The notes under the pieces were generated by a model. The model was not told the origin of the DNA. It did no database searches and was given only the letters and a program-made list of their open reading frames with translations. Shown here in pieces: positions 1 to 64,000 of a stretch of 64,000 nt of DNA (positions are counted from its first letter, which is position 1; each line of letters opens with the position of its first letter). The stretch spans positions 1 to 64,000 of IMG/VR virus record IMGVR_UViG_3300021963_000060, one strand, 5' to 3'. The translations under genes and the position numbers were made by a program. Origin of the DNA: a virus.

Positions 1-429
1 AGCACCCAGTCCATAATAACGAGAAGCAGAAGTAAATTGTATCAAACCATAACCTCTTCCACAATTATAGTATGAGGTTCTGCTACCACCTTCACAAATA
101 TTAGGCACGAACATAGATTCTTGCTTAATATTGCCCATGATAGTAGCAAGGGCGTTTCTGTCTTTAATTCCTTGATCTTGGAAATAATCCAGAGCAAGTT
201 GTTCATGTTGTGAACACCCTTTACAAATTAGCCTTTTCTCTTTCGGCTTTATCGGTGCAACCTCGCGGATTGCTGTCGTCTCTGGTTCAAACTCTTTGAT
301 AATTTTATAAGGTTTTTCTTCCACTGGGGGAGGAGGACCTTGCAGTTTATAACTAGAGAAAGGCAGTGATGCCGTACTGGTTGTAACCATCGCTACTAGA
401 GGAACGGCTACAGTAAAGAAGTTAAGCAT
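1..429 (-). CDS. Phage lysozyme (Phage_lysozyme2-like) with N-terminal hydrophobic segment; 3' end outside window
   Basis: Hand translation from ATG at 429: MLNFFTVAVPLVAMVTTSTASLP...QGPPPPVEE...ALATIMGNIKQES...GYGLIQFT; GNxxQES and GYGLIQ motifs; not in ORF track because truncated. Confidence 0.75.
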   Translation of the reverse strand, partial: MLNFFTVAVPLVAMVTTSTASLPFSSYKLQGPPPPVEEKPYKIIKEFEPETTAIREVAPIKPKEKRLICKGCSQHEQLALDYFQDQGIKDRNALATIMGNIKQESMFVPNICEGGSRTSYYNCGRGYGLIQFTSASRYYGLGA

Positions 430-439
430 TAAAATTAAT

Positions 440-515
440 TGAACTCTACATCCGTATAGAAAGGGGGTACACCCTTTTCTCAAAGGGCACTTTCCACGGC
501 TCTAAATGTCACTCA
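440..515 (-). ncRNA. Candidate structured 5' leader RNA of the lysozyme gene
   Basis: GUGCCCUUU-GAGA-AAAGGGUGU hairpin (GNRA loop) nested in a CCGUGGAAAG/CUUUCUAUACGG helix, closed by ACAU/AUGU. Confidence 0.5.
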
Positions 516-528
516 AGGACTAATAACG

Positions 529-552
529 AAAAACCCACCATTTAGGTGGGTT
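529..552 (-). terminator. Intrinsic terminator-like hairpin
   Basis: AACCCACC-TAAAT-GGTGGGTT followed by T run on minus strand. Confidence 0.6.
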
Positions 553-557
553 CTTAC

Positions 558-586
558 ATAATAAGTTATTATTTAGATTTTGTCAA
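558..586 (-). promoter_or_regulatory. Sigma70-type promoter with embedded late-promoter motif
   Basis: TTGACA-17nt-TATTAT; TAAATA at 570-575 lies in the spacer. Confidence 0.55.
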
Positions 587-599
587 GAAATGACTTGAA

Positions 600-815
600 T
601 TAAACAATATCAATTTCTTGATCTCCCCATCCAGTTTCTTCTACACAAAGATATTCTAATTCATTCAATCCTTCTGGTAGATTAATCCATTCATCAAATT
701 CCTCTGCAATTGCAATAGCATTTAACTGATCATCAAAATTACCATCAGCAAGTGTATGAATCCTATCAATGGACCAGTCTCTTAGATATGCAACTGGTTC
801 AATCTTTGTTTCCAT
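600..815 (-). CDS. Hypothetical acidic protein (likely start METKIEP at 815, not 992)
   Basis: The upstream extension in the ORF track lies inside the GIY-YIG gene. Confidence 0.6.
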   Translation of the reverse strand: METKIEPVAYLRDWSIDRIHTLADGNFDDQLNAIAIAEEFDEWINLPEGLNELEYLCVEETGWGDQEIDIV

Positions 816-1242
816 AATAATCTTTTCGGAAGTACCTGTTGAGGATGTTGCTATTGTAGTACCTTGGGGTTCCGTCGTCAAGAGATTCGGTGAGGACATT
901 GTTGAAGAAGAGTTGTCTTGTTTCTTCGAAGTTAGTTTTGCCCTTTGTTTTATGTAATGATAAAATAGTGCGCGTAAAATTCTCCCTACCATACTTTTCT
1001 ACATCTTCCTTGAGTTCTGGACATGATCCATAGTATTTTTTCCAATCAGACTCTGCCTTAACTTTTCTAGATTTTCCTCTTGGTGTGCGGAAACTCCAGA
1101 AATACTTTCGACCAATATAGTCACGACCAGTTTGGTTGCAATGAATATGATATACAAAACCAAAATAATCTTGAATATCACTTGAACCAAATTCTTTTCC
1201 ATTGTAGGTCCAAGGATTTTCATAGTCAATATCTGTACTCAT
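799..1242 (-). CDS. GIY-YIG family endonuclease (T4 EndoII/DenA-like position after nrdB)
   Basis: GFVYHIH...DYIGRK motif, YYGS and a conserved E; likely start MSTDID. Confidence 0.8.
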   Translation of the reverse strand: MSTDIDYENPWTYNGKEFGSSDIQDYFGFVYHIHCNQTGRDYIGRKYFWSFRTPRGKSRKVKAESDWKKYYGSCPELKEDVEKYGRENFTRTILSLHKTKGKTNFEETRQLFFNNVLTESLDDGTPRYYNSNILNRYFRKDYYGNKD

Positions 1243-1387
1243 CAATAATATCAAGAACTTCGTTGAGATATTTATGAGCAAGTCCTTTCATGTCCATGTC
1301 GTGTCTGATATGTTCTTTATAAAGTCTGTCTTTTAATTTTAAGACACGAACTTTCAATTCATCTTTATCCAGTTGATTTTTAGGCAT
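1226..1387 (-). CDS. Small hypothetical protein, 53 aa (MPKNQLDKDELKVRVLKLK...IDEYRY)
   Basis: Hand-translated ORF below the track cut-off; fills the gap and overlaps the next gene start. Confidence 0.6.
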   Translation of the reverse strand: MPKNQLDKDELKVRVLKLKDRLYKEHIRHDMDMKGLAHKYLNEVLDIIDEYRY

Positions 1388-1413
1388 AAAAAAAGAGGAG
1401 TGTGACCTCCTCT
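1388..1413 (-). terminator. Intrinsic terminator after nrdB operon
   Basis: AGAGGAG-GTCACA-CTCCTCT followed by T run. Confidence 0.7.
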
Positions 1414-1423
1414 ATCTATATGC

Positions 1424-1585
1424 TTATGAAACGTCGTTTGATGTTTTACCTAACCATTCTTTACAATAGTCATAATCTCCAAACATAAACTCGTCACATT
1501 CTGCTGCTTCTCGATATGCATTCATTATTTCTTGCTCACACCATTCATCATAATTGGAATCCTGCGAAAGTATTTTTGGTAACAT
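1424..1585 (-). CDS. Small acidic hypothetical protein, 53 aa (MLPKILSQDSNYDEWCEQEIMNAYREAAECDEF...)
   Basis: Hand-translated; overlaps the 3' end of nrdB by 38 nt in another frame. Confidence 0.5.
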   Translation of the reverse strand: MLPKILSQDSNYDEWCEQEIMNAYREAAECDEFMFGDYDYCKEWLGKTSNDVS

Positions 1586-2732
1586 CTTGCTTGATTCCTC
1601 CGACTACGTATGATTCAACCTCCGTTTCCTGGGGAGCAACCTGGAGTCCTTTAGAAGAGATCCAGTGCTGGGTCCAAGGAAGTGGATTATTGTTTGCTGA
1701 AATATCGTATTGGGGCTTTAACCCAATTGCTTTTAGTCTTCTATTTGCAATCCATTCTACGTATTGTTGAAGAAGTTTGTCGTTAAGTCCAATCATGCTA
1801 CCATCTTTGAACAGATAATCTGCCCACTTCTTTTCTTCATTTACAGCACGATCAAACATCTTATACGTCCATTCTTCTTCCTCTTTCATAATTTTTTGCA
1901 TTTCAGGATCATCACCTTCCCTCCACTTATTCAGAATGTTCTGAGTAAGTGCTAGATGTTGGTTTTCGTCTCTTGCGATAAGAGAGATGATTTTAGCTGA
2001 TCCTTCCATGAGCTTAAGTTCACCGAATGCGAAACTACAAGCAAAACTAACGTAGAACCTAATACCTTCAAGAATGTTAACGTTGGCGACTGCTCTATAG
2101 AGTTTTCGTTTAACGTCATTTAGTGTTTCCTTTGCGTTTTTAACTCCTTCAAGTCTAAACATCCAATCATTGGATGTTCCATAAGTCTGTGCAGATTGAA
2201 TGAAGTCATCATAAGACTCTGTAACGCTCTTAGCACGTTCTAGAATACGATCATCTCCAATAATAGTATCAAACACCTCAGAAGGGTCTGAATAGATATT
2301 CTTAATGATATAAGTGTATGAACGACTATGGATCATCTCCATAAATCCCCATACTTCCATACATGCCTCAAGTTCTGGTAGAGAACAATAAGGAATGAAA
2401 GCCATACCAGGACCACGACCCTGAACAGAATCAAGCATGATCTGATACTTCAAATTGGAAGTATAGATATGCTTTTGTTCTGGGCGAAGAGTCTGATAGT
2501 CTCCACGATCCTTCTGGAGAGAAACCTCTTCAGGTCTCCAGAAGTATCCAAGTTGTTGAGACGTTAGTTTATCGAAAATTGGATATTTGTAAGAATCATA
2601 TCTCTGAATTCCCAAAGGTTTTCCAAAGAACATTGGTTGTTTTTTAGTATTCACTTGTTCCGTATTAAATACGGTCATTCCAGAAAGTTTAGTCATGTTC
2701 TGCTCTTCGGTTTTCAGAAAATTGTACTCCAT
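1548..2732 (-). CDS. nrdB: Ribonucleotide reductase class Ia beta subunit
   Basis: FWRPEEV, EMIHSRSY, LEGIRFYVSF, RDENQH diiron ligands, APQETE C-terminus. Confidence 0.98.
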   Translation of the reverse strand: MEYNFLKTEEQNMTKLSGMTVFNTEQVNTKKQPMFFGKPLGIQRYDSYKYPIFDKLTSQQLGYFWRPEEVSLQKDRGDYQTLRPEQKHIYTSNLKYQIMLDSVQGRGPGMAFIPYCSLPELEACMEVWGFMEMIHSRSYTYIIKNIYSDPSEVFDTIIGDDRILERAKSVTESYDDFIQSAQTYGTSNDWMFRLEGVKNAKETLNDVKRKLYRAVANVNILEGIRFYVSFACSFAFGELKLMEGSAKIISLIARDENQHLALTQNILNKWREGDDPEMQKIMKEEEEWTYKMFDRAVNEEKKWADYLFKDGSMIGLNDKLLQQYVEWIANRRLKAIGLKPQYDISANNNPLPWTQHWISSKGLQVAPQETEVESYVVGGIKQDVTKNTFAGFQL

Positions 2733-2801
2733 TCGGTTACCTCTATTTTAACTCCCAATCAACTGCACATTATTATTTAAATTTTTGAATTGTCATGAAT
2801 T

Positions 2802-5099
2802 TTAGATTTTACAAGATTCACAATCCTCTTCTTCTGAGTTCATAATATCATTTATCAAACTTTCCAAGTTGGGTTTTTCTTCTTTCACTTCATCAGTCTT
2901 AATATCATAAGTATTTTGATAATAACTGGTTTTCCAACCAAACTTATAAGTTGTTAGAAGATCTTGAGCCATTACGGAAGTTGGAACTTCATTATCTTTA
3001 TAATTCTCTGGATTATAAGACCAATTCCCACTAATTGCCTGATCAAAGAATTTTTGCATCACAGCAACAACATTAATATAACCACGATTAGACTCCATAT
3101 CCCAAAGAAGAGTATAGTGATTCTTGAGCGAATGATACTGTGGAACAATCTGCTTAAGGGGTCCTTTTTTACTTTTCTTAATGGACAAGTAATCTCTAGG
3201 AGGTTCGATTCCATTTGTTGCATTTGACACAACGGAACTGCTCTCCGAAGGCATCTGTGCGGACAGTGTTGAATGTCGTAGACCATGTGCCTGAATCTCG
3301 GCACGTAGAGTTTCCCAATCATGTTGAAGTTTAACTGAAGTAATTTCGTCTACATCTTGCTTATAAGTATCAATTGGAAGGATACCATCAGCATACTTAG
3401 TACGACCAAAGTATTCACAATATCCCTTTTCTTTTGCAAGTTGATTGGATGCTTTCAGTAGATAATATTGAAAAGATTCGGAAAGACCGTGAACTGCATC
3501 CCATGCTTCCTGTGAGTCATACTTAAATCCAAGTTTCGCCAAATAATGAGCTAAACCGATAAAACCTACTCCAAGAGATCTACGCGCCTTGGTGGCGATT
3601 TCCGCCGCCTCTACGGGGTATTTTTGATAGTCAATCAACTCGTCAAGACTACGAACGGAAAGTTCACAAAGTTCTTCAAGTTCTTCATCGGACTTAACTT
3701 TACCAACATTGATAGCAGAAAGAATGCAAAGAGCAATCTCACCCATCTTATCATCAATATGTTGGATTGGATCAGTAGGTAAGGTAATCTCTTGACAGAG
3801 ATTGCTCATATTAACTTTATCTTTAAATGATGAATGGGAATTACAATGGTCAATATTCATAATGTAGATACGACCCGTTTCCGCACGTTCCTTGAGAAGG
3901 TTAAGAATGAGTTCTTGCGCTTTAATAGTTTTTTTCGGAATGGACGAATCTTTTTCATATGCACAGTAGAGCTCATCAAAACCAGGGAGTCCAAAGCGAT
4001 CATAAAGCCCAGGTACATCATGGGGGGAGAAAAGCGTGATCTCACCATCCTGAATGAATCTCTCATAGAAGAGTTTGCTGATTTGAATACTGTAATCAAG
4101 TTTACGAACACGATTATCCTCCGTACCCTTATTGTTTTTGAGAACAAGAATATCTTCTATTTCTTGGTGCCAGATTGGGAAGTGGACCGTCGCGCTTCCT
4201 CCTCGTATACCATTTTGCGTGCAGCAACGGACAGTTGCTTCAAACTTTTTGAGAAACGGTACAACGCCAGTGTGCTGGACTTCGCCACCTCTAATTTTAC
4301 TGTTGATACCACGGATTCTACCTGCGTTGATACCGATTCCCGCCCTTTGTGCAACGTATCGACCAATAGCCATATCAGAGCTAAAGATAGAATCGAGGGT
4401 GTCATCAACATCAACAAGAACACAACTAGCAAATTGTCTAAGTGGCGTTCGCACTCCCGCCATGATGGGAGTGGGGATGTTGATTTTGTGCTTTGAGATT
4501 GCGTCATAATACCTCTTTACATAAGAGAGTCTTGTTTCTTTTGGATACTCAGCAAAGATAGTCAGAGCAATCATCATGTACATAAACTGTGGAGTTTCGT
4601 ATACTCCACCACTACTTCTATCTTGCACGAGGTACTTATCAACGACTTGACGTAAACCTGCATAAGTGAACAGGAAGTCACGATCATGATCAATATAGGA
4701 ATTAATCTTTTCAATTTCTTCCTTAGAATATTTACTAAAAATATCTGAGTCATATACTTCTTGAGCAACGCAGTTGTAAATATGCTCCTCTAAAGAAGGA
4801 AGTTCTTTCATCTTTCCATACAGTTGCTTACGCACAGCAAATAGTAAAAGGCGAGCGGCAACATATTGATAATTTGGATGATCAAGATCGATTAGATCAC
4901 TTGCACTACGAATTAGAATTTCTTGAATTTCTCCAGTGGTAATTCCATCATAAAATTGAATACCAGAAGTCATCTCAACTTGACTCGCAGAGACGCCTGC
5001 AAGACCCCTACACGCCTCTTCAACCATCAAATGCATCTTATCAAGGTCAAGAGACTCAATTCGACCATCACGCTTTTTAACCTTTGTACCGTTACTCAT
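2802..5099 (-). CDS. nrdA: Ribonucleotide reductase class Ia alpha subunit
   Basis: N-terminal ATP cone (VKKRDG), PTPIMAG, SCVL, SNLCQEI, C-terminal CESC. Confidence 0.98.
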   Translation of the reverse strand: MSNGTKVKKRDGRIESLDLDKMHLMVEEACRGLAGVSASQVEMTSGIQFYDGITTGEIQEILIRSASDLIDLDHPNYQYVAARLLLFAVRKQLYGKMKELPSLEEHIYNCVAQEVYDSDIFSKYSKEEIEKINSYIDHDRDFLFTYAGLRQVVDKYLVQDRSSGGVYETPQFMYMMIALTIFAEYPKETRLSYVKRYYDAISKHKINIPTPIMAGVRTPLRQFASCVLVDVDDTLDSIFSSDMAIGRYVAQRAGIGINAGRIRGINSKIRGGEVQHTGVVPFLKKFEATVRCCTQNGIRGGSATVHFPIWHQEIEDILVLKNNKGTEDNRVRKLDYSIQISKLFYERFIQDGEITLFSPHDVPGLYDRFGLPGFDELYCAYEKDSSIPKKTIKAQELILNLLKERAETGRIYIMNIDHCNSHSSFKDKVNMSNLCQEITLPTDPIQHIDDKMGEIALCILSAINVGKVKSDEELEELCELSVRSLDELIDYQKYPVEAAEIATKARRSLGVGFIGLAHYLAKLGFKYDSQEAWDAVHGLSESFQYYLLKASNQLAKEKGYCEYFGRTKYADGILPIDTYKQDVDEITSVKLQHDWETLRAEIQAHGLRHSTLSAQMPSESSSVVSNATNGIEPPRDYLSIKKSKKGPLKQIVPQYHSLKNHYTLLWDMESNRGYINVVAVMQKFFDQAISGNWSYNPENYKDNEVPTSVMAQDLLTTYKFGWKTSYYQNTYDIKTDEVKEEKPNLESLINDIMNSEEEDCESCKI

Positions 5100-6070
5100 A
5101 TTTTCTTCCAGGTAGTAAATTTAAGTTTTGCTTCTAATCCAGAGTAAGTATTTGATTCTATCACAGACTTAACGTTAAGTCCAGATAAAATCATATCATT
5201 AATATCCTTTTCCATCACATTGGATGGCCAGATAACGACTCTTTCTCCCCTATCGATTGTTCGGGAGATTCTTGATACAATTTCTGAATTTCGTGGTTCG
5301 TTATCGTATATCCAAACAGGATCGCTAATACCCCACTTACTAAGATCACCGTCAGCTCCGCAAAGAGCAATCGCGTTTGGAATGAAAGTGGAATCGAACG
5401 GACCTTCGGTGACGTAGATAGTTTTATCTTTTTGTATTTCATCGAGACCATAAATTTTTGGGGATTCATCATCGAGCATTACTGTAATGTACTTAATTTT
5501 TGATGGACCAATTGCTCTACCCTGGAATCCAACTAGGGTATCTTGATAAACAAGAGGAATAATAATCCTCGGTTCATCTTTAGTTACTGAGTCAAATGTT
5601 TGCTTTAGAGAATTGGTCCAACTCTTAAAATTTTCCGTATAATAAAATTTATAAGGGTTTAATTTTCTCCGAGTGAGATATTCATTAGCATTAGAATTTT
5701 CAGATGCTTTAGGTAAGTTTATGTTTTGTTTTGGTTTGAATTTTGGTTTTTCAAATTTGAATTCTGGTTCATCAATAACAAAATTCTTACCAGTATGTCC
5801 GTCTTTGAATTTTTCAAATGTAAATTGCTTATGCAAGTTTACATCAATTTGCTTCAAAAAATTATTAAATGATATATTAATTCCGCAATTATGACATTTA
5901 TAATTTACGTTATTTTTAACTTCATACAAATACCCTCTTGCCTTATTTCTATTTTTCTGAGAGTCTCCGCAAATAGGGCATCGAAAATTATAAAGATTAC
6001 TTTTAACTTTCTTAAACTTTTGAAATCTTGCCGAAATCAAATTAATGTATTTTACGTCAATAAAGTCCAT
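5096..6070 (-). CDS. gp61: DNA primase
   Basis: FRCPICGDS...CHNCG zinc ribbon; TEGPFDS and YDNE TOPRIM; KDINDM. Confidence 0.95.
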   Translation of the reverse strand: MDFIDVKYINLISARFQKFKKVKSNLYNFRCPICGDSQKNRNKARGYLYEVKNNVNYKCHNCGINISFNNFLKQIDVNLHKQFTFEKFKDGHTGKNFVIDEPEFKFEKPKFKPKQNINLPKASENSNANEYLTRRKLNPYKFYYTENFKSWTNSLKQTFDSVTKDEPRIIIPLVYQDTLVGFQGRAIGPSKIKYITVMLDDESPKIYGLDEIQKDKTIYVTEGPFDSTFIPNAIALCGADGDLSKWGISDPVWIYDNEPRNSEIVSRISRTIDRGERVVIWPSNVMEKDINDMILSGLNVKSVIESNTYSGLEAKLKFTTWKKI

Positions 6071-6091
6071 AATCTGATATAGTGTCTTGCT

Positions 6092-6119
6092 ATTCTATCA
6101 GGTTATTTCACTTTGTCAA
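6092..6119 (-). promoter_or_regulatory. Sigma70-type promoter upstream of primase
   Basis: TTGACA-16nt-TAGAAT with TGn extension. Confidence 0.6.
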
Positions 6120-6222
6120 GGCATAAGGAGGTCATTATGGCCGTCCACTTTACGACTGAGTTAGTAATCTTATGTAACGAATATAAATTCGTTTTTTTAT
6201 TCTTTTTAATTTTCATTGGCAT
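6103..6222 (-). CDS. Small basic hypothetical protein, 39 aa (MPMKIKKNKKTNLYSLHK...)
   Basis: Hand-translated ORF filling the intergenic gap. Confidence 0.4.
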   Translation of the reverse strand: MPMKIKKNKKTNLYSLHKITNSVVKWTAIMTSLCLDKVK

Positions 6223-6240
6223 CTCATGCCAACACTTGAA

Positions 6241-6660
6241 TTATTTAGATTGTAGTTTTTCTATTTGAGACTGTTGATTGTCTGGAGTAAGTATATCAAT
6301 AACAAAACTTGATTGAGAAATCATAAAGGTCATAACCGTTGCTATTCCAATTAAAATCCAGCGAAACTTAGATACTTCTTCTAATTTTGTCTCAACCTTT
6401 TCTATTCTTTTAGAAAAATTATCATACTGTTCTTTATTTTCTTCTTTTAATTCATTATTTGCACTGGAAATAATATCATTATTTCTATTGCATTGATCAA
6501 TTCTTTCCTCATGAACTGCAAGCATCTTACTAATGCTCTGACTTGTTTTTCCCATAATCTGTATTGCTTCATCAATCTTATTCATCATAAGTTCATATGA
6601 TGATAATCTTTCCTCAAGAACTGCGATCTTTGTATCCGTAGACAGATTTTGATTAAACAT
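6241..6660 (-). CDS. Coiled-coil protein with C-terminal transmembrane helix
   Basis: Heptad-rich N-terminus, then KFRWILIGIATVMTFMI. Confidence 0.75.
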   Translation of the reverse strand: MFNQNLSTDTKIAVLEERLSSYELMMNKIDEAIQIMGKTSQSISKMLAVHEERIDQCNRNNDIISSANNELKEENKEQYDNFSKRIEKVETKLEEVSKFRWILIGIATVMTFMISQSSFVIDILTPDNQQSQIEKLQSK

Positions 6661-6718
6661 CTTTCTATTGAGTCATTTATTTTATACTACTAAACAAATA
6701 ACTCAAGTAGTTTTAACA

Positions 6719-6913
6719 TTATTTATTTTTTGTCATCTTTATGAGATTCCTATAAAAGATTGGAAATTTCTTATATTTCTTCTTTCTAAAATCTACTGGA
6801 GGTTCATCTCCTGCCTGTGGAGTTCCTGCTATTTGGCCACCAGAGAGACCCATAGTAGGGCCATCTTCCATAAGACTTCTTACTCTCTGAATTATTTTAT
6901 CAATCTTTTCCAT
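6719..6913 (-). CDS. Small hypothetical protein (likely start MEKIDK)
   Basis: Overlaps end of upstream gene; LMEDGPT...AG...PPV...KKK pattern. Confidence 0.6.
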   Translation of the reverse strand: MEKIDKIIQRVRSLMEDGPTMGLSGGQIAGTPQAGDEPPVDFRKKKYKKFPIFYRNLIKMTKNK

Positions 6914-7292
6914 TTTTGTTATATATTTTTTGTAGTTCGGATAAACAAAATATATCAACAGGAATATCGTGTAAATAGCACTTTGGATACTGAGGGAGTT
7001 TATTCAAAAACATTATAAAAGTTTTAATAGGAGACCAAAGTTCTTTTTCTATTTTAAAAAATAACATTGGCGTCGCAGCATCACCAAATATATTATAGAG
7101 AACTATGAAATGATTTATTAACAGGTGAGTTTTAAGCTCACCTGTATTTTTATATCTTTTCAGTAATCTTTTAATATATTTGAATCTATTTAAATCGTTA
7201 TCAAAATCGTCCTTAGTGACTGCCTGAGGATTCTCATAGTTCTTAATAGCAAATAAGAGGAAATTGTCCTCATTCAGTTCATTAAAAAACAT
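6900..7292 (-). CDS. Conserved T4-like phage hypothetical protein
   Basis: MFFNELNEDNFLLFAIKNYENP...FKYIKRL...NHFIVLYN, recognised as a common T4-like gene. Confidence 0.8.
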   Translation of the reverse strand: MFFNELNEDNFLLFAIKNYENPQAVTKDDFDNDLNRFKYIKRLLKRYKNTGELKTHLLINHFIVLYNIFGDAATPMLFFKIEKELWSPIKTFIMFLNKLPQYPKCYLHDIPVDIFCLSELQKIYNKNGKD

Positions 7293-7304
7293 ATATTCAA
7301 TTTA

Positions 7305-8120
7305 TCAAGAAACGGTCATTACAGCAGCGTCTGAAGTTGCGGTTGCACCACCATCAGCAGTAATAACAACTCTATAGTAGTATCCATTTAGAGATGCATT
7401 GGTATTGGTTACACCAAGACCAGCAGTTGTTGTTCCAGAATAAGTTCCATTATTAGTCAGTGATGTATAGGCAATTCCAGTACTAGAATACTGCCATTGA
7501 TAAGAAAGTGCTGCTGAAGGTGTAGCAGATGCTACTACAGTAAATGTTGCGGTTGCAGTTGTTCCTACACCAACACTCTGAGGTTGAGTTGTAATGGTGA
7601 TAGATCTATCTGGTAGGATAGTATCATCATCAGCATCTCCACCAGAAGTATAAGAAGCAGTTCCAGTAGTGATACCAGACATTGCAACTAGAGTTTCTGT
7701 CTTAACTCTTAGATTACCGTCTGCGTCGTTATATGTCTTGATTCCTACCCAACCAGAATGTGTTACTGCATACTGAGTAGTAACATTAGATTGTGCTTCT
7801 ACTTCAGATACACCATAAATTTGTGATGCAGAGTAGTTGCTATCGCCTAGAGTATATTTTGGTCTTTGAGAGATAGTATATGCTACACCAGAAATAACAG
7901 CACCACTGAGATAATCTGTAGATGCAATTGTTACTGTAGAATCAGAAACGATAGTTTCAATTACGGCCTGACCAAAGGTATTTCCTGCTCCAATACTAAT
8001 TACATCGCCAACACTTGCTGCAGTGAAGGAAGTTGCGGTTCCAGTGATAGTTTTGGTTGAATAATCAAGACCAATAACCCCAATAGAATAAACACTATCT
8101 TTTGTTCCCCAGAGTGCCAT
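7305..8120 (-). CDS. Virion surface protein with C-terminal Ig-like domain (Hoc-like decoration)
   Basis: MALWG start, HSGWV/ETLVAM motif, ITTQPQS...YQWQ...YYYRVV Ig fold; late promoter at 8158-8164. Confidence 0.75.
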   Translation of the reverse strand: MALWGTKDSVYSIGVIGLDYSTKTITGTATSFTAASVGDVISIGAGNTFGQAVIETIVSDSTVTIASTDYLSGAVISGVAYTISQRPKYTLGDSNYSASQIYGVSEVEAQSNVTTQYAVTHSGWVGIKTYNDADGNLRVKTETLVAMSGITTGTASYTSGGDADDDTILPDRSITITTQPQSVGVGTTATATFTVVASATPSAALSYQWQYSSTGIAYTSLTNNGTYSGTTTAGLGVTNTNASLNGYYYRVVITADGGATATSDAAVMTVS

Positions 8121-8157
8121 TGTGATTACCTTTCTATAAAAATTTATTTTCTAAGAA

Positions 8158-8164
8158 TATTTAT
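8158..8164 (-). promoter_or_regulatory. T4-type late promoter
   Basis: ATAAATA directly after the terminator U-tract. Confidence 0.7.
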
Positions 8165-8196
8165 AAAAAAAGGAGACCTTACTTTTTGTCTCCTTT
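8165..8196 (-). terminator. Intrinsic terminator
   Basis: AAAGGAGAC/GTCTCCTTT stem then T run. Confidence 0.65.
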
Positions 8197-8343
8197 ACGT
8201 AAAACTACTTTTAAAAAGTGAGTCGTTAGGTCGAGTATTCCATTTTCTTCAAATCTTTTTGTTTTTGCTAACCACTCAGAGGCGGTTAACAAAAGACCTA
8301 AAACAATGGTTACTCCCCAGTTAGTTAAAAAACAAGTTATCAT
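8179..8343 (-). CDS. Small membrane protein, 54 aa, holin-like (MITCFLTNWGVTIVLGLLLTASEWLAKTKRFEENGILDL...KGDKK)
   Basis: Hand-translated; TM helix, amphipathic segment, basic tail; ATGA coupling to upstream ORF. Confidence 0.6.
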   Translation of the reverse strand: MITCFLTNWGVTIVLGLLLTASEWLAKTKRFEENGILDLTTHFLKVVLRKGDKK

Positions 8344-8513
8344 GCTTCAGGTGTAAAGAGTTTATCCTTTACAAGTTCATAAACAACATTATCAATACTA
8401 TTATCTGTACTATCGACATACTTTTTGAGTAGGTCAAGAACAAGATTCTTAACTGCTGGATGTGTCGCAATTGAAATTAGAAGTGGTTTTACCACTGCAA
8501 CTACTGCGTTCAT
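8340..8513 (-). CDS. Small hypothetical protein, 57 aa (MNAVVAVVKPLLISIATHPAVKNLVLDLL...TDNSIDN...)
   Basis: Hand-translated; GGAGG RBS; TAAATA at 8542-8547. Confidence 0.7.
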   Translation of the reverse strand: MNAVVAVVKPLLISIATHPAVKNLVLDLLKKYVDSTDNSIDNVVYELVKDKLFTPEA

Positions 8514-8549
8514 GATGTCCTCCGTAAAGAGTATCCAAAAGTATTTAGA

Positions 8550-11306
8550 TCAATCAAACCTTGAAGACATATTATCTTGCGATCTTTTGGCATCAGCACG
8601 TCGTTTTGCAACTTTTTGTGCAGGAGATGCTGGAGCCCCATACTGACCAGCAGTAGGAGGTTTCTTGCCCGGAACTTTTTTACGTTGTCCAGCAGGTGTT
8701 CCTTCCATCTTACGAATTGACTTCTTCACATGAATATATGCTTTATCATCCTTAGCACCACCAGTTTGAGTTGGTCTATTAGTTTTTGTATTAATACCTT
8801 TCTCCCTTTCATAACGATTTAATTCATTAACAATATCTCCTTCTGGTTGATAAGAAGCTGTGATTGATGGATCACTTCCCCTTGGAGCAGATCTTAAAGC
8901 CTGAAGTTTTCTTTGAAGAATTTGAACTTCTTGCTGTCTCATTTTATCTTTCTGAGCAGAAAGTTTCTTTTTCTCTTGATTTTGTTGTTGGTTTACAGCA
9001 CTAGACTGCTTTTGTCTAACATTATCATCTGCTGAAGTTTTTTGATCGACAATTTTTGTATTGATTGCTTCATCAAAAGAAACTTCTTCGGACTTGGTTT
9101 TATTATATTGCTTCCATGCTGTTGCATAAGCAATACCTTTTTCTTTTTTGGTCAATCCACCTTCAGCATATCCTTTCTTAACATGTTTTACCATTCTTTC
9201 AAACTTTGAACCTGGAGGTGCCTTTTCAATAATGGTATCTTCACCTAAACGAGATGCAACTTTTTCTGCTCCCTTAGAAATTGAGCGAGCAGTTTTTCCT
9301 ACAGCTTTCTTTAGATTTTTCTTTAGATGTGATCCAATCTTATGAAGAATACCTTGCTTTTTCTCGGATTTCTGAGATTCCTTATACTTAATTCTATAAG
9401 ATCCACTACTTTGTGATTTTTCATCACCAGATCCAGATTCATATCCAGACTTAGCGGCGGAAGTAACTTTTTTAGAAACCTCTTTTGCCTTTTCTCCAGC
9501 AGACTTAATTGCGGAAGTTGCTTTTTTAGCACCACTTACAGTTTTTCCTGCAGCATAACCAGCACCATATGCAGCAGACTTTACTGCTTTTTTAGCGCCA
9601 GATTTTAAATTTGATGCAACTTTTCTAACTGTATCCTTTACTTTTTTAATTTTTTCAGCTCTTCTTTGCTGAGCATTTCTTTTAGAAATAACAGCAGCAT
9701 TCTTTTTAGAAGTTTCTACCGCAGAAGCATATCTATCAGCTTCAACTAATACCTCATATGATTGATCTAAAGATTCAATTAGAGTTTCCTGAATATGATC
9801 AATTTCATATCCCTCTTCAATATACTCAAAAAATACTTCTGTTACAATCTCTTCGATCAAATCATCACTTAAGAAATAAAGTTCAGCATTTGTGAGTCCC
9901 TCAAATATATCATCATTTATTTCCACTTCTTCTCCAGTTAAAACTTTTTTACCTACTTTAGCAGCAGTTCCAACCCCAGAAGCAAACCCCTTTGCAACAT
10001 GACTTGCGCCTTTTGCAGCTTTACCGATAGTCTTACCAGTTTCACGGGCAGCACTCATCGCTGCTCTATGTCTCTCCATACCCTTATTGACTTGTCTAGC
10101 AATCGCATCTAGTACAGGTCTCTTCTTTGGTTGATTCTCTTTTGCTTTTTGTACTGCAGTTTTAACCTCAGGTTTTGCTTCTACTTTTCTATTTTTCTTA
10201 ATAGTAGATGAAGGAGAATCTGAATCAATCTTTCTGGTTAATCCATGCTTTTTGAGGGCGGCATTAGTTGCACTTTGCACTTTGCTACCTTTAGGACCTT
10301 TGAGAGCCTTTCCTGCCTTTTTCTGAAGACGGGTTTCTAATTTTTCAACTAGAACTTGCTCGTTAAGATCAAAAATAAACTCAACAAAAGAATCTAATCC
10401 AATCTCTTCAATTAGTAAATCAATACCATATTCGTTTAGACCTTCTTCGTAAAAATATTGTGATGAGTTGGAGATTACTTGGTTAATAATATCATCAGTG
10501 ATCTCCAATGATTCAACTACAAATCCTTCAGAAATTTTTGGATTGATTACTACTTTATTATTGACTTTTTTTTCTACTACTTTATTTTTTTTTTCTTCAC
10601 TCTCAGAAGCGTTTGGAGTGTCCACAACTTCTGATAATTCTTGTCTCCAATTAGACAAATTTTCCTTTACATTATTTTTAGAAATAGCAGCACCACGAAC
10701 CTTTCTACGGTTTAAAAGATACTTATCACTCTTATCATGATCACCATCATTATCAATATCTTTATCTTCACGCCCAACTGGATCTAGACCTTTTCCAGAT
10801 GCAACCTTTGCAGTTTGCTTACCCTTTTTCTTTTCACCCTCATATGGATCACCATATGAAGTCATTTCTACTGATGAGATATTCTTATTAGATCTTAGTT
10901 GATTAATTTTTTCTCTAGTGGCCATACGTACATATGACTTACCACTCATTTTATCAGTCACTCTGACCTTATACTTTTTCATTTCAGATTCTTCTTTAAC
11001 CGCGCCACCAGATGCTTTTCCTGGTCCGATTCCCAACTTCTCTTTAACAGAATCTTTCTCAACAGCATTCATAGATGTGTTAGACATATATTGACTAAAA
11101 GCTTGCTCCAGAGGAACATCTTCCCTACGTGCTCTATATCTAATATCATATACAGCTTGTCTAACTCTTTTTTCTGAAGACTCTCCAGGTGCTCCAGATC
11201 CAGAATCTCCAGAAGAAGACTTTGGTTCTTCTTTTTTGCCTAATTTTGGTTCTATAACCTCATTAACATAAACTTGTTTTAGTTCATCGAAAATATTAGA
11301 CGCCAT
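8550..11306 (-). CDS. Large Lys/Ala-rich putative internal head (poly)protein
   Basis: Alternating basic and acidic modules separated by (I/L/V)xE-type sites; late promoter at 11335-11341. Confidence 0.65.
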   Translation of the reverse strand: MASNIFDELKQVYVNEVIEPKLGKKEEPKSSSGDSGSGAPGESSEKRVRQAVYDIRYRARREDVPLEQAFSQYMSNTSMNAVEKDSVKEKLGIGPGKASGGAVKEESEMKKYKVRVTDKMSGKSYVRMATREKINQLRSNKNISSVEMTSYGDPYEGEKKKGKQTAKVASGKGLDPVGREDKDIDNDGDHDKSDKYLLNRRKVRGAAISKNNVKENLSNWRQELSEVVDTPNASESEEKKNKVVEKKVNNKVVINPKISEGFVVESLEITDDIINQVISNSSQYFYEEGLNEYGIDLLIEEIGLDSFVEFIFDLNEQVLVEKLETRLQKKAGKALKGPKGSKVQSATNAALKKHGLTRKIDSDSPSSTIKKNRKVEAKPEVKTAVQKAKENQPKKRPVLDAIARQVNKGMERHRAAMSAARETGKTIGKAAKGASHVAKGFASGVGTAAKVGKKVLTGEEVEINDDIFEGLTNAELYFLSDDLIEEIVTEVFFEYIEEGYEIDHIQETLIESLDQSYEVLVEADRYASAVETSKKNAAVISKRNAQQRRAEKIKKVKDTVRKVASNLKSGAKKAVKSAAYGAGYAAGKTVSGAKKATSAIKSAGEKAKEVSKKVTSAAKSGYESGSGDEKSQSSGSYRIKYKESQKSEKKQGILHKIGSHLKKNLKKAVGKTARSISKGAEKVASRLGEDTIIEKAPPGSKFERMVKHVKKGYAEGGLTKKEKGIAYATAWKQYNKTKSEEVSFDEAINTKIVDQKTSADDNVRQKQSSAVNQQQNQEKKKLSAQKDKMRQQEVQILQRKLQALRSAPRGSDPSITASYQPEGDIVNELNRYEREKGINTKTNRPTQTGGAKDDKAYIHVKKSIRKMEGTPAGQRKKVPGKKPPTAGQYGAPASPAQKVAKRRADAKRSQDNMSSRFD

Positions 11307-11317
11307 CTTTAAAAAAG

Positions 11318-12496
11318 TTATTTTTTCTTATACTTATTTATGAAATTCTTTATTTTCTTTGTTCCGGTCATTTTCATAGCATACTCTCTATAAGAGTCTG
11401 TTCCAACTTCTCTTTCTTTTGCAGGAACTCCAGATACTTCTGTCCATTCGGAAACATCTTTGATCCATGGTTTAAACATAATATTATTTTCAGTAACACA
11501 TATTAAATAATTCGCTCCTCGACGAATAATTTTTCCAACTAATCCAGTATTTAAATTTTCAACAAACTCACCAACTTTGTATATTTCATTTCTAACATAT
11601 AACTCACGAAGTCCTTCAATATCTTCCTTAGGACATATTTCCCACAGATTCCATCCTTCCTCAATTTTCATCGACTTTCGGATAGTTAAAAATAATTTTC
11701 TTGCCTCTTTATCATCAAGTGTTTTAGGTGTTCCCTTTCTAAAAGTTTCAAAATCATTTTCAGCGGCTGCTTTACGCATTTTTGAAGCGGACATCCCACT
11801 CACATCATCAGCATCAGGATCTCTTTCTCCAGCAGAAACTACATTTAATTCAGCAAAGTCATAAAGATCTCCATTATACTTATTAGCTAGCTTTTCAAAT
11901 TCTGCTTGACGATCTGATCCAACAACAATATTAACTCCACTGTATCCATCCGCATGTGCTTGTTTTAATACATCAAAGATTGTTCTTGAATTTGCATCAT
12001 TAACAATTCTTTCACCATGCTTTGGATACATCTGACGCATCACAGATATTTTAGTATCAGGATCTAAAGGATTTTTCTTAGGATCATTAGATCTTGAAGG
12101 ATATATTTTATACTCTCCTCCCTTTCCTGCTACATTTGCAACAGTATCCAACAACTTCTCATGTCCAGTTGTTGGTGGATTAAATCTACCAAAAGCAATC
12201 GTCAAAACACCTTTATCTTCTGGTTGCGTTTCTTGCTCTGGTTCTTGTTGTGTTGGTTGAACTTGCGTCGCAACTGGTTGTTGATTTGCAACCGTTCTTT
12301 GTTGGGGAGGATCTTGCTCACCTGTGACTTGATTTTGATTATAAAACTTTAGTTTTCCACCGACAGTTTTAGCTGTAAATTCTCCATTTTTATCATACCA
12401 ACCACCATGACCATCTCCAGTCAAGCCAAGCCTTTTCGCTTGCATAACTGCCTGCGAATCTCTTACCTCAGATAAAAATCGTGAAAAACTTTTCAT
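11318..12496 (-). CDS. Cytidylyltransferase-like (HxGH) nucleotidyltransferase with N-terminal capsid-targeting-like peptide
   Basis: FGRFNPPTTGHEKL, VGSDR, MSASKMR; starts MKSFSRFLSE; late promoter at 12516-12522. Confidence 0.85.
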   Translation of the reverse strand: MKSFSRFLSEVRDSQAVMQAKRLGLTGDGHGGWYDKNGEFTAKTVGGKLKFYNQNQVTGEQDPPQQRTVANQQPVATQVQPTQQEPEQETQPEDKGVLTIAFGRFNPPTTGHEKLLDTVANVAGKGGEYKIYPSRSNDPKKNPLDPDTKISVMRQMYPKHGERIVNDANSRTIFDVLKQAHADGYSGVNIVVGSDRQAEFEKLANKYNGDLYDFAELNVVSAGERDPDADDVSGMSASKMRKAAAENDFETFRKGTPKTLDDKEARKLFLTIRKSMKIEEGWNLWEICPKEDIEGLRELYVRNEIYKVGEFVENLNTGLVGKIIRRGANYLICVTENNIMFKPWIKDVSEWTEVSGVPAKEREVGTDSYREYAMKMTGTKKIKNFINKYKKK

Positions 12497-12525
12497 ATGT
12501 ATCTTGATATACTTATATTTATTGA

Positions 12526-14043
12526 TTAAAATAATCTTGGATCAATTCCTAATGCCCCATATCCAAGTGTAGAAGCAGTGTTCTTACTCCTCAGACTCAT
12601 CCAATTTTTTCTCTTAGTAAAAGTATCCCAATTATACATACCTATTGTTTCAAAATAGATTTTTACATTGTTACCCACTTTCACATCTTTTGCGGTTGAA
12701 TAAATTACTTGCTTTTCATATATTGCTTTATCATAAAACATTTTTATAAAGTTCATCTCCCCATTTTTTCTAGAAGCATATTCAAATATCTTTTCACACA
12801 AAAAGGAAAGAGCCGTCACATTTGTTTTTGCTTGACTTTGACTTTTTGTATTTTTTAAAATCGTATTAGTTAAATAATTTTTAATTTGTATATCATCAAT
12901 GTTGGATCCCTGTCGCAAAGATCTAACATTTAATTTTTTTATATAATCATATAAGTATTCAGTTTCTTTTCTTAACGGTTTACCATTGATTTCTCTAACA
13001 CCATAAGAACGTAAAAAGTTTTCAGCTAAATTTACAAAATCAGATTTGCTAAATTTTTTAACAGATTCTAATGGATATATGTTTGAAGTTTTTCCTGCAG
13101 ATGCTGGTAAAGATACCCCTCCCCAAAAAGTTTTTGTTTGATAAGATTGTGACCTATTATTTTTATACCAATCAGTCAATTCTTTAGTAGTTTCAAATAA
13201 ATTTTTTGGAGTTATAGTATTTGGTGTTTTTCCCTTAAAAGCATTTTTTACTGATACTTTTATTCGTTGATCATCTCTAGCACCAGGAAAATAAAGATAA
13301 TAATCAACTAATGGTAGATTCTGTTGTCTAGGGAATAAAATATACCACCCATCTTTCTTGTTCGTTTCTATTCCTAATTTTTTTCTCAGTTGAGTTTTTC
13401 TTGTTAACTCGTGCGCTAAAGAATATGCAGAAAATATTTCCAAAGATTCGCTTCCAAAGTCAATCATAGAAACATGTTGAGAAACTGTTGTTTTCTTCAA
13501 ATCATCAAAATAAGAATCAAATAAAGGCACCAAATCAGGTTCAACTGAATTAACATACTTTACAGTCAATTCTCTCAATTTTTCTGGTGTTAGTTTATTC
13601 TCAACCAACCCAGGAATTGATGCGGGTCTTATCTGAAAACTTTTTTCTGCTGAAGATTTTGGTTTTAAAGTTAAAATATAAGTAGGAGATCCTTTGGTCC
13701 ACAAAGTTTCTTCATCTAAAGAATTTGCTTTGATTTTATCAAAATCTTGGTCAGATATCCCAATCACAAATCCAATTTCACTGGACATTGTTATTTGTCT
13801 ATATCTATACTTATATCTAAAACTTTTATCAGAATTTATATAAAAAAATCTATATCCAGGAACATTAATAGATTTTGATATTTTTTCTAGTTCTATTCTT
13901 CTAATTGCTCTTGTGCTGGGACCTCCAATAACATAGATAAATTTATTAGTCCCACCTTTTGCAGTTACTTGGTCATATTCAGTTACTATCTCATATCCAG
14001 GAGACAGGCAACCATTAATAGTTGATACTATACTTGCCGACAT
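12526..14043 (-). CDS. Hypothetical basic protein, possible PD-(D/E)XK nuclease
   Basis: Upstream E, PLVDYY and KVSVKN arrangement; AT-rich; TAAATA at 14065-14070. Confidence 0.5.
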   Translation of the reverse strand: MSASIVSTINGCLSPGYEIVTEYDQVTAKGGTNKFIYVIGGPSTRAIRRIELEKISKSINVPGYRFFYINSDKSFRYKYRYRQITMSSEIGFVIGISDQDFDKIKANSLDEETLWTKGSPTYILTLKPKSSAEKSFQIRPASIPGLVENKLTPEKLRELTVKYVNSVEPDLVPLFDSYFDDLKKTTVSQHVSMIDFGSESLEIFSAYSLAHELTRKTQLRKKLGIETNKKDGWYILFPRQQNLPLVDYYLYFPGARDDQRIKVSVKNAFKGKTPNTITPKNLFETTKELTDWYKNNRSQSYQTKTFWGGVSLPASAGKTSNIYPLESVKKFSKSDFVNLAENFLRSYGVREINGKPLRKETEYLYDYIKKLNVRSLRQGSNIDDIQIKNYLTNTILKNTKSQSQAKTNVTALSFLCEKIFEYASRKNGEMNFIKMFYDKAIYEKQVIYSTAKDVKVGNNVKIYFETIGMYNWDTFTKRKNWMSLRSKNTASTLGYGALGIDPRLF

Positions 14044-14075
14044 AAATGCAAAGCATATTTCAAATATTTAGTTTA

Positions 14076-14148
14076 TGGAGATAAGGAGACTCGAACTCCT
14101 GACATCAGCCTTGCAAAGACCGCGCTCTACCAACTGAGCTATATCCCC
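14076..14148 (-). tRNA. tRNA-Ala(UGC), CCA not encoded
   Basis: GGGGATATAGCTCAGTTGGTAGAGCGCGGTCTTTGCAAGGCTGATGTCAGGAGTTCGAGTCTCCTTATCTCCA; cloverleaf, TGC anticodon, G3:U70 identity pair. Confidence 0.97.
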
Positions 14149-14158
14149 AAGTTTGAAT

Positions 14159-14191
14159 ATTATAAAACCCCTCAACTAAAAAGTCAAGGGG
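14159..14191 (-). promoter_or_regulatory. Sigma70 promoter for tRNA overlapping a terminator hairpin
   Basis: TTGACT-17nt-TATAAT within CCCCTTGAC...GTTGAGGGG-TTTT. Confidence 0.7.
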
Positions 14192-14216
14192 TAGAATCAA
14201 CTTCTTAAGTTATTTA

Positions 14217-15098
14217 TCAGAGACCTTTGCCGTGTCTTGTTTTTCCAGAAGAATCAGTATAAGTTTCTTTTTCACGTCTAGGAGTTACATAACCAACACC
14301 AGGGACTGCTCCAGTTTTACCTGCATCTCTAGCGGCATTTCTCGCTGCTGCTCTTTGTGCTGCTCTCTTACGATTTGCATCATATTTTTTGTTATTAGCA
14401 GCAATTCTATCTTCATAAGAACCTTCAAGGATTGCTTGAATATCTTCAACATCTAATTCATTTGCCATCATCCACTCTGCTTCTTCTAGAGTTTCTGCGT
14501 ATCCTTCTACACAAAGAAACTCAAGAACTGTTTCAAAAATATCAAACTCTTCTCTATTGAGTTGCTTTTTCTCTGCAGGAGTTAGAACACCTCTTTGTGC
14601 TCCTCTTGCCGCTTGCTTTGCTTTTACCTTAGGATCATCAGACTTGTGAGCGTAACCATGAAGACCAGGAGATGATGAAGTTGTCTTACGGAAATCACCT
14701 CTCTGTTTTCTAGCAAGATCTTGTCTCTGCTTTGCTTTCTTAGCATCACCGTAAGTTGGTTTATTCTCTAGTTTAGTTGCTCTATCTGCTGCTGCACCAC
14801 CACCAGTAGACTTAGCAATCTTTTGTCGAATTGCAGTTTCATCATGACCACGCTTGGCCATTGCGGTTGCTTCATCTACATTCTCTTCACCGAGATGAGG
14901 TGCTGCCTTATATCCCTTATGTCCTGCTTTGTAATTTTGATATGCCTTGGTATTTGCCTTCTTATCAGCAGCAGTTACGGTCATTCTAGTATCTTCAGGC
15001 TCTTTCTTTGCCCCACCATAAACTGCTTCATCAATCTCTTGAGAAGCATAAACACCAGAATATGCTTCCATCAAACCTTTGAGTTCTTTGATATCCAT
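14217..15098 (-). CDS. Putative internal head (poly)protein
   Basis: LMEAY, EIDE|A, NVDE|A, AILE|G sites flanking basic modules; late promoter at 15127-15133. Confidence 0.65.
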   Translation of the reverse strand: MDIKELKGLMEAYSGVYASQEIDEAVYGGAKKEPEDTRMTVTAADKKANTKAYQNYKAGHKGYKAAPHLGEENVDEATAMAKRGHDETAIRQKIAKSTGGGAAADRATKLENKPTYGDAKKAKQRQDLARKQRGDFRKTTSSSPGLHGYAHKSDDPKVKAKQAARGAQRGVLTPAEKKQLNREEFDIFETVLEFLCVEGYAETLEEAEWMMANELDVEDIQAILEGSYEDRIAANNKKYDANRKRAAQRAAARNAARDAGKTGAVPGVGYVTPRREKETYTDSSGKTRHGKGL

Positions 15099-15133
15099 TA
15101 GAAAATTTTTTATATTCTTCTAAGGATATTTAT

Positions 15134-15158
15134 AAAAAAAGACCCTTCAAAAGGGTCT
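15134..15158 (-). terminator. Intrinsic terminator of the replication operon
   Basis: AGACCCTT-TTG-AAGGGTCT then T run, followed by ATAAATA. Confidence 0.7.
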
Positions 15159-15162
15159 AAAA

Positions 15163-15339
15163 TCAAACAATTGCTTTTTCTAATTCTCTATCCAATTGAA
15201 TCATTACATCACGAAGTCTGATGATTCTTTCTGGGGCAAATTCTAAACTATATCCATCAGTAGCAGTATCAAGTACTTGAAGAACTTCAAGTGCAGATCT
15301 TACATCTAGTTTGATACTTACCTGCTTTTCTTTACTCAT
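15163..15339 (-). CDS. Small hypothetical protein, 58 aa (MSKEKQVSIKLDVRSALEVLQVL...PERIIRLR...)
   Basis: Hand-translated; ATGA coupling with the mazG stop. Confidence 0.65.
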   Translation of the reverse strand: MSKEKQVSIKLDVRSALEVLQVLDTATDGYSLEFAPERIIRLRDVMIQLDRELEKAIV

Positions 15340-15761
15340 AGGTCACCTTCTACACGATTTTCAGATCGATAAACATCAAAAGATCCTTCTGGATAACGAG
15401 CACTCAGTTTCTCAAAATTCATTTGGAGAACTTCATCAATTGAAGTATCAAGAGCCATACATGCTTGAGCGAGATACCAACAGATATCTCCGAGTTCTCG
15501 TTTTAGATGAAACGCATTCTCATCATTATAAGGTTTTCCCTGAAGAACAATTTTCTTTACAACTTCAGTAAACTCACCACACTCTGCACTCATTCCTAGA
15601 GCAGCAGTTAGTAGACGAGGAACATCAGCATCAGCAGATGTTTCTAGTTCGGTCATACGAGCAAGGAGTTGTGCAAAATCACTACTTGCAGGACTTGTAG
15701 TTTGACGAACAAAATCAATATATTTGTTAGTATCAATTGTCTTATTAAGAGTCATAGTCAT
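15336..15761 (-). CDS. mazG: MazG-like NTP pyrophosphohydrolase
   Basis: AECGEFTEVVKK, RELGDICWY, KLSARYP. Confidence 0.92.
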   Translation of the reverse strand: MTMTLNKTIDTNKYIDFVRQTTSPASSDFAQLLARMTELETSADADVPRLLTAALGMSAECGEFTEVVKKIVLQGKPYNDENAFHLKRELGDICWYLAQACMALDTSIDEVLQMNFEKLSARYPEGSFDVYRSENRVEGDL

Positions 15762-15985
15762 ACAATAAAAGGTTGAAGTTCAGATTGTGGTAAAATTTGT
15801 TGTGCTGGAAGTTGAAAATCATCATCCAGTCTAATATGAGGCACATTAATTGTTTCTGGATTAATGTGTTTAACTTGACGATAAGTTCTTGTTGAATCAA
15901 ATTCAACTAACATAATAGCATCTCGGATACTTGCACAGTCGGCAATTTTTTTACCTTCTTTATTGAATACCGAGTAATAATTCAA
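15758..15985 (-). CDS. Hypothetical protein
   Basis: ATGA-coupled ORF between gp41 and mazG. Confidence 0.65.
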   Translation of the reverse strand: MNYYSVFNKEGKKIADCASIRDAIMLVEFDSTRTYRQVKHINPETINVPHIRLDDDFQLPAQQILPQSELQPFIV

Positions 15986-17364
15986 AACTTAAATCCCTCA
16001 AATGATTTTTTTAGTTTGGGTTTTGTTTCTTCTTCATAATCATACTCTTCTTCTTTACCAGAGTCAAGTATGTTGTCTTGTGCTGACTGCTCAACATCAT
16101 ATAGTCTCATCTTAGCCCTATCAATACCAATCACAAATCTCTTATAAACTGTAGGATCATTGTAACGATTCTTAAGTTGCTTAACTAAGATTTGACCAAT
16201 TTCTTCAAGTTCTTCTGTAGAAATAAGTGCAAACATTAAGTCAGCAGTTGCAGGCAAACCAAATGATTCCGAGGTATCAGTTAGTTCTACATCAGAAGAA
16301 CCATAACCAGAACGAGTAGTCTGAGTAGCACTGACGATTGGAACATTAAACTCAACAGCAAGACCACGAAGTTCTTCTGCAATTGCTTTCACAAAAGTAT
16401 AGGAATTAATATTACTATTTCCTTTATACCTTGAAGAAGCACAAATATTCAGATAATCAATAAAAATGATATCGGGTTTAAAAGACTTCTTAAGTGCAAG
16501 TTCATTCAGAAGAGACCTAAAATGTCCTGCATGTGCAGAGGCAGTAGGATACTCTTTAATAATTAAAGTACCTTGAGTCTTCTTTGCAAGATTATTAATC
16601 TTACTCTCGAACATACTCTTAGGTAGATCTCCAATATCTTGGATATTTACGTTCAGTAAGTTTGCGTCAATTCGTTCAGCAATTTTCTCTTCTGCCATCT
16701 CCATTGTAATGTAGAGAACGTTCCGTCCTTGCAACAACACGGAGCTAGCAACGTGGCACATGAATAGAGATTTCCCGACACCTGTACCAGCAAGCGCGAC
16801 GTTAAGAGTCTTGTTAGGTAAACCACCTTTTGTGATTTTGTTAAAGTATTCGAGATCAAATTCAATTTTATCCTCCGTTCTGTGATACGATTCATATCTC
16901 TGTTCATAATCTTGCAAATAATCATGTCCAACATGATTATCAAAACTCACTGCAAGAGCATCTTGCAAAATTGATGGTATAGCATCTCTTGATTGTTTTC
17001 CATTACCATCAGCAAGTTGAATCGATTCCATAAGTGCAATATAAATTGCACGGTCACGACACCACTTTTCTGTAGTATTAATCAACCATTGAAATTCTAC
17101 CGTAATATCTTCAAGGCATTGGATTAGATAAAGAATATCTTTTAGGTTAGATTCATTAAGATCTTTACGGTTTTCAACTTCGATTGAAATAATTTCTTTG
17201 TTGGGAAGTTCATTATACTTTTCAACAAAGTTGGAAATTTCTTCGAATACTACTTTTTGATTTTCATCTTCAAAGTATTCTTTTTTTAAGAATGGAATTA
17301 CCTTTCTAAGGTATTCTTCATTAAATAAGAGGTTTCTAAGGATTAGAAACTCAACTTTCTCCAT
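15982..17364 (-). CDS. gp41: Replicative DnaB-like helicase
   Basis: AGTGVGKS Walker A, IFIDYLNIC, ATQTTR, KQLKNRY. Confidence 0.97.
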   Translation of the reverse strand: MEKVEFLILRNLLFNEEYLRKVIPFLKKEYFEDENQKVVFEEISNFVEKYNELPNKEIISIEVENRKDLNESNLKDILYLIQCLEDITVEFQWLINTTEKWCRDRAIYIALMESIQLADGNGKQSRDAIPSILQDALAVSFDNHVGHDYLQDYEQRYESYHRTEDKIEFDLEYFNKITKGGLPNKTLNVALAGTGVGKSLFMCHVASSVLLQGRNVLYITMEMAEEKIAERIDANLLNVNIQDIGDLPKSMFESKINNLAKKTQGTLIIKEYPTASAHAGHFRSLLNELALKKSFKPDIIFIDYLNICASSRYKGNSNINSYTFVKAIAEELRGLAVEFNVPIVSATQTTRSGYGSSDVELTDTSESFGLPATADLMFALISTEELEEIGQILVKQLKNRYNDPTVYKRFVIGIDRAKMRLYDVEQSAQDNILDSGKEEEYDYEEETKPKLKKSFEGFKF

Positions 17365-18358
17365 AACTAAATTCCTTACGTGCGATTTCGTCTAGTTGTT
17401 GCATCACTTCTTCAGTGAAATATTCTTCAGGTTCTTTTAGAATCTGCTTTGCATAAATCTTTTTACCATCTATCTCATAACGCCCTGCTACATTCTTCCA
17501 GAGTCCACCAATCTCACCAAGTTCCAGAAGACCATAGTAACGATCAAGGCCGCGCTCATCATAATACAGACGGACTTCAACATCCTTATTCTCCTTACTC
17601 AAACGCGATTTAGCAGTCTTAGCCTTGATAATATTTCCGACCACTTCCGTTCCATCCTTTTCTTTCTTTTTGCTGAGATAAATGATCGAACTTGCTGCGT
17701 ACTTGAGTCCGCTGCCTCCACCCATTTCCTTAGTTGGTACGTAAGCTCCGATAACGTCATAAGTGTGATTAGTAACTATCATTGGGATGTTTGCTTGACC
17801 AAGTTTGAGCGTAAGCATTCTAAATGCTCCTTTCACAAGTTGTGATTTGGTCATATCACGAACTTGCTTATCGTTCAGTGCATCGGTGATTTCTTTTTCG
17901 GTAGAAAGCATTCCTAAAGAGTCTAGCACAAACATGCAAGGCTTGCGCTCACCTTCAGGTTTTTTTAAGTAAAGATCTACCGCCTTGAGCGCCTTTCCAC
18001 GAAACTCTTCGATAGTAACAACATTAACAACAACCAGGCGAGAAGTATCAATTCCACGGGATTCTAGAAGCGATTTAGTAATAGCAGCCTCAGTATCAAA
18101 GTAGAGGCAATAACCATCGGGGTTAGAATCAAGAAAATTCTTAACCACAGCGAGAGAGAAGAAAGTTTTTCCAGTAGAAGACTCTCCAGCAATAGCAGTA
18201 ATCTTGTTCCCAGATACACCACCAAATATGCTACCTGAAACCAGTGCATTAAAAATGTACGAACCTGTATCAACATACTTTTCAGTTTCATCAATATCTG
18301 AGGCAAGTTGTGTGTACTCACCACCAATTTCTTTTACAATATCTTTAAGAAAATCCAT
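17351..18358 (-). CDS. uvsX: RecA-like recombinase (likely start MDFLKD)
   Basis: GESSTGKT, FVLDSLGML, MGGGSGLKY. Confidence 0.96.
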   Translation of the reverse strand: MDFLKDIVKEIGGEYTQLASDIDETEKYVDTGSYIFNALVSGSIFGGVSGNKITAIAGESSTGKTFFSLAVVKNFLDSNPDGYCLYFDTEAAITKSLLESRGIDTSRLVVVNVVTIEEFRGKALKAVDLYLKKPEGERKPCMFVLDSLGMLSTEKEITDALNDKQVRDMTKSQLVKGAFRMLTLKLGQANIPMIVTNHTYDVIGAYVPTKEMGGGSGLKYAASSIIYLSKKKEKDGTEVVGNIIKAKTAKSRLSKENKDVEVRLYYDERGLDRYYGLLELGEIGGLWKNVAGRYEIDGKKIYAKQILKEPEEYFTEEVMQQLDEIARKEFSYGES

Positions 18359-18389
18359 AATTTTTTTAATCAATAAAAACAGTATACCA

Positions 18390-20885
18390 TCATAGGAAAA
18401 AACTATCAAGGGTTGTTTTCCTTTCAGCAGACCAACCAATAGAATTTAGAATTATTTTCAAAGGTTCCAAAAATCCCTTTTCAAACTGAAGATCATGATC
18501 AATATATCTTTCCAAATTCAATTCTTTAGGAAAATCCTGAATGAATGAAATAACATTTTCATGAATAGAATTTGGTTTTTTTAGATAACAAAACTTGATC
18601 TTTTCCCCATTCTGAATCAATGAATACTTATGGTCTAATTTATTCTTCTTAATATAGAAATTAAAAAGTAATGCCCCTCTAACATGAATTGGAGTTCCTT
18701 TATCATAAATGTTACTAGAACACTTATGCTTAACAACATCTGATACTGATCTAGGAAAAGCTATTTGCTCGGGAGGTAATTTCTTAAACTCCTTTCTACA
18801 ACTTTCGATAAAATCAATAACGTTTTCTTCTGTACCATTCATAATTAGTTTTAGCGCATCCTTAATCATTTTGCGACAAGGTGCTGGAGTAGAAGACTTT
18901 ACCGCCTCAATACCCATAATCTTAAGTTTAGGTTCAGAGTATCGAACTCCTTCACTATCCCATACATTCATAATGTATCGCTTTTTAGCAGTCCAGATTC
19001 CACGATCGGCAATATTCTCTCGCTTCATCTGCATCTTTTGCTCATATGAATTTAGGTATTCCGCCAATTCTTGGTAAGAACTTTCAATATACTTTTCAAG
19101 TTCCACTTTAGCGACCTTATCAAGGAAGTTGACAATGCTCTCAGTAGTTTTCTCTCTGCCTTCGTATACACGGTCAACCAAAGGACCCATATGCATATAA
19201 ATGGAATCAGTATCTGAAGCAATAACATAATCAACATCCTTTGTCTTAAGAACATTATTCATATACTTATTCAGTTTTCTTTCAATCCACCGAATTGCAA
19301 CTTGACCAGATAAAGTAATTGCTTCAGCATTCTCAAGTTTGTAATACCTGAAGTATTGATTACCAATCGCACCATAAGCAGAGTTGAGAGAAATCTTTTT
19401 CGCCATCTGAATATTATTACACCTAGCGATTTCTTTTTCTAATTCCTTTGTAGGAGTCTTCTCATACTGCTTTTTAGCTTCAATCATTTTCTTTTTAAAA
19501 ATGACCCTCTCCTGATACATTTTTTCCATAAGTTCAGGAAGAATTCCTTTAATGTCTTTCCTATACATTGCTCCATTTGGAGTAATTGCATAGTCTTTAT
19601 ACATTTCAAAGGTAACCTTTTGATCAAGAATTCTTTCTACAGAAACATTAGGGCATCTCTCATCAACCAGTGTTTCTGGACTGATGTTTGATTGCATAAT
19701 CAAATGAGGATATAGTGAGTTAAGGTCAAAGTTAACGATCCAATCATAAACACCTGGAACTGGTTCTTTAACATATGCTCCAGCATATTTGTCGTTCTTT
19801 TCAGTCTTATCCTTTTGTGGAATAACTACATTTCTCTTCTTAAGATAATTGTAGATAATATTGTCCCACATTCGAACCTGATAGAAAACATCATTGTAAT
19901 TTACCTTAGCATCATAAGCCATGGTAATTGCAAGTTCGATGAGTTTCATCTTGTCCTCAAGACGATCAACAAGTTCAACGTCAACAATATTGTAATCTAC
20001 AAATTTTTTCCACCCTTTAGTGTAGAAATCCTTGAATGTATCAAACTCAGAGTGATCTAGTTTCTTTTGACCAAGTTCAACTTCAGCAATATAGTCAAGT
20101 CGATATGATTCTTGTGCTTTGTAAGTAAACTTCTTATAGAGATCAAGATAATCTAATTGAGTTATACCACCAATATCATATGCAACTTGCTGTCGGTTAT
20201 TTACCCATACTTCATTTTGAGTAACAAGTCCCCAAGGAGAGAAAGTTTTTAATTTTTTCTCACCAAGAACCCTAGATAAACGTCCACAGATATAAGGAAC
20301 GTCGAAGAATTGAATGTTCCATCCAGTAATAACATCAGGAGTATTATTACTCCAATAGTAAATAAAAGAATTTAGAAGTGCAAATTCAGATTCACATTCA
20401 ATGTATTTGAATTTTTCTTTTTTCCCACTGTAAGGTTTTGTACCCCAAGTAATGATTTCTTTTGCTGAATAATCCTGAATGGTAATTAGCAAGATCTCTT
20501 CATCGCAAACTTTTGGATCAGGAAATCCATATTCAGATTGCGTTTCAATATCAATAGTCACCAATCGAATCTTGCTGATATCAAATTTGATTTCATCCTC
20601 AGGATACTTATCAGAAATATACTGATAGATATACCTTTCGTTACCATAGATTTTAAAGTTATCTACACCGTCGTACTTTTTATAAAATTCCCTACAATCA
20701 CGAACGGTTCCAGGTTGAACTGACTCAACATAGTCACCTTCTAGAGTTTTATATTCAGTTGGTTTATTTGATTTTACAAAGAGAGTTGGGAAATACTCAT
20801 CTTTAAACATTACATGTTTACCATTTTCATAACCACGAACGAGAAATTGATTCCCGATCATTTGCACATTGGTATAAAACTTCAT
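18390..20885 (-). CDS. gp43: Family B DNA polymerase
   Basis: DIET exonuclease, DLNSLYP, KISLNSAYG, DTDS; uninterrupted. Confidence 0.98.
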   Translation of the reverse strand: MKFYTNVQMIGNQFLVRGYENGKHVMFKDEYFPTLFVKSNKPTEYKTLEGDYVESVQPGTVRDCREFYKKYDGVDNFKIYGNERYIYQYISDKYPEDEIKFDISKIRLVTIDIETQSEYGFPDPKVCDEEILLITIQDYSAKEIITWGTKPYSGKKEKFKYIECESEFALLNSFIYYWSNNTPDVITGWNIQFFDVPYICGRLSRVLGEKKLKTFSPWGLVTQNEVWVNNRQQVAYDIGGITQLDYLDLYKKFTYKAQESYRLDYIAEVELGQKKLDHSEFDTFKDFYTKGWKKFVDYNIVDVELVDRLEDKMKLIELAITMAYDAKVNYNDVFYQVRMWDNIIYNYLKKRNVVIPQKDKTEKNDKYAGAYVKEPVPGVYDWIVNFDLNSLYPHLIMQSNISPETLVDERCPNVSVERILDQKVTFEMYKDYAITPNGAMYRKDIKGILPELMEKMYQERVIFKKKMIEAKKQYEKTPTKELEKEIARCNNIQMAKKISLNSAYGAIGNQYFRYYKLENAEAITLSGQVAIRWIERKLNKYMNNVLKTKDVDYVIASDTDSIYMHMGPLVDRVYEGREKTTESIVNFLDKVAKVELEKYIESSYQELAEYLNSYEQKMQMKRENIADRGIWTAKKRYIMNVWDSEGVRYSEPKLKIMGIEAVKSSTPAPCRKMIKDALKLIMNGTEENVIDFIESCRKEFKKLPPEQIAFPRSVSDVVKHKCSSNIYDKGTPIHVRGALLFNFYIKKNKLDHKYSLIQNGEKIKFCYLKKPNSIHENVISFIQDFPKELNLERYIDHDLQFEKGFLEPLKIILNSIGWSAERKTTLDSFFL

Positions 20886-21133
20886 TTAGTCAGCGTTTGA
20901 TACTTTTCTAGGATGGTTGGTTTTGGATCGGAAATTGTTAGGATATTATCAGAACGAATCATAACTGTAGATTCCATAGTATATTCAAATAACCATGGTT
21001 GTAAAGTTTCTCCAGTGATCAAATAAGGATCAACAAGTTTACAATCAGGTTCTCCTAAGTCAGCAGCTACTTCTTCTATCTTTGAAACTAGAACTTGATT
21101 ATTTGTTAGTACAAGCAATTTAATATTTTCCAT
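20882..21133 (-). CDS. Conserved small hypothetical protein (Sm-like fold probable)
   Basis: IKLLVL...LVDPY...LQPWL pattern shared with its neighbour and 35774..36166. Confidence 0.7.
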   Translation of the reverse strand: MENIKLLVLTNNQVLVSKIEEVAADLGEPDCKLVDPYLITGETLQPWLFEYTMESTVMIRSDNILTISDPKPTILEKYQTLTK

Positions 21134-21138
21134 CTATA

Positions 21139-21525
21139 TCACCTACAAGTTTTACAATCGCCATCCTCATCCTCCTTTCGGTTAAGACCTTCTCCCCATT
21201 CTTTCTCACCAGAAAGTACGTTATTAACGTACATTTCATAAAGCATATCTACTGGATCGGTAAAAGTAATTACCCAATCAATTGAAATAGGAAGTGTTGT
21301 TCCTTTTGCTAGTGGAATCCATGGAAATAGACTGATATCAAAACTGGTTTTTTCTTCAGGAGGTCTTGCTTTTTGAGGTCTTTGTGGTTTTTCTCCACCA
21401 CCCATGATCCTTACAATACATGCTTTTTCCAGATAAAAACCAACGGTTTTATCTTCAACAACCATTTCATTCATATCTGCAATGATGTTTTCACCAGATT
21501 TTAATACAATGAGTTTAATAGCCAT
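21139..21525 (-). CDS. Conserved hypothetical protein (Sm-like fold probable)
   Basis: IKLIVLKSGENII...LFPWIP...WVITFTDP. Confidence 0.7.
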   Translation of the reverse strand: MAIKLIVLKSGENIIADMNEMVVEDKTVGFYLEKACIVRIMGGGEKPQRPQKARPPEEKTSFDISLFPWIPLAKGTTLPISIDWVITFTDPVDMLYEMYVNNVLSGEKEWGEGLNRKEDEDGDCKTCR

Positions 21526-21557
21526 AAATACAATTCATCTCTTACTAGTTTAACAAG

Positions 21558-21600
21558 AAAAAGGGGAGGCGTCAACTGGATTGTGCCAGTTGCCTCCCCG
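21558..21600 (-). terminator. Long terminator hairpin overlapping the -35 of the next promoter
   Basis: GGGGAGGC-AACTGG-CACAAT-CCAGTT-GAC-GCCTCCCC-TTTTT; TTGACG...TAAACT. Confidence 0.7.
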
Positions 21601-21626
21601 TCTGCGCCGACGATATTCAATACTAT

Positions 21627-21806
21627 TTATTCTCCACCATCTCCACCACTTCCATCACCAGAATCTCCATTACCACCAGCACTTGAACGACTTCTTACTG
21701 GAACCGCTTTTCCTTTTGAAATACGTTTTTGTTTTCCTTGAGAATATACAGTATGCGGAATTGCATTTTTATATGCAATTTCTTTGAATTCGTCGAAAGA
21801 TTTCAT
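21627..21806 (-). CDS. Small putative internal head protein, 59 aa (MKSFDEFKEIAYK...GGNGDSGDGSGGDGGE)
   Basis: Hand-translated; T4 capsid-targeting-like N-terminus; Gly/Asp tail. Confidence 0.65.
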   Translation of the reverse strand: MKSFDEFKEIAYKNAIPHTVYSQGKQKRISKGKAVPVRSRSSAGGNGDSGDGSGGDGGE

Positions 21807-21819
21807 TTTTTATTTTTAT

Positions 21820-22260
21820 TTAGAGATAGTCCTTTCGCTTATGATGCTCAGGAACAATCCTACCAAGTGTGATAGTCAAAAGCCCATCCTCAAAATCAAC
21901 TGATCTAACTTCCGTATCATCAGAGAGCGTCCACGCTCTCTTAAAACTCCGTTGAGCCAAACCTTTGTGGATATAGTTGGACTCCGATTCTTTATCCTCT
22001 TTTTGGCCTTCCACAAAGAGTTTACCGTCTTGAGTGTAGACATAAACCTCCTTCTTCTTAAATCCAGCAAGAGCAAGTTCTAGTCGTGATTCTACATTAC
22101 TGACTTGAACAAGATTATATGGGGGATAGTTAGTAGTGGTCTCATGTAGATGGAATAAGCGATCAAAATATTCATCCATTCCAATACTGTACTTACTGAT
22201 CCTTTCCATCAAAGCAGGAAGATCTGCAGAGTTGAACCTTGAAGTTGCAAGATTAGTCAT
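21820..22260 (-). CDS. hsp20: Small heat-shock protein (likely start MTNLAT)
   Basis: YPPYN, LALAGF, HKGLAQRSF, DGLLTI; AAGGAG RBS. Confidence 0.95.
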   Translation of the reverse strand: MTNLATSRFNSADLPALMERISKYSIGMDEYFDRLFHLHETTTNYPPYNLVQVSNVESRLELALAGFKKKEVYVYTQDGKLFVEGQKEDKESESNYIHKGLAQRSFKRAWTLSDDTEVRSVDFEDGLLTITLGRIVPEHHKRKDYL

Positions 22261-22419
22261 TATAGTAGCTCCTTTAAAAGCGAGTTTGTGTTGTATGGAC
22301 CCCGAAGGCATCCATTACTAATTATACAAGAAACGAAAAAAAGAGGAGGGGTAAAAACCCAACCTCTTTTTAGGGTGTTCCGACTTTTGTAGAGACCGCA
22401 CGAAAGGTCTCAGTATTAT

Positions 22420-22860
22420 TTATTCAGTTTCTACTGCCTTTCCTTTCTTACCAATATTGTACTTCTGTTCGAGAATCCAGTCACCCTTATCTTTATAAGA
22501 AAGTACCTTAATTTGATTTAGTGGGGCGATATCAAGAATTTTATCCTGATTCACAACCGTAATTAGACCCCAATCAGACAATAGACGAATAATTCTATTT
22601 CTGCGTTGAACATCATTTACAGTCAGGTTAGCATGTTTACCATCAAGAGCAAACAGTTCTTTAAAGTGAGTAATATAATATCTACCCTGCTTATGAAGAA
22701 TATGAGCACTCTGATAGAGTTTTTTCTCCTTCCTTGATGCTACTCCGATACGAGTCAATGTTTCACGTACTTTTAAGAAGTCATCTGGTTCATTCAGAAC
22801 AACTTCTACCATCATTTCAGGAGACCAGTTTACCTGTGGTTCAATAGTTTGATTAGTCAT
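22420..22860 (-). CDS. regA: Translational repressor RegA
   Basis: DDFLKVRETLTRIG, HILHKQGRYYITHFKELF. Confidence 0.96.
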   Translation of the reverse strand: MTNQTIEPQVNWSPEMMVEVVLNEPDDFLKVRETLTRIGVASRKEKKLYQSAHILHKQGRYYITHFKELFALDGKHANLTVNDVQRRNRIIRLLSDWGLITVVNQDKILDIAPLNQIKVLSYKDKGDWILEQKYNIGKKGKAVETE

Positions 22861-23246
22861 TTTTTTCCGCCAGTTTCAAGTCGTTGTTTAATAAAATCGA
22901 GTTGAGATTTTGATAAGATTTTCAAAGCCTGAAATGCTTTTTCATTACTATAACCATAGTATTGCTTAACGCACTCTAAATCTTTGATTTTATCTTTTCG
23001 GATCCAAGGAGAAAATCTCTTCTTTTTCCTTAGACTATTTAGATAAAATGAATATTGTAGATCTTTATCCAAGTGATGATTAATATTCATCTCATTTGCA
23101 TAAAGAATACAATCAATATGTCCAGAAAGGCATCTGTTTATAATATAAGACGGATATTCTTTTTTAAGATTTACTGAGGAATCCTCTGCAAGATTTTCCT
23201 TAGTAAAGTTGATGGAGTTTAACCAATCTTTAAGTTCGTAAGTCAT
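22857..23246 (-). CDS. gp62: Clamp loader small subunit
   Basis: YIINRCLS, ANEMN, YYGYSNEKA; position before regA. Confidence 0.93.
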   Translation of the reverse strand: MTYELKDWLNSINFTKENLAEDSSVNLKKEYPSYIINRCLSGHIDCILYANEMNINHHLDKDLQYSFYLNSLRKKKRFSPWIRKDKIKDLECVKQYYGYSNEKAFQALKILSKSQLDFIKQRLETGGKK

Positions 23247-24358
23247 CGTATAATTTGAATTTCATCTTCATCGGTCCAAAGTTCAACTTTGGTTCTAAAC
23301 CTTCCCTCTTCCTTTAACTTCTCATATCTCTTTGCTGATTTCTTTTTCCACCAAGAAATAATATTCTCAAGATGAAATTTATCCCAATTCTGACCACGGA
23401 TCAATTTATCCTGTTCGCCAAGAATTACTTCACGAACATTTTCATAACCATAGTCTGAGATATAAAACCTCTTCTTTTGCGTAAGAGCAAAGGCAGTATC
23501 AATGACTTTATTAAAGTCTGCTAGTTTTTCTTTATCTTGTAAAGAATTCCTAATGATAGAAATCATTTTAGTTTGCCTTTTCATCTTTTTTGATGAGGCT
23601 TTGTTATCAGTTAAAGGAGTGTTGTTATTCAAATAGGTGAATCTATCATGCAACTTATGAAATACATCGTCATGCAGTAACGGAAGAAATTTACTTTCAG
23701 TAAGTCCTTTGTATCTCATGTATGGTTTAAGTCCATCATATTGTGATGCATCTGTTGTTGAACCATAAAGAGATGTGGTTTCAAAAAGAGCGATATCCTT
23801 TTCAAAAACTTCATTAAGAGTCTCACGAGCAAAATGAGAACAGCACAGTAAAGCAAGAAGTTTTCCCCCAAGATAGTTGTATCCAAAGGGTTGGGATGGA
23901 ACAATCACAAATCCCATTGCAGCATGACGATTAAAAATAGAAAGGTCAGGTGTTCTACCTAACCATTCATTTCTTGGTTTTGAATTAATTGTAGGAGAAC
24001 CAAAACGAATAAACCCTAATATTTTACTTGTATTTTTTTCAAATACCATCCAACGAAGTTCTCTTCCTGGAATATTAGATTCATTATTATGAGATGAAAC
24101 TACTTGTAAAAGATTATTATAATGTTCCTGAGGTAGAGATTGTTGAAAACGATCTCCTATAAATTTAATATCAAATTCCATGTCTTCTGGATGAATATCT
24201 TCATTAAAGAATTCATCATGAAGAGGAGCGATGGTATTTGTTCCTTTAACAAGTTTCTTTTTAACAAAGCGCAAATAGTCTTCAATACTTCCCATATGTG
24301 AGAAGTAATCAATAAACTCATTTGCTGCCCATAAAGCATCTTGTTCAGAAACTATCAT
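23243..24358 (-). CDS. Conserved cyanophage protein, DUF4338/DruA-like putative GNAT fold
   Basis: PGRELR, PFGYNYLGGKLLAL, FETTSLYG. Confidence 0.6.
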   Translation of the reverse strand: MIVSEQDALWAANEFIDYFSHMGSIEDYLRFVKKKLVKGTNTIAPLHDEFFNEDIHPEDMEFDIKFIGDRFQQSLPQEHYNNLLQVVSSHNNESNIPGRELRWMVFEKNTSKILGFIRFGSPTINSKPRNEWLGRTPDLSIFNRHAAMGFVIVPSQPFGYNYLGGKLLALLCCSHFARETLNEVFEKDIALFETTSLYGSTTDASQYDGLKPYMRYKGLTESKFLPLLHDDVFHKLHDRFTYLNNNTPLTDNKASSKKMKRQTKMISIIRNSLQDKEKLADFNKVIDTAFALTQKKRFYISDYGYENVREVILGEQDKLIRGQNWDKFHLENIISWWKKKSAKRYEKLKEEGRFRTKVELWTDEDEIQIIR

Positions 24359-24561
24359 TCAAACTCACCTTTTCTATTTTGTTTTGGGGGAACGATATAT
24401 TGCGGAACACATGTAACAGAAATTGATGTATCTTTAGTTGCTTCCGCCATTTTTCTATAACCCATACCAACATAAATTTGACCACCAACAACAGATACGG
24501 CCATAATTCCCCAGAAAATGTAATACCACTGAGATTTAACTTGATGATGTTTTGTTTTCAT
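24355..24561 (-). CDS. Small membrane protein
   Basis: WYYIFWGIMAVSVVGGQIYVG TM segment; ATGA coupling. Confidence 0.7.
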   Translation of the reverse strand: MKTKHHQVKSQWYYIFWGIMAVSVVGGQIYVGMGYRKMAEATKDTSISVTCVPQYIVPPKQNRKGEFE

Positions 24562-24752
24562 TTTTCATCCACCATACCTAAAAATTCAATGTCTTCAAAT
24601 TGATCTACAGATACTTCATGCTCTCCGCCGACAAGATACCAGTGTTTACCATCATTACGAATACCAAGATATTTCATTTGATCTTCGGCAAAAGTATGCT
24701 CACGCATCAATGCTTGAATACGGTAGTGCATTAATTCACTTCGACTAATCAT
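24558..24752 (-). CDS. Hypothetical protein
   Basis: ATGA-coupled ORF. Confidence 0.7.
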   Translation of the reverse strand: MISRSELMHYRIQALMREHTFAEDQMKYLGIRNDGKHWYLVGGEHEVSVDQFEDIEFLGMVDEK

Positions 24753-25705
24753 TTAAATTCACACTCACACATAATTTCAGTTAATGCTGCTAGAAGGTTA
24801 ATTTCTTGATCAGCCACGAACGCACATTGGTATTGATACTTAGCAATAACAAGAACGGCAGCAGGGATAGATGCGGGAACCAGGCTATCATAAGCGGCGT
24901 CATAAACCCTGCGAAGAAGACTAGAAGCATCGTTATCCAAGTTGGAGACCACCCACTTTCTAACTTCTGAGAAGTTTTTATCCTTAAGATTTTTGATAAG
25001 TTCATTTACATTAATATCAGAAAATGTTGCAAGAATTGCAGAATCAATTTTTCCACCAGAAGAATATCTCTGACATTCATTAAGGACTCGCCTCCAATCA
25101 GGAAAGTGCTTATTGATCAGTTCAATTAGAACTTTTTGATCATACTCAACGTTTTCGATTTGAAGGATTTCAAGGAGGCGATTATAAAACCCAGCGGCAA
25201 GTTGGGCCTTTTCTTTTCCCTTGATCCCAAATTCAATGACTGCACATCTTGAGTGCAGTGGTTCAATGATTTTGTTCTTGTAATTGCAGGTGAGGATGAA
25301 TCTGCAGTTGTTAGCAAATTCCTCAGTAAATGCCCGTAGGAGGAGTTGTACGTCGTTTGTTGTGTTATCTGCCTCATCAATGATGATGACTTTGTGTTTA
25401 GCAGTTGACGAAAGCGATACGGTCGAAGCGAAGTTTTTCGCATTGTTTCGGACAGTATCGAGGAATCTACCCTCGTCGGATCCATTGATGACATAAAAAT
25501 CTACTCCAAGTTCATTGCACAATGCTTTTGCAACTGTAGTTTTTCCAATCCCAGGAGGACCAGAAAGAAGCATGTTAGGAATTTCTCCCCTATTTAGGAA
25601 ATCTTGGAATGTTTTTTTAGTACCTTCGGGAAGGATACATTCTTGAATTGTCTTTGGTCGGTATTTCTCAACCCAAATAAAATCACTATTCATAATCAAA
25701 TCCAA
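24749..25705 (-). CDS. gp44: Clamp loader large subunit (AAA+)
   Basis: WVEKYRP, GPPGIGKTT, IIDEAD, SRC. Confidence 0.97.
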   Translation of the reverse strand: MDLIMNSDFIWVEKYRPKTIQECILPEGTKKTFQDFLNRGEIPNMLLSGPPGIGKTTVAKALCNELGVDFYVINGSDEGRFLDTVRNNAKNFASTVSLSSTAKHKVIIIDEADNTTNDVQLLLRAFTEEFANNCRFILTCNYKNKIIEPLHSRCAVIEFGIKGKEKAQLAAGFYNRLLEILQIENVEYDQKVLIELINKHFPDWRRVLNECQRYSSGGKIDSAILATFSDINVNELIKNLKDKNFSEVRKWVVSNLDNDASSLLRRVYDAAYDSLVPASIPAAVLVIAKYQYQCAFVADQEINLLAALTEIMCECEFK

Positions 25706-26205
25706 TCAGGTTTACGTTGGGGCATACGAAGATAATTATCTTTTACCCAAGTCTTAGAAGCAATATACCTTTTATATGCAGTAAAGGTATCAATACTCTC
25801 ATCAAATTTCCACTCTTCAGGCATAGCACGAGCAAATGGTGTTACATCAGTAATTTTACCTTTAGGAAAAAGGTAGTATGCATCAACAAGTGTTTTGTAG
25901 CAAGAATGTTCTTTATTATATCTTACAGTATATTCATCGCATAAGTTCATTCCCCATTTAATCAACCAATAAGCATTGTGTATTGATTCCGCTGCCCACT
26001 TTGTACATGGGTGATTACGAAATGCACCCTTCTCAGTCGCATATGGAGTTCCATCGGACTTGGGAAGGGTGCCGTAGTTATGATACCATTTAGATGCAAC
26101 AATAGAAAGCATTTGACAGCATTCTAGAGGCATCTTAACGATATGTTTATCTGGGAGACAAATAGCACTTTCTGCTGGCCAAGGAGAAGTAACAAAAATA
26201 TTCAT
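25696..26205 (-). CDS. Pyrimidine-dimer DNA glycosylase / DenV-like family protein
   Basis: MNIFVT...DKHIVKMPLECCQML...NHPCTKW...AMP...AYKRY. Confidence 0.75.
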   Translation of the reverse strand: MNIFVTSPWPAESAICLPDKHIVKMPLECCQMLSIVASKWYHNYGTLPKSDGTPYATEKGAFRNHPCTKWAAESIHNAYWLIKWGMNLCDEYTVRYNKEHSCYKTLVDAYYLFPKGKITDVTPFARAMPEEWKFDESIDTFTAYKRYIASKTWVKDNYLRMPQRKPDWI

Positions 26206-26219
26206 GATATAAAATGAAT

Positions 26220-26366
26220 TCAAATTGGTTGGGGTCCACCCACAATTATAGCAGATGGAACCTGTGCCTGTGCAATCTTTTTAGCCTGGGATTGACTGCT
26301 AGCATCAACAACCATTTCTAGATACCTATTGTCCCCAGGCAATTTATATTTTACTGAATACTTCAT
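26220..26366 (-). CDS. Small hypothetical protein, 48 aa (MKYSVKYKLPGDNRYLEMVVDASSQSQAKKIA...)
   Basis: Hand-translated; ATGA coupling with the gp45 stop. Confidence 0.6.
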   Translation of the reverse strand: MKYSVKYKLPGDNRYLEMVVDASSQSQAKKIAQAQVPSAIIVGGPQPI

Positions 26367-27028
26367 CCAAAAGTAGAATCGGGTTCTAGAGCAATATGAT
26401 AAATCAGATCATAATCAGTATGACTGAATTTAGATAGTAGTTTCTTAGAAATAACTACCTCATATGAACCAGGAAGAATCTTGATATTTTCTACCTTGAA
26501 GTTGAAAACAAACTCAGAGTCAGTCTCACCAACAACAATAGAAAAGTCGTTTGAAGTGTCGTTCTTTTTGTCACGAACAACAAGTTTAACTACTCCATTT
26601 TCACCAACAGCAGAAAGATCTGGAAGTTGACCAACAGCAGATGCCTTCAGAAGTTTATCTAGTTGCTGAGTACTGAGTTCGAAACAAACATCTTCACTTG
26701 GAAGAACAATATCTTTTTCTGGAGGGACAACAATTACATTAGGATCAGCAAAGAAATATTTTGATCGATTTTTACCTTCTTTGATGACCACATAATTATC
26801 ATTCTCAAAGTCCAACTCAGCAGGTTGGTAAAGAGCAAGAAAATTAAGGAATTGGTTCAGGTCATAGATACCAAAATCTTTTGTGAAATCTTCAGTAATT
26901 TTTGCTTCTGCTAGAATGTTTTTCATAACAGAAATTGTCCTAAGAGTATTTCCTTCCTTAAAAAGAATTGATTGATTGATGGAAGAAAAATTCTTTAGGA
27001 GGTTGAGAGTTTTATCAGATAGTTTCAT
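26363..27028 (-). CDS. gp45: Sliding clamp
   Basis: MKLSDKTLNLLKNFSSINQS, FGIYDLNQFL, IALEPDS. Confidence 0.96.
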   Translation of the reverse strand: MKLSDKTLNLLKNFSSINQSILFKEGNTLRTISVMKNILAEAKITEDFTKDFGIYDLNQFLNFLALYQPAELDFENDNYVVIKEGKNRSKYFFADPNVIVVPPEKDIVLPSEDVCFELSTQQLDKLLKASAVGQLPDLSAVGENGVVKLVVRDKKNDTSNDFSIVVGETDSEFVFNFKVENIKILPGSYEVVISKKLLSKFSHTDYDLIYHIALEPDSTFG

Positions 27029-27033
27029 AATAA

Positions 27034-27489
27034 TCAGCGAAAGAATTCAGAAAGGCCATTGTCTTTGCGAGTATAGTGCCCGTCAAAGTGTAGTAGAAGC
27101 ATAGCATAGTGAATAACTTTTAGGAGGTCACGCTTATTGCGACCATCCTTATCACCATACCGACTACCATATTTTAGGATATTTGCTTGACAGAAACCAG
27201 GGGCAAGATCCTTTGCCGCCATAAGATCAATTGTTTGAATATCTTTGTGGTCTTGATTATGACCACAATAGTGACTTCCATAGGTACTAGTCACATAATC
27301 CTGAATATCTTTCAGGATTTTATCTTCATTATATTTCCAAAGATGGTTCTTTGTTTCATTCATAATCGATGAGGTCACTGGAGTTTTTTTAATTTCAATT
27401 TGATCATTAGAGTTCAAAGAAAATACATAACTGTCTAATAGGTTAGGCGTTGATTTGAAATCATTATCAGAATAAGGATACTCGTCCAT
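27034..27489 (-). CDS. Conserved T4-like protein (DUF3310-like)
   Basis: TYGSHY, NILKYGSRYGDKDG, DLLKVIHYA. Confidence 0.75.
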   Translation of the reverse strand: MDEYPYSDNDFKSTPNLLDSYVFSLNSNDQIEIKKTPVTSSIMNETKNHLWKYNEDKILKDIQDYVTSTYGSHYCGHNQDHKDIQTIDLMAAKDLAPGFCQANILKYGSRYGDKDGRNKRDLLKVIHYAMLLLHFDGHYTRKDNGLSEFFR

Positions 27490-27521
27490 AATAAAAAGAA
27501 GATATGTCTTTTGTTATTTTA

Positions 27522-28649
27522 TCAGAAAGGAGTAGGTTGGTCAATATTGGGGTTGTAGTCAACCTGCTCAGTAGGCATTTGGAAGTCAGCATCTACTTTA
27601 TCATACAGTTCCAGGAATGCTTGCTTGGTTTCGTCATCAAAACGATTCACACAAACTTGAATTGCCTTTGCCTTATCTTGGAAAATGCTGTAAGCACGGA
27701 TGATATGAACGAGTCGGCGGGTGCTGATGATTTCCTCAATCCCACCATCATAGAACGTTTTACGAATGATATCTGCCCAGTCAACCAGGCGCTTGCAGAA
27801 GTTGCGGTCTTCCACCTGCAGATCCAGCGCAACGCCTTCTAGGATCTTCTGCTCGGTACTGGGAGCGGGATAGGACTGCTCAAAGGTCACAGGGAAACGT
27901 TCAAGGAATGCTTCGTTGAGAACATTAGTACCGATAAAGCGGCCATCGTCAGAACCCTTACCCTTAGTGTTAGCGGTAGCGATAACATTGAAACCTGCGG
28001 TAGGTTTCACGAAACGACCAATCTTTTTAAGAAAGACGCCTTTACCTTCTAGGATGGATTGCAGACATAGAATTTTGTTAGAAGCAAGGTCAATCTCATC
28101 CAACAAAAGAACAGCACCACGCTCAAGTGCTTCTACAACAGGACCATTATGCCAAACAGTTTCACCGTTCACAAGGCGGAAACCACCAATTAGATCATCC
28201 TCATCAGTTTCGATCGTAATGTTTACACGAATTAGTTCACGCTTAAGTTGAGCACACGCCTGCTCAACAGAGAACGTTTTACCGTTACCCGAAAGACCCG
28301 TAATGAACGCAGGATAAAAAATACGGGACTGAATAATACGTTTAATATCTTTAAAGTTACCAAACTGGACGAAGGTATCATCTTTATCAGGAATTAGATT
28401 TTGTTCCACAGCAGGAAGAACTGAAGGAGCTTGATATGAACGTTCGATCTCTTCTACTCGTTCACGAGTGATCTCCATATTCCAACGACCACGACCAACT
28501 TTAAATTGTTCCAGTCGCTTAGTTACAGTTGGATAGGAAATACTTTTAGAAGCACAATAACCACGAACATCAGCAGCAGTAAATTCTGTACCGAAAGTAT
28601 TTTTGAGATCAATAAGAATTTGGTCGTCGGTCATTTTAAGGCGAGACAT
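27522..28649 (-). CDS. cobS: CobS-like MoxR AAA+ ATPase
   Basis: GLSGNGKT, LLLDEID, ATANTKG, NEAFLERF, STRRL. Confidence 0.9.
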   Translation of the reverse strand: MSRLKMTDDQILIDLKNTFGTEFTAADVRGYCASKSISYPTVTKRLEQFKVGRGRWNMEITRERVEEIERSYQAPSVLPAVEQNLIPDKDDTFVQFGNFKDIKRIIQSRIFYPAFITGLSGNGKTFSVEQACAQLKRELIRVNITIETDEDDLIGGFRLVNGETVWHNGPVVEALERGAVLLLDEIDLASNKILCLQSILEGKGVFLKKIGRFVKPTAGFNVIATANTKGKGSDDGRFIGTNVLNEAFLERFPVTFEQSYPAPSTEQKILEGVALDLQVEDRNFCKRLVDWADIIRKTFYDGGIEEIISTRRLVHIIRAYSIFQDKAKAIQVCVNRFDDETKQAFLELYDKVDADFQMPTEQVDYNPNIDQPTPF

Positions 28650-28676
28650 GAATGGGTCATTTGTTTCAACAGAGTC

Positions 28677-28732
28677 ATTATAAGGGAAAAAAGGTCTTGG
28701 TTTCCCACCGAGTGGTCAGTTCGCCAACTGGT
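28677..28732 (-). promoter_or_regulatory. Early-type promoter: TATAAT plus upstream 7-4-7 imperfect palindrome
   Basis: ACCAGTT-GGCG-AACTGAC about 32 nt upstream of TATAAT; same geometry at 31668-31722. Confidence 0.55.
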
Positions 28733-28901
28733 TGCGCCACTTATTCAAATATTCTTCAGTTACAATTTTTGCAGTGTATCCTGGGTAATACTTATTCACT
28801 AATGAAGAAAGTCCCATAGCAGTGATACTGCTATTACATTTAATCCAAACTTCTTTACTATCATATTTTATAATGTGGTCAAATGGAAATTTAGTCTTCA
28901 T
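28716..28901 (-). CDS. Hypothetical protein
   Basis: ORF track; fills gap. Confidence 0.65.
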   Translation of the reverse strand: MKTKFPFDHIIKYDSKEVWIKCNSSITAMGLSSLVNKYYPGYTAKIVTEEYLNKWRNQLAN

Positions 28902-28904
28902 AAT

Positions 28905-29441
28905 TTACTTTTTCTTTTTGGATTTGTTCCCCCAGTTTGCTGCACCAACTTTACGGCATTTTGATAATGCTCCAGAAGCATATGCACTTGGCCAAACACT
29001 ATACCTAGATTTTACTTTTTTGTAGCAGGCATCTTTTTCACCTGCCTCTTCCTGAGTCACTATTTTTGCAGCGCCAGATCTATTTGGATTTGGATCTTCT
29101 CTACGCTTCTTAGCGGCTCTCTTATTTCTCTCATCCTTATCCATTGCAGCACGATCGTCTGCGTCTCTACAATAAGGTTTAGTTTTTTGTCCAGGTTGCT
29201 TAGCACAAGGTTTCCCATCATACTTTCCGCCAGCCTGAACCCATCCACCGCCCTTAAACCAATCTCTTAGAGAATATCCAGGATCTTTTGCAGATTTACC
29301 ATCAAGTGCTTCTTCTACTTTTTTTCTTCCAGCACAATGCGCTCTCTGACTGAATCCTTTAGGGTTATTGCAGTCTATTGACTTTTTATATTTTTGAGAC
29401 CAGCTCTCACTAGTCTCCATAAACTCTCTAAAAGATTTCAT
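28905..29441 (-). CDS. Putative internal head protein with Cys-containing basic modules
   Basis: MKSFREFME targeting-like peptide; VEE|A and QEE|A sites; late promoter at 29453-29459. Confidence 0.7.
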   Translation of the reverse strand: MKSFREFMETSESWSQKYKKSIDCNNPKGFSQRAHCAGRKKVEEALDGKSAKDPGYSLRDWFKGGGWVQAGGKYDGKPCAKQPGQKTKPYCRDADDRAAMDKDERNKRAAKKRREDPNPNRSGAAKIVTQEEAGEKDACYKKVKSRYSVWPSAYASGALSKCRKVGAANWGNKSKKKK

Positions 29442-29455
29442 TTTTTTACAAATAT

Positions 29456-31645
29456 TTATGCTACCAAAGAAATAAACTCACCGAGAACTTTTTTATTGAG
29501 TTTTTTGGTTTTCAGAGATTTAGCAAACGCGGATTTAATTTGTGCTTTAGTTGCATGTTCATGAATATCAAACTCAGTATCCTGAGAAAGTGCCGATGAA
29601 GAAAGACCAAAATACGCATCATATCCAGAGTTGGTGATAGTAAAACTCTTTAGTTTCTTCCAGTCACTCTGGATTTTTTCATACTGCTTATCATTATGGG
29701 AGTGATACATCTGAACAAATCGACTCATATTGCGGCCATCAAGAACACGGATACCAATAAAGTTTGTATTGGAAAACTTATCTTTTAGGTTTCTTAGGAG
29801 AAGATCAGTAAACTCATGGTATGCATATCTAAACTGATATGTAGTTCCAAGTTTACGATCACGCAAAAATGTACTCATTGGATTGATATATCCATTTCCA
29901 ATATAAGGTTCTTTCTCCCAGCGACGATGAACCTCTTTATGACATACTAGTTGATTTGCTTCACCATCGGTAAGAACAATACACTGAACTTTTTGCAGTT
30001 TGTTCTCCTTTTGAAACTTTGGAAGAATCTGATGAAGTGCAATCAAAGACTCATTAAGAGGAGTACCAGAAAGACTCATGCGACTAGAATAAGTATAAGG
30101 AGAACTGTAACTCCTACCAAAACAGTAAGCAAGACGCCAAATATTAAGCATCTGATGTTCAAGAATGCTACCAGAAACTTTACTAGTAAGAATGTTCATC
30201 ATAGAGAAAGTCTCATCAACAACTAGAAGACCATCCTTCTTTTGATAATGGGGGGTACGGTCTGCAGCAAGATATCGATCATTTTCATAATCATACTCAC
30301 CACGCCGCCATTCATTAGTAAAAGCATAAACTTCAAAAGGAATAGAGACCTTCTTACAGAACCAAATAAGGTTGAAGAGTTGCTTACAAGTATCAAGCAT
30401 CACTTCGGCCATGGAACCACTCCAGTCCAGAACAAATACCAGACCATGATTTTTACCATCAGGAATCACAGATACTTTTTTGAACAGATCTTCATTGTAT
30501 TTGTAAGTGTGAAGACGGGCAGTATCAAGAACTCCTGTACGAGCAGTAGATGCACGAGAGTATTGATCTGCTGCTTTGCGACATTCAAATTCTTTTACCA
30601 AATAGTTAACTTCTTTCTGAGCAGAAGACTTGAACTTTCTATACTCAAGGTCAGACTCCTCATAAAGATTTACTGCTCCATATCCTTTATCTTTAGCATG
30701 TTCATTATGAATTTTCTGTTGATGGGCAAATGAATCATCAATATCTTTATGGACATTGAAATTTTTCCCAATTACAGTTTCAAGATTTACCTGAGGAATT
30801 TCGAGATAAACATTATCATAACTATCATTACCCACAAGATCTCGAATCTTATCTTCAAGAGATTCTGCAGTACGAACCTCAGGATCTTTATCTGATTCTT
30901 GTGATTTTACGGTAGTGTCTTCACCTTGAGCATTACCAGTTTCCCCATTATCATTTTGTGGTTGAGAGTTATCACTATCACCATCTTGTTCAGAAGATGA
31001 ATCATTACTTTCTACAATCTCATTTGATTGAGATTGTGATTGAGAATTTCCTGGAGTTTCATGAGAATCTAGATCAGCAACCTTTTGTTGCTTCTCCTTT
31101 TCTTTCTTACAATATTTGTAAAGTTCCTCAGCAGCAATTAGTGCATCTGCGAAACTTTCACATGCACCAATCATATTAATAATTTCTTTTTCCTCAGAAG
31201 AGAAATCCAGAGTAATAAAGTTACCAATCTTGAAATATAGATTGGCTCGGTCAGCAAGATTGAATGTAGAAATATCCTCTTCTTCGAGTTGGAAGAAATC
31301 TTCTTCGTTCAGTTCTTTGTAACCATTGAAGAAAGTCTTAGCAAGACCAGCATACTTACGCTTCATCAGTTTCTCAATGCGAGCATCTTCAACTACATTC
31401 ACAAACTGTGCTGGGATCTTATATTTTTTCAACCAATCCTCATCTGGGGTAAACAAAGCATGACCCACCTCATGACCCACCAGAAGGTCATATACGAGAC
31501 TGCTTGCCTTTTCCCACATAGGAAGCGTAAGAACACGGGTATGAACGTTAAAGCAAGCAGTAGGAACTTTCTTATGCTCTACCACAAGATCCTCAGTGGC
31601 TAGAAGTTTAGCGAGTTGAGATTTAATTTCGTGACGGACGGCCAT
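29456..31645 (-). CDS. CobT-like protein: zincin metallopeptidase-like N-domain plus VWA domain (likely start MAVRHE)
   Basis: HEVGH...NVVEDARIE; acidic linker; LDWSGSM MIDAS, GTPL, LTDGE. Confidence 0.85.
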   Translation of the reverse strand: MAVRHEIKSQLAKLLATEDLVVEHKKVPTACFNVHTRVLTLPMWEKASSLVYDLLVGHEVGHALFTPDEDWLKKYKIPAQFVNVVEDARIEKLMKRKYAGLAKTFFNGYKELNEEDFFQLEEEDISTFNLADRANLYFKIGNFITLDFSSEEKEIINMIGACESFADALIAAEELYKYCKKEKEKQQKVADLDSHETPGNSQSQSQSNEIVESNDSSSEQDGDSDNSQPQNDNGETGNAQGEDTTVKSQESDKDPEVRTAESLEDKIRDLVGNDSYDNVYLEIPQVNLETVIGKNFNVHKDIDDSFAHQQKIHNEHAKDKGYGAVNLYEESDLEYRKFKSSAQKEVNYLVKEFECRKAADQYSRASTARTGVLDTARLHTYKYNEDLFKKVSVIPDGKNHGLVFVLDWSGSMAEVMLDTCKQLFNLIWFCKKVSIPFEVYAFTNEWRRGEYDYENDRYLAADRTPHYQKKDGLLVVDETFSMMNILTSKVSGSILEHQMLNIWRLAYCFGRSYSSPYTYSSRMSLSGTPLNESLIALHQILPKFQKENKLQKVQCIVLTDGEANQLVCHKEVHRRWEKEPYIGNGYINPMSTFLRDRKLGTTYQFRYAYHEFTDLLLRNLKDKFSNTNFIGIRVLDGRNMSRFVQMYHSHNDKQYEKIQSDWKKLKSFTITNSGYDAYFGLSSSALSQDTEFDIHEHATKAQIKSAFAKSLKTKKLNKKVLGEFISLVA

Positions 31646-31667
31646 TGGGTTTGTTTCGTATGAAGAC

Positions 31668-31722
31668 ATCATACAAAAAAAGGAGGCATTTCAACCTCCG
31701 AATAGACAGTTTAAAAAGTGTC
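31668..31722 (-). promoter_or_regulatory. Early-type promoter: TATGAT plus upstream 7-4-7 palindrome, with intervening terminator hairpin
   Basis: GACACTT-TTTA-AACTGTC; GGAGG-TTGAAATG-CCTCC-T run; TATGAT. Confidence 0.55.
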
Positions 31723-31726
31723 CTGG

Positions 31727-31957
31727 TCAATCTTTGGTTGCCCTAGCAAAATCTTCTACACCCTTTCTAAATTTTTCTTCCTTGTCGGATAGATCATTAA
31801 AACGTTTTCTAGCAAGTTGAGCGGTTCTTTGTGCTTTCACATCAGTTGTTGCACTACGTTGCTGAAGATCTTTAAGTCTATCACCAAAATCTTTTACGCG
31901 ATTTTCATTTATATTATTTGCAGTCTCTATAAATTCGTTAAAGGTTTTATATTTCAT
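31727..31957 (-). CDS. Small putative internal head protein
   Basis: MKYKTFNEFIE targeting-like peptide, INE|N site; late promoter at 31978-31984. Confidence 0.7.
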   Translation of the reverse strand: MKYKTFNEFIETANNINENRVKDFGDRLKDLQQRSATTDVKAQRTAQLARKRFNDLSDKEEKFRKGVEDFARATKD

Positions 31958-31969
31958 TTTACCTTCTTT

Positions 31970-32119
31970 TTAAAAAATATTTATACAAAAAAAAACACCC
32001 CTTTCGGAGTGCTTTTTCTTAAATGCTTTGAGTCGTGCTTTTGCTTGTCTTAGTGCTTGTGGTTTAAGTTTTCTCTTCTGTTCTTTTTTAGAATGATGTT
32101 TCCAGTTTGGGACTTGCAT
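31970..32119 (-). CDS. Small basic protein, 49 aa (MQVPNWKHHSKKEQKRKLKPQALRQAKARL...)
   Basis: Hand-translated; recognised type of small gene after gp46 in cyanophages. Confidence 0.6.
   Translation of the reverse strand: MQVPNWKHHSKKEQKRKLKPQALRQAKARLKAFKKKHSERGVFFCINIF
31987..32012 (-). terminator. Intrinsic terminator with GNRA loop
   Basis: GCACTCC-GAAA-GGGGTGT then T run. Confidence 0.75.
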
Positions 32120-32133
32120 TGTTCTTGGGTAGA

Positions 32134-33846
32134 TTAGGCTACCATATGTGAAAAACCTTTGACCTTCTCAAATCTTATGACACTTTGGAATCTGTCCTCA
32201 AGACCAGTCTTGTGGGAGATAACGAATATGTTAGCATCTTTAACCACATAACGAATGATCTTTAAAAATTCTTCAGTACCAGTGCTGTCTAGAGATGAAT
32301 CGAAAACTTCATCCATAATTAACAAATTGGTATTTGTTGAATTTTTAAATTTAGCAACTTCTCTCCAAGTAAAAAGAAGTGCTAGATCGATTCTTTGCTT
32401 TTCTCCTTCGCTAAAAGAAGAGTATGAAAAATCTTCATGAATGGGAGATTGGACAGTTTCATTAAATTCTTCATCAAGAGTAAAGTTGATGTAAAAATCC
32501 ATCATTTGAAGATAGCGATTTACCTGCTGATTAATAAGAGGCAAATACTTCTTAATAATTTTAGTTTTTACACCACCATCTTTGAGCAAAGAATATGAAA
32601 AATCATGATATGAAATTAACTCTTTTTTCTCAGACAAATTATCAAAGGCTTCTGATAGATCTGTTTTAAACTTTTCTAGTTTTTCATGTTCAGAATTTTT
32701 GTTTTCAAGTTGAGAGGTAATTTTTTGAATTTCAGATTCCAGATCTCTGATCTGTCTCTGGTGTCCAGATACTCTTGTATTATTTTGAGAAATTTCATGG
32801 TTTAGGTTAGTTATTTCTTTTGAAATACGTAGAAAATGACTTTCTCGAATTTCTTCATCACGAATTGCTTGCTCAAGTTCTTCATAACCACTACGAAGCT
32901 CTTTTGCCTTTAATTCGGCTTCACTAATCTTATTTAACCGAAATTCTTCATCAATATTTTGAGTACATGTTGGGCAAACCGAATTCTCAGTGAAAAATTT
33001 ATGCTCAGTTGTAATTGTTGATACTTTTTGAGAAATTTTTCCTTTGAGATTTCCTAGTTTTTTAAGTTTACTAGTAGAACCAGATACTTCTTCTAAATCT
33101 TTAGATAAGGATAATACTTGTTCTTCGATTTTAGAGTTATTAATCTCGTAATCTTCACACTCTGATAAAAGTTGAATTATTGTACTTTTTTTAGTGTCGA
33201 TAGTTTGTTTTCCTTCCTTTTCCAACTTATTGATAAAGTTGGTTTGCATTTCGACTTTATCTTTAAGCGAATCTCTTTTAAGATCTAATGTGCGAATATC
33301 TTCTTTCAGACTTCTAATTTTCTCTTTAATAAGAGTATTCATCGTAGAAAAGATTTTGATATCTAAAAGATCTTCAATAACTTCTCTACGACTTGCAGCA
33401 GAAAGTTGCATGAATGGAACAAAGTTACTGCTTCCTAGAATTACAATTTGGGTAAATGATTTATAATTCATTTTTAGAACAGTCTGCTCTAACCATTTTT
33501 GCTGATCTACTGCTGATGAATTTTGATCTAATAGAGATCCATTCCTGTATATTTCAAAAATACTCGGTTTAATTCCACGAACTACTTTCCAAGAAATAGA
33601 TCCCGTCTTGAATTCAATTTCAACTAAACAATCTTTTTCATTAATTGAATTTAATAGTTGTGGTTTATTAATTTTTCTAAATGCTTTTCCAAATAGAACA
33701 AATGTTAAAGCATCAAGAATAGTGCTTTTACCTGCACCATTATGACCCACAATAAGAGTAGTTGATTTTTTATCCAGTTCAATTTCTGTAAATTGATTTC
33801 CAGTTGAAAGAAAATTTTTCCAACGAATTTTTTCAAATAAAATCAT
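32134..33846 (-). CDS. gp46: Recombination endonuclease ATPase subunit (Rad50/SbcC-like)
   Basis: GHNGAGKST, CPTC zinc hook, FSEGEK, IMDEVFD, ISH. Confidence 0.97.
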   Translation of the reverse strand: MILFEKIRWKNFLSTGNQFTEIELDKKSTTLIVGHNGAGKSTILDALTFVLFGKAFRKINKPQLLNSINEKDCLVEIEFKTGSISWKVVRGIKPSIFEIYRNGSLLDQNSSAVDQQKWLEQTVLKMNYKSFTQIVILGSSNFVPFMQLSAASRREVIEDLLDIKIFSTMNTLIKEKIRSLKEDIRTLDLKRDSLKDKVEMQTNFINKLEKEGKQTIDTKKSTIIQLLSECEDYEINNSKIEEQVLSLSKDLEEVSGSTSKLKKLGNLKGKISQKVSTITTEHKFFTENSVCPTCTQNIDEEFRLNKISEAELKAKELRSGYEELEQAIRDEEIRESHFLRISKEITNLNHEISQNNTRVSGHQRQIRDLESEIQKITSQLENKNSEHEKLEKFKTDLSEAFDNLSEKKELISYHDFSYSLLKDGGVKTKIIKKYLPLINQQVNRYLQMMDFYINFTLDEEFNETVQSPIHEDFSYSSFSEGEKQRIDLALLFTWREVAKFKNSTNTNLLIMDEVFDSSLDSTGTEEFLKIIRYVVKDANIFVISHKTGLEDRFQSVIRFEKVKGFSHMVA

Positions 33847-34108
33847 GATTTTCTATATTCGGAGGTACAACAATATCATCAGAAGTAATTACGACATATT
33901 CATAGTCGTGGAATTCACAGGCTTTTAGTATTACTTTATCTTCAACTTCCATTACATGCATTTGAGGATAATTCATATCCTCCAACATCATAGCATATCT
34001 AAAGGCATCATCTTCTTCTTCAAATAAAAGAAGAACTTGTTCTCCTTCATCATTTGTTACTGAGTATGCTCCTTCTTCTTCCCTACCCTCTATCGTAAGA
34101 ATAAACAT
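33833..34108 (-). CDS. Conserved acidic hypothetical protein between gp47 and gp46
   Basis: EGAYSV...FEEEDDAFRYAMML...VVPP. Confidence 0.75.
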   Translation of the reverse strand: MFILTIEGREEEGAYSVTNDEGEQVLLLFEEEDDAFRYAMMLEDMNYPQMHVMEVEDKVILKACEFHDYEYVVITSDDIVVPPNIENHDFI

Positions 34109-34109
34109 T

Positions 34110-35150
34110 TTAGACCAGTTCGCAAGCTTCCTGATATATCTCTGATACTATCTTCCTAATAATGTTCTTATCAAGTTCAATATCAGATTCTTCAATATAT
34201 CTATCAAGAATAGAAAGAGTGTCTTCTGATTCAAATGCTTCAAATTCTTCTTTTTCTTGAATTTGAAAGTTCTCTACGATTTTAAGTTCTGAAATATTTG
34301 ATGAATAAAGTTTATCAATAAATTTTTCAAACTTTTTAACATCAGTCTTTTTACGAACTACTACCTTTACAATTTTATTCTCATATTGACGAGTATCAAA
34401 TGTTTGATAGTTTGTATCCTCATAGTAAATGTTGTAGAACATTTTATAAGGATTATCAATTGGAGTATGCTCTAATGTTTCAGTATCAAAAATAGTGAAT
34501 CCACGAGTATCATTTACATCTGTCCAATAAATCTCATAAGGATTTCCTAGATAGAAGACTGTTCCGTTAGTCGATCGAGTGTGATAGTGTCCCGAGAAGA
34601 CACGTTCGAACTTTTCAAATAACTTGCTTTCCAAACCATGCTCCATGACGATTTGGCGATTAACTCTAAATCCTTGGAGTTCAAGGTGCCCCATCGCACA
34701 CGGGCAAGTTGTCTTTTGAATAAGTTTGAGAGTGCTTTCTTCATTTTCTTGATTAATCCATGGAATAAAAAGTGTTGGAAGTTTATCCAACATCACTTCA
34801 GTTGGTTCTGAATATACTGTTACATTATTATATTCACGCAGAAGAAGATCAACTGCGTTTACATTATTTGTATTCTTATAATAGGCTGTATGGTTCCCTA
34901 CAATTGTATGAACCTTTACTCCCATTTCTTGGAGACGATCGTAGTAATTATTCTTTGCCCAGGATAGGGCAGAAAAATCAATACCCTTTCGACTATCAAA
35001 AGTATCTCCCATATCCACAACAGTAGTAATCCCTTGCTCTTCGAGTGCAGGGAAAAATACGTTGTTATAGAACTTTAGAAAATAATCATGAAAGAGTTTA
35101 GAATTCTTTCTTGCCCCAAAGTGCTGATCAGTAATAATTGCTACTTTCAT
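34110..35150 (-). CDS. gp47: Recombination endonuclease nuclease subunit (Mre11/SbcD-like)
   Basis: TDQHFG, GDTFD, GNH, GHLE, SGHYH. Confidence 0.97.
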   Translation of the reverse strand: MKVAIITDQHFGARKNSKLFHDYFLKFYNNVFFPALEEQGITTVVDMGDTFDSRKGIDFSALSWAKNNYYDRLQEMGVKVHTIVGNHTAYYKNTNNVNAVDLLLREYNNVTVYSEPTEVMLDKLPTLFIPWINQENEESTLKLIQKTTCPCAMGHLELQGFRVNRQIVMEHGLESKLFEKFERVFSGHYHTRSTNGTVFYLGNPYEIYWTDVNDTRGFTIFDTETLEHTPIDNPYKMFYNIYYEDTNYQTFDTRQYENKIVKVVVRKKTDVKKFEKFIDKLYSSNISELKIVENFQIQEKEEFEAFESEDTLSILDRYIEESDIELDKNIIRKIVSEIYQEACELV

Positions 35151-35648
35151 TCAATAACGAAGTTTAGAGTGTACAGCGTCCTTAATGCTATTATAGTCGC
35201 TGTAATTCGATCCGTCAACCGTATTGTTGTCCACGAACACTTCGTCAAATCCAGTCTTTTCTAGGATTTTGTTTTTGATTTCTAGTTGACGCTTTTCTCT
35301 TTGAATCCTGCGAAGGAAAGCGTAGTGAATGATTTGAGTAAAGTATGCAAAAGGGTTTTGTGACTTCTCTGGATTAAAGTTGTGAATATACTGAACGCAG
35401 TTTTCAATACCATCACAAATCATGTCATCCTTAAACATGTAATTTACAAAATTTGGCTTAAAGGATAGGTGAGTTGCAATCTTTAAAAAGCACTCACCAA
35501 GATAATTCGTAATCCTTGGTTTTGGTTCTCCACGAATTGCAGCAAGATCAACACTTTCACGATAAGCAATAAGTGCTGCTAAAAACTCTTTGTTGTTTAC
35601 GTAATGCTCGGATCTCTTTCTTTTGGTCATTACCGCTGTCGTTATCAT
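35151..35648 (-). CDS. gp55: Late transcription sigma factor
   Basis: HYVNNKEF, DMICDGIENC, NPFAYFTQI, AFLRRI. Confidence 0.97.
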   Translation of the reverse strand: MITTAVMTKRKRSEHYVNNKEFLAALIAYRESVDLAAIRGEPKPRITNYLGECFLKIATHLSFKPNFVNYMFKDDMICDGIENCVQYIHNFNPEKSQNPFAYFTQIIHYAFLRRIQREKRQLEIKNKILEKTGFDEVFVDNNTVDGSNYSDYNSIKDAVHSKLRY

Positions 35649-35674
35649 AAGTATCTCTAATTTAATATGTAGAG

Positions 35675-35703
35675 ATTATAACATTTTCAAAAATAAAAGA
35701 CAA
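35675..35703 (-). promoter_or_regulatory. Sigma70 promoter for gp55 operon
   Basis: TTGTCT-17nt-TATAAT with TGn extension. Confidence 0.7.
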
Positions 35704-35704
35704 C

Positions 35705-35733
35705 TTGACTCACCTCCAAATAGTGTGTATAAT
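35705..35733 (+). promoter_or_regulatory. Divergent sigma70 promoter on the gene-free strand (antisense)
   Basis: TTGACT-17nt-TATAAT with TGn extension; no plus-strand gene follows. Confidence 0.65.
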
Positions 35734-35773
35734 ACCTTTGTTAGGGTTGATAAGTAATATATTAATTAATAGC

Positions 35774-36166
35774 TTAAGAATTCTTATAGATCTTTTCTAA
35801 GAGCTCTTTAGCATCATTAACATTTGAGATGTAGCCCATTTTCTTGGTTACAATCGTTTTATCACTTTTTACATTGTTCGTTTTACGAACAAATGTCTGA
35901 TACATAGAAATAATTTCAATATCATTTGATTCAGTCATAGTCATTACATTTTCCATATCTAAAATAAACATATCTTCAGTTGTTGTTTTTAGCCATGGCT
36001 CTATCTTGTATCCATTGACTCCATTCCTTCCTTTAATTTCACTTATAACAATAGGATTTGTAAGTAGAAGAATGGTTCTATTGTTTTCTTCAGAAGCTGC
36101 TACTTTAGCAAATACTTCTTCTCCGGATTTTAACTTTAGGGTTGCATAAAAATCGTCTTCTATCAT
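35774..36166 (-). CDS. Conserved hypothetical protein after uvsW (Sm-like fold probable)
   Basis: LKLKSGEEVFA...IEPWLK...MGYIS. Confidence 0.8.
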   Translation of the reverse strand: MIEDDFYATLKLKSGEEVFAKVAASEENNRTILLLTNPIVISEIKGRNGVNGYKIEPWLKTTTEDMFILDMENVMTMTESNDIEIISMYQTFVRKTNNVKSDKTIVTKKMGYISNVNDAKELLEKIYKNS

Positions 36167-37626
36167 GATTTTAAATTAATAGTAATTATTTCATAATTAA
36201 ATTTTTCTTCGTTATAAATTTTTATTCTTTCTATCAGATGATTTAAAGTATAATTTTTTCTTGAATTATGAGTACAATCATCAGATATATCATAAAGCAT
36301 TGCTTTTGTTTTATTTTTTCCTTTTCTAAGGACTCTTCCAATACTTTGTAAATTTCTAATTCTTGATTTACTTGGAGAGGCAAAGATTACATTATGGAGA
36401 TTTCTTATATTAATACCAGTAGAAAAAACACCATATGATGCAATGATAATTGCATTTTCTTCACACTCAGTTATAGCTCTAACTTCCTCTCTTTCACTTG
36501 TTTCAACACCACCATGAACAAAAAATACCTTTCTGTTACTATCAACACTATTATTTATTAGGTTGTATAGTGGTTCTCCATGTGTTTCAATTCTAGAAAA
36601 AAGAATAAGACTGTTTCCTTTTAAATCTAATACTAAATTTTTAATAAAATTATTTCTTTTCTCGTGATTGATAATAAATTGAATCTCATCTTCATAAGTT
36701 TCAAATCTTTGTGGACTATGTTTTAGTATTAAACACCTAATATCCAATTTAGTTAGATGTCCTTGTTCCATCAATTCTGAAGTTCTTGTAACTTTATATG
36801 ATGGTCCAAACAGGCCTTCAAGAACCCATTTATGAGTTTGTGACCCATCTAGAGTTCCAGTGAAACCAAATCTATATTTTGCATTATGTAATTTGGTCAT
36901 AATACCAATCAAAGATTTGCTCTTAAATAGATGAGCCTCATCTCCAATAACTACATCATAGTCTTCAAAAAAATTCTTATCTAATTTATAAATTGATTGC
37001 CATGTAGTGATTGTAACTGGATGACTATTATCTTTTTCTTTACCACCATATATTTTATAACAATATGAATCAACATCCCAACCATAATCTCGGAAGTCCC
37101 CGAACATCTGCTCTACTAGACTTGTCGTTGGAACAACTAAAAGAATTTTTTGGTTCTTATCCACATAGTAACGCACGAGGGCGTAGATCATCAGACTTTT
37201 TCCTGACGCAGTGGGACTTATCAGCAACTTTCGATTATATCGTAGGGCATCATATACTCCCTCTATTTGATAAGAACGTGGAGAATGTGAACAAATAGAG
37301 GTCATGTAATCTTTTACGCCTTCCATTGAGATTTCCTCGTTAACTTCGAATGGAAGACCGTAATATTTGTTTTCTGAAAAACTATAAGTATAATTGTGTA
37401 ATTTTAATTTAGATATTAATTTATCCAATAATCCAATATAAATTTCTCCAGTATGAATGTTTAATAAACGAATCATACCATCCCAATATTTACTTCTCAT
37501 TTGAGGCATAAACTTTGCCCCAGGAACCTCAAATGTAAAGTATTCTTGAAGCTCATACAAAATATGAGGTTCACATTCTAACTTGATGTAAACCTCATTC
37601 TTTTTGTGTATTATTACGTCACTCAT
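36163..37626 (-). CDS. uvsW: SF2 RNA-DNA/DNA helicase
   Basis: PTASGKS, DEAH, TGT, QSIGRVLR. Confidence 0.96.
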   Translation of the reverse strand: MSDVIIHKKNEVYIKLECEPHILYELQEYFTFEVPGAKFMPQMRSKYWDGMIRLLNIHTGEIYIGLLDKLISKLKLHNYTYSFSENKYYGLPFEVNEEISMEGVKDYMTSICSHSPRSYQIEGVYDALRYNRKLLISPTASGKSLMIYALVRYYVDKNQKILLVVPTTSLVEQMFGDFRDYGWDVDSYCYKIYGGKEKDNSHPVTITTWQSIYKLDKNFFEDYDVVIGDEAHLFKSKSLIGIMTKLHNAKYRFGFTGTLDGSQTHKWVLEGLFGPSYKVTRTSELMEQGHLTKLDIRCLILKHSPQRFETYEDEIQFIINHEKRNNFIKNLVLDLKGNSLILFSRIETHGEPLYNLINNSVDSNRKVFFVHGGVETSEREEVRAITECEENAIIIASYGVFSTGINIRNLHNVIFASPSKSRIRNLQSIGRVLRKGKNKTKAMLYDISDDCTHNSRKNYTLNHLIERIKIYNEEKFNYEIITINLKS

Positions 37627-37677
37627 AGTTAATGATATTTTCTATGAGTATTTAGAGACATTTAAAAATATTATATT

Positions 37678-38115
37678 TTACCCTAGTCCTGATTGAAATC
37701 TCATATATTCTATTGAGTTCTTAATTTGATATCCTCTATTATGAATCATTTTAATAATGTCTTCAATATAATTAAGCATTACATCATAGTATTCTACTTT
37801 TAAATTTATTTGTGCTAATTTTGAATCGGCATCCATATACTTTTGAAGAGAATCTTTATCTCTTACTTTTTTAGGAAATGGATTTTCAATATAAACTTCT
37901 GGATCAGCCTTTCCTGTATAATATTCATATCTATCATGTTTTATATTTTTTCTATTTTGTTCTGCTTTCTTTCTTAGAAGTAGAATATTATTATAAAGAT
38001 TATAGTACTTTGAATGTAGGATTGGTATATTTAAAGATTCTGTATGTAAGTTATCAATATCAATTTTGGAATCTTTTTCCCACATACTTTGGATCATATC
38101 AAGATCAATACTCAT
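37678..38115 (-). CDS. uvsY: Recombination mediator
   Basis: LHSKY, YYTGKA, RGYQIKNSIEY; position between gp3 and uvsW. Confidence 0.9.
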   Translation of the reverse strand: MSIDLDMIQSMWEKDSKIDIDNLHTESLNIPILHSKYYNLYNNILLLRKKAEQNRKNIKHDRYEYYTGKADPEVYIENPFPKKVRDKDSLQKYMDADSKLAQINLKVEYYDVMLNYIEDIIKMIHNRGYQIKNSIEYMRFQSGLG

Positions 38116-38675
38116 AAATTATTTCCTTTCTTATCAGTTATATTATACATCAAATACTTAAATGTTACATCTGCAGTAAAGTATTCAACATCAGTTTGAG
38201 TTGCGTCAAATTGCAATGCAGACAAACTGTATGGGAACATTGATCTGAATACAATTTGAAAATTACTATTTTGATTGCTATTTAATACTAATAATGTTCC
38301 ATCAGAATACAAATTCATTTGAGACTTATATGGTTGCTCAAACTTTTCATTAGATTCTTGAAACTCATATATTTGATTTAAAGATTCTGGATATCCTATT
38401 CCCCTAATCCAGTTTTGGATTTCCATATAATTTTCTAGATTTTCATCAACTAGAAATCTTAGTGTGAAATCTTCAAATTCTACTTTATCTCCAGGGACAG
38501 GTATATCTCTAAGATAACTTGGTTGATTTGCAATACCTAAGGTAATTCCTGGTATATTAGCACTATTTGAGAAGAATGCGACTTTAGGAGACCTGTTAAT
38601 AGTAAACTTAAATCCAACAGGTGCTAAAAAGTTTCTATTCTGAATTTGATTTTTGAAGGAATTTCCAACAGACAT
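38112..38675 (-). CDS. gp3: Tail completion / sheath stabiliser
   Basis: NFLAPVGFKF, ANIPG, PGDK, FLVDENLENY; follows gp23. Confidence 0.88.
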   Translation of the reverse strand: MSVGNSFKNQIQNRNFLAPVGFKFTINRSPKVAFFSNSANIPGITLGIANQPSYLRDIPVPGDKVEFEDFTLRFLVDENLENYMEIQNWIRGIGYPESLNQIYEFQESNEKFEQPYKSQMNLYSDGTLLVLNSNQNSNFQIVFRSMFPYSLSALQFDATQTDVEYFTADVTFKYLMYNITDKKGNNL

Positions 38676-38693
38676 TTTTTTAAATATTTAGAT

Positions 38694-38717
38694 AAAAAAA
38701 AGGTGCCTTTCGGCACC
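38694..38717 (-). terminator. gp23 terminator
   Basis: GGTGCC-GAAA-GGCACC-T run, then CTAAATA. Confidence 0.85.
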
Positions 38718-38739
38718 CTTGAACTTTATGGAATTTTGA

Positions 38740-40143
38740 TCACATAAGGTTCTTGATTTGTACTCTTCTGTAGTAACGGTTTGCGTTAGTTGTAAGAGCA
38801 CCAAGACCCTTGTTAGCGCCTTCTGCGAATGGGTTAGCAACAAGACCATAACGAGTCTTGAAGCCGATCTTGGGCTGGAAGGTGTTCTCGCCAACAGCAC
38901 GTACCATCTGGAGAGGTACATATGGGCAATAGAAGAGACCAGCATCATAAGGGGAAGAACCCTTATAACCTACAACGTAGTACTGGTTGCTGCTTACGTT
39001 TGCAGCATAAGGATCGATATAAACACGATACTTACCCATTAGAACACCAGCGAAGGTGTTACCAGTGTCGTCAACGTTGAGGTTTGCATTTAGAGCAGGG
39101 GTGTAATCAAGTACACCAGCCATGCTTAGTGCGGAAGCAACGTCTGCAGAACACATGATAACGTTGCCCTTTCCTCTACGAGTTCTTTGTGCGATTGCGT
39201 TAGCGTCGCGCTCGATTTGGAAGAGTAGACCCTTGAACTTCTCAACGGACCAACGACCATTGGAGTCAACGTCAAGGTCAAATACACCCTGAGTTGCTAC
39301 GTTAGCAGCAGCACCTTGCTCAGCAACCTTATAGATGGTTCTGATAACTTCTCTGTTGATTTCTGCGAGGATCTCAGTGGAGAGAATGTTAGCAAGTTCT
39401 GCTTCTGCATTTAGACCGTGGATTGCCTTGAGGTCTTGAGCGAGCTCTAGGGAGTACTCAGCCTTAAGTGCTCTGGACTTTGCTTCAACAAGAACTTTCT
39501 CGATTGAGAAAGCCATTTCGTTGAATTGATTACCAGAACCGTTTCCGAGATTCTCAGAATCGGTGGTCTTCATGCCCTGACCAACGTTATATGCAGCTTC
39601 GCTTGCAGTTGCAGTTGGGTTTAGGAGACCAGGGTTGCTGCCTGCTTGTGCAGTAGTACCCATACCAACAGCAGCATTAGTTGCTGCAGTTGTGTTGTAA
39701 CCGCTGTCCTGACCAGAGAATGCAGTATCTACTTCATTGTAGAAGCTTTCTGCACCAGTCTGGTTGTTGTAGCGGGAGCGCATTGCGAAGATAAGTCCAG
39801 TAGGACCGTTCATTGGTTGAACACCAGCGAGGTCATAAGCGACCAGGTTAGGCATTGCACGTCTGATTAGTGAAATCAGAACAGGGTCGAAACCTGCAAC
39901 TGGACCACCAGCATCGGCACCAGCACTAAAACCTGCTGATCCGTTACCAGTAGAAGTGTTTACAGTTGGGGATTCAGTTAGGAGACCAGTGCTTGAAAAA
40001 GACTGCTGCTCTCTTAAAAATCTTTCTTGGTTCTCTAGCAGGACGGCGGTTACTGCCTTTCTGTGGGGATCTTTGATAGGATCAAGACCTTCATAATTTA
40101 GAAGGGGTGCCCACTTTTCCTGCAGATGCTCTGCGTTGAACAT
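38740..40143 (-). CDS. gp23: Major capsid protein
   Basis: EKWAPLL, LLENQE, GVQPMNGPTGLIFAMR, YCPYVPL, FQPKIGFKTRYG. Confidence 0.99.
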   Translation of the reverse strand: MFNAEHLQEKWAPLLNYEGLDPIKDPHRKAVTAVLLENQERFLREQQSFSSTGLLTESPTVNTSTGNGSAGFSAGADAGGPVAGFDPVLISLIRRAMPNLVAYDLAGVQPMNGPTGLIFAMRSRYNNQTGAESFYNEVDTAFSGQDSGYNTTAATNAAVGMGTTAQAGSNPGLLNPTATASEAAYNVGQGMKTTDSENLGNGSGNQFNEMAFSIEKVLVEAKSRALKAEYSLELAQDLKAIHGLNAEAELANILSTEILAEINREVIRTIYKVAEQGAAANVATQGVFDLDVDSNGRWSVEKFKGLLFQIERDANAIAQRTRRGKGNVIMCSADVASALSMAGVLDYTPALNANLNVDDTGNTFAGVLMGKYRVYIDPYAANVSSNQYYVVGYKGSSPYDAGLFYCPYVPLQMVRAVGENTFQPKIGFKTRYGLVANPFAEGANKGLGALTTNANRYYRRVQIKNLM

Positions 40144-40196
40144 TTGCGTTTACCTTTTACTAAGTGTGTGTGTGTTTTATTTGGATAATATTAAAT

Positions 40197-41423
40197 TCAC
40201 TTTTTAGCAACTGCTGAAAGAGTTCTCAAGTAAGCATTCATTGTATCTGAGTGATACTCAGTTGCAACGTCTACTCCTTCAGAAAGAGTTTCAGTTTTTG
40301 CTTGAGGAGATACTACTCTTGAAGGGAAATAAGATTCCTTCAAAGTCTCCAGCTTTTCACGATATTGTGCTTCACTCTCAAACTCAACACTTTCGGCAAG
40401 TGAAGCGAGCTTGTCTTTCTGAGAAAGTGCTAGACCCTCAGAAATCTCATCAAAGATTCCTTCTGCAACCGACTCTGCGAGACGCTTGTTTAGGGAAATA
40501 TTTCTTTCGATCTGCTCGTTGAGTTTTGTCTCCATTTCATCAAGTTTTTCTACCATGCTCTCTAGCACATCATATTTATCTTCAGGGATTGATACATAAT
40601 GATCTTCAAAAAGTCCTTTCAGACCAGTCATGAAGGACTCAGTGAGTTCTTCCTTCAGACCTTTCTCGATTGATAATCTATTTTCGTTAACCCATTCCTC
40701 GGAAACATATTCCAAGTATGCGTCAACACGCTCTTGAAGTTCAGACTTAATTTCTTCGACTTCTTCAAAAAGTCTCTGTTCATATTGAACTTCAAGAGAT
40801 TCTTTGATTTCAGATACTTTTGATCTGAGTGCAGATTCAAAAATAATTCTTGCTTTATCCTTAAACTCTTCGGAGAGTTCTTCTTCATCACCAGTGTTTA
40901 GGAGAGCATTCATATCTTCTTCGATATCATACTCTTCTTTCTGGGTCTTAGACTTTTCTTCGTCTTCGTCCTCATCCTCATCTTCTTCTTCGTCTTCGTC
41001 CTCATCATCTTCTTTCTTAGAAGCTTCAGTGACTAGATCCTCTTCATCTTCGCCTTCGGTTTCAATCTCCTCATCATACTCTTCTTCTTCATCAATTTCT
41101 TCATCAATTTCTTCAACTTCTTCTTTTACAGCATCAGACTTCTTAAGTGACTTCATTGAGTCAGCAGCTTTTGCTTTATTATTGACTACATTACTTACAG
41201 ACTTAAGACCCGTAGCTGGATCCTTAAGTTCTGCAGAACTATCATCAGGTCTATAATTATCTGGAGTAGGACCACCCAGATCTTCCCAAGAACCAGTCTG
41301 TCCATCAACAGCACCGGGCGCTAGTTTACCCATTGGCTCAGCTGCTTTTGCTCCAGCATTAACAGCGGTACGGGATTGCTTTGTGCCTACTTCCATTTCT
41401 TGTAGATTGTTACCACGAGACAT
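40197..41423 (-). CDS. gp22: Prohead core scaffold
   Basis: Highly acidic; ELSEEFKDKARIIFE, YLEYVSEEW; position; late promoter at 41456-41466. Confidence 0.93.
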   Translation of the reverse strand: MSRGNNLQEMEVGTKQSRTAVNAGAKAAEPMGKLAPGAVDGQTGSWEDLGGPTPDNYRPDDSSAELKDPATGLKSVSNVVNNKAKAADSMKSLKKSDAVKEEVEEIDEEIDEEEEYDEEIETEGEDEEDLVTEASKKEDDEDEDEEEDEDEDEDEEKSKTQKEEYDIEEDMNALLNTGDEEELSEEFKDKARIIFESALRSKVSEIKESLEVQYEQRLFEEVEEIKSELQERVDAYLEYVSEEWVNENRLSIEKGLKEELTESFMTGLKGLFEDHYVSIPEDKYDVLESMVEKLDEMETKLNEQIERNISLNKRLAESVAEGIFDEISEGLALSQKDKLASLAESVEFESEAQYREKLETLKESYFPSRVVSPQAKTETLSEGVDVATEYHSDTMNAYLRTLSAVAKK

Positions 41424-41486
41424 TTGAACTCTCCGATTTACCTTTATTAAATCTATATTTATTTATAAAATGACAATTTAGACATA

Positions 41487-42134
41487 TTAAAGAGAATTTA
41501 AAAAATCATTAAATAATCTAATCTTATTCTCTTCTAGTGCTTTTTGATCAATTAAAGTGTTGATTCTTTTTTGGAAATTAGAAACTTTTTGCTCAAGAAT
41601 TCCATTATTCCAAACCCACTCAACACCCTCCATAATTCCTTGAACAAATGCATCAGGCGCTGAAGGATCTGCGACAATATCAGCAGCTGTTGCTAACATA
41701 AAATCTTCACCTACTTCACTATAACCTTCTTTTGTTTGTCTTAATGAACCAATTCCTCTAGAAGAAACACCAAGAGTTACTCCATCTTTAAGAAGTGACT
41801 CGGCAATTTTTCCCATGGGAGTTGAAAGAATTTGTGCCTTACCTACAAAGTTATTTCCATCACGATATAATTCTGTAATTTTATGAGAGACCCTATCTAA
41901 ATTTACAGTAGGTCCATCTGGATGGCCTAGTTCACCAAGAGCTCTACCCTTTTTAACATACTGCTCACTATATCTTTTAACTTCTCTTTCCATTACGGGC
42001 ATACGGTAAACCCTTCCATTACGATTTACCTGCTCAGCTTGAAGAAAAATTCCTTTAATAAAAAGATTTTTCTTACCATTAGTTTCTTCGGTAAGAACTT
42101 CTACTTTTTCGATTTCCTCTCTGATTAATTTCAT
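41487..42134 (-). CDS. gp21: Prohead protease (likely start MKLIREE)
   Basis: NRNGRVY, ALGELGHP, GVSSRGIGSL, DIVADPSAPDA. Confidence 0.96.
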   Translation of the reverse strand: MKLIREEIEKVEVLTEETNGKKNLFIKGIFLQAEQVNRNGRVYRMPVMEREVKRYSEQYVKKGRALGELGHPDGPTVNLDRVSHKITELYRDGNNFVGKAQILSTPMGKIAESLLKDGVTLGVSSRGIGSLRQTKEGYSEVGEDFMLATAADIVADPSAPDAFVQGIMEGVEWVWNNGILEQKVSNFQKRINTLIDQKALEENKIRLFNDFLNSL

Positions 42135-42135
42135 T

Positions 42136-42684
42136 TTAAGCTTGCCCCGTAAATTGTACTTGTTGGATGTATAGTGTTCCAGAACCAGTTCCATAATTAG
42201 AAACTTTTAGTGATTTTCTAAGATCACCATCTGTAGAAAATGCTGTTACAATACCACTAGTATTTGCGCCAACTGTTATTCTTGTTGAAAAATAACCATC
42301 ATAATCAGAACTTCTATCTACAGATAAAACTGGGACATGAGTAAAGTTATAATATGGTTGTTGAACTGAAGTAAAAGAAACATAATCACCAATATCAAAT
42401 GGGGATCCAGTTCCCTGAAGAAAATCTATAGTAGTTGTTGTTCCTGTAGTAATTCCAGAAACAGCATGTGAAGCAGGACTTAATGCTAAAGTTGCTTGAG
42501 ATCCTGCTGGAATATAATAATCAGACGTAGTTGCTGTTGGTTCAGTTCCAATAGCGACATGAGTACCTGCACTAACTGCAACAAATCTTATAGTATCAGA
42601 ATATACTGGAAATGATGTTGAAAGAGTTGCTGATCCCGATGCAATTGCGGTTGAAAAACCACTACCAACTGGTTTATGAGCCAT
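42136..42684 (-). CDS. Putative virion structural protein (Thr/Ser/Gly-rich)
   Basis: Beta-rich composition, head-gene context, late promoter at about 42704. Confidence 0.7.
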   Translation of the reverse strand: MAHKPVGSGFSTAIASGSATLSTSFPVYSDTIRFVAVSAGTHVAIGTEPTATTSDYYIPAGSQATLALSPASHAVSGITTGTTTTIDFLQGTGSPFDIGDYVSFTSVQQPYYNFTHVPVLSVDRSSDYDGYFSTRITVGANTSGIVTAFSTDGDLRKSLKVSNYGTGSGTLYIQQVQFTGQA

Positions 42685-42717
42685 TATTCCTATAATACAC
42701 TTTTATTTATTTATTAT

Positions 42718-43974
42718 TTAATAAATTTCTCTCCATCTCATAGAAACACCAACATTAGAAGGATCATTTCCTATATTGCTTACTCTCACTGAAAAAATTT
42801 CAGAATCTGTAGAATCAAAATTTTGAGACAAAAAGTTTTTCTTTGAAGTTGGCCCAGTTTGAACTTGTGCAGTTGTTGCTGATGGTTTAACTATATTTTG
42901 ACTATCTCCTGCAGCATAACCTCCCATAAAGTCTTCAAAGTAAACTGTGCTAATACCAGTTGCTGTTTGGTTGTATTCAACTACAGACTCATCATTTTCA
43001 GAAATCCAAGTACCAGTAGTATTAATTCCAACAGAACTTCTTAGTTTTACAACTTCATATTTTACATTTGATCCACTACTGAATACTGTAATATCTTCAA
43101 GTTTTACTGTTGCCCTATTTGGATATCCTTTGAAAGAATTTTTTAATCTTATTGCAATAATAGGAACAGTAGTTCCAATACCAACAGATCTAAGTGGAGT
43201 TGTATGTGAAAATTCTCTTCCTGCTTCTGTATATCCACCCTCACTCATAACTGTGGAGCAAATTTGAACGAATGATCCACCGGCACCAACTTGTGTTCCA
43301 CTGTTTCTAATTTCGCATCTTACAGGAAGATTTGGATTAGACATATAGACAGTAGGCAAAACATTTGAATTATAAAATTCATGTGCGACAATATTGAGTC
43401 CATCTATACTAAAACCACAACGAACTCTACCAACTCCTAACCATTCAAAGTCTGTAAAAAATAGTTGAGATTTTGTGATATCTAAATTAAATCCAGATAC
43501 ACCATTCCCATCAAGTTTATCTTTGTTCCATTGAGATTGTGGAATTCTTCTTTCTGATACTCCTATTCCTGCAGTAACATAAGATCTAATTACAAAACTT
43601 AGAGTTCCATCTGGAGATTGTTCAAAGAAAATTCCGTCTCTATCGTCAAAATATCCAGTTCTTTTAGTAACATTCTGTTGCGCAGGACCAAAATTAAATG
43701 TCGAATAAATTAACTGAGATTTACCGGGCATATAATGATGATATCTTTTAGTCTGATGGATACAATATCCATTAGTACTAATTCCAGATTGAAGTATAGC
43801 CGCTGCTTGATTTCTATCAAAAGAAACAGTAGCTCCAACACCAGATTTAACATCAATAAAATCAGGATCAATTGAATATAGATGTTTATAATCACCCAGT
43901 GTAAATGGGTCTGATGTTCTTAATCTACCAAAAGCATCTATTTCTGGTTTAAATGGATCATATAAGTGAGACAT
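42718..43974 (-). CDS. Putative virion structural protein (beta-sandwich)
   Basis: DAFGRLRTS start, YMPGKSQL, DFEWLGVGRVRCG; many G(I/V)(G/S)T motifs. Confidence 0.7.
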   Translation of the reverse strand: MSHLYDPFKPEIDAFGRLRTSDPFTLGDYKHLYSIDPDFIDVKSGVGATVSFDRNQAAAILQSGISTNGYCIHQTKRYHHYMPGKSQLIYSTFNFGPAQQNVTKRTGYFDDRDGIFFEQSPDGTLSFVIRSYVTAGIGVSERRIPQSQWNKDKLDGNGVSGFNLDITKSQLFFTDFEWLGVGRVRCGFSIDGLNIVAHEFYNSNVLPTVYMSNPNLPVRCEIRNSGTQVGAGGSFVQICSTVMSEGGYTEAGREFSHTTPLRSVGIGTTVPIIAIRLKNSFKGYPNRATVKLEDITVFSSGSNVKYEVVKLRSSVGINTTGTWISENDESVVEYNQTATGISTVYFEDFMGGYAAGDSQNIVKPSATTAQVQTGPTSKKNFLSQNFDSTDSEIFSVRVSNIGNDPSNVGVSMRWREIY

Positions 43975-44774
43975 TAGATTACCCTCCAGGAATTACCTTT
44001 CCAAATAAATGTTAAACTTCCAAAATTAAAAGCAAGAATTGCTCTATCCCTACCATCAATTTTATCTGATCCTGTTGGTAGAATTGTTATATGTCTGTTA
44101 GTTCCTTTTGCTGCTTCTCCAAGTTCATCTTTAACAACAAATATTTTTCCTTCTCTGTCTGCTTTAGGTAGAGTAATAGTTACTGCACCTGCATAATTAA
44201 CCCCAATATAGTAATCTTGAGGTCTTATTGTATAAGATGAAGTTGTTACGGATGTTATTGGAACATCCATATACGTTAGATTTGTTTCACCACCTCCACC
44301 AAATGTGGAAATTTGTTGTTGAATCCTTGAAAGAAATAGTTTATAATGCTTATTTAAATCTTCTAAAGTAACAAAATTCTGATCTAAAGGAGTTAATGGA
44401 TCACTTTGCTGTTTTACATTAGAAGGTTCAGAAAGAAGTCCTAAAGATTTTTCTTTAATTTCTTCTGGTTCTTTTAATTCTAATACGTCTTTTTTATCTT
44501 CTACATTTTCTATAATATTCTCTTCTTTTGGTTCCTTAGGAACCTCTAAGTCAATATTATCTTCAAGTAAAATATTTTCAAGAATTTCTATTTTTCTTTT
44601 TGTCTTTTCTTTTATTTTTTTACTTTTCTTTTTTAGAGAACCTACCTCTTCAAAGATAGAGTTTAAATCCAAATCACCAACAATAGATTTAAATTGTGTT
44701 TTTTCTTTCTTTTTTTCTTTGTTTACCTCAGAAAAAAATGAAGAAAGACTTAAATCTAAATTGATATCATCCAC
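43974..44774 (-). CDS. Hypothetical protein: charged N-half plus fibre-type C-terminal beta domain
   Basis: GGGGE hinge then DYYIGVN...ITLP...VKDE...W. Confidence 0.65.
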   Translation of the reverse strand: MDDINLDLSLSSFFSEVNKEKKKEKTQFKSIVGDLDLNSIFEEVGSLKKKSKKIKEKTKRKIEILENILLEDNIDLEVPKEPKEENIIENVEDKKDVLELKEPEEIKEKSLGLLSEPSNVKQQSDPLTPLDQNFVTLEDLNKHYKLFLSRIQQQISTFGGGGETNLTYMDVPITSVTTSSYTIRPQDYYIGVNYAGAVTITLPKADREGKIFVVKDELGEAAKGTNRHITILPTGSDKIDGRDRAILAFNFGSLTFIWKGNSWRVI

Positions 44775-44779
44775 TTACA

Positions 44780-44962
44780 TTATTCCTCTTCCGAATTGAA
44801 ATTAATTTGATCAGTTCCGCTATTATTAAAAATTGAATCTGCTACTGAAGGTCTCAAATCATCTATTTTATCAGATGCTTTTGAGAACAAAATTTCTTTA
44901 ATCCTATCACTAATCTGAGAAGGTGATTCATCAGAAGCGATCATGTCCATGAGTTCGTCCAT
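44780..44962 (-). CDS. Small acidic prohead core protein (gp67-like position)
   Basis: Directly after portal; acidic helical 60 aa. Confidence 0.65.
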   Translation of the reverse strand: MDELMDMIASDESPSQISDRIKEILFSKASDKIDDLRPSVADSIFNNSGTDQINFNSEEE

Positions 44963-44993
44963 AGTAATTATAATTTAATTAATCTTTGGTTAT

Positions 44994-46670
44994 TTATATT
45001 TCTCCACCTTTGGGTTCTTTAACTTGGGTGACTTTTCCATCTGCCTCCAAATCTGGTTCCATAACTGGTTGACCTAAATCCATTCCAGCAGCTCCTGGAT
45101 CCATTGGAGCTCCTGTTTGAGGATCTATAGGTGCATTTGGATCCGCAATAATTCCTTCTTCAATTTCATTTTTAATTAGTTCATCTTGTTCAATTATTTC
45201 TTGATCAGTTTGACGAAGAATCTTACTTCTTACATAATTTTGAGAGAAATACTTCCCAACATAAGGTTCTGCAGTTGCTACTAAGTTTAGTCTTTCCGTT
45301 AGAAGTTCAGCATCCTTCAATTCTGAAAAATGATTATCATATAGGAAGTCATACTGAATATGATCTGCCATTTTCTCCCAATCTTCTGGAGTTATGATAT
45401 TCTTCAAAATCAATTGAGTTTTTAACATGTCGTTAAACATGTTAGAGAATCTCTTTCTCAATCTTCCCACAAATTTAGTGAACTTAAGTTCATCTCTTAA
45501 AATTTCTGAAGAGCGACCAAGATTAAAACCGCCTTCACCGTCCATTCTAGATGGTGGAACATTTAGAGAGCGATATAATTTCTTCTTAAAATATTCTACG
45601 TCAGTGAGTTCTCCAAGATTTTGACCTCCGGGAAGTGTAGTGATTTCAGTTCCTCTACCACCTTCACGACGAGGAAGCCAGAAATCCTCAAGCATACTCA
45701 TGAACTTCTTATCATCACGAATCTCACCAGTACTTGCATCATAAACAAGTTTGTTACGATAACGCATCATAACATCTCTGAGATATTGTTCTGCTTTTAC
45801 CTTGGGAAGATTACCTACATCGATGTAGAAGATTCTTCTTTCTGGCGCTCTAGAAAGTCTATAAATTACAAGAGAATCTTCAATCATACGAAGTTGATTG
45901 AGAGATTTAATTGCTTTGTTTAAATATGATAAACAAATTCCTTTGTTTCTGTCTACTAATCCTGAAGTGCAATATGTTACAGCATCTCTAGAGATTTTAA
46001 CTCCACCTCCTCCAGTAGAAGATTGATTTCCTCCTCCAGGGCCAACGGGATATGATGCTTTTGGAGTATAAACAAAATACTCCTCAATTTCTGGGAACTC
46101 GAAATCATCAGAGTCAAAACCATTTTTTATAGTTCTTACTCCAGACTTATTTTCCTTTTTCTTTTCTTTTCTGATATATCTCATCTTTAGAGAATCAATA
46201 TATCTTAATTCTTGAATACCATCATGTGGATTCTTAAAATCAATTACCTTATGATAATAAAGTCTTCCATCAATATACCAGTTTCTATAAATTTCGTGAG
46301 CTTTTTTATCGAAATCTAGTAGTTCTAGTAAGTATTTGAATTCTTCTCTTATTTTCTTTTTGATTCCATCACTCGCATTCAAATTAGAAAGTTCTATCTG
46401 AACGGGAGTATCATTTGAATCTGATACTATTGCTTCGTTTACGATATCTTCAATGGCGCTATCTACTTCTGGATGAAGCGCCATTTCTCTGTATCTTTTA
46501 ATTAAATCAAACTCTGATCTATATACACCTTCTATATCAACATAAGACCCAAAAAAACCACTTGTCAAATAATGATCAACCCCATCCTCATTATTTTGAG
46601 GGATGGGGGATACTACCGATGGTGATTGAGAATTTGTGTCCTCTATAGAGAAACCAAATAATCTAGACAT
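44994..46670 (-). CDS. gp20: Portal protein
   Basis: YRLSRAPERRIFYIDVGN, EDFWLPRREGGRGTEI. Confidence 0.99.
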   Translation of the reverse strand: MSRLFGFSIEDTNSQSPSVVSPIPQNNEDGVDHYLTSGFFGSYVDIEGVYRSEFDLIKRYREMALHPEVDSAIEDIVNEAIVSDSNDTPVQIELSNLNASDGIKKKIREEFKYLLELLDFDKKAHEIYRNWYIDGRLYYHKVIDFKNPHDGIQELRYIDSLKMRYIRKEKKKENKSGVRTIKNGFDSDDFEFPEIEEYFVYTPKASYPVGPGGGNQSSTGGGGVKISRDAVTYCTSGLVDRNKGICLSYLNKAIKSLNQLRMIEDSLVIYRLSRAPERRIFYIDVGNLPKVKAEQYLRDVMMRYRNKLVYDASTGEIRDDKKFMSMLEDFWLPRREGGRGTEITTLPGGQNLGELTDVEYFKKKLYRSLNVPPSRMDGEGGFNLGRSSEILRDELKFTKFVGRLRKRFSNMFNDMLKTQLILKNIITPEDWEKMADHIQYDFLYDNHFSELKDAELLTERLNLVATAEPYVGKYFSQNYVRSKILRQTDQEIIEQDELIKNEIEEGIIADPNAPIDPQTGAPMDPGAAGMDLGQPVMEPDLEADGKVTQVKEPKGGEI

Positions 46671-46700
46671 TATTTAAAAATTATCGTAACCTTCTTCTAT

Positions 46701-47351
46701 TTATAGAAGACTTCCAGGACCATCACCGATTTCAAAGTATTGAACTTGGAATTCAACAGTGAATTCTTCGATGGTGTCTGAAGTATCGTATGATAAGTCA
46801 ATCTGTGAGATATTTGTTGGGAAAATATCGTAGAACTTGTATGATCTTAGTACAGTTGCTTGACCTTCTCCAGTAGCACCAAATCCAGGACCTTGTGCAT
46901 TAACTGAATTGATTACCTTTGTTCCTTCTTTCTTGTCGCTTCTTCCTAGTTGATAAACACTAGCATTTCTCATATAAGATGCTGGGTTGGTAGCACCTGT
47001 AGCATTATCTAGTTTGCTGAGTAGGTTCATCCATGCCTCAAAAGCATGTCTTAGTTTGAAGTCTTCGTCATTGATTACAGTAACAGTCCAAGTATCGAAA
47101 GTTCTATCACCAGCAACTTTAAGAATTCTTCCTCTAAAGGGAACATCAATTGGTGCTACGTTTGATGCTGGGAGAGCAGCAGACTTGCAGAGAAATCTGA
47201 AGTCAGTTTGTGCCTCACTATCCCAGATAGCACCAATTTCTGCGGGGAAATCATCGAGAGCAACTTCGAATAGATTAGGTCTAGCACCGCCTCCAGCTAA
47301 TCTTGTCTTGAAGGCGGAAATATTTTTGATTGATGGTCCGTTAGCAGCCAT
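46701..47351 (-). CDS. gp19: Tail tube protein
   Basis: GGARPNLF, FRGRILKVAGDRTF, IEEFTVEF. Confidence 0.97.
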   Translation of the reverse strand: MAANGPSIKNISAFKTRLAGGGARPNLFEVALDDFPAEIGAIWDSEAQTDFRFLCKSAALPASNVAPIDVPFRGRILKVAGDRTFDTWTVTVINDEDFKLRHAFEAWMNLLSKLDNATGATNPASYMRNASVYQLGRSDKKEGTKVINSVNAQGPGFGATGEGQATVLRSYKFYDIFPTNISQIDLSYDTSDTIEEFTVEFQVQYFEIGDGPGSLL

Positions 47352-47390
47352 TTTAGGGTCCTCCTATTGTAATTAATTTAGAATTTAGAA

Positions 47391-49595
47391 TTAAACTCTT
47401 CCAACAACTTCTTCAAATGAAACTCCTGTTCTAGTAGCAACAAATGTTAGTGTTACATAGTTAATTGATTTAGCTGGTTTTAGGAAAATATCAGCTCTGA
47501 ATTCATTATTATCGATTACGTCAGGAGTATTGTTTGATTCATCACATACAACTAGGAAACCGTATAGGCCTCTCTTAGCTTGAACCTCTCTCAGATAAGG
47601 TTCTACTATGTTAACAAAGTTTGCTCTGGTGATTTCATCGTTCAACTCAAATAGTTGTGCTTGTGCAGTTCTCTCTAGAGCCTGCTCAACTGTTAAGAAT
47701 AGTCTTCTAACGTTAATTCTATCAAAGGCAGAAGAATAACCGAGAGCGGTCTTATCACCGAATAATATAATTCCAATTCCTGGTTGATTAACTATTGAAT
47801 TAATTCTCTTAGGATAAAGTTGATCTCTCTGTGCCTTCGATGGGTTATATGCAAGTTTAATTGCATTATTGAGGACACCTCTTTGTTGTCCTGCAGGAGA
47901 GAACCATGGATAAGAATTAATACTTGTTCTTACGCATAGACCCGCAATATCTGCATTGCATGGTACATATCTGAATAGATTGTTGAATCTATCGTAAGTG
48001 TACTTATATCCAGTATCGAAGATTGCGTATGATGAAGAGGATAGAGGACTAAAGAACTCAATGATATTATCAGTTTGAGTATCTGCATTTCCTACATCAA
48101 TTACGTCTCCTCTGTGAGGAGAAATAACGGCCATACAATCTTTTCTATTAGATGCTAGGGAAATCAGTTCGTTTGCTTTTGCCTGACTTTCAAACTTGTT
48201 TGTTAGGCCAGGACCCATGATTAAGTAATCAACTTCAATATCTCTATTTCCAAATAACTTGTATGAAGTAATTAGGTCACCTAGAGTTGCCTTCATTCCA
48301 CCTTCATTATTAGCACCAGAGTAATCTTTACCACCCTGGAGAGAATAAGTTACGTTTCCGATGGAACTGAATGTTACTCCTTGTGCAGGTTGGTTCCAAG
48401 AACCATCTGCTTCTCCGATTCTTTCCCAAGTAGTTTTTCCATCAACAACTTCAAAACCACCAGGTACTGGTGCAGTATTGTTGTAAGTATCTACTCCAGT
48501 AGAAGGATTATCACCTGCATAAATGAAACTTGAGTAGTTTGCTATGTAATTCTTCCACCATGTCTTTTGTGGAGCATTTACTTGTGATACTGAGTCAAAT
48601 GCCTTTGAGATGAAGAGATGCTTCTCAAGAAGGTTACCTTGAATTCCAGTTACCTTTCCTTCGTCATCAACGATTACAACGTGCATTGCATCGTTCTTAC
48701 CACTTCTCTCTAGAACATAATTATTAGTGATTGGTTTTGGTGCAATAGACTTCCAGAATAAAGTCGTATTGCTTAGTGTTAGAGTCTGTTGATCATACCA
48801 ATCTACAACATCGGTGACTGTTTGAGCCATTCCGACATATGAACCAAGTTGGTCACGGAATCTTAGAGTATCACCTTCTAGGAAAGAATTAGTTCTGCTT
48901 CTTTCTGCATAATCTACAAATGTTTCTGCACCACTTGAAGAAACTCTAGAAATGATTCTTACATCAATCTTTGATTTTCCAGTAGCAGAAGTTGTTACTC
49001 CAGTAACAATACCTTTGATATAACCACTGAAGAGTTCTGTTGCACCTACTCCAGCTCTTACGCTATTGATCCCTACAGTTACACCAGCACCAATAACTGC
49101 ACCAATTCCTGCTGGGTTAGTAGTTGCAATCCCGATTGTTTGGTCTGCTAAATCGTCAATTACACAAATCTTTAGGGAATTTGCCCAAGTTCCTGGGTTC
49201 TTAGCAGCAAAGATGTAGTCTGCTACGTCATCTGCCCAATTTGAGTTATAATCGTCAAAGTTCTTAATCTTAACAGCATCTGAGTAGGAAATTCCTACAC
49301 CAGCGTTTGCGTTGTTTAGAAACTCACCATCAGTTCTTACTACTTTTAGAACACCACCATAACTAAGGAATGAGGAAGCACTCATCCAGTATTCGTATTG
49401 TGCATCTACTGAGCGTGGCTTACCGAATACATTAATTAGTTCTTGCTCGGTGGTAATATCAACTGGCTCATCGACTGGACCTTGTGCATATGGACCAGCA
49501 ATCGCTCCGATGTTATCTAAAACATTATCAGCTCTTCCTACCGTTAAATCAACTTCTCTGACGAGTACGCCCGGAGATAATTGAGGAGTCGCCAT
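47391..49595 (-). CDS. gp18: Tail sheath protein
   Basis: LSPGVLVREVDLT, PWFSPAG, AFDRINVRRLF, KPAKSINY; late promoter at 49630-49636. Confidence 0.98.
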   Translation of the reverse strand: MATPQLSPGVLVREVDLTVGRADNVLDNIGAIAGPYAQGPVDEPVDITTEQELINVFGKPRSVDAQYEYWMSASSFLSYGGVLKVVRTDGEFLNNANAGVGISYSDAVKIKNFDDYNSNWADDVADYIFAAKNPGTWANSLKICVIDDLADQTIGIATTNPAGIGAVIGAGVTVGINSVRAGVGATELFSGYIKGIVTGVTTSATGKSKIDVRIISRVSSSGAETFVDYAERSRTNSFLEGDTLRFRDQLGSYVGMAQTVTDVVDWYDQQTLTLSNTTLFWKSIAPKPITNNYVLERSGKNDAMHVVIVDDEGKVTGIQGNLLEKHLFISKAFDSVSQVNAPQKTWWKNYIANYSSFIYAGDNPSTGVDTYNNTAPVPGGFEVVDGKTTWERIGEADGSWNQPAQGVTFSSIGNVTYSLQGGKDYSGANNEGGMKATLGDLITSYKLFGNRDIEVDYLIMGPGLTNKFESQAKANELISLASNRKDCMAVISPHRGDVIDVGNADTQTDNIIEFFSPLSSSSYAIFDTGYKYTYDRFNNLFRYVPCNADIAGLCVRTSINSYPWFSPAGQQRGVLNNAIKLAYNPSKAQRDQLYPKRINSIVNQPGIGIILFGDKTALGYSSAFDRINVRRLFLTVEQALERTAQAQLFELNDEITRANFVNIVEPYLREVQAKRGLYGFLVVCDESNNTPDVIDNNEFRADIFLKPAKSINYVTLTFVATRTGVSFEEVVGRV

Positions 49596-49676
49596 GTTTT
49601 TCTCCTGAAATTCTCAGTTTATCTGAAAATATTTATTAAAACCTATATTTTCAGGTGATAAAACAGTGCATGAACA

Positions 49677-49904
49677 TCACCAGTCAGGATATTCCCACAT
49701 TACTTCTTTATTTTTCTTTTTTCTTGAGCTTATTACCCTTTTTATAGAGCAAGATTTGCATTCATATGAATATGAAGATGGTTGATATTTATTTTTTCTT
49801 GTTCGATAAAATCCATCAATAAGATCTTTTACTTCACCACATGTTCTACATGTTCTTTCTGTGAGGTATAAGTGTTCTACCTGAAAATGATCATCGACAT
49901 CCAT
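49677..49904 (-). CDS. Small zinc-finger protein
   Basis: RTCRTCG...YECKSC. Confidence 0.7.
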   Translation of the reverse strand: MDVDDHFQVEHLYLTERTCRTCGEVKDLIDGFYRTRKNKYQPSSYSYECKSCSIKRVISSRKKKNKEVMWEYPDW

Positions 49905-51547
49905 TAGACATAATCCCACATATAAGACATGTTTCCATATTCATCGGAATACCAGCGATCTCCATTATCATCCACAAAACTATCATTTTCTGTACCATTA
50001 ACAATAAATCCAAATGGAGACATATCTTGTTCTATTTGATTCTTTTGTTCTTCATATAGTCTTTTTCTTATGTCTTGATCAGTCAGTTCTTTAAAATAGT
50101 CTTGAGCAACTAACCAAGCATAGATTACTAGACACATAGCAAGGTCATCATTACAACCATCTTCTGCTTCAAATGAATTTCCCTTTTGAATAAAAGTCGT
50201 TAGTTCACTTATGATCTCATAATCTGAGAATAATAATTTACCTTCTTCAATTAATGTTTTTAAATTTAAGCATCCAACTTTCTTAACGGTCTTGGACATC
50301 TTAACTCCAAGTTGAGTTTTCTTTCCAGAAAATCCCTGACCAACAATTTGACCTGCCCTACCTCTCATAGAGCACATAAGAACATTTTGATATTCTAGAT
50401 CATAGTTTAAAATTGAAGCCACCTGATCTCCAATATCATTTACTTCGCATAGTATATAAGCATTATTGTAATTTTTAGCTACTTCGTATATAATTGAAGG
50501 AAAGAGCATAGGTTTTATTTCATTATTCCTATACTTTGCTACAACTTTATGGGGGAATTGAGTTATATCGGTAACTACGAAAGCAGAATAATCATTTCCA
50601 ACTCCCCTAGCAACGTCCACCGTAATTATGTAATCATGCTCTTCATTTCTTTCTTCATAAACATCAAGTCCAGCATTTCTTAAGATTGGGTTATCATAAA
50701 CCATCGTTCTAAGTTTGGATGGTGATATTAGAGTATCAACTGATCCCAAAAATTCACACTCAAACTCTACTTTAAACTGTTGTTCAGAAGTATTAGCTAT
50801 AGTCTGCTCTTTCCACTTAGCATCCCTACCAGGAACTTCACTCCAATGAACATCGGTGGGAATATATTCATTCTTACTTCTTTCAGCATCATGCCATATT
50901 TTATAAAAATGATTCATCCCATGAGGGGTTGAAACAATAATTACCTTAGTGTTTTTACCAGATGAAATAGTAGGATAAACAGAACTGAAAAACTGATCAG
51001 CAATGTGGTTAGGAATAAACGCAAATTCGTCCAGGAATATAATATTATAAGAGCCACCGCGTACCGCAGAGGCGCTAGTAGAAGCAGCAATAATTTTTGA
51101 CCCATTTTCTAACTCCAGAGATGCTTTGTTCCAAGTCATTACACCCTGTTGTAACCACTTGGGTAAATTTTCGTATGCAGTTTGTAAACGATCTAATAAA
51201 TCTTTTGCAGTAGATGCCTTGTTAGCAAGAATAGCAATATTTACATTATCATTAAAAATTGCATAGTGAAGGAGATATGATACAACAATAGTTGACTTAC
51301 CAGACTGTCTAGGTAACTTGCAAATATTGAAACGATGATTATGAAATCTATCGATCATCAACTCTTGGAATTTATATGGTTTAAACGGTTGTAGACCATA
51401 ATCCAAGGTAACGATCTGAATATAATTTTTTGCAAAGTATATTGGATCGTCCTGACATTTAGCAAATTCTAAAACTTGCTCTTCAGTAAATTCTACAACC
51501 GTATTCGCCTTCTTTAATAAGGGATTACCAAGATAATGATCAGCCAT
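49904..51547 (-). CDS. gp17: Terminase large subunit
   Basis: PRQSGKST, FLDEFAF, STPHG, DVARG, DDLAM. Confidence 0.99.
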   Translation of the reverse strand: MADHYLGNPLLKKANTVVEFTEEQVLEFAKCQDDPIYFAKNYIQIVTLDYGLQPFKPYKFQELMIDRFHNHRFNICKLPRQSGKSTIVVSYLLHYAIFNDNVNIAILANKASTAKDLLDRLQTAYENLPKWLQQGVMTWNKASLELENGSKIIAASTSASAVRGGSYNIIFLDEFAFIPNHIADQFFSSVYPTISSGKNTKVIIVSTPHGMNHFYKIWHDAERSKNEYIPTDVHWSEVPGRDAKWKEQTIANTSEQQFKVEFECEFLGSVDTLISPSKLRTMVYDNPILRNAGLDVYEERNEEHDYIITVDVARGVGNDYSAFVVTDITQFPHKVVAKYRNNEIKPMLFPSIIYEVAKNYNNAYILCEVNDIGDQVASILNYDLEYQNVLMCSMRGRAGQIVGQGFSGKKTQLGVKMSKTVKKVGCLNLKTLIEEGKLLFSDYEIISELTTFIQKGNSFEAEDGCNDDLAMCLVIYAWLVAQDYFKELTDQDIRKRLYEEQKNQIEQDMSPFGFIVNGTENDSFVDDNGDRWYSDEYGNMSYMWDYV

Positions 51548-51578
51548 GATTTAATTTTTTTTATGTTTTTTTATAGTA

Positions 51579-53270
51579 TCAGCAATTCCAAGCTCTAAGT
51601 GACTTATTGATTCTGCTATCGGGATCGTTAGCAGTTTTTGCACTTGTTAGTTTTGATTTCATTCCCTTCATTCTGGCGCAAAATGACGCCCTGCGGGGAT
51701 TTCCAACCTTCTTTGAAGGTGCCTTAAGGTCGCTTCCAGGATTCTCACGCTCATAAGATTTGCGTCCTTTTTCATTTAGACCGCCCTCTTTATTTTTTCC
51801 CGATTCACGAGTCCATGCGGCAGATTCTCCTAATTCTCCAAGTGCTTTTGCTTTGCGAATCTTCTTAGGATTCTTAAGTTTACCACCAGGATAGTTTCTT
51901 TCATCATTACCCTCAAAATCAGGATCTACATTAGCACGATGTCTTGCTGCTCTTTCAGGAGATGCTTTATCTGCGTGAATACCCGCTCTACGATTAGGAG
52001 CAATCTTATCTGCTGCTCTCTTTTCCTTCTGCTTCTGACGACTTCTTTGCTTTTTGAAGTCTTTTATCGTCATACCTTCTTCAATTTCAAACTCTTCTCC
52101 CATTGGTCTTATATAACCTTTACTTGGTTTTGGGTTAGCACTGCTTCCTCCCTGAGGACCAACTGCTTGAATGAGAGCCTGTCCAGGTTGAATTTGAGAA
52201 ATTGAATGATGAACTAAGCTGCAACCTGGATATACTTTTTGTAATTCATCAGTGACTTCTTTTCTGGAAGGTAATTTAGTTTGTGGGAAAAACATATTCA
52301 TTGAATAATATTTTCCTCTCCAAAGCACAGTTGCTAGAATTACATTACCATTTTGCGCTTTCATTCTTGTTGTTGCCTCAGATACCATTGTTTTTTTGAT
52401 ATCTTCTGGTTTAATTAGATCAATAAATTCTACAAACTTATTACCAAACATATCTTCAATTTCTAAACTTTCTGACTTAGTTTTTTTAGATTCTACTTTT
52501 TTTAACTTAGTGTAATAATCAGGAACTTCGTCCAAATGTTGTAATGCGGTTATTCTTGCTGCAGTTTTATCTGAAGTGTGCTCACCTTCAACTTTAATAC
52601 CCATCTCTAATTGCTTTTTAATTGCTTCTAGAGATACTCCATGCTTTTTAGCAATTTCTTTTGGTGACTTATATGCTTGTACAGGACCTTTTGGATCCTT
52701 TTCTTCTTTTACAGAACAATCTTTATAACCATGAACTGGACATCTTTTTTCTTTCTTAGATTTATTGCATTCACAACCTTCTTCTTGTAGAATCTTTTCA
52801 ACTAAAGATAGTTCCTCTTTTTTAACAGTAGGCAAACTAACTGCTGCTGCTTTTTTCTTTTGAAGTTCTATTGCCTTTGGTCCCAATTGCTTAGCTGCAT
52901 CTGGTGTTAGTGCTCCTGCACCAGAAGATTTTTTAACAGCAAAACTAATATCTTTTCCTTCAGGTACACAGTTAGGAACAGTTTTTTTACCTTTTTTCTT
53001 CATTCCAATCTGTTTGTATCCTTTCCAACATGCCTCATCAATTTCTTCATCGCTATCCAAATAGTCGGCCGCAGTATCAATATAGTCTGCTGCTTTAGTA
53101 ATTTTCGATTGTACCCATGCAGGTAGTTGGGTATCTCCACTTTTTATTACTTTTTTTAATCTTTTTACAGATTTTTCAATTGTATCCATCTCATTATGAG
53201 CCATATATCCTTCATCATCCTTCCTTTTACCACTAGCAATTTCTTTGTGGTCTTCAGATAATCTTTTCAT
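51579..53270 (-). CDS. Putative internal head polyprotein of small modules
   Basis: EIDE|ACWKGY...PNCVPE, EHT...ALQHLDE.PDYY, LGE|SAAWTR...SFCARM modules; late promoter at 53291-53297. Confidence 0.7.
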   Translation of the reverse strand: MKRLSEDHKEIASGKRKDDEGYMAHNEMDTIEKSVKRLKKVIKSGDTQLPAWVQSKITKAADYIDTAADYLDSDEEIDEACWKGYKQIGMKKKGKKTVPNCVPEGKDISFAVKKSSGAGALTPDAAKQLGPKAIELQKKKAAAVSLPTVKKEELSLVEKILQEEGCECNKSKKEKRCPVHGYKDCSVKEEKDPKGPVQAYKSPKEIAKKHGVSLEAIKKQLEMGIKVEGEHTSDKTAARITALQHLDEVPDYYTKLKKVESKKTKSESLEIEDMFGNKFVEFIDLIKPEDIKKTMVSEATTRMKAQNGNVILATVLWRGKYYSMNMFFPQTKLPSRKEVTDELQKVYPGCSLVHHSISQIQPGQALIQAVGPQGGSSANPKPSKGYIRPMGEEFEIEEGMTIKDFKKQRSRQKQKEKRAADKIAPNRRAGIHADKASPERAARHRANVDPDFEGNDERNYPGGKLKNPKKIRKAKALGELGESAAWTRESGKNKEGGLNEKGRKSYERENPGSDLKAPSKKVGNPRRASFCARMKGMKSKLTSAKTANDPDSRINKSLRAWNC

Positions 53271-53289
53271 TTCTTGGCTATACTTTTTT

Positions 53290-53658
53290 TTATTTATTAT
53301 AAAACTTTATCTCAGAGTACTCTGACTCTGTTTCTTCATTTATTTTTCTCTTTATCTCAGATCTTCTATCATTATTTTTATATACACTTCTAGCTAAAGA
53401 AATAAATTCATCCCCAAAACTATTCTGATCTTCAAGAAGTCTTATTCTATCTTCTATCGCCCATAGTGTTCTATTAATTTGCAACAACTCAGTTACATAT
53501 TTTTCAATATAAACGTTTTCTTTTTTTGCAATTTTTATAAGATCATTTAATTCCTTCATTACATTTTCATTTTTGGTATGTTGATACTTAATAGAAAGAA
53601 TTGATATCTTATCTAATAGTTCACCAATTGATATTGGAATTAATGGGCATGAATTCAT
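53290..53658 (-). CDS. DUF6165-like protein
   Basis: PISIGELLDKISIL...INRTLWAIED...LARSVYKNNDRRSEIK. Confidence 0.8.
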   Translation of the reverse strand: MNSCPLIPISIGELLDKISILSIKYQHTKNENVMKELNDLIKIAKKENVYIEKYVTELLQINRTLWAIEDRIRLLEDQNSFGDEFISLARSVYKNNDRRSEIKRKINEETESEYSEIKFYNK

Positions 53659-55205
53659 AGTGGATTATCTAAATTGAAATTATTTTTGATTAGGTCAATC
53701 AATTCTTTATTTTTAGAAGCAACTCCAAGTCCAAAAGTGTGAGTAAAAGTTACTTTTGGTAAATCTAGTTCTTCAAAAAATCTTTTAACTCCATATTGAT
53801 TACCATTTAGTTCTTCAACACAAGTATCATGGAAAAGTATTACTCCATTTTCTTTTAAAAATGGAACCCATTTCTCATAATCATTTTTTACTGATTCATA
53901 AGCATGATCTCCATCGATATGAAGTATATCAATTTTTTTATCCCAATCTTTAGCAACGTCATCAAATAAACCTTTGATAAAAGTCACGTTATCTTGCATG
54001 AAAAGTTTTTCTCTTTTACTTAAAACATACTCATAAGATCCATGATTACCACCTGTGAATTTATCTCCTTCAAATGTATCAATACCATAAACATGCCCAA
54101 TACGAGGCATTGCAAAACAGAATGTAGAGAATCCCCAATCAACTCCAAGGTCAACAGTAACTTCTGGTTTGATATAAGAAACTAACCACTCTGCAAAATT
54201 TCTATGACCTTTCCAACATGAAGGAATATCTTCCAAGTTAGTTAAGAATAATTTATCAATAGCAGCACTTCTTTCTGGAGAAGAAAGCATATTTGGATTA
54301 AATCCAGTTGTGAAAATTGTAAGGTTTGGATTATTTACTTTTTGCGAAAGTTCAAACATATATCCAAATGCTTGTGATAAATGAGAACCTCCCATATTCA
54401 TAGATTCGCTTAATGCATGAAATGCATAGTTCATTCCACTTTGAAAATCTCCAAGAGAGAACAAGATCTGACTGCATCGAATGAAAGTTGGTATTCTAAA
54501 ACTATTAAAATATGGTTTTGATACGTTCAAAAATTCTTGGCCATATTCCAATGATTTTTCTAAATTTTGTACACTAAAATAGTGATTAAAAATAAACCAA
54601 ATATAGTACCAATTGTTTGGATCTTTTTTATATTCTCTCTCACAAATAGAAAAATAAAAAAGTTCTTTATCAACCGTTTTATTGAGTTTTTTAGTAATTT
54701 TGATAGTCGTATCTACACTTACTTGATTTGGATATTTTTCTGTAGAAACAAAGTTTGGAACTTCGTGTACAGCATTGACCCAAGTGTAATTATTGGTTCT
54801 ATGAAAACGAGGATGAACTTCATTCGATTGGACTGGTTCATTTTTTCCATTATCATCAAATCTCAAATGATTAAAAGTAGTAAATTCTTCCGCAATTACA
54901 CTAAATCCTTCTGGATGAAATTCATCAACATCTTCATTAAAATCCAGTGCGAAAGCCCAATCAGTTTCCACATAAGAAAGTGCCTGATTTCTTGCTACAG
55001 AGAAATCAAACTCTTCCTTTGTTTGTGGATGCTCGTAAACTTTAATATTAGATTCTTTTAATAGTTCAATTGTTCTATCAGTACTTCCAGTATCGACTAC
55101 GACTACATCATCAAACTTTTTTGCATTTTGAAGAAATTTTTCTACATTCTTTTCTTCGTTTTTACAAATAGAATATAATGTTACTTTCATAAGTATGTAC
55201 TCCAA
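53655..55205 (-). CDS. GT2-type glycosyltransferase - helical/TPR-like region - class I SAM methyltransferase fusion
   Basis: ICKNEE, VDTGSTD, DFSVARN, VHE; C-terminal VDLGVDWGFS, HIDGDHAYESV, FHDT. Confidence 0.88.
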   Translation of the reverse strand: MEYILMKVTLYSICKNEEKNVEKFLQNAKKFDDVVVVDTGSTDRTIELLKESNIKVYEHPQTKEEFDFSVARNQALSYVETDWAFALDFNEDVDEFHPEGFSVIAEEFTTFNHLRFDDNGKNEPVQSNEVHPRFHRTNNYTWVNAVHEVPNFVSTEKYPNQVSVDTTIKITKKLNKTVDKELFYFSICEREYKKDPNNWYYIWFIFNHYFSVQNLEKSLEYGQEFLNVSKPYFNSFRIPTFIRCSQILFSLGDFQSGMNYAFHALSESMNMGGSHLSQAFGYMFELSQKVNNPNLTIFTTGFNPNMLSSPERSAAIDKLFLTNLEDIPSCWKGHRNFAEWLVSYIKPEVTVDLGVDWGFSTFCFAMPRIGHVYGIDTFEGDKFTGGNHGSYEYVLSKREKLFMQDNVTFIKGLFDDVAKDWDKKIDILHIDGDHAYESVKNDYEKWVPFLKENGVILFHDTCVEELNGNQYGVKRFFEELDLPKVTFTHTFGLGVASKNKELIDLIKNNFNLDNPL

Positions 55206-55873
55206 TCAATACAAGGTGATAAAAAATCTTTGTGGCAATGTGTAGAATAACCAGGAATGCTTGAGATTAAATTGCGTCCTCTCCTATGTAGTTCTAAAAA
55301 TTTTCCATGGTCCGCTGAAGGCTCGAAACCAGTAGAAAAATGTCTATGAACTTCTTGATCTTCTTTTAATGTTTTGAACTTTACGGCAAAAGTATTAGTA
55401 GTTGATGGTGTGGGCATCCAATGTGAATATTTTGTCCTAAGAACTTTAGTCATGAAGTCTTTATACATCTCCTGATACTTGTCTCCGTGGTCGTACAAGG
55501 TCACATAATGAACTGGAAGACTAAACCCATCAATTAAAACCTTATCCCATTCGGAACGATGTACATAATCATCTTCTAAGAAATAAATGATAGTTTCATC
55601 ATCAAAATCTTGAGAAAGAATATAGTCTAAAGTCTTACAAAAACTAAGACTTTCTTTACCACAGTTGATTGTAATTGAACTCTCATCTTTGAGAAAAGTG
55701 TCCTTCTGCTTCCCATAACACTCATCAAAGATTATCGTATAATTTGTAGTCTTTTGATTTAATGTTTTCTTAAAATTATTAAATACTTTTTCTTTATCCC
55801 ACCAATCTGGACGATTTGCTCCAGATAAATTGACTTTGGATGTATAACAATGTCTTAAAAATACTTCAATCAT
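55187..55873 (-). CDS. Putative GT-A glycosyltransferase
   Basis: IIYFLEDDYVH, YVTLYDHGDKY, STTNTFA. Confidence 0.65.
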   Translation of the reverse strand: MIEVFLRHCYTSKVNLSGANRPDWWDKEKVFNNFKKTLNQKTTNYTIIFDECYGKQKDTFLKDESSITINCGKESLSFCKTLDYILSQDFDDETIIYFLEDDYVHRSEWDKVLIDGFSLPVHYVTLYDHGDKYQEMYKDFMTKVLRTKYSHWMPTPSTTNTFAVKFKTLKEDQEVHRHFSTGFEPSADHGKFLELHRRGRNLISSIPGYSTHCHKDFLSPCIDWSTYL

Positions 55874-56652
55874 ATATTAAATTTATCATAAAGTTTTACA
55901 TTTTCTATACCAATTACTTCTTCTGCTGGAGGAGAAGTTCTTTGAAGTTTTGGACGAATCTGATGCAGATTATTTATTCCCCATGCATAATCCTTATCTT
56001 CAGAACAAGTGTTGAATATATTAGAAAAATCATGAGAATAAGATTCTACTTCTAAAAATTCATAAATTTTTAAAAGTTCTTTTTCTGGATTTTTTGTTAA
56101 ATCGTTATAGTCAACAAGATGAATATTATCTCTATAATTTGTTAATCCATAAACTAAACTTTCATATGGATCCGAAACATAATTTCTCCATAAGCATTCT
56201 AAACGATTATCAGTCGTGATCATTTTTCCTTCCATTCTCAAATGAGCGTCTACAAAATTATCCTGCTCATTATTTTTTTCTATTAGTAAAATATAAGATG
56301 CTAAAACTTCACTAACTCTTCTATTTGTTGCAATAATTTTTGGTTTTTGTTTAAGAAATTTTTCAATAGAAGAAATATTCTTACACCAAGCTCTGTGTTT
56401 ATCAATAACACAGGGTTTTTCTATATGATTATAAAAATTTTCAAGAATTGAATTATAAGTGTTATAAACTATATTTTTTTTATCGTAAGTATATTGTAAA
56501 TCTATTTTAGAAAATCCATCATCAATAAAACAGAGTAAATCTGAAAGTGGAGATGTTGGAGTTGTTTGTAATTTTGGATGCTGAGAGAGAATTGATCCAA
56601 GTAAAGTAGATCCAGATCTTGGAAGACCTGAAAGAAAAAATAATGTTTTCAT
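55870..56652 (-). CDS. Sulfotransferase
   Basis: PAPS-binding loop GLPRSGSTLL, IDKHRAW, R...LASY; TAAATA at 56666-56671. Confidence 0.88.
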   Translation of the reverse strand: MKTLFFLSGLPRSGSTLLGSILSQHPKLQTTPTSPLSDLLCFIDDGFSKIDLQYTYDKKNIVYNTYNSILENFYNHIEKPCVIDKHRAWCKNISSIEKFLKQKPKIIATNRRVSEVLASYILLIEKNNEQDNFVDAHLRMEGKMITTDNRLECLWRNYVSDPYESLVYGLTNYRDNIHLVDYNDLTKNPEKELLKIYEFLEVESYSHDFSNIFNTCSEDKDYAWGINNLHQIRPKLQRTSPPAEEVIGIENVKLYDKFNI

Positions 56653-56668
56653 AATTAATAGTAATTAT

Positions 56669-57856
56669 TTACGGATAGTTATCCTCATAAGTTATAGACA
56701 TAATTTGTTGATTTGAGTGTCCAGCACTGACTCTCTTCCAGTTATTTTTACCAGCAAATGTTGTAACCGGTGTTAAAACATTCACATTAACATCTCTTAC
56801 TCCTAACTGACCTAGTTGATTTCCTCCCCAAACCCACAAAGTTCCATCAGTTTTAATTGCTGCAACATGATCAACACCACAAGCAACTTGTTTCCAATTT
56901 GAATTGGTTCCTACCCTTAGAGGATCTACAGCAACTCCTCCTACTTGATTCAGACCTAATTGGCCATTACCATTATATCCCCATGTCCACAGTGTTCCAT
57001 CAGTTTTAATTGCTGAGGCATGTAAATAACCCATGGAAACTTGCTTCCAATTGTTTCCCCCAGCAGTTGTTGTAACTGGTGTAGAACGATCTCCAGATCC
57101 AGCACCAAATGTTCCTATACCACAAGCATAACTAACACCCCAAGTCCATAAAGATCCATCAGTTTTAATTGCAGCACTTCCGTATGATCCTGCGGTAACT
57201 TGTACCCAATTATTTCCCCCTGCAAATGTTGTTACTGGTGTTGATGCATCAATTGCGTTTATATTATTTCCTAATGCCCCATAAGTGTTCAGTCCCCAAG
57301 CCCACAACGTTCCATCAGTTTTGGTAGCAATTGTGTGCTTGAACCCTGCAGATACACTTTTCCAGTTATTTCCTCCAGTAAAAGTAGTAACAGGAGTAGA
57401 TCTTTGAATTATGGTGTTATCGCCAAGTTGACCAGCATCATTCTGCCCCCAAGTCCATAAAGATCCATCAGTTTTAATTGCCGCTACATGACCTCTCCCA
57501 GAAGAAACTGTTCTCCAGGTTCTTTCTGTACCAACCTGTGATATTTGCAATAGGTTACCAGCTCCAAGATTTAATCCAAGTTGACCAAAAGAATTATTTC
57601 CCCAAACCCATAAAGTTCCATCTGTTTTTATTGCAGCTGAACTTAAAAGTCCTGGAGAAACTTCTTTCCAACTAGATCCTGCTGGTACAAAATCAGGAAC
57701 GCTTCTAAATTCAGAAGTAGACCCAAATCCAAGTTGAGCATGTGCATTCCTTCCTGCTGCCCATAAACTCCCTTCTCTAAACAAATCGGAAGATACTAAA
57801 ACATCATCTAGAGAATATACTACTCCGTTCTCTGTATAATTGTAAAAAGTAGGCAT
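56669..57856 (-). CDS. RCC1-repeat 7-bladed beta-propeller protein (B)
   Basis: Repeats of AIKTDG(T/S)LWxWGxNxxGQLG...W(K/R)xVSxG. Confidence 0.92.
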   Translation of the reverse strand: MPTFYNYTENGVVYSLDDVLVSSDLFREGSLWAAGRNAHAQLGFGSTSEFRSVPDFVPAGSSWKEVSPGLLSSAAIKTDGTLWVWGNNSFGQLGLNLGAGNLLQISQVGTERTWRTVSSGRGHVAAIKTDGSLWTWGQNDAGQLGDNTIIQRSTPVTTFTGGNNWKSVSAGFKHTIATKTDGTLWAWGLNTYGALGNNINAIDASTPVTTFAGGNNWVQVTAGSYGSAAIKTDGSLWTWGVSYACGIGTFGAGSGDRSTPVTTTAGGNNWKQVSMGYLHASAIKTDGTLWTWGYNGNGQLGLNQVGGVAVDPLRVGTNSNWKQVACGVDHVAAIKTDGTLWVWGGNQLGQLGVRDVNVNVLTPVTTFAGKNNWKRVSAGHSNQQIMSITYEDNYP

Positions 57857-58224
57857 TAGAGTATTTCCCAGGAATTATTATTTGAATAAATCACAGGAGT
57901 ATTCATTATACTACTCCAATTTTTAAAATATTTTAATATATCCTTATTTATTTCATCTTGAGTTGAAACCAATTTGAGATATTGTCCGTTCTCATTATTT
58001 TCTACAGAGACGAGAACTCCACATTTATCAGGTCTCATTTCTTCAGATATAAGTTCTTGAGCCCATGCACAGAAATATCCTTCACATACTTTGGGTCTTA
58101 CCTTATGAATACTGCATCCAGATTCGCATAAGAACTTACAGGACTTTCCACCACCAAACTCATATCCATAAGCAGAACCTTGTAACCAAGTACAGCAAGC
58201 AGTACATTCTCCACATTCCCTCAT
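57856..58224 (-). CDS. CxxCxxCC (YkgJ/FliB-like) cysteine-cluster protein
   Basis: CGECTACC...CKFL...CSIHKVRPKVCEGYFC. Confidence 0.8.
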   Translation of the reverse strand: MRECGECTACCTWLQGSAYGYEFGGGKSCKFLCESGCSIHKVRPKVCEGYFCAWAQELISEEMRPDKCGVLVSVENNENGQYLKLVSTQDEINKDILKYFKNWSSIMNTPVIYSNNNSWEIL

Positions 58225-58925
58225 AAGTATTCCACCTCACTAAAGTAATGAGTATAAGGTTCATAATCACTCATACCTTTCTTTAATGGAATGGGATGAT
58301 TATCGGCAATATAATCATCATCAGTATATTCCATAAATGATTTTGCCTTCACATTCTTATTGGTTCCAATCCAAAATTCTCTATCAAAACGATAATCGGT
58401 ATTCAAATAGTTGTGGTCTAATGTTTGTATATATGAAGCATTTGCCCACCAGAAGTTCCCACAGTAGCACCCAAGACCTTCATTACTCGTCATAGTCCCA
58501 TCACCCCATAAGGTTGGTCCTAGAGGTTTGTAGGTCTGTCCTACACAGTCATAATCATTTAAATATTCAATACATTCTTTCCAGCGATCAATCACAAAGT
58601 ATTCCATCATCAATCTCCAAGAATTTGCAACGAGAGTTTCTTTACTAGTACCCTTCATATGAAAATATAAAATCTTATGTTCTGGATTTTCGTATGCAAA
58701 GTTTTTTAATGCTATAAGTGTTTCTGTTTCTTCTTTCCAATTTGTATTGTAAAAAACCCTTGCTTTTTCTGGTACATTGAATAATTCTTTATCACCATTA
58801 ACACCAATATGGATATGATCGGCAGCGTCAACTAATCCAGAACAATATAGTCTATGAATTTGTTGCTGGTAGACAAACGCACTCATTCCAGATTGGAAAG
58901 TATGATAAAAAATTGCTATTTTCAT
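58221..58925 (-). CDS. Putative glycosyltransferase-like protein
   Basis: ETETL, ILYFHMKG, GNFWWANASYI, EFWIG; operon context. Confidence 0.55.
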   Translation of the reverse strand: MKIAIFYHTFQSGMSAFVYQQQIHRLYCSGLVDAADHIHIGVNGDKELFNVPEKARVFYNTNWKEETETLIALKNFAYENPEHKILYFHMKGTSKETLVANSWRLMMEYFVIDRWKECIEYLNDYDCVGQTYKPLGPTLWGDGTMTSNEGLGCYCGNFWWANASYIQTLDHNYLNTDYRFDREFWIGTNKNVKAKSFMEYTDDDYIADNHPIPLKKGMSDYEPYTHYFSEVEYL

Positions 58926-59689
58926 AATGAGAACCTATCTCCATCCATACCTTTAATTAAATCAAATCCAAGAACTGGAACATTTAAAATTTTATCTCTA
59001 TCGATAAAATGATAGAAAGAATGTTCTATATCAATTCCAGCAGTTAATTGAATTGCTCTTTCCATATACATAAAACTTTTTTGAAGAACATTAAAAATAT
59101 CATTAAACAAGAATCTATCAAAAGACCACAGACCAGTTACAATACTTCCTTTACATCCATAAAGAAGTGAGTAAATATTTTCAATATCTTCAAATCTTTC
59201 TTCATAATCATAATACTTCATTACATATTTGTTTGTTAAAAATTTTGTTTTATAGTCATTAATATCAAAATATTCATTTAATTTATATCTACCACTTAAT
59301 TTAAATACTCTATTAACATCACTAAATGTATTATTTTCTTGCATGTAATCTAAAACTAATTCTAAGCATCTACACTCAAGCATAGACTTTACAAATGTAA
59401 ATTTATTAGGATCTCTATGTAGATTTTCGTATAAAGCTTTGATATAAGGATCATCATAGAATTCTAAAAATAAATCAGATTGTTCTATGAATTTATTTTT
59501 ATATTCTTCTTTGATAGGTTTTTCCGAGGCCTCATAGATCAAGATATATGCATCTGGAACTCTATCTTTAATAGATTTTATTGTATCTAATGTTTGTTGA
59601 TATCTCTCTTCTGCATTAAAAGCACTTAAATCATCTTCTTTGAAATGATTAACTGCAGATCCAACTAAAAATAAAAACTTATAATTCAT
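58922..59689 (-). CDS. Hypothetical protein, glycosyltransferase-like
   Basis: ERYQQTLDTIKSI, FKLSGRY, DIEH; operon context. Confidence 0.5.
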   Translation of the reverse strand: MNYKFLFLVGSAVNHFKEDDLSAFNAEERYQQTLDTIKSIKDRVPDAYILIYEASEKPIKEEYKNKFIEQSDLFLEFYDDPYIKALYENLHRDPNKFTFVKSMLECRCLELVLDYMQENNTFSDVNRVFKLSGRYKLNEYFDINDYKTKFLTNKYVMKYYDYEERFEDIENIYSLLYGCKGSIVTGLWSFDRFLFNDIFNVLQKSFMYMERAIQLTAGIDIEHSFYHFIDRDKILNVPVLGFDLIKGMDGDRFSL

Positions 59690-60359
59690 AAAAACAAGAA
59701 GAATGATGTGAAATAATTTTTTGATTATTTAATATATTATTTACTCTGGTTGTCCAGAGATCTGGAATAGAATCCTTAAACTTACTAATCCTAAACCAGT
59801 GATAAGTTGCTGGATATAAAGTTCCTGTTCCGTATATTCCATATCCAGAGAGTTTATATTCTTCAGGACCATCATAACCAATTGGATACATTAATTGATA
59901 AGGCATTCCAATTTGGTCTGCTCTTAAGGTAAGAAGTTGTGCAGTATCTATTTGAACTCCATTTTGCATAAACCAAGCAAAGTCTGAATTACCTAAAGTA
60001 TTCCAAGCATCTTTAGTTACAATTAAACAAGAAGCAGCAGCATAGATATGATTTCTCATTTGTGTATGAGAAATATTTTGTGCATTACCAACAAAAGATT
60101 TATTTTTTACCGCCCAGTCATATGCTCTTTCTATCAATTCTTTATTGTGGGGAAGACAATCAATATCTAAAAAACAAGCAACTTCTTCCTTCTCCATAAC
60201 AGAAGTCATAAATTTCCCATGAGACGTATAAACATCATCATAATCAGTAAAATCTTGATGATGATAGGTAACATCAATACCTACATGATCACAGACTTTT
60301 TTATGATTTTCTATAAGTTGTTCTGGAAGATTGTTTGTATAAAATGTATGAAATTTCAT
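59679..60359 (-). CDS. Putative GT-A glycosyltransferase
   Basis: CFLDIDCLP DxD motif; late D and H residues. Confidence 0.6.
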   Translation of the reverse strand: MKFHTFYTNNLPEQLIENHKKVCDHVGIDVTYHHQDFTDYDDVYTSHGKFMTSVMEKEEVACFLDIDCLPHNKELIERAYDWAVKNKSFVGNAQNISHTQMRNHIYAAASCLIVTKDAWNTLGNSDFAWFMQNGVQIDTAQLLTLRADQIGMPYQLMYPIGYDGPEEYKLSGYGIYGTGTLYPATYHWFRISKFKDSIPDLWTTRVNNILNNQKIISHHSSCFYEL

Positions 60360-60814
60360 GAATAATCGGTATTAAAACTAATAATAATTCTTTCTTCTGT
60401 TTCTTCCTCTGTATAATGAACTAAATCGCTTGAGAAAATAACTAATAATCCAGGATAAGGTTGAATTGAGGTTTCTGGGAAAATGAGTGGAGTTCTTCCA
60501 GAAATATAAAATGCCCCACTTATAATACTTTCTTCATGTCTATGTGCTTTAAGTTTATTTCCTGGTTGTGAAATATTAAACCAACTATTAATAAACTTGA
60601 GTGGTGGAATATTATATTTCTCACAATAGATTATAATATATTCATTGATAATAGTTTTTAATCCTATCAGTTCTGGATACATCAAAACAGGCATTCCATG
60701 ATTATAAGTAGAAGTGCCTCTTGTTACTAATCCATGAGAAGCAGTTTCTATTTGTAAAAGTTTTTTCTTTATAGAATTGAGATTGAGAAAAGATAAATTA
60801 TACTCTTCTATCAT
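60356..60814 (-). CDS. 2OG-Fe(II) oxygenase
   Basis: SWFN...HRH...SGAFY...FSSDLVH...RIIISFN. Confidence 0.85.
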   Translation of the reverse strand: MIEEYNLSFLNLNSIKKKLLQIETASHGLVTRGTSTYNHGMPVLMYPELIGLKTIINEYIIIYCEKYNIPPLKFINSWFNISQPGNKLKAHRHEESIISGAFYISGRTPLIFPETSIQPYPGLLVIFSSDLVHYTEEETEERIIISFNTDYS

Positions 60815-62147
60815 TCATAAACTCCCAAAATTCTTTAGTTGGTTCATCCCAAGTTCTTGGTTTCTTTTGGCGGAATAGATGAACATTATCTCCATACCAC
60901 ATACATTTTCCTGTGGATGATGTCCAAACATAATATTCCATAATGGGTACAAAGACACAGACTTCTTTTCCCAGTGATGCTGCAACATGAGCAACAAAAC
61001 TGCAAGAAGTTACAACTAAATCTAAGTTCTGGATGATGGAAAATGTATCAGCAAACTCTCTATTAGGAACTGATAGTGATTGTTTGATTTCTGGATAATC
61101 ATTCGCATCTTTATTATCACTATGAGTTTGAAGTGAATATAATGAGTATCCTTTATTTCCCAGAACACTCATATAATCTTTTAGTTCTACTGATCGGAAA
61201 GAATTTTGCTCAAATCCAGAACTGGAAGCCCAAAACATTCCAACCTTATATTCAGTATCTTCTTTCATCCATTCCCATTTTTTATCATAATCAGGAAGTG
61301 TTTGAAGATAAGATTCTCTTCCAATATCTTTCAGTTCTAGATTAAGATAATAAGGAAGTGCAAGACCATATACCCAGCAAGCATCTTTTGGAAACTCTGG
61401 TTTATCCCAAATACAAACGGCATCATAACCATTGTATTTAAAGAGTTCCACAAGTTCTTTTCGTGTAGAACTCCAAATTGGTTTCATTCCCAAATCTTTA
61501 AGATGTTTCATAAACCTGATATGAATCACCTCATCACCAGCACCACACTGATTATCGATAATAATCGTTCTTCCTGGAGTGATAGTTCCATCCCACTTCT
61601 CAAAATCAGGATGCTTTTGATTCTTGTATGCTTCTACTTCTCCTGCTTTGAGAAAGTGTTGAAGTCCTGTATGAATATCATCCTTACGGAAATAGTGTCC
61701 TGATAGATTATGATATGCTTTTCTTTCAATCTCTTCTGGTAGATTCTTTTGAATAAGATTGAATAAAAGTTTTTCAGACTTTTCTTTTTGATTCAGTGCA
61801 GAATATGCAAAAGTTTCTTCCAAAAGAAGTTCAGGATCTTGAGGATTTTGTTTTTTCAGTTTTTCAATTTGAGTTATGGATTTCTCTGGATGATTTGACT
61901 GATTATAAGCATTAATCAAATTCATAGAGGTGGTATATTTTTCCTCTTTTGTTTGTGCTAGTTTAAGAGACTTTTCTCCATATTCAATTGCTTTGGAGAA
62001 GTTTTTAAGTTCAAAAAATATCTTTGCTACATCATCATATTGCGAAAATACTTGGGATTGTTTTCCAAAAGCATCAAGAAGTTCAAAAGTTAATTGTTGT
62101 TCTTTAAATGAATATAGTGTCTTTGCAACCAGTTCAAGTGGGTTCAT
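60798..62147 (-). CDS. TPR protein fused to GT-B / GT9 (heptosyltransferase-like) glycosyltransferase
   Basis: N-terminal TPRs; WDG, QCGAGDEVIHIRF, DLVVTSCSFVAHVAASLG, WY...LFRQ; TAAATA at 62170-62175. Confidence 0.85.
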   Translation of the reverse strand: MNPLELVAKTLYSFKEQQLTFELLDAFGKQSQVFSQYDDVAKIFFELKNFSKAIEYGEKSLKLAQTKEEKYTTSMNLINAYNQSNHPEKSITQIEKLKKQNPQDPELLLEETFAYSALNQKEKSEKLLFNLIQKNLPEEIERKAYHNLSGHYFRKDDIHTGLQHFLKAGEVEAYKNQKHPDFEKWDGTITPGRTIIIDNQCGAGDEVIHIRFMKHLKDLGMKPIWSSTRKELVELFKYNGYDAVCIWDKPEFPKDACWVYGLALPYYLNLELKDIGRESYLQTLPDYDKKWEWMKEDTEYKVGMFWASSSGFEQNSFRSVELKDYMSVLGNKGYSLYSLQTHSDNKDANDYPEIKQSLSVPNREFADTFSIIQNLDLVVTSCSFVAHVAASLGKEVCVFVPIMEYYVWTSSTGKCMWYGDNVHLFRQKKPRTWDEPTKEFWEFMNDRRV

Positions 62148-62180
62148 ATTGAATAATTTATTTTGTAGGTATTTAGATAC

Positions 62181-63371
62181 CTACAAAATGTCTGAGGATT
62201 TTATTGCTACTGTATGAGAAGCTCCACAAGCAAGTTGTTTCCAGTTGGTTCCTCCTGCGAATGTAGTGACTGGAATGGATCTATTGGTTTGTGTATTGTC
62301 TCCTAGTTGTCCAATATGATTACGACCCCAAGTCCATAAGGTTCCATCAGTTTTGATTGCTAATGTATGTAGACTTCCTGCACTTACTTGTTTCCAGTTA
62401 GTTCCTCCTGCGAATGTGGTGACTGGAGTGGATCTATCAGTTGTTGTATTGTCTCCTAGTTGTCCACCAATATTATAACCCCAAGTCCATAAGGTTCCAT
62501 CGGTTTTAATTGCTGCTGTATGTTCTTGTCCACAAGCAACTTGTTTCCAGTTAGTTCCTCCTGCGAATGTTGTTACTGGAGTGGATCTATCAGTTGCTGC
62601 ATTGTCTCCTAGTTGTCCACTACTATTACGACCCCAAGTCCATAAGGTTCCATCAGTTTTGATTGCTACTGTATCATTTACTCCAGCAAAAACTTGTTTC
62701 CAGTTAGTTCCTCCTGCGAATGTGGTGACTGGAGTGAATCTTTGGGTTGTTGTATTGTCTCCTACTTGCCCACTAAGATTACGACCCCAAGACCATAAAG
62801 TTCCATCAGTTTTGATTGCTGCTGTATGAATTTGACCACAAGCAACTTGTTTCCAGTTGGTTCCTCCTGCGAATATAGTGACTGGAATGGATCTATTGGT
62901 TGATGTATTGTCTCCTAGTTGTCCATAAGCATTACTCCCCCAAGTCCATAAGGTTCCATCAGTTTTGATTGCTAATGTATGTAGAAAACCTGCACTTACT
63001 TGTTTCCAGTTAGTTCCTCCTGCGAATGTGGTGACTGGAGTGAATCTTTGGGTTGTTGTATTGTCTCCTAGTTGTCCACCAATATTATAACCCCAAGTCC
63101 ATAAGGTTCCATCAGTTTTGATTGCTGAAACGTGATTAGCTCCACAACTAACCTGTTTCCAGTTTGCTCCGCCAGATAATGTTGTGACCGGAGTGGATCT
63201 ATTGATTGTTGTATTCTCTCCTAGTTGTCCAGAAGAATTATTACCCCATACCCAAAGTTCTGGAGTGATTAATTGATTAGAAATATTGGGATAAACTGAA
63301 ATTAAATAATCTTTCGATATAAATTTATCGCCCAAATCTATCCCATCAGATCCTCTGAAATTTATACTCAT
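62181..63371 (-). CDS. RCC1-repeat 7-bladed beta-propeller protein (A)
   Basis: Seven 51-aa repeats; TAAATA at 63403-63408. Confidence 0.94.
62200..63258. repeat. Tandem 153-nt intragenic repeat, 7 units
   Basis: CCCCA (Trp-Gly) anchor at 62326, 62479, 62632, 62785, 62938, 63091 and 63244, an exact 153-nt period. Confidence 0.95.
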
Positions 63372-63421
63372 ATTTTACAGAAAATGTTGGAGATAATAAT
63401 ATTATTTAGAACTAGAATCTA

Positions 63422-63871
63422 TTAATCTTTTGATTCTAATTTTGTAGATTTTAGTAGTTTAGATAATTCTGCAGTAGAACCTACAAAAAGTGCATTTGTA
63501 ACATTTGTTGGCCCTTTACTTTGTTTATTATCATCAATATCCTTAAGTTTTTTCTGAAGATCCATTAACTTATCAGTAGCATCTGCAACATTTTTTATCA
63601 ATTGTCCAGCAACCTCGTAAGCTCTGGGCATATCACTTTCTTGTGCTAACTCTAAAATACCATTTATAGCTTCTTGTCCTTTTTCTATAATAGAATATAA
63701 ATTTCCTCTAGTATATTCATAATCTTTTACTATATCATCTTTTATTGATGATTTATTTTCATTTTGATCCGATGGAATTATTTCTACGGAAGATTCTTTG
63801 ACTTCAACTAATTCAGAAACTTCGGAATTAGTATTAAAAATATCATCCAATTTTTCATACTTTTTAGTCAT
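63422..63871 (-). CDS. gp16: Terminase small subunit
   Basis: DYEYTRGNL, PRAYEVAGQLIK, NALFVGSTAEL. Confidence 0.95.
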   Translation of the reverse strand: MTKKYEKLDDIFNTNSEVSELVEVKESSVEIIPSDQNENKSSIKDDIVKDYEYTRGNLYSIIEKGQEAINGILELAQESDMPRAYEVAGQLIKNVADATDKLMDLQKKLKDIDDNKQSKGPTNVTNALFVGSTAELSKLLKSTKLESKD

Positions 63872-63876
63872 GATAT

Positions 63877-64000
63877 TTAAAATCCTCCACTAAAACCAAA
63901 ATCATCTCCCAGTTTTATCTGTTCGTTATCTTGACTTGTTATTAATTTAACATCAGTTCCAGAAACATGAGTTGATATAATTGTATTATATGAACCTCTC
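63877..64000 (-). CDS. gp15: Tail sheath stabiliser, 3' end only
   Basis: Hand translation ...QIKLGDDFGFSGGF*; DDFGF terminus; position before gp16. Confidence 0.75.
   Translation of the reverse strand, partial: RGSYNTIISTHVSGTDVKLITSQDNEQIKLGDDFGFSGGF

Follow-up and report, generated by a model that had tools for sequence, protein, structure and literature searches.

The gene block and its position

The question raised by this locus is on what a compact set of glycan-type enzymes interleaved with two RCC1 propellers is likely to act, and whether its location beside the terminase genes says anything about that target. The window analyzed comprises 64,000 nucleotides (positions 1 to 64,000 of virus record IMGVR_UViG_3300021963_000060), in which the module is a 10-kb block running from 53290 to 63371. 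A sequence-only reading of this DNA had described 12 ORFs here, and all of them are present on the minus strand at the coordinates given below. Their tight coupling was also borne out: among the 11 internal junctions, 8 are overlaps of 1-19 nt and three are gaps of 50, 33 and 16 nt. Such overlaps imply co-translation. The placement of the block between gp16 and gp17 was accurate at one end only. The gene g16 for the small terminase subunit (63422..63871, minus strand; Pfam DNA_Packaging, 4e-8) adjoins it on the left, outside the module, but on the right a thirteenth gene that is also external to it, p563 (51579..53270, minus strand; DUF5661 and DUF6321 domains, homologous to S-SRM01 gp206), separates it from g17 (49904-51547). 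Contigs of independent sequencing runs span both junctions, that with g16 (63099-64000) and that with p563 (52578-53493 and 53071-54389).

Comparison with Synechococcus phage S-SRM01 yielded a single DNA alignment block covering the module (53330-63314; 80.8% nucleotide identity), which stops at 53330 inside the DUF6165 gene, the last of the block. At the protein level the cassette enzymes are 85-92% identical to those of S-SRM01, the DUF6165 protein 59% and gp17 77%. The module in this phage is one 10-kb block transplanted into the junction between g16 and the gp206-like gene, and the terminase site is a secondary relocation.

Conservation of the module in related phages

Relatives were collected from 17 plus 80 IMG/VR loci, amounting to 58 non-identical viral contigs, most of them from one phage clade, and the gene order of the module is repeated across them. 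None of the 58 has a terminase gene near the module, and tail-fibre or baseplate homologues accompany it in all 28 loci whose upstream sequence extends to 6 kb or more. The S-SRM01 module likewise lies in the tail-fibre/baseplate region, and the gene upstream of it, gp334, encodes a tail fibre bearing a Peptidase_S74 chaperone. The location between terminase genes can hence be dismissed as a feature of the system, and the usual location suggests that the likely targets are fibre-associated proteins rather than the virion in general.

The arrangement also extends to far more divergent genomes. The marine virus AG-345-E08 presents the order two tail-fibre genes, RCC1, x, RCC1, 2OG, x, TPR-GT9, 2OG, u226, RCC1, sulfotransferase and, further on, CxxCxxCC and DUF8361, with identities of 24% for TPR-GT9, 32% for u226, 21% for the sulfotransferase, 39% for the CxxCxxCC protein and 41% for DUF8361. 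BUCT-ZZ01 has a tail fibre, a fibre-assembly chaperone-like gene, RCC1 and a TPR-GT9-like gene. The pair of RCC1 and TPR-GT9 is retained straight after tail-fibre genes in two distant lineages (21-42% identity), so that conserved co-occurrence, a point on which the proposal had beforehand been said to stand or fall, was found both within the 58 contigs and well beyond them. The gene immediately preceding TPR-GT9 is an RCC1 gene in 46 of 47 loci, and the same is true for the sulfotransferase in 45 of 49, with the second RCC1 slot empty in a few loci. These sequence comparisons support a tight and ancient linkage between RCC1 genes and enzymes, the synteny evidence for their coupling being correlative throughout. 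The content of the module nevertheless varies: single enzymes are exchanged for divergent alleles, and inserts in relatives include a hexapeptide acetyltransferase, 2OG plus GT25, MT24 and an RXYLT1-like gene.

RCC1 propellers

Both propellers proposed earlier are confirmed by Pfam and are seven-bladed. RCC1-A (62181..63371, minus strand; 396 aa) matches Pfam RCC1 over 7 repeats (E about 1e-82 to 6e-82) as well as PHROG 7220/4219 (phrog_4219 at 3e-55), and its gene contains a 153-nt tandem unit repeated 6.8 times with an 81% match. It carries a slot-specific N-terminus of about 40 aa that is conserved in 10 orthologues. RCC1-B (56669..57856, minus strand; 395 aa; E about 1e-54 to 2e-54) has its own conserved N-terminus and occupies a hypervariable slot, in which the proteins of relatives range from 345 to 1146 aa and slot orthologues share only 44-55% identity with it. 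When N-termini and propellers were compared across orthologues, the N-termini were not more conserved. On average the RCC1 genes show about 65% identity, with varying length and copy number, against medians of 79-92% for the enzymes, the pattern expected for host-recognition proteins. RCC1 homologues are virion proteins confirmed by mass spectrometry in E. coli phage W70 (phrog_4219; PMC11370258) and in GAP32 (PMC5259590), and the propellers of this phage are likely to be virion-associated accessory fibres or adhesins.

Enzymes and accompanying proteins

The gene following RCC1-A encodes a TPR domain (residues 1-175) joined to a GT-B glycosyltransferase of GT9 fold (186-449; 60798..62147, minus strand). 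By sequence its only GT9 match in Pfam has an E value of 0.12, yet the AlphaFold model (pLDDT 89.7) matches GT9 structures with VIA Z scores of 14-16 (16.0 to 3tov, 14.9 to WaaF and 14.8 to TibC), upholding the proposed identity. The best whole-chain Foldseek matches are XcOGT, SPINDLY and OGT, and the modelled architecture resembles that of the OGT/SPINDLY protein glycosyltransferases, whereas the GT9 fold itself is like TibC but equally like the LPS heptosyltransferases WaaC and WaaF. The 2OG-Fe(II) oxygenase (60356..60814, minus strand; 152 aa) was verified by Pfam 2OG-FeII_Oxy_5 (4e-13), PHROG 81 (2e-19) and TIGR02466 (1e-9). The protein u226 (59679..60359, minus strand) is a glycosyltransferase of GT-A fold, as indicated by its AlphaFold model (pLDDT 91.2) and 219 Foldseek matches at E<=1e-3, all of them GT-A, and its D65-x-D67 is invariant. 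Its VIA list is flat (Z from 10.9, for the GT domain of LH3, to 9.0), which identifies a generic GT-A fold only. Since the oxygenase and u226 are present or absent independently of each other among relatives, they do not form an obligatory hydroxylate-then-glycosylate pair.

The description of three further proteins as GT-like fared less well. The protein u255 (58922..59689, minus strand), with an invariant DIEH motif, belongs to a mainly viral family whose closest atlas clusters are viral and unnamed, WavE being a weak lead only (0.90), and it is swapped for 43-44% alleles in loci L013 and L022. The protein u234 (58221..58925, minus strand) gave no match in local Pfam and PHROGs and is instead a DUF8361-family protein (atlas score 0.98 to clusters that are about 90% viral). 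For u228 (55187..55873, minus strand; 1052 cluster representatives) the basis of the label is confined to an E-D-D motif, in which E100 and D102 are invariant and D101 is conserved in at least 90% of sequences, and to glycan-enzyme fusion partners (GT2, Methyltransf_24/RMNT_CmcI and TOD1_MUCI70; P0383 is a fusion of u228, GT2 and MT24). Its bacterial homologues reside in housekeeping neighbourhoods and not in glycan loci, and we keep it as a candidate, probable GT-A-like transferase. The Cys-rich protein (57856..58224, minus strand; 10 Cys) is CxxCxxCC/YkgJ-like according to PHROG 9155 (4e-18), although the Pfam CxxCxxCC match is weak (E 0.29). It has a 39% homologue in AG-345-E08 and probably binds metal.

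The three remaining assignments were all confirmed. The PAPS-type sulfotransferase (55870..56652, minus strand; 260 aa) matches Sulfotransfer_1 (1e-14), Sulfotransfer_3 (6e-14) and PHROG 27463 (2e-53), and its sequence includes LPRSGST, the 5'-PSB motif, as well as an RxxS motif. The fusion of GT2, helical linker and Methyltransf_24 (53655..55190, minus strand; MT24 1e-22, GT2 2e-9, PHROG 13126 at 2e-34), which probably starts at ATG 55190 and not at TTG 55205, has PDB sequence matches to GmaR (3.9e-11), SunS (1.5e-5) and the methyltransferase 6g7d (3.9e-5). By sequence, the nearest matches of its GT2 domain are the protein glycosyltransferases GmaR and SunS, and its methyltransferase domain belongs to the TylF/CmcI/MeT1 type of sugar O-methyltransferases. 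The DUF6165/DUF4254-like protein (53290..53658, minus strand; 122 aa) has a Pfam match at 5e-12.

Precursor supply and promoter-like motifs

As previously claimed, the cassette contains neither nucleotide-sugar genes nor a flippase or polymerase. No 19-residue window in any of the 12 proteins exceeds a mean hydropathy of 1.55, so that there are no membrane proteins and hence no integral-membrane flippase or polymerase, and a search for the Pfam Epimerase family (PF01370) over the 99.5-kb contig gave no match. An epimerase or dehydratase gene adjoins the module in relatives. It is doubtful that the pathway is self-contained, as had been suggested, because relatives add an epimerase, an acetyltransferase, GT25 and a methyltransferase.

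Between the genes of this contig, TAAATA is enriched 16-fold (p=2e-25), and it is also found upstream of structural genes. The three sites reported in the block (63403, 62170 and 56666) exist, the first two reading CTAAATA. The first (63403..63408, minus strand) precedes the start of RCC1-A by 37 nt. The second precedes the TPR-GT9 gene, is conserved in relatives and is covered, together with the RCC1-A stop codon, by a 13-bp hairpin (62160..62189, minus strand; dG -14.3 kcal/mol, z -5.0, none of 200 shuffles equally stable) that is kept in part among relatives. The third (56666..56671, minus strand) overlaps the stop codon of RCC1-B, with the sulfotransferase gene starting 22 nt further on, and is a weak promoter candidate that is not conserved in relatives, most of which read TAAAAC. 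The late-promoter-like CTAAATA motifs suggest that the block would be expressed late.

What the module may modify

Taken together, these results support the view of the locus as a conserved and coherent unit for glycan/protein tailoring that carries late-promoter-like motifs, but not the virion in general as its likely target, and we regard it as somewhat probable that it is a late, cytoplasmic system modifying RCC1 or other fibre proteins. The proposed protein acceptor, rather than lipid or DNA, would agree with the resemblance of two enzymes to protein glycosyltransferases (GmaR/SunS in one case, OGT/SPINDLY and TibC in the other), a point tempered by the WaaC/WaaF-like GT9 fold. That same fold leads to the main rival, in which the enzymes remodel the surface of the infected host (its LPS, its S-layer glycans or its sulfated exopolysaccharide), for instance to achieve superinfection exclusion or prevent adsorption of progeny to debris, and the RCC1 genes are separate, interleaved fibre genes. 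Cyanobacteria make sulfated EPS, and LPS-type families occur here as the WavE lead for u255 and as the GT25 ('LPS biosynthesis') inserted in relatives and present in AG-345-E08. In the literature, moreover, glycosyltransferase clusters of cyanomyophages are mainly interpreted as serving host cell-wall modification (PMC12801897). This rival nonetheless seems unlikely: having no membrane proteins, the block offers it no integral-membrane flippase, polymerase, exporter or initiating phosphoglycosyltransferase, the nearest matches of the GT2 domain are enzymes that glycosylate proteins or peptides, and late-type motifs ill suit envelope remodelling, which needs time. The interleaving of RCC1 genes and enzymes after tail-fibre genes, kept at 21-42% identity, is also hard to reconcile with unrelated gene sets. 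It equally disfavours an accidental pile-up of RCC1 fibre and auxiliary glycan genes in a hyperplastic island, which we judge improbable given that gene order persists across the 58 contigs and two deeply divergent lineages, that overlaps of 1-19 nt imply co-translation and that the entire block moved as a single unit in this phage, even if insertions, allele swaps, loci devoid of the slot-B RCC1 and the independent comings and goings of 2OG and u226 speak for mere linkage.

Other chemistries were given still less weight. Sulfation or methylation of virion-protein residues with no glycan (tyrosine sulfation as by TPST or RaxST, with the glycosyltransferases serving otherwise) could account for the protein-tyrosine sulfotransferases among the only PDB sequence matches of the sulfotransferase, and Sulfotransfer_3 is the Pfam family of TPST. 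However, those matches span just 30 residues of the PAPS cofactor loop (E 0.04-0.3), the methyltransferase domain is of sugar type and at least three glycosyltransferases are predicted to be co-transcribed, making this option quite improbable. Hypermodification of phage DNA, in which modified bases are glycosylated to evade restriction, could draw on the 2OG oxygenase and on the frequent action of phage glycosyltransferases on DNA, cyanophage S-SCSM2R being one proposed case (PMC12801897), but the block has no base-hydroxymethylating enzyme, its oxygenase is of the Oxy_5 family and not of TET/JBP type, and TPR domains, a sulfotransferase, sugar-type O-methyltransferases and a tail-fibre context fit it so poorly that we consider it highly implausible.

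Under the preferred reading, modification of RCC1 or other fibre proteins, transcription would start late from the CTAAATA motifs, and the TPR-GT9, the GT-A glycosyltransferase, the GmaR/SunS-like GT2 with its sugar-type O-methyltransferase, the PAPS sulfotransferase and the 2OG-Fe(II) oxygenase, accompanied by four further module proteins with no assigned activity, would work in the cytoplasm of the host, with the co-encoded RCC1 and/or neighbouring fibre proteins as substrates. TPR and helical domains may recruit the protein substrate, on which a short glycan would be built, methylated and sulfated with nucleotide sugars, SAM and PAPS supplied by the host. The propellers so modified would then enter, or attach to, the tail-fibre apparatus. 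The module is a mobile, conserved accessory unit that T4-like cyanophages carry in their tail-fibre region, and its location beside tail-fibre genes in related phages makes phage fibre proteins the most likely target of the predicted decoration.

Organization and genomic position of the cassette

The 64-kb window is the first part of a 99.5-kb IMG/VR contig from a T4-like cyanomyophage, with a CheckV completeness of 46%, and its region 53290-63371 is filled by 12 open reading frames, all on the minus strand, running from the propeller protein RCC1-A to a DUF6165 protein. Neighbouring genes overlap by 1-19 nt at eight of the 11 internal junctions, the only gaps being of 50, 33 and 16 nt ahead of RCC1-A, the TPR protein and the sulfotransferase, respectively. 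The terminase subunit gene g16 (63422-63871) is the left neighbour, and to the right lies p563 (51579-53270), a 563-aa DUF5661/DUF6321 protein homologous to gp206 of Synechococcus phage S-SRM01, followed by the second terminase subunit gene, g17 (49904-51547). The sequence-only reading had counted 12 genes between the terminase subunits; the cassette indeed has 12 genes, but because p563 sits between it and g17 the two terminase genes are parted by 13. Contigs of other public runs span both junctions of the cassette (52578-53493, 53071-54389 and 63099-64000) with 0-1 differences, which rules out an assembly chimera as the source of this arrangement. The p563 gene is modular and variable too; between g16 and g17 of the related contig G003 (L028:1234-1479) the sole match was to its conserved C-terminal ~80 aa (DUF6321).

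Positions 53330-63314 align with gp337-gp348 of S-SRM01 (NC_070963, Serangoonvirus) as one collinear block of 80.8% nucleotide identity, with the same 12 genes in the same order. The enzymes share 85-92% amino acid identity with those of S-SRM01, except the DUF6165 protein (59%), and gp17 shares only 77%. The surroundings of the block differ between the two phages. In S-SRM01 it comes after gp334 (a tail fibre with a Peptidase_S74 chaperone), the RCC1 gene gp335 and the DUF4376 gene gp336, it has a nucleotide-sugar epimerase next after it, and it lies amid baseplate-wedge genes and not near the terminase. In the present phage it lacks these neighbours and stands between g16 and the gp206-like gene. 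In the g16-g17 interval of S-SRM01 the p563 homologue immediately follows g16, and therefore the block is inserted in the present phage exactly at the junction of g16 and the gp206-like gene.

Searches of IMG/VR retrieved 17 loci with the sulfotransferase as query and 80 loci, 58 of them non-identical, with the alignment of the TPR-GT9 protein. Gene order is common to all loci: RCC1, DUF4376, RCC1, TPR-GT9, then (where present) the 2OG oxygenase and u226, followed by u255, u234, a Cys-rich protein, RCC1, sulfotransferase, u228, the GT2-methyltransferase fusion (GT2-MT) and DUF6165. An RCC1 gene stands immediately ahead of the TPR-GT9 gene in 46 of 47 loci and immediately ahead of the sulfotransferase gene in 45 of 49. 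Homologues of the S-SRM01 tail-fibre and baseplate genes gp330-334 occur in all 28 loci that have at least 6 kb of upstream sequence, and a terminase, sheath or p563 homologue was found within 10 kb of the module in none of the 58. The position between the terminase genes, which the sequence-only reading had stressed, is a derived relocation into an insertion hot spot and carries no information on function. The g15-g18 region of cyanomyophages is hyperplastic and a hot spot for insertions.

The association of RCC1 proteins with these enzymes is kept in two distant lineages. In the marine virus AG-345-E08 two tail-fibre genes (PHROG 529 at 2e-62 and PHROG 8745 at 1e-18) are followed by RCC1, another gene, RCC1, 2OG, another gene, TPR-GT9 (24% identity), 2OG, a u226-like gene (32%), RCC1, sulfotransferase (21%), GT25, two 2OG genes, another gene, DUF6445, the Cys-rich protein (39%), DUF8361 (41%), 2OG and a GDP-mannose-dehydratase-like gene. 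The order in Synechococcus phage BUCT-ZZ01 is tail fibre, fibre-assembly chaperone-like gene, RCC1 protein (700 aa, L030:6131-8233, annotated as 'BNR' repeat, 42% identity to RCC1-A) and TPR-GT9-like protein. This last protein has a methyltransferase-like C-terminal part.

RCC1 propellers and variation of the module

Pfam firmly identifies two RCC1 propellers in the cassette, with seven repeats matched in RCC1-A and, in RCC1-B, six above the cut-off and one at 21.2 bits, that is, the seven repeats of a seven-bladed RCC1 beta-propeller in each. RCC1-A matches phrog_4219 with an E value of 3e-55. A slot-specific peptide of 33-43 aa forms the N-terminus of the RCC1 proteins. Its identities of 70% and 67%, against 67% and 64% in the propeller, led us to reject a scheme in which a conserved N-terminal anchor carries a variable propeller, both parts being about equally conserved. 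In the relatives, one or two RCC1 genes occupy the slot ahead of the sulfotransferase, their products ranging from 345 to 1146 aa.

Six of the seven blade loops of RCC1-A (62181-63371) read G-D/E-N-T-(T/S)-x-x-R-(S/F)-(T/I)-P-V-T-T, giving, as seen by eye, repeated N-x-S/T and Thr-rich sites that are absent in RCC1-B and that are possible candidates for acceptor sites. Over the RCC1-A repeats (62226-63127) contig depth, when summed, was about 10-fold above that of adjoining genes in each of the four metagenome runs, and different repeat units were joined in many contigs. RCC1 repeat DNA is either abundant and recombinogenic in these communities or else mis-assembled.

In the set of loci found by the sulfotransferase search, with 10-15 sequences for each gene, median pairwise identity is 85-92% for most enzymes, 79% for u255 and the Cys-rich protein and 63% for DUF6165, and the RCC1 proteins have a mean identity of about 65%. 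Alleles of 43-52% identity replace single genes, namely u255 in L013 and L022, u234 in L020 and the 2OG gene in L011, and further tailoring genes (a hexapeptide acetyltransferase, 2OG with GT25, Methyltransf_24 and an RXYLT1_C-like gene) are inserted in relatives at fixed points (L013:8874-10153, L014:10780-12071, L011:10780-11298, L024:664-1347 and L023:13004-13795). As far as the sequences tell, the enzyme set behaves as a glycan locus. Two loci, L010 and L020, encode extra proteins without known identity, of 291 and 223 aa respectively.

Enzymes of the cassette

The protein encoded at 60798..62147 (TPRx) had been called TPR-GT9 in the sequence-only reading, and although its sequence does not reach the gathering score of the GT9 family PF01075 (12.1 bits where 22 are required, E = 0.12), a structure model bore out a GT9-type GT-B fold. 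PF01075 is carried by none of the 120 listed TPRx homologues; profile and sequence searches of PDB sequences with the TPRx alignment, u226 and u228 gave TPR matches or noise only, and two homologue searches, one of them with TPRx, returned only close, unannotated relatives. The AlphaFold model, built with 36 homologues (pLDDT 89.7), predicts a TPR superhelix at residues 1-175 (helices within 3-173) and a two-lobed GT-B domain at 186-449 that superimposes on GT9 structures (VIA: 3tov, Z = 16.0; WaaF, 14.9; TibC, 14.8; WaaC, 14.3), the alignment with 3tov covering 246 aa at an rmsd of 3.3. In this model TPRx has a GT9-type fold in common with the adhesin heptosyltransferase TibC (TibC/AAH), with the LPS enzymes WaaC and WaaF equally close. 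An N-terminal TPR superhelix followed by a GT-B domain is predicted in TPRx as in the GT41 proteins OGT and SPINDLY, and XcOGT, SPINDLY and OGT headed the whole-chain Foldseek list with TM-scores of only 0.24-0.37; at domain level the GT9 structures come first, and the catalytic domain is probably GT9-like rather than of the GT41 type of OGT and SPINDLY.

The GT2-Methyltransf_24 fusion is a firm Pfam assignment, as are the 2OG-FeII_Oxy_5 oxygenase and the DUF6165 protein. The best solved relative of the GT2 domain in phmmer is GmaR (3.9e-11), followed by SunS (1.5e-5), and the domain is homologous to these GmaR/SunS-type GT2 glycosyltransferases; the match of GT2-MT to the NCBIfam SunS model (1e-7) is far under the equivalog cut-off. 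GmaR is the flagellin O-GlcNAc transferase of Listeria, and SunS is a peptide S-glycosyltransferase. The methyltransferase domain scores 81.5 bits with PF13578 (cut-off 26.3) and matches PDB entry 6g7d at 3.9e-5, a profile consistent with a sugar O-methyltransferase of the Methyltransf_24/TylF/CmcI type. GT2-MT probably starts at the ATG at 55190 rather than at the listed TTG at 55205; its orthologues align from this ATG, and an ATGA overlap with u228 results. The sulfotransferase scores 54.9 bits with Sulfotransfer_1 (cut-off 22) and 53.3 bits with Sulfotransfer_3 (cut-off 27) and contains both the 5'-PSB motif for PAPS (LPRSGST) and a 3'-PB-type motif (RRVSEVLAS), as predicted for a PAPS-dependent enzyme.

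The AlphaFold model of u226 (59679-60359; pLDDT 91.2) has a GT-A glycosyltransferase fold with an invariant DxD, and the GT-A fold alone is established by this model. Its structural matches form a flat list, with the LH3 GT domain first at Z = 10.9 and rank 50 still at 9.0, and comparison with the GT-A domain of PBCV-1 A64R gives 9.9. An obligatory pair of 2OG oxygenase and GT-A protein, modelled on collagen LH3, was discarded: many relatives have 2OG without u226 or the reverse, the presence of the two varying independently, and the LH3 match is a tie within the flat list. The GT-like label given to four proteins from sequence alone was upheld by the fold model for u226 but was not borne out for u255, u234 and u228. 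Alignment by hhalign of u226, u228, u255 and u234 with the GT2 domain, and of u228 with u226, gave no signal. Of these, u234 belongs to DUF8361, u255 to an unnamed, mainly viral family and u228 to a family of 1052 cluster representatives in which E100 and D102 are invariant and D101 is kept in at least 90% of sequences. Relatives of u228 are fused to GT2, Methyltransf_24/RMNT_CmcI and TOD1_MUCI70 domains, and the single protein P0383 joins u228, GT2 and MT24, the content of two adjacent cassette genes.

Homologues of u228 with 41-48% identity (L112-L191) are single-copy in many Chlamydiota and Verrucomicrobiota MAGs, with fabF, NUDIX, another gene and bioY as neighbours, and one in a Prochlorococcus SAG lies among guaA, other genes and PBP. 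No other cassette gene was found near the bacterial homologues (L112-L191), and these lone genes amid housekeeping neighbourhoods were uninformative as a clue to the role of u228.

With a maximum 19-residue hydropathy of 1.55, all 12 cassette proteins are predicted to be free of membrane segments, and by Pfam and hydropathy the cassette lacks the initiating phosphoglycosyltransferase, flippase, polymerase and exporter families of an Und-P pathway (Wzx/Wzy or ABC).

Late-type motifs and a hairpin

On this contig coding-strand TAAATA occurs at 8.8 per kb in intergenic against 0.55 per kb in coding sequence, a 16-fold difference (p = 2e-25). No other hexamer of equal composition ranks above it, and in most structural genes that have the motif it lies 15-47 nt upstream. 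This enrichment ahead of late and structural genes is consistent with a T4-type late promoter (TATAAATA). Among the public runs listed for the cassette sequence, none was of RNA. Three TAAATA promoters had been proposed for the cassette. The sites ahead of RCC1-A and of the TPR gene have the form CTAAATA, and the latter is conserved in most relatives; the third promoter, ahead of the sulfotransferase, is doubtful because most relatives read TAAAAC there. A perfect 13-bp hairpin on the minus strand at 62160-62189 (dG -14.3, z -5.0) spans the stop codon of RCC1-A, encloses the CTAAATA at 62170, has no U-tract and is partly kept in L016, L019 and L020. The hairpin may tune the amount of propeller relative to enzyme mRNA, by attenuating or stabilising the RCC1-A transcript.

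The small genes at 94-98 kb have sigma-70-like TATACT boxes in place of TAAATA. Beyond the window, at 94000-98600 of the contig, every small ORF of a run has a near-identical element ahead of it (…CTGATCTGCTATACTG…TCAGTTCAA…), which looks like a repeated sigma-70-type early promoter or leader, unlike the TAAATA of the structural genes.

Possible targets of the module

The most fitting reading of the module is that of a tail-fibre accessory, composed of variable RCC1 propellers and conserved soluble tailoring enzymes. As to what these enzymes do, we incline with modest confidence to cytoplasmic post-translational modification of RCC1 proteins, fibre proteins or both. Glycosylation would take place in the cytoplasm, the glycan would be O-methylated and sulfated, and hydroxylation may be part of the modification. 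We favour this because RCC1 homologues are virion proteins confirmed by mass spectrometry (phrog_4219 of W70, and GAP32), because two enzymes with TPR or helical domains resemble protein glycosyltransferases, because the cassette has no lipid-carrier machinery and because the motifs are of late type. The main rival, in which the enzymes remodel the host envelope, draws on the GT9 fold, on the presence of GT25 in relatives and on how glycosyltransferase clusters of cyanophages have been interpreted in print (PMC12801897); if the envelope were the target, the tight linkage to RCC1 would itself require explanation, and we regard this rival as unlikely. Linkage alone, without function, seems to us improbable and direct sulfation of protein more improbable still, and modification of DNA is hardly to be expected.

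Virion glycosylation by virus-encoded enzymes is already known in mycobacteriophages, chloroviruses and mimiviruses. For the virion O-glycosylation of mycobacteriophages, glycosyltransferases beside structural genes have been described and a cytoplasmic reaction proposed (Freeman et al. 2023, Cell Host Microbe, as cited in PMC12801897). Adjacency of phage glycosyltransferases to structural genes is common to these phages and the present module, but their modification has been shown experimentally, whereas that by the module is a prediction. The mycobacteriophage systems consist of one to a few glycosyltransferases by the capsid and tail-tube genes, and they are not known to include RCC1 propellers, a sulfotransferase, a 2OG oxygenase or a TPR-GT9 protein. 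Virus-encoded, host-independent glycan synthesis with a multidomain GT-GT-methyltransferase is found in chlorovirus PBCV-1 (A064R) and in giant-virus fibrils (PMC9614988, PMC7826918), a layout mirrored by P0383 and, in the cassette, by the neighbouring genes u228 and GT2-MT; those viruses, however, infect eukaryotes, modify the major capsid protein or fibrils with no sulfation known, and share with the cassette no homology detectable in sequence beyond fold. Mass spectrometry of purified virions revealed the RCC1-like proteins W70_237-239 of E. coli phage W70 (phrog_4219; PMC11370258) and GAP_001 of GAP32 (PMC5259590). Like the cassette proteins, these are propellers of about 40 kDa in paralogue sets, but they belong to unrelated phage groups with no adjoining modification enzymes reported. 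The block is not mentioned in the S-SRM01 paper, and our full-text search of the literature turned up no account of a phage module with RCC1, sulfotransferase and glycosyltransferase genes. What would be new here is its occurrence in aquatic T4-like phages, the propeller as substrate and sulfation.

Large cyanomyophages carry many glycosyltransferase or 'LPS' genes, the purpose of which has been guessed at for some 20 years, usually as modification of the host surface. The module puts this question in a concrete and testable form, being widespread (58 or more different viral contigs, with TPR-GT9 homologues numbering over 250), ordered, physically tied to variable RCC1 propellers and tail-fibre genes, and present in the cultured phage S-SRM01, for which a host, Synechococcus sp. 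KCZYC6, is available. If the fibre apparatus is the target, virus-encoded virion glycosylation would reach the aquatic T4-like phages, sulfation would be added to the post-translational modifications of phages, and host-range evolution would be tied to the swapping of glycan enzymes. A more specific version, which we put forward only tentatively, is that cyanomyophages of this group furnish their own RCC1 propeller fibres with an O-glycan that is methylated and sulfated and that may be attached to hydroxylated residues. This would be the first sulfated glycoprotein of a phage particle. Should this be true, diversifying propellers and swappable enzymes would form a combinatorial layer of host recognition or shielding on the tail-fibre apparatus, and large cyanophages would use many of their 'LPS/cell-wall' glycosyltransferase clusters to decorate the virion and not to modify the host surface.
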